Notes: generated by a model not told the origin, from the sequence alone. DNA of 63,892 bases, filler included, from Ministeria vibrans ATCC 50519 (GCA_943704425.1; 14 parts of 14 records of this genome joined end to end with filler, not necessarily neighbours in it); one strand, 5' to 3'; shown: positions 1 to 63,892, numbered from the whole stretch's first letter. Program-made: numbers and translations.

Positions 1-20615: not shown

Positions 20616-23600
20616 ATGGACGCGTCAACGCAAACGGATACACGGCTGCTGGCCGATCTGGTTGCATTGGCGTTTGGCCGCAATGATGCCGCTGTGAACT
20701 CGCTTGCCGAATCCGACCGCATCTTCGTTGCAGCCCTCCGCACACGCCTCCCGTCCAACCCTGTTGAGGCCGCAGTGGGTGTGGAGGGCCTCAGTGCGCC
20801 CACAACGGGCACTGGCGCTCCAACTTGTTTTGTTGAGAAAATCGACATTGATTCTTCTGCTGTTGCGACTCCCGCTGACATCGCAATCGCCGCCGCTCCT
20901 GCCCCGACACTGGGCGCAACATTGCGCATGTCGTCGTCGCCGTCTCTCAGTGCGACGCCTGTGTCGTCTGCCCCCCGCAAGAAGGTGTCTTCGCCGCCCT
21001 GCGCCCCCTCCAAACTGACTCACGGCGGTGTTGAGGCTGCGCTCGCCGCTCCCGTCACTGTTCGCCCCAAAGACCTCGAACGCCCCATCGGACACCGTCT
21101 GCAGCAGTTTGTCGAAGCGGCCACGTCGCCCGCGCGGGACGGCAGTGCCTCGACGGGCGTCCACGAACACACCGACGGCACAGTCGACAACAAAGAGGGC
21201 GACTCTTCCTTCCCGCCTCCAATGCGCTCGTCCATCTCCATCGAGTCGGGTCTTGTTGCCCGTCACATCCAGGACGCCGAAGAGCGTCTCCGAGCGCCCA
21301 CCAGTCCCACCAGCGACGAATCATTCTCACTGTCAAGCATCAGCTTAGCCGCAACGGCATCCGCCGCATCGACACTACCTCACTCCCACAGCAAATCCAA
21401 ATCACGTCGCCCCAAGTCGCTGGTTCATCCTCGCACACACGCGCTGAAAAGTAGCTATCCTGCGCCCAGAAAGAGCGCAGGTGCCGCTGTGTCGCAACGG
21501 TCCGACTCGGAGTCGTCGACGCGCGATTTAGCCAATCACATTGCGGATCTTGCCATGACGGGTCGTCGACGCGCCAACAGCGACCCCTGTCTGACCATGT
21601 CGATGTCGCTGCTTGACATTGACTCTGTGCAGTCGGATGCACAAGGGGACGATGAGGAGTCCGATGACGAGACGGTGGGCGACACCAATGCAAACACCAA
21701 CACCAACGACAACAACACCGACACTGACGGTGCGACCACCACCACTACCGCCAACGCAACAAATGTGACGACCAACACCACATATAGTCGCCATTCTACG
21801 TCACACCGCCACCACCACGTCAACTACCCCCGCAAGGGCCACCATGCAGCATCGACCCCACGCCCCTCACCGCACCACAACACGTCCAAAGTGCACCACC
21901 ATCGCTACCGTGTCCTCTACGGCTCGTCGCACCTCTACGGACCGTCGGTTGGCTCACGTCTCTACCAACGATCAAGCGCGCCCGTCACCACCCGTCAATC
22001 GCCCATGCCAAGCGTATCCGACGATGCCTTCCAGCGCTTCAGTCAACAGATGCTTGCGGCACTCATGTTGCCCGTTTCACAACGTCACCCGGCACTGCGT
22101 CGCCGTGTCAGCGACCCCACTCTTTTTGATAGCGTTGTTGCCATGCGCGAGACGGCGGCGCGACAAGGCAAAACGACAAGCCATAATGAGGCGAGCAGTG
22201 AGCATGGGGACGAGTATGACGAGGAGGAGGGGGAGTATACCTCAGACGAGGAAGGGGACACGGGCGATGACACTGACGAAGTGGGCGAACTGGACCATTT
22301 GCGGAGCCTGGGCAGTTTTGCACGAGTGCGCGAATTGCGTGACGCACTGGAGATTGAGGGACGGTTTCGACGGCCCGACGACGAGGAAGGCAATGAGAAG
22401 GAGGGGAGGGAAGAAGAGGAAGAAGAAGGGGAGGAGGAGGAGGGGGAGGAAGGGGTGGCGGGCAAGACGAAGCAGAGCATGAAGCGAGCAGACGAGTCTG
22501 ATATGAGTCTGCAGATCCGTCGACGTGCGTCGTTCCTGTCGGGTGACGTCGGTGACGACGCAACTGCCGACGACATGTACATTGGAGGTACAGAGGAGGG
22601 CGCGCGCAGCATCCCGATGGGACCGTCGCTACGTCAGACTCTCAAGGCTCTCGTGAAGATTTTGCATCCGAGCGAAGTGTGTCGTATGATCGTGGAGCTT
22701 GCCGACGAACGAGTCGGATCGGGTCCACTGAGCGAGCTGCGCCATTGCCTGGCGCTTGTGGCGAGTCGAGAGAACACCGAGAACATGGCGGTGTTTGTGG
22801 TGGATGTGAGACAGCCCAAAGAGGAGGCGGAGACGAAGACGACAACGGAGGGTGACGAAGTGGTGGATGGAGGCGTGCCGACGACGTTGCTTGCCCCACC
22901 CGCGTCTTTGGGTGCGTCGTCGGTTGGGTGCGTCGTCGGTGGTGACACTGGGAGTCGTACTGCCCATTAGCAAGAAGATGGATGTCAAGCTGTTGGGCAA
23001 CGGGACGTTTGCGTTGGAATATGCGAATCGTGAGTACATCTTCAAGACAAGCTCAGTGCGGTCCATGTGGTCGACGGTGGCAGCACTTCGAGATGGGGTG
23101 AGTGTTGCGCAACGCATGGGAAGCGGTGGTGGAGGAGCGCCGTTGACCGACACGAAATGGCTTGCGCCCTACCAGACTTTGTGTCAGGCGAGCAAATCGA
23201 AGAACCGCACAAGCTTTGGCATTGACCTGCTTGCATTTGGTGGGGCGATTGAGTCGAGCATGGCGGCACGGCAGGCACTTGCGGGTGGCAGTGCGGCAGC
23301 GGGCGAGGAGGTGCCCGAGGGACTGCCGCCGAAGGGTGCGGTTGCGCTGCAGCTGCGCGAAGTGATGCGGTCGGTGGATCTAGACAATGTGACGAGCAAG
23401 CAGGTGCGCGAGTCGCTTGAGACTCACTTTGGTGTGCGATTGTCGCACTTTAAGCGCTTCATCGATGAGGAGATGATGACGGTGCTGGGCCAGATGGACG
23501 CGTCGTCGCAGATTTTTGACTTTTTGTACCTGGGGAGCGAGTGGAATGCAAGCAACAAGGCAGAGCTGGACCGCAATGGGGTGCGTGCAGTGCTCAACAT

Positions 23601-24384
23601 GGCCATTGAGATTCTTGAATTCTATCCGGACGACTACGAGTACCTACACGTGAACATCCACGACGAGCCGAGCGAGGACATTCTGCGGCACCTCGACAGT
23701 ACGTATCGCTTCATCAAGGGCGCACGCGAGCGTCAGATGAACGTATTTGTGCACTGTAAGATGGGTGTGTCGCGCAGTGCGACGGCCGTCATTGCGTTTG
23801 CCATGAAGGAGTTTGGGTGGTCGTTGGACGAGGCACTGGCGCATGCGAAGAGGCGGCGTGCCATTGTGCACCCCAATCGGGGGTTTATGCAGCAGCTGCG
23901 CGAGTACGAAGGGATTCTGCGCGCCGCCCGCAACTACGAGGTGTTTGCGAGTGGCGGGGCGGTGCGCCTGGATGCGGGCGCTGCCGTCGCGACGGCCGCT
24001 GTGATTGCTCTCAACCAGCCGGGATCGCCGCGTATTCGCAAGAAGACGGCGGCGAAGAAGAAGGAGGAGAAGAGTGACGGGGGAGGGACAGCTGTGGTGA
24101 GGGATGAGAGTCTGGAGACAGAGAAGGATAAGCGGGGGGAGGAAGAGAACGCGAAGAGTGGTGGAGGGGCGGCAGCGGTAAGGGATGAGAGTCAGGAGAC
24201 GGAGAAGGATAAGCGGGAGGAGGAAGAGAACGCGAAGAGTGGTGGAGGAGCGGTAGCGGTGCAGACGGAGAAGAGGGAAAGTGAAGGAGGGGGGGAGAGT
24301 CAAGAGACAAAGGAAAGGACCGTATCAAAGGAGGCGGAGAAGGAGAGCGAGGGAAGGATGGAAGAGGAGGAGAGGAAGAGTTGA
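20616..24384 (+). CDS. SSH: Slingshot cofilin phosphatase (SSH-N, DEK_C, DSP), split by a frameshift at ~22925
   Basis: TLGVVLPI..YIFKTSSVRSMWS; LREVMRSVDLDNVTSKQVRESLE..FIDEEMMTVLGQMD; FLYLGSEWNASN; catalytic VHCKMGVSRSA. Confidence 0.9.
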
Positions 24385-24605
24385 AGAACAAAAGACACGC
24401 GACGGACACTACGAGAAGGAGAGCGAGGGAATGATGGAAGAGAAGGAGAAGAAGAGTTGAAGAACAAAGACACGCGACGGACACTACAACTGTACAATAG
24501 AAAGCTTTCGCGTCTCTCTTGCTTATTTATTCAGAAGAAGATCGATCTCCCTTTTATTGATGATTACGTGCAAAGGGGTTGGTTTGGTTTGGCGTGTGCG
24601 TGTGT

Positions 24606-25375
24606 TTAGAGAGACGGAGGGGCGCCCAAGACTGTTCCACCGCCAACACGCACGGCGCCTTCCATGGCCGCTGCGAGCTCAGCACCAGCGTCCGCCATGG
24701 CTGCAGCAGACTGTTCGGCTTCGGTGAGACGTGGGGTGCGTGTAGTAGCTGTCATGGGTGTGGGCATGTCGGGGAACATGCCTGCCGCCTGCGCGCGTCG
24801 CAGCGACTTGAGCATCTTGCGCTTTGCCTTGCCTGACGCGGCGATAGGCGCGGCCGGGTTGCTCCTGTTAGGATGGGAAGAAGAGAGAGAGAAGAAGAAG
24901 AAGCGGACGGGTGAGAGGGGGGTGGGTGGGTGGGTTGGGTGCAGCAGTGTTGTGGTACCTTCTGGTCCGTTGAGCAGCCTTGACAATTCCACCGGACTGA
25001 AAAGTGAAGAGAAAAATGGAAAATGAGAAAGTCGTTTGGTCGTTGCAAGGCACACAGCGTAAGCGGACACACGTCAAAGGTGCATGGCGGCGAGACCGGC
25101 ACAGCAGACAAGGGGGAATCCCTTCCACGTGGATTTTTTTGGCGACGCAATTGGTCAAGGTGAGGAGGAAGGAGAAGAGAGGCGGCAGGCGTCCACGGGT
25201 TGATGCATACCTGTGTCTGGAGAGCGTCGGAGAGTCCGGCGTTGATGGAGAGCACGAGGTCTTCGTGGGAGATGCGCTTTTCGCGACGCGGTCCCTTCTT
25301 CTTCGCCAGACGAAGCTGTCGGCGGTGCTTGGCGTCGATTTTCTTTCCTCTGTTGTGTTCGCTGCCGTTGACCAT
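24606..25375 (-). CDS. Small basic multi-exon protein, possibly a C11orf98/Alb1-like ribosome-biogenesis factor
   Basis: K/R-rich N-terminus; SNPAAPIAASGKAKRKMLKSLRR loosely resembles the ITLSGKKRRKLL motif. Confidence 0.4.
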
Positions 25376-25587
25376 GTTGGGGGGTAGGTGGTGAAGGAAG
25401 GTGAATAAAGAATTTGTATTTTGTGAAATGAAATTAATTTAAAAGTTAAAAGTCAATGTCCAATTTCCAAAGTGAAGCGAACTCATTTCGACTAACAATT
25501 GATATTCAAGTCTTCTGTCTTCGCACATCTTGAGTTTAGATATTTTTGTTGTTGTCTTTCACTGCCACCTGCCAGTCTTGTAGCACC

Positions 25588-25972
25588 ATGCTGATTCAGC
25601 CGGCTGCAAGAATAATCCATCGTCCGATCGCTTTGGGGATTCGCTTCTACGCCAACCTGTACGGAAGCAAAGCACTCCATCTGCACCGCCATGCCTCTGT
25701 CTTTGGCGCACACCTCTCGTGGCCGGCGTCGGGCTGACCCGCTTGCTCGTAGGAGGCAGCAGCAGGCGCAGCGGCAGTACAACCGCGGCCTCAACACCAA
25801 CCTGGGCGTTGCGCTCGCCTGTGCCGTCCTGGTCGGCGCCACCGCCTTTGTACGGCCGCCACACGCCCCGCCGCCGACCGCCCCACTGCTAACACGGCTG
25901 TTTGTTGTCTAGGTATATGTCACGACGCCATTTGACAAGGGAAAGACGGTCGACAAGAAGCCAGTCGAATAA
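25588..25972 (+). CDS. Small single-TM protein (~75 aa, 3 exons), possibly mitochondrial
   Basis: GT-AG splicing gives MLIQPAARIIHRPIALGIRFYANL|RQQQAQRQYNRGLNTNLGVALACAVLVGATAF|VYVTTPFDKGKTVDKKPVE*. Confidence 0.45.
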
Positions 25973-26018
25973 ACTCATTATTATTAGTATTATTGTTGTA
26001 AATACGACAGTGCGCAGG

Positions 26019-26789
26019 ATGCAGTCAGGCGACATGTACAAGGCGCTGCCACAGGGCTCGGAGGATCCCCTGGTGGACGTCGAGGCGTGGCGCGAGTCGT
26101 CTCAGTTCCGCGTTGAGCTGCTGGAGAACGGGCGCGGCCTTCTGGTGCACCACCTTCTTCTGGACGAAGAGTGTGCACGTATTGTGTGCGCCAGTGAGCG
26201 CTTAGGGTACGCGGGAGGGCCCAAGCGAAGTCTTTGTTGATCGACCGTGATGGTTCATCATCATTGCGAAAACCCACTATGCCACCCCATACGGCCATTG
26301 TGGCGCCATTGCGGCTCTCCTTTCACCTTTGCATTGCGTGATGCAATGCATGGCGACTGGTGGACGTTGTGCTAAGGAAGAAATTCCATGTTTGGTCGAG
26401 CATTTAGTTTGATGATGATGTGTTGTGCGGTGTCTGCTGCGACGCATACGCTCAAACCCTCGGCCTCGTACGTTCACGTAGGTATGCCAGCCTTGAAGGG
26501 TTGTATGATCCACGCTACCGCGACAACGACCGCGTCCTCGTGCGCTCTGAGGCGATTGCCGAAAAGTTGTATGAACGTGTTCGACCCATCCTGCTTGAAC
26601 AGAAGAAACTTGTGTCGCGCGTGCCGGCCGAGTTTGAACTTGTGGGTGTCAACGAGGGACTGCGTCTATGCCGCTACACGCACGAGGCGGGCCACTTCAG
26701 CCCCCACTGCGACGGAGCATTTACCCGCAACGACCGTGAGCGCTCCTTCTTCACCATCAACATTTACCTCACAGACGACTTTGTCGCAG
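26019..26789 (+). CDS. 2OG-Fe(II) oxygenase (prolyl-4-hydroxylase-like), 3' truncated
   Basis: LLDEEC..SERLG|Y..YRDNDRV..GVNEGLRLCRY..GHFSPHCDG..ERSFFTINIYL. Confidence 0.85.
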
Positions 26790-26839
26790 GTACCCCGTTG
26801 ATTGGGCTTTTTCATATTGCGTAGTGTGTATGTTTATGT

Positions 26840-27233
26840 GTGTGTTTGTGGTGTGTGTGTTTGTGGTGTGTGTCTTTGTTGTGTGTGTCTTTGTGGTGTG
26901 TGTCTTTGTGGTGTGTGTCTTTGTGGTGTGTGTGTTTGTGGTGTGTGTCTTTGTGGTGTGTGTCTTTGTGGTGTGTGTGTTTGTGGTGTGTGTCTTTGTG
27001 GTGTGTGTCTTTGTGGTGTGTGTCTTTGTGGTGTGTGTGTTTGTGGTGTGTGTCTTTGTGGTGTGTGTTTTTGTGGTGTGTGTCTTTGTGGTGTGTGTCT
27101 TTGTGGTGTGTGTCTTTGTGGTGTTGTCTTTGTGGTGTGTGTCTTTGTGGTGTGTGTCTTTGTGGTGTGTGTCTTTGTGGTGTGTGTCTTTGTGGTGTGT
27201 GTCTTTGTGGTGTGTGTCTTTGTGGTGTGTGTC
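26840..27233. repeat. 15-bp minisatellite (TGTGTCTTTGTGGTG)n
   Basis: Directly visible; intronic. Confidence 0.95.
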
Positions 27234-27746
27234 NNNNNNNNNNNNNNNNNNNNNNNNNNNNNNNNNNNNNNNNNNNNTTAATTAATTAANNNNNNNNNNN
27301 NNNNNNNNNNNNNNNNNNNNNNNNNNNNNNNNNAAGGAGTCAAAGAAAAAGATGCATCTCGCCGGGTGTCGCGACGTGGACGGTCTCTTACGAGTGCGAG
27401 AGAAAAGATTGGCTAGGGCGAGATCCTGGCATCGGTGGCGACTGGCCCGTCGTAGACGCCCCTTTTCGTGGGCTGTGCTACTGTGATTTTTCAGATTGAG
27501 GGTGCTCTGCAGTTCCTCTGCAGCACGGGGTTCTCTGCGCACGCGAGTATGGGAAGCCTGGGGTGAGCTGCATTGACATGGCGGATCTAAAGTCAGGCAT
27601 GCGTGTTCAAGTAGGCGAAAACATCATCAATATTATTATTGGATTAATTGGAAATAAAACCCAGCGGTATCACCCAAAAAAGAAAACAAAAAAAAGGCGG
27701 ACGCAAAGAAAATGTCAGAAAAATGAGCTGCTGTATGAGGTTTATT

Positions 27747-29174
27747 TTATGGAGTACACCGAGTACGTCGCGCATTCCCGTCGTCCGCATGAAGTTCTGT
27801 GACGTGGACACCGACAAGTACGGCGTCGGTGCCGGATTGGTGCGGCTCGTAAAGACCCAAGAACGAGCACATCTCGCCACTGAACGAGGGGTCGGAGCTC
27901 GTTACCGTGTGTGTTGCTGAAGTTGTGTTGTAAATGCACGTTAGTACGAGCCTGTCACCAGCAGTGAGGAATAAAGGGGAGCGCAAGGCTTCCAGCTGCT
28001 GTCCGCGATGCTTCACGTCCTTGTAGCCGTTGTAGCGGTAGTCACCTATAATGGAACAAGTGCCATTGCGCCAGCGCTCGAGCCATAGGTGGTGCCCATA
28101 ACGATGGGCGTGGAAGCCCAGCGCAACAAGCCGCACGCGGCCCGACGTGGCAATATCTGCGGCCAGGGTCGCGGTGGGCATCAGCTGCACGTTCGCCTGG
28201 TACGACGTAGTCACGCGATACGCTTGCTGGCCGGCAGGTACGCGAAGATCCGTGGTGGACACCATGCCGATCATGCCGAGCCGGTGCTGCTCGGCCGCGG
28301 CAGGATTATCGACACGGGCGAGCGACAAGGTAAAGCCGCTCCGGTCAACAAAGCCATCGAGGTTGCCTGCCACCTGCCGCGCCAGCCACTCGGGGGGCGG
28401 CAGGTAATGGAAGGCAATCATGAGGTGTGTATACGGCGTCCCCTGGCCAAACGGGAACCCGCCCGTGTCGTTAGGTACCCGAAACCCATTCCCATCCATG
28501 CTGTACGCGGCGATCCACTCGCTGCATACACCTGACTTGCCTTCAACTTCAGCCAAAACGGACATCTTCGCATCTCGATATTGTGATGCCACTTCCTCTG
28601 TGCACAGCAGCAGATTTATGTGGTGTACAACATGCACGCCCTTGTACGTCGTTACAACCGGCTCCCACCCGACAATTGTGTATGTCGCATCAGACGGTAC
28701 ACGGTAAAACGAAACTGAGGAAAACGAGACAGGATTGCCGTTCAGACGACGCCCGTTGTCGTCGCCCATACTATCCTCCGAGTCGTCAATCGCTTCCTCA
28801 AGAACGTTGGCGCTTGAGTGGCCGGGAAAGGCAGACAGCAGCAAGCCGGCAGGATCGCTCACAAGCGACGTTTGCAAATCACTGGAAACAATAAGGTCCC
28901 GCCAGATGACACCCGCCTCGGGCCGGACCTTCATCCCCCCTGCCGTCGTCAAGGCGTCCTTTCCCTTGGCCGACACCTCCCCGTTTCCCACCGAGGACAG
29001 GTAATGGGCAACACGAGCAATGGAAATCCCACATACGACAGCGACCAAAATTGCAAATCCAATGTAGCACAGGGCTTCTTTTGACGATTGGATCCCCCGC
29101 GTGCTCCTCGTGTGCACAAATGGTCTCTCAGTAGAGTGACTAAAGTCGCCAAGAGGGACTTTGATGAAGCCCAT
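27747..29174 (-). CDS. Copper type II ascorbate-dependent monooxygenase (PHM/DBH/MOXD1 family), N-terminal TM anchor, intronless
   Basis: VVHHINLLLC, IAFHY, GFHAHRYG and GEMC copper-ligand motifs. Confidence 0.85.
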   Translation of the reverse strand: MGFIKVPLGDFSHSTERPFVHTRSTRGIQSSKEALCYIGFAILVAVVCGISIARVAHYLSSVGNGEVSAKGKDALTTAGGMKVRPEAGVIWRDLIVSSDLQTSLVSDPAGLLLSAFPGHSSANVLEEAIDDSEDSMGDDNGRRLNGNPVSFSSVSFYRVPSDATYTIVGWEPVVTTYKGVHVVHHINLLLCTEEVASQYRDAKMSVLAEVEGKSGVCSEWIAAYSMDGNGFRVPNDTGGFPFGQGTPYTHLMIAFHYLPPPEWLARQVAGNLDGFVDRSGFTLSLARVDNPAAAEQHRLGMIGMVSTTDLRVPAGQQAYRVTTSYQANVQLMPTATLAADIATSGRVRLVALGFHAHRYGHHLWLERWRNGTCSIIGDYRYNGYKDVKHRGQQLEALRSPLFLTAGDRLVLTCIYNTTSATHTVTSSDPSFSGEMCSFLGLYEPHQSGTDAVLVGVHVTELHADDGNARRTRCTP

Positions 29175-30249
29175 GCCGTCAAGTCAGGGCAGACGCAAAA
29201 TGAGATTAAAAATGAAAAATTATATAATTATTTTATTAATATTTAAAAATTTAAATGTACCGCAGACTGCAGAGTGCAGAGCAGATACGTATATTAGTCT
29301 GTGTCCGTTGCACGCACTGCTCATTGGCGTCATCAATGGCGTGAATCATAAGCGATGTATGCCTTCAGTGACTCCTAGTGGCAAACAGAGAAATCCCTGT
29401 ATTGACGAAGTATTGACTTCGTACTAACCCGTACTGGCTCCGATTATTTCCATTATGTTAGGAATGTGACCACTGACCACAAATTTAGTGCCAGCGCGTA
29501 CCATCGTCTGTCGTGGTGCGCTAACGGTGTATGATTGGCGTGTTATACCACTGGTTTACAAGGCAGAAAGCCGGAGCCTGGGGATTTTGTGCGGTGGGCG
29601 TTCACGCTTATTGCTGAATTCTCTCTTCATTATTTCTCTTCGCGAACAATATCATTTCTTGCCGGCGCATGTCACCGCCCGCCGTGTTGCGTAAGTGGTG
29701 TATGGAAGTGACAGATCACAGTGTGTGATGCCACTGGTGCAAAAGGTGCGTCGGTCGATGGCATACGCATTTCTCGTTTGTTTTCGGAACTATTAATAGT
29801 AATTAAAGATCGCTCAGCATGAGTACAGCTATTCACAGTATTTTTTTCGCCTAACCACAAAGAAAAAGATTGTTACCCACATCAATACACGTGCATTGGG
29901 GTGGGATCGGGTGGGGGTTAGGGTGAGCGTGATGATCCTGAAAATCCGAAAAAAATCCTAGCGCGTTCACAACGGTTTTTTGTGATTCTCGCATCCTAAG
30001 AACATTTTAAGCCCCCCTGATATTTGAGAGTGCAGAGCAACTGAGACACGGCTTTTTCAAGGTCTGAATAAAATTTAGAAATAGTATCTTCATAGTATCC
30101 ATTTTGTATATCATCATCCCTCACTTTGATCCCTCAAAGAGCGTCACCAGAGTTTCAACTTCGTTTCAACCAGCTTTGCCAACAAAGTGTTGCCCCCCCC
30201 CCCCCCCCCCCCCCCCCCNNNNNNNNNNTAGTTGTCGAGTGTCTGGTGA

Positions 30250-31336
30250 ATGGTGGGGATGTCGCCGGGGACAGTTGACGTCCTCTATAGGGTCGTTGCT
30301 CATGTCGAATCTTGGCTTTTGGGGGCGGAGGTGCAGTCCCTGGAGCTGCTCATTAAACGGTCAGTCTCAACAGCGCCAATCAACGCCGTGCTGTCGCTTC
30401 CCGCGACCCCTACGACGAGTGTCCACTGCGACGTATCCTCATCGCTTCCTGCGACCCCTACGCCGACGAGTGTCAACTACGACGTGTCTCCGTCGCTTCC
30501 TGCGACCCCTACGACGAGTGTGAACTACGACGTGTCCTCGCCTCGCTCTGCGACCCCTACGCCGACGAGTGTCCACTGCGACGTGTCCTCGCCTCGCTCT
30601 GTGACCCCTACGACGAGTGTGAACTGCAGTTCCTCCGCCCACCTTTCACCGACCGGGCATTGCGATCTTCAGAACGGTTGTACAAGAGATGCGCCTTATG
30701 TACAAGCAGGCCGCACCGGGCATTCGTAAACCGATGGCTCTGTAGTGGTCGCTCCTGACCTAACTCGACAAGAAATTGTCAAGTACATCGCTGAATCAGT
30801 CCCCGCAGACGACGCAGTTGAATACGTTTACTCGAGTGCGAGTCTCGATCGACGTCTGATGACCGCGACGCTTGGCTGGGTGCGACAGACGCTTATGCAG
30901 ATCAAGTACTCGGTTTTTTACGATGAGTACGATGATGTGGCTAAAAGAACACAGAATCAGCCGAATCGAAGGGGCTAAATATGCCGATCTCGTCGGAGAC
31001 CAGGAGTTTATCCGTCTTGCTACCTCGGCAATGGGTCATTTTCCCGCGAACACCATCAAAGACCTTTATCATGCAATGTCCACTCACAACACCCACGCTC
31101 TTTTAAGACTGTGTGCATCTGGCATTGGCAATTTCGACACAACCAGCGCCGCACCGATAAAATTATTACAATTAGCGGTTCAGAAACTTAAGAACCGTGG
31201 CTCTCTTGTTCGAGAAGTTCTGCAAGACTCAGCTCACTACTCCGTAGGCTCTCCAAGCCTGGGGCTGTGTCCCAAAGGTGGTTGTTTTTGGAACAAGAAG
31301 CCTGCCAATGGAGTCCAGGGGAGTCACCTAAAATAG
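30250..31336 (+). pseudogene. Frameshifted hypothetical gene with ~50-bp internal tandem repeats
   Basis: Three consecutive ORFs in different frames; repeats encode SLPATPT(P)TSV(H/N)(C/Y)DVS. Confidence 0.45.
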
Positions 31337-31341
31337 CTCTG

Positions 31342-31863
31342 CTACGCTCGCTCTGTCTTGGCTGTTGACGCCACGAAGCGTAACCATGGCAAGACAACGC
31401 TCTGTGAACTTTCTCTGGGAGACTCCTCACGGATGGCCAGAACACGCTCATAATACTCAAGGGCACGAATGTAGGATCCTTGTGCGTGGAACACAATGGC
31501 CATGTTGTTGAAAGTGATGCCTGTGTCTGGGTGGCCTCGGGATAGACACTTCTGTTGGACGGTCAAAGTTTGCTCAAGGGACTGAAGAGCCAGATCATTC
31601 TGACCCTGACTTATCAAAAGCTCGCCCATTGTTCCAAACGCATATGCGGCAACCACACACTCCTCATCTCCAAGACACGTCATACCCATTTCCATCGCCC
31701 GCATCGCTTCCCCAAACCGCCCTTTGACTTTCCAGAACTCCGCCAAGCGCACCCCAAGCAACACGCCTTCTTCGTCCTTCTTTCCAACCTTCACAACCCG
31801 CTCCAAACACTTCATTCCATGCATGCCAACCTCTCGACTCCACTCCATCGCAGAGTATATCAT
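31342..31863 (-). pseudogene. Kinesin-light-chain-type TPR gene fragment
   Basis: GHPDTGITFNNMAIVFHAQGSYIRALEYYERVLAIRE. Confidence 0.7.
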
Positions 31864-32009
31864 ATCATTGTGCCCAACTCAGACATTGCGACAAAACAGA
31901 TCAGTGATATTTATTTGTTCATTTTTCCAACCTCCCGTACTGCTCCGCACTGTCTCACGTGAAGTGAACAGCCTTGTTCTGCTGTGAGCGAGGGGCGGTT
32001 CGGTGTGAC

Positions 32010-32227
32010 AGAAAGGACATCTCTCTCGCCAGTGTCTCCTTGTCCGTCGTCTGACCTCCTGCTGCTATTGTCGGGTTTGTGTTGTCTGGGGAGAGAGGGA
32101 AGAGCAATTCTAGATACGACTGTGGGCAAAGAGCGGCTCGACGTAGCAGAAAGGCCGTCCCTCTCACCAGTGTCTCCTTGTCTGTCGTCTGACCTCCTGC
32201 CGTTGCTGTCGGGTTTCGGTTGTCTGG
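32010..32227. repeat. Two ~80-bp direct repeats, 138-bp period
   Basis: gaaagg..ccagtgtctccttgtc.gtcgtctgacctcctgc..tgtcgggttt..ttgtctgg at ~32010 and ~32148. Confidence 0.8.
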
Positions 32228-32230
32228 AGC

Positions 32231-32400
32231 GTGTCCCAGGCACAAGGAGACCAGCCTCGTGCTCTTGAGTATTACGAGTGTGTTCTGACCATCTCTGAGA
32301 AGTCTCTTGGTCCCGACCACCCATCCACAGGCTCCACATTGAACAACATTGGCGAGGTTTACCGGCAGCAAGGAGACTATACACTCGTGCTCTTGAGTGC
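32231..32400 (+). pseudogene. Isolated TPR module, opposite strand to the upstream TPR fragment
   Basis: RALEYYECVLTISEKSLGPDHPSTGSTLNNIGEVYRQQGDY. Confidence 0.7.
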
Positions 32401-32510
32401 GATCCTCTTTCCTCCGCAGACGTGAAGTTCCCTCTCTCTCTCTTTCTATCTACGCACACGATCACAACAAAAAGCATCAATACAAATGGAAAAAATGTGG
32501 AAAATTAACT

Positions 32511-33160
32511 TCAATTTGTAGAAGGGCAAGTGCCCCAACTAGGCCGGGGCAAAGTCCATGACAAAGCATCTCGATCGAAGTTAACTGGAATTGACCCGAT
32601 ACTAGAAACGCACCACAACGATAAATCGAGGTTAAAAGAATTAGCTTCGTGAAACATATGCTTCATGTCCGTCACTTGCTGCACATCCCACGAGGAAATG
32701 TCTCCGTTGAAAGACTTTGCAAAACCAAACATGGTGTTCATGTTTGTCACTTGACTAACATTCCAAAGCGACAAATCGCCATTGAATTGGTTTGCATGAC
32801 GAAACGTTCCAGCCATAGAAGTGACCCGTGATACGTCCCACTCAGCAACATTCCCGTTGAAAGATGAAGAAAAAAAGAGCACCCACATGTTCGTCACAGA
32901 TGACACATCCCAATTCGACAAGTCTGGTGATGAGAGGCCCGAGTATGCAAACGCCCACTGAAGGGATGTTGTGTCACTCAGATCAGGTGCATCTAGAGCG
33001 CTAACGTCCATATTCGCACAGCCATAAAAATAATTGCCGTTGTTACCCAGGATGGAGGGAACCCCACTGTTTGATGTCCAAGATCTTGAGTTTGTCCCCA
33101 CCGTTGTCAAAGCGCCAACCGACAATGCTCCCAGTTATCTCCAGAGTATAATTTCCGGCC
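32511..33160 (-). pseudogene. DUF285/BspA-like surface-repeat protein, frameshifted near 33050
   Basis: Five WDVSxVTxMxxxF repeats; upstream GWRFDNGGDKLKILDIKQWG lies in another frame from LGNNGNYFYGC. Confidence 0.85.
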
Positions 33161-33420
33161 TGGGAACAGAGAACGATACATCCCACGCACATATATTGTA
33201 TACTTACTGGTTGTTTAGGCTCTGAAATGTGACAATGAGTAAAGAATTGAAGAGTGAAAATGTGAAAATGGATTCGAGGTTGGTACATCTACATTAGGAT
33301 CAAATGGCAGTTGAAGCCGCTAGATTATCTGTTGTAAGCGTCGGTACAGTCGCAGAATGTGTCGCTTTTCAAACAAAGAACAAGAGGAGCCTGTAGAGTC
33401 TGTTCTGTTGGGCGGTAAAG

Positions 33421-33867
33421 GTGACTCGCAGAAAAAGAACCCTAACCCACCACGCACCGCCGCGCCGCCTCCACAAGCCCCACACCATCCAGGGCACTCA
33501 CGCCCGCCGTCCGAAACGACGCAGGAAACACGACATCGCCTGCTGCGTCGACGCTGAAAAGGCACAGTTGCGCATCCTCCTCGAACAGACCAAAGTGCCT
33601 GCCTCTGTAGACGCGGGCGCCACAGATCAAATCGCTGCGCACTCCAGGGACCGTCAGGGACATGAGCTTCATCCCAGCAAAGCACTTGAGCGTGGACCCA
33701 AGGCAAACGCGACGCCGCAAGGTCAGCAGAAACGCGTCCGCTTCGACTTTGGATTGGTAAACAACCCGTCTGTCGACTCGGGTGGCACGCATTCTTCCTC
33801 CGTTGGTGGCTGGAGTGAGTTAGTAGACGTGGGTCATGGCAGGGGTGAGAGCAGTGAATTGAAGTGA
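33421..33867 (+). CDS. Hypothetical ORF
   Basis: 148-aa ORF, no recognisable motif. Confidence 0.25.
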   Translation: MTRRKRTLTHHAPPRRLHKPHTIQGTHARRPKRRRKHDIACCVDAEKAQLRILLEQTKVPASVDAGATDQIAAHSRDRQGHELHPSKALERGPKANATPQGQQKRVRFDFGLVNNPSVDSGGTHSSSVGGWSELVDVGHGRGESSELK

Positions 33868-34337
33868 TCTCGGTGAATGAGGAGTATCTACTGTCACAAT
33901 GTCGCTATTCCATCTAATCATTCATATTCTTTCTCTGTAGATTCACGACTTCAGCACCTCACTATTCGTTTCAATGGAAACGCCAGTTTGCCTGGTTTGC
34001 CCGTCTACCTGTCTCAGCCTCTGGTATTAGCCGAACCATGTCGCTGCCCGCTTCCCTGAGACGATGGATTCCAGGTTTGAAGAAGGTTCACTTGAGAGTG
34101 TTGACTGGCAGAGAAGAAAAATGGTGCTCTCAAAGGGTTTCATTCGTAGTAGGGGGTAAAGTGACATAGATCAAGATAGATGGGGCAAGCAACAAAGAAA
34201 TAGAGAGTAAGACAAAAGCGAGATTGAGGCAGTGTGAAAGAGAGAGAGGGAGAGAGAGAGAGTGAGTAAGAGAGTGTGTGCGTGAAAGTTAGGGACACGG
34301 AGACAGAGAAACATGAGAGAGAGGGGGAGTCAGGTTC

Positions 34338-37300
34338 TCACGATGGCAAGGCAAACACGATCGCCACGTCCGTCTTCACACCGCGAGCAAACATGCGACG
34401 GCACTCGACGAGGTCGGGAAAAACGTAGTATCTCTGATGCTTGCCAGACACCAGGTTGTGGCGCGTCTCATTCAGAGACACGTAGTTGCGCAGGGACCGC
34501 CCAAAGACAGCATTTCCAGGGAGGCACACAGCAGCTGAGGTGGCACAAAACTGCTCATACAGCGCGTCTTTCGCCACCTCGCGACGCCAAGTGCCCTCCT
34601 CAGCATCATGCAGATACGTGTACCAGAAACACCCAACCTCGTCCAGTATCTGCCGCTTCACGTCCCAGATAGCCTTCTGCAGAATGGGTGGCGTGACATT
34701 CGCGTCAAACCGAGAGAGGTCGCGCTCGAGCAGCTTGGCCATGAACGCAGCAACGCCCCCGTCGACAATCTCGGCGTGCAGAGCGGCTTGGTAAGCGTCG
34801 TCCTTGTACTCACTGCTCACGTTGATCACAAGGTAGCGACGGTCGTCAATCTCCATTGGCGCGACACGTGCATCGTTGGAAGCCATGAAGAGTTGTGAAT
34901 GATTTCGGATGGTGATGGAGTCCTTGCATCCGCGCCCAATAGTGAGAGTTGGACCAGTGATCAGCGCCTTGAGTGCGGCCGCAATGTTCGGGTTGTACTC
35001 ATCAAATCTCGTGTTGAGGAACGCAACAACGTTCATGGCCCTCGTGAGCAAGCTGTTGTCGCCATGGCCCGTCAGCTGCTCACTGTCCTGAGTGGCGACA
35101 AAATGCTTGCCGTACATCGCGCCAATGATGTCCGAAACAAAAGTGGTCTTGGCGCTGTCCTCTCCGCCGCAGAGCACAAAGACCTTTGGGAGACGCACGC
35201 TGGGTTGCTGGAGCATGTACGCGAGATAGTCCAGCATGTAGGTGTTAAGCGTGGCGTCGTCACCGCATATGGTCGTCCGAATGTGCTCGAGGATGCGCGT
35301 GCAGTCACCATGGGCAGGCTCCACCGCGAAACCGCTCCAGAGATTAAAGCAGTCCGTGCTCGTGCGCGGGTAGGTCTCGCCCGGCTCCATCACGATGCCA
35401 TTGTAGGTCGTATGTCTGCTCCACTTCCACCACGCCTGTGCAACATTGACTTGCTTTCTGCCCTCGCCAAGCGCAAACTCGGCAGCGTTGGCGTTAAGAA
35501 AGTCGCTTTTGTCAAACACAATCGGAACTGTGCGTTGACTCAGTGGATCGTAATGCTGGGTGTCGATCACACACGTCTTGCGGCCACAGCGCGTGACCGC
35601 GTACCGCTCGTTGAACTGCTCCAGGCACTCGGTGATTGGTGGTGTTTGCACTGCAGCGTCTGCTTCTTCCCCACAGGATGCAGCGCGCAGGGTAAGTGTG
35701 ACTGTGGTCGTCTCGCCAGTCTGCAGAAGGGATAGACAGGGACCTTCTCCGAGTGCACCACTGGCATCGTGACACCATTGGATTGGGTCTGACAGGTCAC
35801 TGCTGACACGACACTTCTTTGCGCCCGTCTGATCGGTGTAGAAGAAGAGGCCACTGAGAGGATCTTTGCGGAGAGCGTCAATCAGTGGCGCGAGCACCAT
35901 CTTTTTGACATCGCCGAGCGTCTCGAAGACAACATGGGATGGCAGACGTAGGTAAATGCTGCGGTTGGTGTCGGAGGACGCGTCGGACTGGTACAGGGGC
36001 AGGCAGGCGACGGCATCGACGGGCAGGTTGAGGAGCGGTGCAAGAATGGCGTGGAGCTTTGGCAGGAGGTGCGTGTTCGTGGCATCGCGCAGTTGGTCGA
36101 GTGTGACAGACGCATCGGCAAGCGAGCAGTCGAGAATGAGGGGGACCGTCGAGACCGCGCCTGTGACGACCTCGTAGTAGGAGCGATCGGTATTGCGCAT
36201 TGTACGGACACATTGCGACGCTGGCTGCACGATGTACGCTGGGAATGTTCGGCCATTGGGAGTCTTCGTGTTGAAGTACCAAATGCGTAAGTCATCGGTC
36301 GGGCAGGGCACCGGCATGTTGTAGCGCGTGCGCCAGTTGTCGAGGTTCTCTTCCTTGAGCGGTGGTCGGCCCTCGACGTACGCGCGTGCGTTCTTGAGGT
36401 ACTTGCCGGGGAAACGCGGATCGTCAGGGTGATGGAGGGTCCACTTGGCACCGAAGGGAGAGTCAAACGTTGGTGGCGGAACTGGCGTACAGGTGTCGTT
36501 GTGGTCTTCTTCGAGGAAGGCGTCGCCTTCGTTGTCGTCGTTAGAGAGTGAAACAATCGAGTGCGTGAGCCCATCTTCGCCACCATCGTCGTCTTGGGAT
36601 CCATTTGTAGCGCCATCTTTGCTGCCATCGTCGTCTTGGGTTGCGCTGCCACCGTCGTCTTGGATTCCTTGGGTTGCGCTGCCATCGGCGTCTGTGGTTG
36701 CGCTGCCATCGTCGTCTTGGATTCCTTGGGTTGCACTGCCAGCGTCGTCTGTGGTTCCGCCAGCCCACTGAATGCCCTCGAAGTTGATGTCGCCCTCGTT
36801 GACGTCCGTGTCGTCTTCGTCGTCCATGGGTGTAGCAGCCCGCTGAATGCTCTCGTCGCTGTTGTCGCCCTCCATGGTGTCAGTGTCGTCTTCCTCGTCC
36901 ATGGGTGTAACAGCCCGCTGAATGCCCTCGTCGCTGTTGGCGCCTTCCATGGTGCCCGTGTCGTCTTCTTCGTCCATGCGTGTAGAAGCTCGCTGAATGC
37001 GCTCGAAGTTGTTGTCGTCCTCGCTGACGTCCGTGTCGTCTTCGTCGTCCATGGATGTAGAAGCCCGCTGAATGCCCTCGTCGCTGTTGGCGCCTTCCAT
37101 GGTGTCCGTGTCGTCTTCTTCGTCCATGCGTGTAGAAGCGCGCTCGAAGTTGTTGTCGTCCTCGCTGACATCCGTGTCGTTTTCTTCGTCCATGGATGTA
37201 GAAGCTCGCTGAATGCCCCCGTCTCTGTTGCCGCCCTCCATGGTGTCAGTGTCGTCTTCGTCTGTCCCTTCGCGCAGCGTGTCTGAGTGTGTCGACGACA

Positions 37301-37583
37301 AGAAAGTGTTTGCCGGGTCAGACAAGCGTTGGCGCTTCGTAGGTGAGATATGGCGGTGAGAATTGCTCGCTCGTCGTTTGCTCTGCTGCTGGAGAGACAC
37401 AACGCTGCTGTCACCGCTTTTCACCTTGACGCTGGGGCGACTGGGAGACGCATCGTCTTGAGACGTTTCTGATGCTGTCGCTGGCAAACCTAAAGAAGAT
37501 GAAGGGTGGTCAGAAACTGTGGTATCTGTATGGTCCGAAGGGAAGGCGCGCCGATTCTTTGCAGGAGGTTGCGTGCTTGGCAT
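34338..37583 (-). CDS. Primase-helicase-like protein: acidic repeats, degenerate AEP/PrimPol-like domain, NrS-1/DUF5906-type SF3 helicase and winged helix
   Basis: YYEVV..PLILDC..SDASSDTNRSIYL..VVFE (PrimPol-like); FNLWSGFAVEP..GD..ILEHI..IC..YMLDYLAYMLQQP; GGEDSAKT; LKALITG; LFMASN..DDRRY; YYVFPDLVECRRMF. Confidence 0.85.
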   Translation of the reverse strand: MPSTQPPAKNRRAFPSDHTDTTVSDHPSSSLGLPATASETSQDDASPSRPSVKVKSGDSSVVSLQQQSKRRASNSHRHISPTKRQRLSDPANTFLSSTHSDTLREGTDEDDTDTMEGGNRDGGIQRASTSMDEENDTDVSEDDNNFERASTRMDEEDDTDTMEGANSDEGIQRASTSMDDEDDTDVSEDDNNFERIQRASTRMDEEDDTGTMEGANSDEGIQRAVTPMDEEDDTDTMEGDNSDESIQRAATPMDDEDDTDVNEGDINFEGIQWAGGTTDDAGSATQGIQDDDGSATTDADGSATQGIQDDGGSATQDDDGSKDGATNGSQDDDGGEDGLTHSIVSLSNDDNEGDAFLEEDHNDTCTPVPPPTFDSPFGAKWTLHHPDDPRFPGKYLKNARAYVEGRPPLKEENLDNWRTRYNMPVPCPTDDLRIWYFNTKTPNGRTFPAYIVQPASQCVRTMRNTDRSYYEVVTGAVSTVPLILDCSLADASVTLDQLRDATNTHLLPKLHAILAPLLNLPVDAVACLPLYQSDASSDTNRSIYLRLPSHVVFETLGDVKKMVLAPLIDALRKDPLSGLFFYTDQTGAKKCRVSSDLSDPIQWCHDASGALGEGPCLSLLQTGETTTVTLTLRAASCGEEADAAVQTPPITECLEQFNERYAVTRCGRKTCVIDTQHYDPLSQRTVPIVFDKSDFLNANAAEFALGEGRKQVNVAQAWWKWSRHTTYNGIVMEPGETYPRTSTDCFNLWSGFAVEPAHGDCTRILEHIRTTICGDDATLNTYMLDYLAYMLQQPSVRLPKVFVLCGGEDSAKTTFVSDIIGAMYGKHFVATQDSEQLTGHGDNSLLTRAMNVVAFLNTRFDEYNPNIAAALKALITGPTLTIGRGCKDSITIRNHSQLFMASNDARVAPMEIDDRRYLVINVSSEYKDDAYQAALHAEIVDGGVAAFMAKLLERDLSRFDANVTPPILQKAIWDVKRQILDEVGCFWYTYLHDAEEGTWRREVAKDALYEQFCATSAAVCLPGNAVFGRSLRNYVSLNETRHNLVSGKHQRYYVFPDLVECRRMFARGVKTDVAIVFALPS

Positions 37584-38461
37584 TAAGAGAGTGACGAAAG
37601 GAATTGATGGGTCGTCGCACAAATATAAGTTTTGATGATTCGCGCTTGCAAAAAAAAAAAGTGTCTTAAGCGTGCTGGCTCACCATAGTCTCCCTGACAG
37701 AATTCAGTGGGTACTTGCTTGGCCTGAAAAGACAAGGTTTACGTCAATGCTTTTCTTGCGTTCTCTTCGTTCTCTTTGTACCTGAACCTCGGCGTTGGGG
37801 TTCCCATCCGGCGCAGTCGCCGTATCGAGTTTCGCACACATGCCACCCAGTCCCTCCACCACCTTGTGCAGATGTGTCTGCAGCACTGCAACCGCCGCCG
37901 TGTACTCTGCTGTCTTCTCGGGAAGTTCCTTGGATAGCTTCTGCCGGAACTGGCGAGTGTTCGTCTTGCGTTGACGAATTTCCTGCATCAATTCAGTGCG
38001 TCGCGTCTCATGGGCCTGCTTCTCCCCGGTGACTTTTAACATCGCCTCGTCAATAAGTTGGTGCGCCATAGCCCATACATCGTAATCATCTGTCTTCTTG
38101 CTGCAGACAGTTTCCTCTTGTATCTGGAGCACACGCACATCGCATTTATTGATGTCGACGCTGATCTTTGAAAACTCAGCCATGCACGTCGCAATGGCTC
38201 GAAATTCTTGAACAAGTTCACTCAACGTCTCAGTCAACTGCTTGGCCGCCTAGTAGAATGCGAGTTTGAATCAGATTATCGTAAGGAAAAGCTGAACAAT
38301 TACCTGAACTTCCCCGTTGTTCTCCAGCTCTGTCAAACGCCGCAGGTCCTCCATGACCTTTTCAGCTGCCTGAGCGGCGGCTTGCACCTCCATATTGACC
38401 ACCGTACACGCATCACGCGTCACTCCGTCACTCCGTTGCACAAGAGTATCGACATTCTGAA
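37583..38461 (-). CDS. Spliced coiled-coil protein (ORF1) immediately upstream of the primase-helicase; further decayed exons probably extend to ~39300
   Basis: In-frame GT-AG introns at 38250-38303 and 37724-37781, probably also 37645-37683; heptad-rich helical sequence; stop TAA at 37583-37585. Confidence 0.6.
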
Positions 38462-39848
38462 CTGAAAAAAAAAAAAACGCGCGCGCGTTTCAAACGAGTT
38501 TCGAGCACCATCTCGTTTTCTTTTAAAATTAGAGTAAGTGCGAGGTCGCGGCACGTGTAATGCAGCAGTAGAAGCTATATTCGTCCTATGGACCTACTAG
38601 CGGGCGCACAGCGACTGGTGTGTCTTTTTTTTTTTTTTTTTTTTTTTCACTGACGACTCTTTGGTAACACCAGCATTAAAAGGCTGCATAGCGTTATTAG
38701 ACTTTTTAGACGGGGCGATAGACAAGAACCATCGAGCGATTGTCCTGCTGTTCTTGACGAATCGTCTTGGTGTCGCGCCGAAAGAAAAAAAAAACCGGTC
38801 GAACTCACGAAGAGAAGAAAACGCGTGTTTGTACCCGGGGGTAGGCGCGCGGATGTATGCTGAGTGAGTTATGGCTTACCAGTGGAAGCCGTCGACGATG
38901 TATTTCGGCGGGACATGGGAAAAGAGACTGACTAGACTCTCGAGAGACTGGCTGCTCAAATTGTCGAGAATCGCCTGAAACGCTCTGTGTGTGCAGGTTG
39001 AGCCTCTTCACAGAGAAGCGCCATGCGAGGACTTGTGTGGCGCTGGACGGCGATTAGAAACGCGTCGATGGTCACCAGAGCGGGTTGAGAGATAAGGGAA
39101 AGCATTGCGTGCAGTTTCTGCTCAAGCTGAGCGCTATTCAAATTTCAAGGTTTTCTTGCCAACGTCCTGGTGATGTTGAGGTCGGCCCGTACTCCCTCAC
39201 CCTATCACTGGTCACCAAGCCCCTCGTAGAGCGTCTCAGAACTTCGTCAAGCATCTGCGCGACGAGCACCACCGCCAGGTGTCTCAATGTGTTTTAGAGA
39301 TGTACAGAAAATCACACTTGCTCAGCAGTTTTCTTGCTTCTGGCGAGCTAGCGACCGCCACGAAGGATCAAGACGAGGGTGAGGAGGAGAAGCCGAACGA
39401 TTGCAAGTAGTAAGCGAGATCGTTTGGAAAAAAAACAGCCATTTTCAGCCATTACGCAACCTTCACAACCAACACTGTCCACGCTAAATAAACAACAACC
39501 TGCCCCTGCTCCCATTCGGTAGTCGGTACACCCCATTTACAAATATCGGGCGTGCAGAATGAACAGTCCGGCAAAAAAAATCCCTCTCACACAAAACACA
39601 AGCATCTTCCGCCACACAAGGCATACAGCAACCTACCCCTGAACCCATAGGGCAAACGGCGCCGGACGACGCCCTCTCTGGTTTGGGCTCAGTTCCGTAA
39701 CGCAGACATTGACGATCAACACAACAAGAAAACACAACCCCATCAACACAACCCTCTCCTATGGATATACGGGGTGTGTTGGCTTATCGAGATTCGAGAA
39801 GGCTTATTTCCATGGATCAGGAATGAATAAAGTGTCGAACTGTCGATC

Positions 39849-40298
39849 GATCTTCAAACCAGGCAAACCAGGCAAAGTTTGGAATTTGCATTTTGGACTC
39901 AAGGAGGTGGTGAGGTGGTGGGGTGGTTGGCAGGTGGGGTGGTAGGCCGCCCGCCCGTATGCGACTGATCTTCAAACCATTATCCAAGCAAACCAGGCAA
40001 ACCAGGCAAAGTTTGGAACTTGCATTTTTCACTCAAGGAGGTGGTGAGGTGGTTGGCAGGTGGGTGGTAGGCGACTCTTCAAACCATTATCCAGGCTGAC
40101 CAGGCAAACCAGGCAAAGTTTAGAATTTGCATTTTGCACTCAAGGAGGTGGTGAGGTGGGTGGTGGGCGACTGATTTTCAAACCGTTATCCAGGCAAACC
40201 AGGCAAACCAGGCAAAGTTTGGAATTTGCATTTTGGACTCAAGGAGGTGGTGAGGTGGTGAGGTGGTTGGCAGGTGGGTGGGTGGTGGTGGTGGTGGA
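39849..40298. repeat. Four ~95-125-bp tandem units with nested 9-bp AAACCAGGC repeats and GGT-rich tails
   Basis: Units start TTCAAACC at ~39852, 39971, 40078 and 40176; each has (AAACCAGGC)x2-3, then AAAGTTTGGAATTTGCATTTT..ACTCAAGGAGGTGGTGAGGTGG. Confidence 0.92.
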
Positions 40299-40648
40299 CA
40301 CTGGCATTCTGGCAAAGTCCAGAGCTTGTAAGCAAAAGTGTAGTGCGGTGGTGGAGTGTGACCAAGGCTAGTGGCAGAGTTGAGAGGAGAAAAGCCTTCA
40401 GCATGTCTGGGGTGTCCAAGGTGTCTGCCCACTTGATGTGTCCATGGCGTGAAATTGTTAGAGTGTTAGCAGACATCAACAAAATCAGCAGGTCGAGGCT
40501 TGTGGCTCGCGATAAGGGTGGCAAGGCGCTGATGCGATGCGAAGGCTGTAGAAATGCGGATCTCTAAGTAGTGATCAATTCAATTTCCAATTCCGAATTC
40601 AGTCTTTTCAATTTCTTTCTTTTTTTGTCTCACTTCCAGTGTCTCATA

Positions 40649-42721
40649 ATGGCGAACTCAAGTCAGAAAAATGGCTACGGCGAGTGTGAAAAGCGTCTAC
40701 GTCCCGATTTAGACGAAGGTAGGGGTGCAGATGAACGACCACACAAGCGACAGTGTCTTGCAGCGCGAGCGTATGGGGGGAGCTCATCAGCGACTGGCGA
40801 GGCGATCAAGGAGGACCAGGCCGCCGTCCAGACCGCTCAACAGGACACGTTCGCTCGTGTGGACGGCGGCTTCCCCTCGACACAGAGTGACAAAGACGAC
40901 CACGCCAGTGACCATGCCGCAAGCAGCACCACAAGTCCGATGAGTGTGGACACTGACCTCTCCTCAACAGAGAGCCACAACGACGGCCAGGCCAGTCACC
41001 ATGCCGCAAGCAGCACTGCAAGTCCAATGAGTGTGGACACTGACCTCCCCCCAACAGAGAGTCACAACGACGGCCAGACCGGTCACCAAAACGCACACAG
41101 TACCACAACTCTAATGAGTGTGGACACTGCCCTCCCTTCAATGGAGAGTGACGACGACAACGACCAGACCGGTCACAAGAACACACGCAGCGCTAGTGGC
41201 GATTCGATGGATGTAGACATTGAGCTCCTCCCAACAGAGAGTGACATCGATGACCAGGCTCTTGCCAACTGTGCCGACCAGCTTGAGGTCAACCGAGCTC
41301 TTGCCGACCAATTTGAGGCTGACCAGTTTGAGGCTGACCAGTTTGAGGCTGACCAGTTTGAGGCCGACCAGGCTCTTGCCGACCAGGCTCTTGCCGACCA
41401 GGCTCTTGCCGACCAGGCTCTTGCCGACCAGGCTCTTGTCGACCAGGCAAACGCGGCGACTGCCACAGCTGGAGTGAGCGCGATTGTCGCAGCACCAGTC
41501 ACACCCACGCTCCCGAGTATGCGCGACACCTTGGCCACGTTTGACCGCAAGTTTTACGTCGTTCCACAAGGTGGCGGCACGTACGTCATAGAACCGAACT
41601 TCTTCGATCCTGAGATGGAGACCCTATGTACACGGTATATGACTACGGCGCAGTTCAGAGAATACACGGCTCGCGAGTGGGCTCAGCCGGAGAAGGGAAA
41701 AGCTGTCCAGGTCGGCCCATTCTGGCTGTCGCGCCCCGCCACACGCCAACTCAACGGTGTTGTCATGGACCCGTCGCTGCCACCGGGCCTCTGTCAGAAA
41801 ACCGTCACACACAGCCAGCATGCTCGCCAAATCGACGTGTTCAATACGTGGCAGGGCTTCGCCGTCAAGCCGGAAAAGGGAGACTGGAGTCTCATCGACA
41901 AGCACATTCGCGAGGGCGTTGCCAATGGCAAGTCGGCCACATACGAGTACCTTCTCAATTGGATTGCGCGACTGGTGCAAGACCCTGGTACAAAGGCAAC
42001 GACGGCCCTGGTACTCGGTGGAGAACAGGGACGTGGCAAAGGGACCTTCATCAAGGACATCGTGGGTGCTTTGTTTCATGCGTCACATTTTGTGCAAATC
42101 ATGCGCGCAGAGCAGGTGACGGGTCGCTTCAATGCGATCCTCAAAGACAAGGTGCTAGTCTTTCTCGATGAGGCGTTCTTTGCGGGGGACAAGAGCCACA
42201 CCGGAGTGATCAAGACCCTCATTACCGAGACCACAATGCCGCTCGAGCCCAAGGGCAAAGACCCGTTCCTCGTCAAAAATCGCACTGCGCTGCTCATGGC
42301 CTCCAACAACGACTGGGTGGCGCCCGTCGAGCTGACCAACCGCCGGTTTTTCATGGTTCGCGTGAACAACGACGCCACCCTGCTCACTCCAGAGTACTTC
42401 AAGGCGCTCCACGCACAAATTAAAAACGACGGCCTCGCCGCATTCCTGCACGCCATGCTCGAGCGAGACATTAGCGAATTTCGGATGGCCGCCTTTCCAC
42501 GCGAAGACGCAGAGGAGTTTGAGTGGGACAACGTGCTGCGCACCGGCAGCGCAGAGATGCGTTTCATGCACCAGCTCCTCAAAGACGCGGACGGCGAGGC
42601 GTCCGATTGGATGGGCGAGCACTCCGTTCCGAAGAGGCAGCTCTACGACGAGTTTATCGCAAAGAGTGGCTGTCTTGTGAAGTTCAATCACGAATCGGCG
42701 GTGCACAAGAAACTGCAACAG
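40649..42721 (+). CDS. NrS-1/DUF5906/D5-like SF3 helicase with a repetitive acidic N-terminus, 3' truncated
   Basis: FNTWQGFAVKPEKGDW..YLLNWIARLVQDP; Walker A GEQGRGKGT; FNAILKDK; Walker B LVFLDEA; IKTLITE..EPKGKD; motif C MASN; NRRFF. Confidence 0.9.
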
Positions 42722-42821
42722 NNNNNNNNNNNNNNNNNNNNNNNNNNNNNNNNNNNNNNNNNNNNTTAATTAATTAANNNNNNNNNNNNNNNNNNNNNNN
42801 NNNNNNNNNNNNNNNNNNNNN

Positions 42822-42870
<49 letters not shown>

Positions 42871-42949
42871 CCTTCTTTTTCTAATCTGTCTGTTCCTCTC
42901 CCTCTCTGTCTTTTCTTCTTTTTTTCTTCTCTTACATCTCTTTTTGTGT

Positions 42950-44172
42950 CAGCTGTTATTGTATTCGAGGTACGATTGGCGCACAGGTGATATGATGTCA
43001 TTATAATCCATATCTCTTTGCAGATCACTGGCGACGTGCGGTTCCTTCCAGCGTGTGCGATTGCGGTGGGCGCTGCCAAGTGGGCATCAAACATGTTTAA
43101 TGAGGGTCTCTACGAACAGGCCATCCATCTTATGGGGTAAAAATCGACTCTCTTATCAACACTGGTCATCTCAATGTCCAACACTTGAACACTCACCCTA
43201 ACTCTCTATTCCCTCACCCTAACCCTATTGGGATTGATTGTGAACTGTCTGTCTCTCACGCACTTGTTTACCTATACGTTCTACTGTACTCACTCAGTAC
43301 TCACTGTTTGTTTTTGGTACAGTGCAACGTATCTGGTTGACATTGCTGCCAAAGCACACGACACTCTGACTGTTAGCAACAAAATGAAGAAGCCCATCAC
43401 AGTGCCACCGCGCCAGTCGCTCGATTATGCGCGTGCCCTCCTTGCCTCATGCACCCACAACGCATTCCCCGTCATTGCGCCGGATGTTGATCCTGAAGCA
43501 GTACGCCTCTGCCTGTTTTTGTTTCTGTTTTTTTTTTTCTTGGAAATCTCATTTCTGTCGTTTCCTCTTCTGATTCTTTCTTTTTTTCAGCCCGGTCGTC
43601 TGTTGGGCCTTATTAAGCGTCAACAAATCGTTGATATGATTGAGAGCGGGCAGTCGCTTGACGGAATGCTCGACTTTGGTCCCATTATGCACCGCACGCC
43701 CTACACCATCTCGGGTACAGTGCGCGTACAGTGCGCCCCCCCACTCTAAACATATCTCTCTAACTCTTTCACTATGCGTTGGTTTGTAGAGCACCATATG
43801 CTTTCGCAGGCGTATATGCTGTTTCGTTCGCTGGGCCTGCGCCATCTCATTGTGGTGAACCTGCAATACATGTGCATTGGGATTCTGACTCGCAAGGTAC
43901 ACACACTTTGACGGTCACCTAAAAAATAAAGTACCCACACTCTTTGTGTGCTGAATGCTCATAGGACCTGGCATACCACCACGGGTCTGCCAGCGACGCA
44001 CATCACGAGGACGACGGGCACGACGCAGGCGGACATGGTGGGGGCGGGGTTGGCGGGGACCGCAAGGGCCCAGGTGCACTGGGCGCCCCGTTGCTGGCTG
44101 ATGAGGAGGACGAGGCTGACTTTAGCTATCGCAAGGACGCCGATTATGAGCTTGAGACGTTCAACTTTTGAA
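42950..44172 (+). CDS. CLC chloride channel (CLC-6/7-like), C-terminal TM and CBS exons
   Basis: VIVFE|ITGDVRFLP..FNEGLYE; THNAFPV; AYMLFRSLGLRHLIVVN..IGILTRKDL. Confidence 0.88.
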
Positions 44173-44267
44173 TTGTACTACTTCCTTTTTTGAGTTATTA
44201 TTTTAGAAAAGAAAATTTGACACAAGTTTATGAAGAGAGGTTGGAGATTTGATTGTGGTGGAGTCGC

Positions 44268-44916
<649 letters not shown>

Positions 44917-45146
44917 TCAGGTGACAGGGATCAGACACGCATGCACCCTCACCCATGCGCATGTGGGATGGGGTGTGGCGGACGACAAACAGCCGTTGGA
45001 CGCATGGGAGTCGATGAGAGGGTTGGAAAGAAAAAGACAAAAAAAANNNNNNNNNNNNNNNNNNNNNNNNNNNNNNNNNNNNNNNNNNNNTTAATTAATT
45101 AANNNNNNNNNNNNNNNNNNNNNNNNNNNNNNNNNNNNNNNNNNNN

Positions 45147-45256
<110 letters not shown>

Positions 45257-45289
45257 CAATCAATCAATCACTGCGTGCTGATCCTTACG

Positions 45290-45779
45290 TCTCTCGCAAG
45301 CGTCGCGCTGAGAGCGGCCGGGGTGGCAAATCGAAAGGGCTATGCGCTCCAGAGTGTCAGAGGGGGTAGCTCAGCAGTACACTGTCACATACCGAGTCTT
45401 TGAGAGCGCCACTCAAGTCCACTACGTCTTCGGCGAGTCCAGCGCAGCATTCACCCTGTGTGGGGCCCAAACACAGTCAGACAGCGACACAGCAATGTTG
45501 ATCACGCTGACCTCCTCGCCGACAATGGTCAGTTCGGGCCAGGCCCGGCGGAGAGATTCAACAATGCAGTACTGCGCTCTACGATCGGCCACTGTCTGCG
45601 GGTCATCGACTCCCTGCAAGAGCATTGTTGGTTTACGCGTTTGCACCAAACACACATTGAGTTGGGCCAAACACCTTCTGGACAACATCAAGAGAGCCGC
45701 TTTCGAAAACGTGTCGGACAATCACACCTGCACATCGTGATAGGTGGCCACACGCAGCGAGTACTTCGACTAGGGCCAT
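45290..45779 (-). CDS. BPNT1: 3'(2'),5'-bisphosphate nucleotidase, 5' exons
   Basis: AGVIVRHVFESGSLDVVQK|GVDDPQTVADRRAQYCIVESLRRAWPELTIVGEE. Confidence 0.8.
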
Positions 45780-45898
45780 TGAAGAAAAAGAAAAAAAGTG
45801 GATCACATTCGATTGGAAATTGGAATTGTATATTCTTCTTCTTCAGAAGACAGAAAATAATACTTATTCAATACAATTTCACATTTTTTTATTTGTGT

Positions 45899-46950
45899 AT
45901 GCTGGTCGCAAGACTAGCCCTGCCTCGATCGGGCCTTTCTTGTCTCCGAGGGAGTGTATTTCCGACGGCATTTGCCACCAGTCGTCTCACACGCACCGCC
46001 ACTCCTCAGCGCGCCACACATGGCACCACACCCGCCCAAGACGAGCCCAAGCGAGCGGGCGGGACCAAAGAAGAGGTACGAGGGGAGGGAGACCAGAAGC
46101 GTGTGGAGCGAGCGTGTCTGACCTGTGATCGTGTTCGCAAGGTGGAGAACATCTACACCATTCCCAATGCGCTCAGCGTCTCACGCATCATTGCCGCTCC
46201 CATCATTGGCTCGATGATCATGGCCGGCTCGTACTCCTCAGCACTCACCCTGGTGGCGGTCTGTGGTGCGACGGATGTGGTAAGTGATTGAAACGGCACA
46301 TTTCTCTTACTCAGACTCAGACGCACTTGTCTCATCACGCTGTCTTGGTGTCTTAGCTGGACGGTTGGATTGCACGCAACTTCAAGGGTCAAAGCAGCAT
46401 CATCGGCAGCGCTTTAGACCCTTTCGCGGACAAGTTCATGATGACAGTGCTGACGCTGTCGCTCACGGCTGCCCACCTGCTCCCCGTCCCGCTCGCACTG
46501 CTCATTGTCGGACGTGATGTGGGTCTTGTCCTGGGCTCCTTCTACATCCGCTACCGCACTCTCCCGCCCCCCGTCACCCTTGCTCGCTACTTCGACTTTT
46601 CTTTAGTGTCCGTCGAAGTCCACCCCACGACAATTAGCAAAGTAAGCACCCTTTTTTGAGTGCAGAGAGGGAGAGCGTGCTAATTGTGCGTGTAGCTGAA
46701 TACCGTTCTTCAACTGGGTCTGCTCTGGGGCTCTCTGGCCGCACCCATCTACGGACTAACGGACCATACCCTCCTCTCTTCTTTCCAGTCAGTCTCAAAT
46801 CACACTCGCTTCCATTGCGACACACACACACTCTCGCTCACTCACTCTTTCTTTGTTAGGTGGCTCGTTGCTTCAACCACTTTTGCTTCTGGTGCCACTT
46901 ATCTTTTTTCCAAAAAGGCCGTTCAAGTGCGCACTCAGTACTTTCGGTGA
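45899..46950 (+). CDS. CRLS1: Cardiolipin synthase (CDP-alcohol phosphatidyltransferase)
   Basis: ENIYTIPNALSVSR..GATDV|LDGWIAR..GSALDPFADK..IVGRDV..RYRTLPPP..RYFDFS..PTTISK. Confidence 0.9.
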
Positions 46951-47320
46951 CGAGTCTTTTCGACTTTTTTCTCTGTATCGTTCCAGCACAGCCTCTTCTT
47001 TCTCTTGTAGTTATAAAGTTGGAATGAAAATTTTATTGTACACTCTGTCTCTCTCTCTTTCTAACACTTTGTCCTTTCTTTCTCTCTCTCTATCACGTTT
47101 CTTTCTTCCTCTCTCTCTCTCTCTATCACTTTGTCTCTATCACTTTGTTTCTCTCTTTCTCTCTCTCTTGCAGACATACTCTCTCTTTTTTTCCCTTCAA
47201 ATTATATTCCTTCCACATCAGNNNNNNNNNNNNNNNNNNNNNNNNNNNNNNNNNNNNNNNNNNNNTTAATTAATTAANNNNNNNNNNNNNNNNNNNNNNN
47301 NNNNNNNNNNNNNNNNNNNN

Positions 47321-48777
47321 NAAAAGGAGGAAGTCTGAGTGAGGGCGGGGAATGACATGGAAGTGAGACTATCCATTCCGTAACTTCCAGACGCAGAAAT
47401 AGAAAAGGAGGAAGTCTGAGTGAGGGCGGGAAATGACATGGAAGTGAGACTATCCATTCCGTAACTTCCAGACGCAGAAATTGAAAATCCTGAAACTGTC
47501 TCCAACAACGGAAACAACATTGTTTTGAGAAGTTCCATTTTATGCGGTCCATCAGCAATTTTGAATTCTCCGCTGATTTGCGTCAAGTCAGCCAAGCCAA
47601 GAGACAACATTGCAGACATGCTCTTTACATCAAAAGCACCTCCAAGGGAACGTACGCCAAGTCCGTCTAGGCTCTGCAAACTACGGCAATCGTCCAGAAC
47701 AAAGTCTCCGCCAATCACAACCACCTTCTCCAGTCCCGCAAAGTCAGTCAGACCGTCCATATTGGTCATTTCAAAGTTGTTGGTGACGTGAGTCAGGTTC
47801 ATAGAGCCAAACGACGTCATGCCCAAAGCAGAGAAGCCCCGCAAAGTGCCGTTAATTTGAGTCACATTGCCCATAAAGTCGCTGAGCACAATGGAGTCGA
47901 CAATACCCGAAAGAACGACGTCGCCAGCAACAACGTCACAGCCTTTGAGGCGCTCAAGGGACGAAGCTGAGGTAAAGACGCCGCCGGGGCAAACAGTGGT
48001 AAGACACGGCTCCGGGTTGCAGGTGGTGGTGTCGACGAGAGATGGGCAGGCGACGCCACCGTTCTGCGGATGCGTCAGAATGCTACGGAAGCGAAATTGT
48101 TTACCTCCGCCACAGCTGGCCGAGCATGAGCTCCAGTTTCCAGGAAGACCAAGAACGCAGTCTACTGGACATCCGTGTGTGTTACAAGAGCGCGCATCCA
48201 CCAGATTGACAGAGGCGTTGCACGATAGGCCGGGAACGTCGACGGTGACATTGCGGGAGCGGCTCTGCGTACCACCGTCGCAAAGGACCGAGCAAAGTGA
48301 GTAATCCGAGTATTCAGAGTACTCGCAGGTGCCGGGAGACGTTGGCTCTGGTGTTGAATTCAAAGTTGTATTGGTCGTGTTCAGACCAGCATGATCAAGT
48401 AGCAGAGCGGTTGTGAAGGAGAGACTCGTCAGGCTGCGGCGCAGCTCGGTGTTCTCTGCGCGCAATTCCATGTTCTCTGTGCGCAGGTTCGTGACGTCCA
48501 CCTCAAGAGTCGCGACAGCAGATAAAAGTGAGGTGACTTGCGTCATATTCGCCTGGAGCGCATGTAGCATTGCGCGGAACTCGTCGTTGGCTGTGCGTAA
48601 CGCCATCAGATTTGCCACCAGATCGCCGATACCGTCAACAATGACAGAGCGGTTTGGAGCAGCGCTGAGCTGCAGATTCCCGTCAACATTTGTGATGAAG
48701 GCTTTGTCAACGTCGGTGGTCGCGGTTGCCGTAAATGGGAAAATCACGACCATGGCAATGAAAAGGATACACTTCAC
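47321..48777 (-). CDS. Secreted protein: signal, coiled coil, 2 TSP1 repeats and receptor-L-domain-like repeats, 3' truncated
   Basis: Hydrophobic N-terminus; CSVLCDGGTQSRSR; PVDCVLG..WSSCSASCGGGKQFRFR..PQNGGVACP; LERLKGCDVVAGDV; repeated LTSMSFPALTQ. Confidence 0.8.
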
Positions 48778-49831
48778 TACATAGTTGCGGAGATGTTAGA
48801 ATTGAAGACGAAATCCCTCAGTCATGTACCCCCCCCGCCCCCCTCCCCATGGCCGTGGCTACGGGCCGAATACACATAGATGATGAATAATGAACATTTC
48901 AATTCTTACCAGGAGAACATGCGAATCGGGGCATTTTGATGCTAGAAAGAAGAAAACGAGGAGAAAAATAATAATTAGTCAAAAAAAAAAAGAGTTTCAA
49001 CAGTTTCAATTCCGTTTCAATCGACACACTGAGTCGTTGAGCGCACAGACTGTCCGCAGACAAACGACTGCAAACATTCAAAGAACCACATCCAGGTTCA
49101 CACAGGGAGTGCAGGCAGGCCAGGCCTCTCGGCCAGGATGCAATGGGCAAAAAAAGAAATACGAAGGCAAAACGAAGGCAAAACGAGGGCAAAAAGAGAA
49201 GAAAAAGAGAAGAAAAAAATTCCGAGTCATGATTAAGCTTTTCTCTGCTTCAAAACCCCGAAGGCTTCACTCCACCGCCCCACACTGAGAACCATAACAG
49301 AATTTTGGAAGGGCGGGGGACAGGGACATCTCCAGAGGGTTTCAGCGAAATATCAGCTCTTCATTTCACAGGAAAAAAAAAAGAACATTTTCCCATTTTT
49401 CGCGTTCTCCTGTCTCTCTCACACTCACAAATCCTCCTAGGTGCCTACCTTCAGTGAGACAGTGAGAAACACTGTCCAAGGAAGAGAGGGGTGAAAAAAA
49501 TGTGCTACTACAATTTCTAAATTCGAATGGACGAGTTGAAATTCGTTACAACTGACTGTGACAAGTGATCTGAGTATCTGTATCTGACAGCTTTTTTCTG
49601 TTTCTTTTCCAACCACGTATGCGGACAGCCGACGACAAGCGAAAAGGTGCAATGATCATCAGCGACACCGCTGAGACAGCAGATGACACAGCAGCGCGCC
49701 TGGCTACCCGTAAACGGAGTCGAGAGGAAGCNNNNNNNNNNNNNNNNNNNNNNNNNNNNNNNNNNNNNNNNNNNNTTAATTAATTAANNNNNNNNNNNNN
49801 NNNNNNNNNNNNNNNNNNNNNNNNNNNNNNN

Positions 49832-52800
49832 GGGCCAAAAGCAAACTCAACCTGGTCGTAATAGCCGTCACCGTCGGTGTCCACCAGCGTTCCCTCCGTC
49901 AATGTGTTGGCCACCGTGAGATGCGAGCCAATAGACACAACTGAGCTGCTCGTGACGTTGACAATAGCCTGCACAGGCGGAATAGAAAACACCATGGTAT
50001 TCTGCGAACCAGTTCCTTCTCCGAGCGAGACAGTAAACTGCATTGTGACCTCTTCACCAATCGTGACATTTTGCTCAACTGTGGACGGAACGCTGCTAAT
50101 GGAATCCACAAAGGTAGCAATCTCAGGAAATGGAACAGCAATGTCCACGGTGTTCGTGTCCAGGTTCATGTACATGCGCACCGTCTCATCGTCAGCGCCA
50201 AGAATATTCGCAGGCAACAGGCTTGGCGAACTCAAGTATGTCGCATTCACCACGTTCAAAAGCGGTCCTGGTTGCACAAAGTCTGAAAGATGTCCCTCAA
50301 ACGTCACCCAAATCTCTGGGTCACCCAGAGCAAACTCAGGCACAAACACCTCAATGCCCCCAAGCGACGACGCTGTAACAACCACACCAGCACTCGCAGT
50401 CACCGACGCGATATCCAAGTCAAAATACACGCCATACAGCGGGTCAATCACCGTCACATTGTACGCGTCCGCCGTCGACGACCCCAGGTGCGACAGCAGA
50501 ATCGTGTACGAAATGAGGTCTCCGGCATCTCCCACGGTCGGCGACGCAATCTTCGTCAGGTTCAGCGCCGGCTCAACCACATTCAACACCGGCACGCTCG
50601 CCTGTGCGCTCGCTTTCCCGCCGTATGAAAACACAGCCGCGCCTCCCGACACCACGGTGCCGTCCACGTTGCCCGCCACATCCGCCACATACGACGTAAA
50701 CGTGAAATTCAGCCAATCCGAGTCGCCACCCGCCAGATTCGACATCTCCCCAAAGTTGAACACCAGCTCGTCGACAAGTCCGTCCGCGCCTCCATCGCGA
50801 ACGTCGCTTGCACTCGACACACTCGACGTCTCCACCAGACCCGTCGAGCTGCTCATCGACTCGCTCATGGCCGTGATCACCGACGACACCGCGCTCAGGT
50901 AGCCAGCCGGCACACCGTGCGGCAACACAATCGTCAGGTTGGCCGAGTCTGCATGTCCATGCGGCAACTTCACCGACACCTCATACGTGACAAGCTCGCC
51001 AATCGACACGTCGTGACCACTCGTGCCCGGCAGCGACGTGCTCTCCAGCACCAAAATCATCACCATAGGCTCATCAATACGAATCGCTTCCTCCGCGACC
51101 ACTTGCGTCGCCACACGTCCCGTCCGTCCCCCCACGTCAAACGGTGAACTGTCATAGTCGAGCGTCGCCACGGCGACCGGCTGTGAACCCCACTCCGTCG
51201 AGTTCACCACCGTCCCCGTGAACACGATCGTAAGGTCGCCCGTCGACGGTAACGCACCCACTTCCACTGTCACGTATGTGTTGCCAGCGTCGTTGCCGCT
51301 CGCCACCACACTCCCCGCACTCGTCGACACCGACCCAACGTCCAGGTCTACAGAGCCCGCCGGCAGCGTAATGTTCACTGTCACGTTGAAAGCGCCCGCA
51401 GTCGTGCTCGTGGCAGCGTCCACCGTCGCCGTGTACGTGACAGTCTCGCCTGCCTCAAATCTATGCCCACTGGGTGTTGCCACAAGACTCATCTCGTACA
51501 CTGGCTCGTCCACGGAGACCGACACAGACTTGGTTGATGATGCGACAACCCAATCAAGAGTGAACTGCTCACCAAGCAAATCGCCATCAACGAGTGCAAT
51601 CTCGTCTTCAACGACTGCAACAACACGCACCGTCACTGTGTCACTTCCGGCATTGTTGCCGGCGTTTCGCAACACGCCAACATTCAGAGTCGCCGTGTCG
51701 TCCAGTGAGTCACTGTTCGTGTCCGACAACGTCAATGGTGTGCCCACTGGCACCCCCGAAATGTCTGCTGCATGGTCGTAAATCTCCGCGCTCAGCAGTG
51801 TCAGACCGCCTTTGTTCAGGCTCGCCGCCGTCAGCACAGCATTGTAGACGCTTCCCTCCGGAAGCGTGAACACATTGTCAATCACAACAGTCTCGCCCAC
51901 CGCCAGCTTCGTTGTGTCCGTCTCCGAAATCGACGAACTCACCACAACCGGCACACTCACCGTGGGGCTGTCCATTGTAAAGTCGACGCTGTCCGAGTCC
52001 GTCACATTCTGAACATACGGCAATTCCGTCACGTACGACGAAGACGCCATCACAAAGAACTCGCGCGTAAGCGTCGCCCCAATCGTCGCCGTGTCCAGCA
52101 CCAGCGTATCAAACGTAACCACCAGTGGTCCGTCCGTCGCCGTCAGCACATTCACCGTCACCGACAACGATCCACCTGCGCCCGTCGTGTACGTCACGTT
52201 GTGGTAGGCCGTCGCCTCGCTCAGTCCCGACACTGAAATGCTACCTTCCACAATCGACATGTCACCGTGACCCGGCGACAGCAGCACCACTTCATGCAGT
52301 GGACCGCCCGTGACAAGCGGCGTAATCGTCGCCGTGTTCGTAATCGTCGTTTGCGCGTCGCCCGTCGCCGGCACACCGCTGGTCGCGAGCGTCAATCCCG
52401 ACTCCACCACACTCAGTGTCAGCGAGTCCGTGTCCACCTCGCGCTCCTCCACATTTGTTGTTTCCATCAACAGCTGCACCTGAGGCAACAGCGTTGCCGT
52501 CGCACTCAGCAGCTCCACATCCACTGCGAACAGCACTGCAATCTGGTCGCTTGCCGACTCGATGTTGTCCGCCTCATTCTGCACCGCCCCAAACAGCGCC
52601 GTAATTGTCTGTCCGTTCGCCACCACTTCTTGGCTCGCAACCGTCACCTGGCTGCCAATTGTGTCTACAGTCGACAGCGACGGTAGGTACACCAGTGAGC
52701 CAGCAGCACCATCGGGAAGCGTCATCACCAGTGTCAGATTCGTGGCCGAGCCTTCCGGCAGGTCAATCAGCGCCTGCAACACCACCCGCTCGCCTGCGTC

Positions 52801-53459
52801 TACTGTTGCTCCCGTCGTGTATGGATCTGTCGAATTCACAATGGACAGCGTCACGGTGGGCGACGCTGTCGTCACTGTGGCAGTCTTGTTCTCACACGCC
52901 TCAAGATAGTTTGGGGCGCCAGGTGCACCCGCAAAACTGCACACTTGGAACAGCGCGTCGATTTGCTCGCCAAACGGTACAGTGTTTACCAGTGCCTGAT
53001 CCGTTGAGATCACAATCACATTCTCGCCCGCCGGCGAACCTGTGTTGCCCATCATCGTCACAGTTGCGCCACTCGCATCCTTGAATAGCCCCGAGTACGG
53101 CAAAGGAGTGCCCGCTGCATTCGTAATGCACGCTGGAATCGCCCCGTTCGACTCTCGAAACTCCTCGCTGAGATAACCTCGAATGTTAACGTCGTATGCA
53201 TTCGCTGAGCCGCTGTTCACATAGCCAAACAAAAATGTCACGTTGTCGCCGGCATCCACAAGGAATCCCGCGCTGTTGAAAGGTGCCGCCAGAATCTCCT
53301 CATCTGTGGTGCTGCCCGAAAACCGAGGACAGTCGCTGCTGCCCGGAGAGGAAAAGGTACCCATGGCAGTTGGGAATGCCACGGAAGGGTCCAGATACGC
53401 ACCTGTGCGTCCCTGTAGTGCCACCAGCCCACCGTACATCGCCCCAAAGACGGGCGCGG
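49832..53459 (-). CDS. Large bacterial-type adhesin with DUF11/fimbrial isopeptide-D2-like repeats, internal fragment
   Basis: More than 1200 codons without introns; alternating (I/V)GExVTYxxxxxLPEG and VxEPxLxxxK..DAGDxITYTI..AYNV modules. Confidence 0.8.
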
Positions 53460-53559
53460 NNNNNNNNNNNNNNNNNNNNNNNNNNNNNNNNNNNNNNNNN
53501 NNNTTAATTAATTAANNNNNNNNNNNNNNNNNNNNNNNNNNNNNNNNNNNNNNNNNNNN

Positions 53560-53812
<253 letters not shown>

Positions 53813-53844
53813 GTGTCTTTCTCCCGTCTCTCCCGTCTACACAC

Positions 53845-54216
53845 CTGAAAGCCTAGTGCGGTTACATTGCTCGTGTGGCCGTCGTAGCTCGTGACCTACA
53901 GCAGCCGCTCAGAAACGGAGCACAATCCACAGTTCACTTACAGCATTGGGATTCTGTGTTTCGATTTCAAAGAGTCTAATGTTGGGATTGCCCGCGGCCG
54001 CAAGGAACTGTTTGTCGGGCGTAATGCTCATCGCGTTCACTTGCTGCAAGAGGGCCAGAGCGGAGACAAAAAACGTCAGACACAATAAGTCATTTGCAAA
54101 CGTTTCCTCACCGAATCCGCATGTTGAAGCGTTCTATAGCACACTCCTTGACTCGGCGTCCAAAACCTAATCGTATGATCGTATCCGGCAGTCGCCAATA
54201 CAACGCCACCTTCCAT
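53845..54216 (-). CDS. LST8: TOR complex subunit LST8, 5' exons
   Basis: [31 protein letters not shown]|[26 protein letters not shown]. Confidence 0.92.
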
Positions 54217-54306
54217 ATTTTCGAGTCTAAAAGATGTCTAAAAGATTGAATAAAAATTTTAATTTATGATCTCACAACTCATTTTTATTTCCAAACTTCA
54301 AAAACT

Positions 54307-54348
54307 ATGGAGCCAGGAAAGAGAGTCTGGGCACCAGACAACGAAGAG
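54307..54348 (+). CDS. First exon of a probable myosin (class VI-like N-terminus)
   Basis: MEPGKRVWAPDNEE followed by a GTATGG donor; resembles MEDGKPVWAP of myosin VI, but only 14 codons. Confidence 0.4.
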
Positions 54349-54927
54349 GTATGGTTCTTGCGTCCCCGTCTCATGCGTCTTTTTCTCTGGGGGGTTTTTT
54401 TTTATCTTTTGTCTTTTTTTTTTTTCCTGTGGGTCTTTGTTTTATAAATACCATTTGCTGACGTTCAAACCTCAAAGCCCCGCCCACTTTGCGCCTCGCC
54501 CAACGCCGTCCTGGGCGCGTCATGCACACACCCGCCCATCCGCACGCGGCGTGGTCCTCGCCGCTGCCCACAACGTCCGATTCGTCGACGTGTTGCTTTG
54601 TGTGTGTGTGCGCATCGGGATTGACAGGTGTTCGTTGCGAGTCGGACNNNNNNNNNNNNNNNNNNNNNNNNNNNNNNNNNNNNNNNNNNNNTTAATTAAT
54701 TAANNNNNNNNNNNNNNNNNNNNNNNNNNNNNNNNNNNNNNNNNNNNTTGCCAGCCCAAGAGAAACTCTATGTGCACTTGGCTATATATATAATATAGAG
54801 GCTGTTTTTAGTTGTTGTGTCTTTTGCTCTTTCTATCGTTTTGCTAAGAGTTTGTTGCTTTCTCTATCATTTCTTTATCACTTTTGATTCTTACACTCTC
54901 CTCTCTCTCTCCGCTTTTTCATGTCAG

Positions 54928-55055
54928 GTGACGAATGTGACGTGTGGCGCTCGCATTGTCTTGTCGTCGTCGGAAGACACAACCTTTCGAGTGTGGGACT
55001 TTCGTGAGTCAATGCATGCAGTACAAGTGTTTCAGGGGCACTCAGCGTAAGGAAG

Positions 55056-55086
<31 letters not shown>

Positions 55087-55545
55087 GACAACGAAACATG
55101 TGTGAGAGAGAAAGCAACGAAACAAAGCAACGAAACAACGTGTGTGAGAGAGGACAACGCAACAATGTGAGAGAGAAGGGAAAAGAAACAAGGTATCAAA
55201 CACCCTGTTTGTATAGTGCGGTCAACACAGCGGTGCTCACTCACGATGAAACGCACATTGTGAGCGGCAGTTGCGACCGTACTGTCAAAGTGTGGGACAT
55301 GCGCAATATGCGAGCCCCATTTCTCACTATCCAGACCGGCTCTCCCGCAAACAGGTTCTCACACAAATCAAGTATATATAATACGTAGCAAGCTCACTCG
55401 CTCTTCTGTTAGACTGTCGATTTCTCCGACTGGCAAACTGATGGCGGTTCCATTTGACAACCGCGACGTGCGCATCTACGACACACAAGGCTCGCGTGCG
55501 CCTCGCATGCAACTGCGCCAGGTTCCCATTGACATTCATAATCAC

Positions 55546-55608
<63 letters not shown>

Positions 55609-55775
55609 TCAATGCTAATGCAACTATTTCATGTTATTTTTATTATTAGGGGCACAAAAGGACAGTCACGAGCACTGCCTGGCTTCCTGTGCCCGCTGGC
55701 TCTGCTGCCCAGCTTGTGTCGAGTTCCTTTGATGGTTCTATTGTTTTGTTTGTTGCCACTGATAGAAATGAATGA
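54928..55775 (+). CDS. WDR37: WD-repeat protein 37, 3' exons
   Basis: [57 protein letters not shown]. Confidence 0.85.
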
Positions 55776-55955
55776 AAAATTATCAATTAATTATTGTAAG
55801 AAAGCTGTGTTATTCTTGACTCTTGTTTGCGTTCTCATATCGTAATAAAAATACAATAATAAGTAATAACCAGTCAAATGGCACGAGATAAAATGAGGCA
55901 CCTGAAAATTGATTAATTTTCGCTGTTACTCTTTTTCGCATTCTCATTCATTTCC

Positions 55956-56951
55956 ATGAAATTGACAGCTAAATTCGCACAGTCACGAGCGCGCGTCCAA
56001 AGTCTCGATGAAATTGTGACATTGAATTGCTGGGGCAGTAACCTTGACGACCTCTCGATTCTTAAAGATATGCCGAATCTTCAAGTGCTTTCTCTGAGGT
56101 ACGCATGCTGCATGCATGCATGCAAAATTGACACACCGCTACGCGGAGCTTTGTTGACGGTGGAATTCAAAAGCTGGTTTATGTTGCAGCCCAACATTGA
56201 GCGTTTATGATTTCTTTTTTGCAGTGTCAACAGCATTTCAAGTCTCGAGGTGTTCAGTTCGTGTACGCAACTGCGCGAACTGTTTCTCCGACGCAGCAAA
56301 GTGGCGGATATCAACGAGATTGTGCATCTTCAGGTACGCTTCTTCTGGTACTGTGTCTCATGACGCTGATTGGCGTTTGTCAGCTGCTTCCCAATCTGCG
56401 GATCCTCTGGCTCAGCGACAACCCTTGCGCCAACACGCCATTCTACCGTGAGACCGTGCTTCGTGCGCTGCCACGCCTTGAGAAGCTCGACAATCAAGGT
56501 TTGAGTTTCTCTACATCTTTTTCATTGTTATTATTATTATAATTATTATATTACGGGAACGTATTATGACACGAATCAGTATTATAAGTCTAGTGTACTT
56601 CTGTTGTCTGGCGACTTTATCATGAACAGTTGGGTTGTATTCTTTATATTCTTGCTATTACTTTAGATGTTAGCGGCGAAGAGGTGCACCAAGCAAGAAT
56701 GAAGGGACGAGATGTTGATTTGCGACAGACGGCACCGCTGCATTCGTCGCAAGCATATAGAGACAGTGATTCTCACGCAAGTTATGACGCGCCTAGCGAC
56801 AACTCCGACGATGGCGACCGTGACGATGCCAACAATGACGATGATGACGACGTTGATGAACATCCACGGTCGCCACCCCGACCCATGACCCTAAATTTTG
56901 CAAGTTCAACCCCGGCCAGAGCAACACAAAGCAACGCGCATGCACACCCTC

Positions 56952-56983
<32 letters not shown>

Positions 56984-57262
56984 CGTCAACATCATGTGCA
57001 TTTTCAATCGAGTAGTGAACGAGTCGTGTCTGTCTCGGCGCCTGCAACCGCCTCACCGGCGCGCCGTACCTCGCCCATCGTTTCAGTGGGCAGTCGCGCA
57101 GTCTCATCGCCCTTGTCAACCCTGCCTGAACCACCCACAGGATCGTTGAGATCCGCTTCACTCACAGCGATGCTAGTGCTCATGGACAGTCTCTCGCACG
57201 ACGAACTTTGCGTCGTCGCCGAGGAGGCTGAGCGGCGTCTCGTTCGTTTGCACAGACCCTAA
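55956..57262 (+). CDS. CFAP410: Cilia/flagella-associated LRR protein CFAP410 (C21orf2)
   Basis: [29 protein letters not shown]|[31 protein letters not shown]; C-terminal [11 protein letters not shown]. Confidence 0.9.
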
Positions 57263-57676
57263 TGAAAACGAAACCGCCCATGCTCATGTCACACGTCTCT
57301 CTCCTTCTCTTCTATCTCGGAGGCCAAAAAATACATTTCCAACGTATGAGTAAGAATAAGAATACACTAAGTCGAATGGTTTCATATTGTGAAGTGCTAA
57401 AGAGACTCGCCTCCTTCTCGTCCACTCGTGCACGAGGTGGGTTTACATCAATAAGAAAGAGTGAGGAGCGGATCGTGCAGCTTGAAGGGGAGGAAGAGAA
57501 ATGATCGGAAATATCGTTTATTCAATTCAAGCGTTTGGTTTTTTTTTTTCTTTTCTTCTTTTTTTATCTTTTTTTTNNNNNNNNNNNNNNNNNNNNNNNN
57601 NNNNNNNNNNNNNNNNNNNNTTAATTAATTAANNNNNNNNNNNNNNNNNNNNNNNNNNNNNNNNNNNNNNNNNNNN

Positions 57677-57723
<47 letters not shown>

Positions 57724-57769
57724 CAAAAAAAAAGTGATGTGAGTGTCAGGAGAGCAATGCTCAATCTTA

Positions 57770-58640
57770 CGTCGTCAGCGCCCGCCTCTTCACGAGGACG
57801 ACCATCAAGGGTGAACGTGGACACTGTGAGTGAGGCTGGCGTGGAGAGCAGGGGTTGAGGGAACTCGGTGATCTGGGCACGCACAGGAATGCGCAGTGAG
57901 GCGGCGGAGGAGGCCCGACGCCCCACAAACTTCTGAGAGGCCCGACCGCGTCGCGAAAGCTGTGCGTCGAGTTCGCGCAGCATAGACAAATAGGTGGTAA
58001 TGGAAAGAGGCTCGGGGGCGTCTGCGTCGAAGACAGCCGGGTCAACAATGGCCGCGACACCCAGAGCGTCTTCGGCAGCGTCAAGTGCCTGGCGAACACT
58101 CTCCTGTCCGAGGGCCGCGTCGGGATTGGCGACGGGAGCAGCCTCGTGCGCCAACGCAGTGTCCTTTTCCTTGATACGGTTCACAAGGTGACTGAGAACA
58201 ACCCCACTGGCGAGTGCGCGGAAGTCTGGGCATGGTTTCCCACTTGTGTCCTCTACCCAGCGCAACAGCAGTGCCTTGGTCGAGACACCTTTCCAGCCAC
58301 GTTTCGTGAGCGAACCCGACGTTAAAGCGGGTGCCGCATCCAATGGAGTTTGCAACGCCGAGCCTGCAAGGGGGTCTTTTTCAGTGGCAGTGGCAGCTTC
58401 CTCTGGAATGCCATCTTCGTCGTTTTCGTCGGTTGAGCGCGCCAACTTGACTTGGTATCGGAGAATCATCTCCCACAACAAACCCAAAATAAGGTCTTCT
58501 TTGTGTGCAAAGATTGCTGCTGGATCAATATTGAGAAGTTTGAGGTTCTCGCTTCGCAAAAACTCAAAGACAATGGTCAGATTCTCCGAGCGATGAATCA
58601 ACATCTTCGGCGTGCGATTGATTTTTCGCTGTGTCGTCTA
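57770..58640 (-). CDS. Tandem calponin-homology actin-binding protein (filamin-like), internal exon
   Basis: ENLTIVFEFLRSENLKLLNIDPAAI..DLILGLLWEMILRYQV; KALLLRWV..DFRALASGVVL..SITTYLS. Confidence 0.8.
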
Positions 58641-58658
58641 TCAACATGAGAACGGTAG

Positions 58659-58767
<109 letters not shown>

Positions 58768-58867
58768 NNNNNNNNNNNNNNNNNNNNNNNNNNNNNNNNN
58801 NNNNNNNNNNNTTAATTAATTAANNNNNNNNNNNNNNNNNNNNNNNNNNNNNNNNNNNNNNNNNNNN

Positions 58868-60415
58868 GGTCTGTGGATTGCGGGGACATATCAGCTGGCA
58901 ATGATGTCACGCGACCCGCGCATCAACATGAGCGACAGTGGTGCGCAGTTCCGTCTGTTTTTGACCATCTTCACGTTGGGATGGACGCTGTTTGTGTTTG
59001 GGTTTTATGTCTATTGGATGCGTCGTCGCGCTTCGACGCGCGTTCGACTGGGTGAGAACGAGTTTGATGATTTTGGCATTTCCAAGAATCACGATGAGAA
59101 TGTGAAGATTGAAGTTGCGCGACAGCGGTGTATTGGCATGTCCTACGTGATGTACACGGACGAGCACCGCTGGTTCTACATTGCGGTGTATGTGCGGAAG
59201 ATTCTTGTGGGGTGTTTTGTCGGAGCATTTGCTCTGACATTCAATGTGACTGCTGTGACACAGTTTGTGTGTGTGCTTGTGGTCTACATTGTGTACTTGG
59301 CTCTTGTGCTCTGGTATCGCCCGTTTACTGCGCTTCTGTTCTTTGTGACAGAGATATGGGTCAGCTTTTTCTCGGTGATCACGATGTTGCTGCTCACGTT
59401 TCTCTTTCTGAACAAGTACGAGGTGGACATGGACGCACGTCAGCACCTTGCAACGTCGATTATCTGGGTGCACTGGGCGGTCATGGTGGGCTGGTTTCTG
59501 CTGCAGCTTCCTCGCTTTATTTTCATTTGTCTCACCTGCTGTGGTCTGTATCGTCGCGATGTGAGCTACGAAGATCGCGAGGACCGCCGTAATGCTTGCA
59601 CTAGCAAGCACACCATTGTTGAGCAGGCGACACCACGGAGTAGTTTAGGCCGTCGCAAGTCGAGTTTTGGTGGCTCCAACACGAGTTTCTCTCACGTGCC
59701 CACCATCAACATGATGGAAGCGAATCTGGTGTCGAGCGCAGGTCGGGGTGGGATGCAGGCGCACGAAAGCTGGCGCGACGTATCCTCGGGCATGTCCACG
59801 AGTCACTTGCATGACTTCAATGGGGTCGCTCCGGATTTGGTTCTGCTCTCCAATGAGGATCTCACCGATGACCACGCGCAGTTTGGACTGTCTGTTCGCA
59901 GTCGTGCCAGAATTCTGCGCCGTCCGTCGCTATTTGGCCGACTGAAGGAATTGGCAGTTGGGACCAGCGCGCACTCCGTCGATCGCTCCTTGTCTCCCAC
60001 GAGTTCCACACCCAACGAGAACAGCAATGCTGTCACATACGGCGCCACGATCAGCACAGGGGCGCTAGATTCAGCGTCGAGTCGCAACACAAGCATATCC
60101 CAGTCACTCCATCCACACCAGAGCGCTTCGGCATTGCTAGGTGCTCGTCGCTCTTCGCCTAATGTGGATCGTCTGCGCTGGTCTTCGTCTCGTTCATCGT
60201 TCCATCGCACAGAGAGCACAGAGAGCTTTGATCGAACGCGTGGCATTTCCGTGAAGAAGCGCTCGGCGTCACGCGCCAGTCTGGCAGAAGAACAGATTCC
60301 TATGCGCGACCTTGCCGATGAGCCTTTGGCTGCTCTTGACACGGGCCGTGCTCGGTTTGGCGAGCGGCTTCAGCGCAATACGTCTCCCAAAGACTCAATC
60401 TGGGAGGAAATTTAA
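58868..60415 (+). CDS. Multi-TM protein of TRP-like/FLC-Pkd2 type, 3' part with Ser-rich tail
   Basis: IGMSYVMYTDEHRWFY..RKILVG..QFVCVL..WYRPF; several TM helices. Confidence 0.65.
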   Translation, partial: GLWIAGTYQLAMMSRDPRINMSDSGAQFRLFLTIFTLGWTLFVFGFYVYWMRRRASTRVRLGENEFDDFGISKNHDENVKIEVARQRCIGMSYVMYTDEHRWFYIAVYVRKILVGCFVGAFALTFNVTAVTQFVCVLVVYIVYLALVLWYRPFTALLFFVTEIWVSFFSVITMLLLTFLFLNKYEVDMDARQHLATSIIWVHWAVMVGWFLLQLPRFIFICLTCCGLYRRDVSYEDREDRRNACTSKHTIVEQATPRSSLGRRKSSFGGSNTSFSHVPTINMMEANLVSSAGRGGMQAHESWRDVSSGMSTSHLHDFNGVAPDLVLLSNEDLTDDHAQFGLSVRSRARILRRPSLFGRLKELAVGTSAHSVDRSLSPTSSTPNENSNAVTYGATISTGALDSASSRNTSISQSLHPHQSASALLGARRSSPNVDRLRWSSSRSSFHRTESTESFDRTRGISVKKRSASRASLAEEQIPMRDLADEPLAALDTGRARFGERLQRNTSPKDSIWEEI

Positions 60416-61575
60416 GCAGTGTCCCTGAGAGAGGGAATAATATATATAGAGAGAGAGTGATAAGTGAGAGTGAATGTGAATGAGAGGGAGAGTGTGTACA
60501 TGAGACTGATGGTGTGTGCGTTGCTTGTGCTGGCGCCACACAGTCCAGTGTTTTTTTTGTAATGGCACATTACACCATTTATTTTTTGATAATTGTTTTC
60601 ATCAATAATTTTTTCATTTAACGTAAACATTAACATAAAAACGTTTTATCAATTATTCATAGTTTACATCTTTAAATCGAAGTATCGCCGAGAGAACTGT
60701 GATACTGTAAATGCAATTATTACCGTATGTCAAACAGCGACAGCACAAATAGCTGACAACCACCGTGTGAACTATGGAACAAGAGCGGAGACATAGTGTA
60801 ATGTTAAAGATAAAATTCATTTTACTATGAGTGATCATTGATCAATAAAATTCGTATAAATTGTTACGATTTTCATTTGAAGGGGTTTGCCTTTTACATT
60901 TCTGATCCATTTTGATTCTTTTTTAGGCATCTTTAGCCAAAAGTGAGCCCAGAGCCCACGAGTCATCAGTCATGACTCGCCCAAAAGCCCGTCATACCCA
61001 AAATTTCATTAAAAGACCGATTTTTGAGTTTTTGAACAAAGTTCTGAAAGCTACGCACTATAGCCGGAATAAGCATTAAGCCGGCCACCCGTCAGTCCGT
61101 CACTCACCACTCAGTACCTACCGGTTGGTGACGGTCACTCTAGAACCAGCCAGCGATTCATTGATTTCACGATTTGAATAATACAGTCAACCATGGCCGA
61201 TCCACTCTTTGCGGTTTTCCGATCGCCGATTCACCGCGTCCGCCAAACGCATGCTTTACGCGAGACGTGAGATCTCAGAAGTCCGACGGGCGACGTGGAT
61301 TGAGTCGTTTGGTACTTGCTGGAGCACTTGGTACACATATTTTACCTGTCCGGGTCGATCGGGGGAGCACTCGTAAGCAAAAACCCCGATGTATGGATTT
61401 CGGCAATCGGCAAAATTGAAAATTCACTCAGTATTATTCATTATTCTTTCTTTTCTTAACGTATTTCCGAACTTTGTACTTCGACGAACCCATTACGCAT
61501 TACAGCCCATCGGACAGCCATATTTTCTCTGGGACTATATTCTTTTCTTTTATCTTTTTCACTGGCGATCGAAAC

Positions 61576-61893
61576 ATGCGATCGCTTTTGACGTGTGTGG
61601 CGGTGGCCGTCCTCGCCAATCTCGTCGGTATGCACCCGCCGTTTCCCGCCCACACATCCTCCTATGCCATGCTGCGACCTACTCCTGCATTGCTTCGCCT
61701 GAATAAGCGCCGCTTGTGTATCTCGCTTGTTCTAACTTTTCCTTATTTATTTTTTTTTTTTTCCTTTTAAGGTGTTGACGCTCAGGCAGTCGCCACAGCC
61801 GCTCTCACCGGCCTCGACCCGCTGACCCTGGGCGGATCATCTGTTGCCATTGATCTGGCAATCGAAAACACCGGGGATGTTCCTGGTTTCAGG
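61576..61893 (+). CDS. 5' exons of a secreted adhesin-like protein
   Basis: MRSLLTCVAVAVLANLVG|VDAQAVATAALTG..VAIDLAIENTGDVPGF with a GT-AG intron and a further donor. Confidence 0.55.
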
Positions 61894-62098
61894 TATGTCT
61901 TGTCGTTGTGATCACGCGATGACGTTCTTTTTTTTTTTTTTTTTTTTTNNNNNNNNNNNNNNNNNNNNNNNNNNNNNNNNNNNNNNNNNNNNTTAATTAA
62001 TTAANNNNNNNNNNNNNNNNNNNNNNNNNNNNNNNNNNNNNNNNNNNNCGTTGTGTTTGCAGTAGCAGTGTTGTTAGCCTACACACACATATGCTCAC

Positions 62099-62290
62099 CT
62101 CGTAACGCTTCTGGTTGTAGTCTTGACTCTCTTTGACGGCAAAGACGAATCTAAACGTCAGTCAGGGTTGAGTGAAAATCGTCCAAAAGTAAGAGTCAGC
62201 TCACCCTTTCGACTCATCCTCAATCTGGCACAGTTTCCCCTTCGTATTAAACTTGTACCCGAAGCCTTCAATCGTCGTTGGAAAAGACAT
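62099..62290 (-). CDS. FAM172A: FAM172A/ARB2A-like protein, 5' exons
   Basis: MSFPTTIEGFGYKFNTKGKL..|FVFAVKESQDYNQKRYE. Confidence 0.75.
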
Positions 62291-62486
62291 GATTAAAATT
62301 ATTATTCTTTATTATTTATTTTATTCTCATTACTGATCACACACACACACACACACACACACTTTTAGTAATCACTAATTATAAACCAGTGACTACCAAG
62401 GTCCAAGTGCCACCGCGCGCGTGTGTGTGTGAACGAATAGAATTTTCAATCGCCCTTGACAACACAACTCAACAACAGAATACAGA

Positions 62487-63635
62487 ATGGAATTTGCAGA
62501 AAAGCACGGCTTCCCGCTTCCCCCCGACCTCAAAGTAACTCACATGCGCCATACTCCTCCCCGTTTCGCTCGACGCCCTTCCCCTTCACCCTTTCTTTTG
62601 TCTTGTTTTTTGTTTTCTTTATGCGTTGCCAAGGTAGCGCTTGAAATCTCGTTGCCCCTCATGGAGTCTAGCCAGCGCCTCAGACGCTCCTTCTTCTGGG
62701 GCCGGATCCAAGGAAGCGATAAAGACTATTTCATTGCACAGGGCGTCGTTCATGATGAGCTAATCGGGCGAAAAGGTTCGAAAACACAAAACTTAAACAG
62801 TCCTAAGTAGTAAAAAAATTATTAAACTTGTCCTCAGTTTATATGTCGCCAAACTGCATTGACTGGCTTTTATTGCCCGAAGCAACAAACGAACTTATGA
62901 GCGAGGTGCGCAATATAACTGGTCGCTTCACGGGTGATCCGGCCCACCAGTATGTGGTACGGGAGCCCTCGACGAAGGAAGCTGCACCTGAGGATTGGGA
63001 CGCACCTCGTCACGCGAACCCCAATGATCATGATCACGAGGCTGATCATGATCATGACAGTGCCACCTCCCCAACTAGTGCAAGCACTTCTTTAGACGCC
63101 GGTTTGGTAATAACAGAAGAGTCTCGTCTTGCCGCCACGATCGCACTCATCGACGAAGATGCTGCTGTGGTACCCCGTGGTGCGTTCATGAGAACGCCCA
63201 AGGTACGATGAGATGTATTGATATCGATATTGATTTGACACTGATGAGTGATGAGATTAATTATGAAAATTAATTATGGCCATAATTCTTTTTGTCGCGC
63301 AGGGAGCTGTCATTGTCAACAATACCTTCCGTGGCCTCGATGGCTCTGCAGCAGTACAACTGTCCTCCTACATGCACTTCCGTCCGGCGCGTCTCCTCCC
63401 ACGCAAATCTCTCCTTGAGCGTGAACACCTCGACCGCAGTCTCGACTTTCTTGATCGTCTCACCGACGACGTGCCCTCGGGCGTGTGGGCCCTGCAGCGC
63501 GACGGCGACCTCATCTGCCTGAAGAGCCTCCGGTGGCTCGGTGCACAGGCCTTTCTGCAGGCGTCGACGGGCCGCCACTGCTCGCTCTACGACGGTTCCG
63601 GCGAGCCCAATCGCGATCTCGCCTTCCAACTTTAG
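62487..63635 (+). CDS. RSPH9: Radial spoke head protein 9
   Basis: FWGRIQGSDKDYFIAQG..CIDWLLLP..GRFTGDP..EESRLAATI..VVPRGAF..FRGL..CLKSLRWLG..YDGSGEPNRDLAF. Confidence 0.92.
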
Positions 63636-63759
63636 ACATTTTAGTCAAAATATGAATAAAGTTAGAAGTGTTAGAAAGGATTATTAGACTATCTTATATG
63701 AGTTATAAGACGAAAGACGTTATATTATTTTTATTTTATTACATTATTTCTTCTTCGCA

Positions 63760-63835
63760 ATGGCCAAACATCATCCTGACTTGATTATGTGCCGTAAGCA
63801 ACCCGGCGTTGCCATTGGACGTCTTTGCGAAAACT
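63760..63835 (+). CDS. PHF5A: PHD-finger splicing factor PHF5A/Rds3, first exon
   Basis: [25 protein letters not shown] followed by a GTAAG donor. Confidence 0.92.
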
Positions 63836-63850
63836 GTAAGAAACTCTTCT

Positions 63851-63892
<42 letters not shown>

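Follow-up and report, generated by a model that had tools for sequence, protein, structure and literature searches.

Two divergent genes and a repeat array

The window analysed here comprises 63,892 nucleotides, filler included, of Ministeria vibrans ATCC 50519 (GCA_943704425.1) and consists of unlinked pieces strung together with 100-nt spacers (44 N on either side of a 12-nt stop-codon word), so that the genes of other pieces are not neighbours of those described. The piece of interest, 27334-42721 (15.4 kb), contains two divergently oriented open reading frames, at 34338-37583 on the minus strand and from 40649 to beyond 42721 on the plus strand, which belong to the genes designated A and B, respectively, with an array of nested repeats between them (Table 1). 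An earlier note on this DNA had reported two homologous divergent helicases and an array, and both genes, their homology and the array hold; its anatomy of the left gene does not, and neither does its term primase-helicase pair, for A is without the catalytic helicase residues and no primase domain was found in B.

Table 1. Positions of genes, domains and repeats, counted from the first letter of the window.
Feature	Position	Strand	Remarks
Lone doublet of the 9-nt repeat	33987..34004	-	~335 nt downstream of A stop; opposite to array
Gene A coding span, five coding exons, 1284 aa	34338..38916	-	RNA-contig splice joints; open frame once spliced
Gene A exons	38916-38880, 38461-38304, 38249-37782, 37723-37684, 37489-34338	-	splice joints, X6 and X10
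A, conserved C-terminal tail, predicted winged-helix DNA-recognition domain	34341..34640	-	homologue-tail HMM
A, degenerate DUF5906 helicase domain	34640..35645	-	5/12 invariant columns kept
A, helicase motifs	Walker A 35168-35145, Walker B 35024-35010, hairpin 34940-34923, arginine finger 34844-34833	-	
A, probable degenerate PrimPol-type primase fold	35700..36380	-	suggestive only
A, acidic low-complexity linker, 34% D/E	36541..37290	-	75-, 57- and 33-nt coding repeats
A, basic NLS-like motif	37337-37323	-	immediately ahead of acidic linker
A, ~230-aa helical, coiled-coil-like N-terminus (exons 1-4)	37684..38916	-	spliced to exon 5
A, 5' untranslated leader, ~880 nt	38917..39800	-	12 upstream ATGs; RNA-type contig ends
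Array of four 100-134-nt units	39842..40290	+	all one orientation
Gene B, >691 aa	40649..42721	+	intronless as far as seen; cut in C-terminal tail by assembly spacer
Assembly spacer closing the piece	42722..42821	.	piece opens after spacer 27234-27333

Both helicase frames had been taken as intronless, with a separate spliced coiled-coil ORF in the spacer between them. That ORF proves to be exons 1-4 of A, spliced onto the left helicase frame in two RNA studies, and the ATG formerly given to the left frame (37583) falls within intron 4, leaving only B intronless, as far as it is sequenced. All four introns of A are GT-AG; they are skipped in X6 and X10, which come from two studies, and kept in the DNA runs X1 and X3, and a single X10 contig spans 37110-39769 across all of them. 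The RNA nature of X6, X9, X10 and X13 is presumed, and it is backed by these splice joints, which are missing from the DNA runs. We infer that the start codon of A is the first in-frame ATG, and RNA-type contigs that begin at 39769 (X10), 39796 (X6) and 39839 (X9) hint weakly at the site of transcription start. The N-terminus encoded by exons 1-4 gave only weak matches, to unrelated coiled-coil-rich families. For gene B, RNA-type contigs come from X6 and X9.

Host-type genes occupy the left of the piece, where Pfam finds a copper type II monooxygenase, TPR fragments and a DUF285 ORF, contrary to the claim that the contig carries no housekeeping genes. The neighbourhood of A holds fragments of variable gene families (TPR, DUF285 and an orphan family). 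In X1 and X3, DNA libraries of 2011 and 2022, the depth equals that of the left flank, contig depth not being equivalent to copy number, and a check of the contigs for circular junctions returned a sole back-joint, inside the array. GC3 at the locus is 0.69-0.72, where seven in-frame host ORFs give 0.49-0.69, and tetramer composition is host-like; with the GT-AG spliced transcripts, these values bear out the earlier argument against bacterial contamination. No sigma-70 promoter was found in the A-B spacer, and an Rfam scan of 33800-42721 returned no family. A Pfam scan of ORFs in 27334-42721 detected no capsid, packaging ATPase, protease, pPolB or integrase, though divergent capsids can escape Pfam, and no long inverted pair surrounds the cassette within the piece, which ends at 42721 (best relevant pair 27 nt at 81%). 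An intact primase was likewise not found within 27334-42721. Since the piece ends inside B, whatever follows 42721 could include a primase, viral genes or a second, opposed cluster of repeats.

The helicase domains of A and B

Both proteins match DUF5906 (PF19263) above its 27.6-bit cut-off, B with 81.8 bits (E 7.6e-23) and A with 39 bits (E 1.4e-9), and they align with each other at 31% identity over 393 aa (E 2e-51), in keeping with the description of homologous helicase ORFs pointing apart. The domain also matches PDB 6K9E (E 2.7e-9) and PHROG 1156 (E 3e-35), and the motif order is as quoted before, which upholds the assignment to NrS-1/DUF5906-type SF3 helicases. In B, a 284-aa acidic repeat tail with basic motifs precedes a DUF5906 helicase in which every motif is intact: 12 of 12 invariant residues are present (Walker A, Walker B, hairpin lysine, sensor, arginine finger), and K535 aligns with the NrS-1 hairpin. 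The B side is present at least twice, the second copy being 87-95% alike, and a 2024 metagenome contains two B variants from one site. Between the second copy and the B motor, 20 of the 34 changed helicase codons are silent where 23-29% are expected (p 1e-5 to 2e-4), and on this codon comparison the B motor is under purifying selection; in the N-terminal tail of B, 12 of 13 changed codons are replacements, an excess that is not significant (p 0.08-0.17).

All 12 invariant residues are kept in 111 of the 123 aligned rows, and the lowest row is A, which has five, the Walker A glycines, the Walker B acids and the hairpin E/K being gone and the arginine finger and C-terminal tail being retained. 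At the position of the NrS-1 hairpin lysine A carries a glycine. Judged from these residues, the motor of A is catalytically degenerate. In NrS-1, according to the available text of PMC7102993, loss of the hairpin lysine abolishes unwinding and stabilises the hexamer, and two arginines are supplied by the adjacent subunit. When scored with an HMM built from 68 homologue tails, the tail of A reaches 50.5 bits and the best of its shuffles 4.7, and two homologues have weak RFX winged-helix matches at the tail position (E 0.024 and 0.16).

For the middle domain of A, the rank 1 Foldseek match is human PrimPol, at E 0.082 from a model of pLDDT 41, and hhalign gives E 0.14 to the family profile with the motifs in register, a score as high being reached by 1 of 1000 shuffles and by 2 of 327 natural decoys; the profile matches human PrimPol itself at E 4e-14. 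By this weak hhalign alignment, motif I DxE has become DCS and motif II SxH has become SIY, and the PrimPol-like domain of A is probably dead, the fold assignment being below significance in each test. The domain has no match in Pfam, PHROG, NCBIfam or the library, and no relative among 1.84 billion representatives, PDB sequences, phages and viral contigs; two matches among the representatives, a protease with Ig repeats and a polyubiquitin, were rejected as repeat-driven. Single-sequence AlphaFold models were poor (pLDDT 34 and 41). VIA-align returned only palm-like folds of a generic kind, poxvirus D5 standing at rank 41 (Z 3.6), a comparison with the viral structure library brought no significant match, and two GC-rich primase patterns found none either.

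The best relatives of the two helicases are 33-45% identical, and a close relative of A or B was not found elsewhere. An A-B sister grouping received an SH-aLRT of 96 under LG+G4 (123 rows) but support of 76/35 under a mixture model (50 of the 123 rows), and A is no nearer to B (31%) than to nine other homologues; the trees hint weakly that A and B may be sister genes. Shared rare residues were discarded as a sign of sisterhood, as there are 14 for A and B and up to 18 for A and others. Two helicase copies occur together in 0 of 160 related loci, 87 of which are at least 10 kb, and among the best 80 of 162 viral loci no eukaryotic-virus relative appears, as judged on 30-40% identity and tree position only.

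The repeat array

In each unit of the array a 9-nt repeat stands head to tail as a doublet or triplet (CCAGGCAAA), together with a middle part richer in AT and a tail rich in G, and the array 18-mer has 8 matches in the window where 0.09 are expected, which substantiates the nested-repeat array described earlier. In both DNA runs a back-joint leads from 40274 to 39849, a hint that the array has more units than the assembly shows. The lone doublet behind A has 2 mismatches in 18 (again with 0.09 matches expected in the window). The array contains four period-9 runs, with 63 forward and 0 reverse 8-mer matches; four of the window's seven period-9 runs lie between A and B, and such a run occurs in 2 of the 108 other 500-nt bins. 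Searches of viral and metagenome contigs gave no exact match to the 25-nt array motif, and a 37-nt array motif is found also at another locus with different flanks (X1, X6, X12). RNA-type contig cover is lacking over the array, an observation that was given no weight.

Among the loci of 111 distinct prokaryotic relatives, 18 have period-9 runs just downstream of the helicase gene, compared with 19 among 2321 other windows (p 2e-15), and both repeat orientations are present in 17 of the 18, whereas the array here is upstream of B. Only the period is common, since 528 of 3000 random 9-mers are as close to the relatives' units as is the 9-nt unit of the array. That shared 9-nt period at the relatives' putative origins agrees with the term iteron-like, and the array is a candidate half-origin in the promoter region shared by A and B, on which the pair would likely act.

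Origin and possible working of the module

In our judgement the evidence is about evenly balanced for and against the reading we prefer, in which the locus descends from a mobile primase-helicase replication module and survives as a resident remnant, with A serving B at the array as a non-catalytic partner or brake. The source would be a virus, a virophage-like or a satellite-type element, a viral or satellite origin being suggested by the occurrence of this helicase family otherwise in phages, plasmids and mavirus-related elements. B would assemble a ring and load at the 9-nt repeats through its C-terminal tail, by analogy with SaPI PriRep5, whose winged-helix tail binds iterons according to the available text of 10.64898/2026.10.17.759575. 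The tail of A is predicted to bind the same repeats, and A may join the B ring, supplying an arginine finger but neither an ATP site nor a DNA-pulling hairpin, such that A subunits would slow or park B. A complex prediction with the A and B helicase domains, run without alignments, scored 0.00, which speaks neither for nor against pairing. Binding at the array may also tune the expression of both genes, because the array lies between the two transcription starts.

Four introns, host-like codon use, flank-level depth and the 2024 B variants fit a long-resident locus, and of the earlier interpretation the family, the non-bacterial nature and the iteron-like repeats stand, and the domesticated viral module fits. 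The integrated self-replicating element does not, for the sequenced part, which has no intact primase, one dead helicase, one-way iterons and flank-level depth; an autonomous replicon in that part is not supported, as without an intact primase and an opposed repeat set it would not fire as a classical two-ring origin.

A somewhat unlikely alternative is that the piece is one end of a larger and still mobile element, such as a Polinton-like virus (PLV), a virophage-like element or a helicase-bearing transposon, with A as its regulator and with the primase or polymerase, integrase, capsids and opposed half-origin beyond 42721. The break within B, the two or more copies of the B side, the 37-nt motif at a second locus and the inverted lone doublet, which could be the left end, would suit it, as would the available texts of PMC13215967, where pPolB is most often partnered by DUF5906 in one group of mavirus-related elements, and of 10.64898/2026.10.13.758929, where AEP-SF3 replicases may be independently mobile. 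However, A has four introns, whereas endogenous PLVs are described as intronless in the available text of PMC10120064, and composition is host-like, just two copies are evident, 15.4 kb pass without a terminal inverted repeat or viral gene, and the viral loci compared include no eukaryotic-virus relative.

In the nucleus a primase-less SF3 initiator-helicase can use host primase, as with polyomavirus large T and papillomavirus E1/E2, and such systems also provide a precedent for a second origin-binding protein as regulator or tether. By analogy, B could open the iterons of a capsid-less nuclear replicon, of a sort not so far reported from eukaryotes, and borrow host primase while its spliced dead paralogue A licenses, brakes or tethers it, the opposed half-origin lying beyond the assembly break or being made on circularisation with the doublet behind A; we regard this as unlikely. 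Large T and E1 belong to another SF3 subfamily and have a different origin-binding domain, and in the piece no capsid genes and no sign of an episome were found. Alternatively, A could be a host restriction factor, a dead replicase decoy joined to host exons that poisons the helicase rings of an invader or occupies virus or satellite origins, with B as a second captured gene or the natural target. The dead motor with its arginine finger and tail kept, the spliced host-style N-terminus and long leader, and the setting among variable gene-family fragments are what such a factor might look like, but B is intact, under purifying selection and next to an array that looks cognate, all of which suggests a local job, and no virus with a close helicase was found (best identity 33-45%); we consider this quite improbable. 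More doubtful still is that two old captured helicases of unrelated fates are neighbours by chance, A being a chimera with a new job and the array a promoter minisatellite. The weak A-B sisterhood, the repeat-rich window with its other period-9 bins and the lack of a unit sequence common to relatives would allow this, but a head-to-head pair from a family rare in eukaryotes, the concentration of period-9 runs between the genes and the extra doublet after the A stop argue against it.

Among known systems, NrS-1 (PDB 6K9C/6K9E) and the DUF5906 (PF19263) primase-helicases of phages and small plasmids share the helicase domain, motif order and a 9-nt period near the gene, but they carry active primase and helicase on one chain, whereas here separate genes encode the motor and the primase-like fold, that fold and one of the motors seem inactive, and four spliceosomal introns interrupt one of the genes; their repeats are downstream and in both orientations rather than upstream and in one. 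SaPI PriRep5 likewise combines an SF3 ring bearing a C-terminal tail with clustered short repeats and so offers a model for the loading of B, yet in the available text of 10.64898/2026.10.17.759575 SaPI origins have opposed iterons flanking an AT-rich core downstream of the gene, and no dead partner is described there. The AEP-SF3 replicases of PLVs, virophages and nucleocytoviruses (poxvirus D5, ASFV C962R) resemble the probable ancestral PrimPol-type AEP-then-SF3 layout of A and are also eukaryotic in setting, and some large viruses have paired D5-like genes and repeat-flanked helicases (available texts of PMC11296320, PMC10516667 and 10.64898/2026.10.13.758929). Unlike these replicases, A is intron-bearing and doubly degenerate, and unlike the viruses, the sequenced piece shows no capsid, ATPase, protease, integrase or terminal repeat; its helicase is of the DUF5906 subtype known from phages.

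Self-loading helicases of the phage type that are accompanied by iterons have already been described in mobile elements of prokaryotes and in small DNA viruses of eukaryotes. Literature searches yielded no nuclear, intron-bearing, spliced, transcribed pseudo-helicase head to head with a live one at a half-origin, although supplements of PLV and virophage surveys may list such loci. If the preferred model of a resident remnant with a dead partner is true, the locus would be a replication module caught while being tamed by its host and a natural live/dead pair for studies of mixed helicase rings, and it may yield a site-specific loader functional in a eukaryotic nucleus. As minor observations, the window is repeat-rich overall, and the share of X13 (organism C) in the locus, a single 156-nt contig of the A leader at depth 3, was set aside.

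The locus and the structure of gene A

The locus is real and unusual. The window chains unlinked assembly pieces through 100-nt spacers, and the locus lies within the piece at 27334-42721. Genes on the other pieces, among them those for PDS5, a phosphatase resembling Slingshot and a NUDIX enzyme, point to a eukaryotic source with short introns, probably a protist. Between 0.90 and 0.93 of the words in the stretch 33400-42721 are found in DNA-type runs that date from 2011 and 2022 and come from one organism; one of these runs may itself be the origin of the window sequence. RNA-type runs from 2011 and 2025 contain the stretch as well.

Contigs from two studies (X6 and X10, runs taken to be RNA-type) skip four stretches of the left gene, A, that are unskipped in the DNA-type runs X1 and X3, and a single X10 contig crosses all four of these introns, every one of which is GT-AG. 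Their removal from A leaves one open frame of 1284 aa, preceded by a leader of ~880 nt with 12 upstream ATGs, and A is one spliced gene. Since the introns are skipped and the frame is open throughout, what the earlier note took for a separate coiled-coil ORF is the N-terminus of A, and the start codon it had assigned to the left ORF falls within an intron.

Features of the locus and of the piece that carries it
Feature	Position	Strand	Observation
Copper type II monooxygenase	27747-29183	-	Intronless
Second nested array	30393-30625		Near 10-N gap; units 48/51 nt, higher period 99 nt
TPR-repeat fragments	31345-32450	both	Inverted arms 76 nt; family of very high copy number (depths sum to as much as ~180x flank)
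DUF285 ORF	32511-33134	-	Intronless; lower GC3 (0.49)
116-aa ORF	33442-33792	-	Just beyond lone inverted doublet; orphan multi-copy family, no Pfam match; six relatives, 55-86% identity (ENA assemblies); variant contigs numerous in runs of both types, DNA and RNA
Gene A	34338-38916	-	Introns 418, 54, 58 and 194 nt; ATG at 38916
A-leader piece, 107 nt	39555-39661		Also at another X1 locus, CCCTAA-type repeat ahead
9-nt array	39842-40290		Between both transcription starts; four units, with two or three 9-nt copies head to tail in each
Array-unit piece, 37 nt	39847-39883		Also elsewhere, differently flanked, in the same form in X1, X6 and X12 (algal metagenome); candidate dispersed binding site or element end
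Spacer piece, 96 nt	40434-40529		In X12, 97% alike, unrelated context; possibly a small repeated element within the promoter region
Gene B	40649->42721	+	Cut at piece end

Helicase domains and the middle domain of A

The best-matching proteins, with 30-45% identity, belong to phages and plasmids or are unnamed metagenome sequences. At the 12 invariant columns, taken from an alignment with 120 listed of 150 homologues, the right gene, B, keeps 12/12 residues and A keeps 5/12; all 12 are present in 111 rows of a 123-row set, in which A is lowest. In A the two glycines of Walker A, the acidic residues of Walker B and the glutamate and lysine of the hairpin are gone. A retains the lysine of Walker A, the sensor and the two finger arginines, and a profile built from the tails of 68 homologues gives its last 100 residues 50.5 bits, compared with 4.7 for the best shuffle. 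By sequence, A would be a dead motor and B a live one. In NrS-1, mutation of the hairpin lysine abolishes unwinding and makes the hexamer more stable, and the arginines work from the neighbouring subunit (PMC7102993). The N-terminal 284 residues of B are acidic repeats devoid of a domain, so B has no primase; the primase-helicase pair proposed in the earlier note thus stands insofar as both genes are helicase relatives, but fails for the primase of B and for the degenerate motor of A. The two genes, both long branches, group together with an SH-aLRT of 96 under LG+G4 in a 123-row tree (302 segments thinned to 121), but with 76/35 under a mixture model on 50 rows, for which four long branches were removed and 24 rows were chosen at random.

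The middle domain of A was presumed primase-like, from its motifs, prior to testing. Sequence searches, with PDB sequences, phages and viral contigs among the sets, returned no relative for it. Its low-confidence model (pLDDT 41) placed human PrimPol at rank 1 of 350,542 PDB chains with an E of 0.082, and two further fold searches gave no support for PrimPol. A primase profile built from viral contigs picked by a motif pattern matches human PrimPol (E 4e-14); A aligns to it, at E 0.33 and 0.14 in two comparisons, with motifs I and II in register yet altered, and against a 17-seed profile it scores 1.6 bits, equalled by 1/1000 shuffles and 2/327 natural decoys. This domain is probably a degenerate PrimPol fold. 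The viral contigs L162, L165 and L167-L172, 13-24 kb long, encode fusions of a PrimPol-type AEP with a different type of helicase-like domain, and L179-L181 carry an AEP fused to a D5-like helicase.

Repeats of 9 nt at the locus and its relatives

The loci surveyed were the top 80 of 162 viral matches and 80 out of at least 441 from metagenomes. A period-9 run follows the helicase stop in 18 of the 111 distinct loci, from phages and metagenomes, that extend 500 nt past it, compared with 1 in coding controls and 19/2321 other windows; the remaining periods between 6 and 13 were seen in 0-5 loci, and period 5 in 12 versus 8 controls. Of these 18 loci, 17 have the repeat in both orientations, the same layout as that described for SaPI origins, where repeats lie in both orientations and the iterons are bound by a winged-helix tail (10.64898/2026.10.17.759575). 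The opposed clusters, whose period is common and whose units vary, may be the origins of DUF5906 primase-helicase elements; head-to-tail clusters of this kind lie 0-500 nt past the helicase stop in L001, L041, L086, L093, L118, L131, L155 and others. The array between A and B has the same period as the relatives, but it runs in one orientation only and is positioned upstream, and its unit is no nearer in sequence to those of the relatives than chance (528/3000). A lone doublet in the orientation opposite to the array lies 335 nt past the A stop.

Interpretation and a probable second copy

We give roughly even chances to a resident replicon-derived pair, in which B would be the motor and A would serve, without catalysis, as its partner or brake; both are predicted to bind the one-sided repeat array within their shared promoter. 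Large T and E1/E2 offer a comparison. Literature searches returned no live/dead pair with splicing like this one, and two helicase copies per locus occur in 0/160 of the viral and metagenome loci surveyed.

That the locus is instead the end of a larger mobile element is unlikely, though worth weighing. In the literature, DUF5906 is described as characteristic of one group of mavirus-related elements (PMC13215967), AEP-SF3 fusions as common in Polinton-like viruses and perhaps able to move alone (PMC11296320, 10.64898/2026.10.13.758929), and ASFV C962R as having both the fused AEP-SF3 layout and the catalytic residues (PMC10516667); endogenous PLVs are described as intronless (PMC10120064). An antiviral decoy is improbable, and that A and B are chance neighbours marginally more so.

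In X1, exact-match contigs have a depth of 198-228 over 39378-42216, similar to the 171-247 over A and 212-244 over the left flank, and variant contigs, 87-95% alike, add a further 126-187. The variants are likelier to represent a second locus than an allele. Among the matches listed (40 of 243, plus part of 40 of 130), 20 of the 34 changed helicase codons in the second copy are silent, versus 23-29% expected, and its differences extend into the A leader and to 37456-37650. Contigs of both copies are present in X9, another run taken to be RNA-type. A 2024 algal metagenome contains pieces of B at 86-100%, including two variants of 42515-42679 (165 nt), one with 6 differences at a depth of 9 and the other with 14 at a depth of 5.
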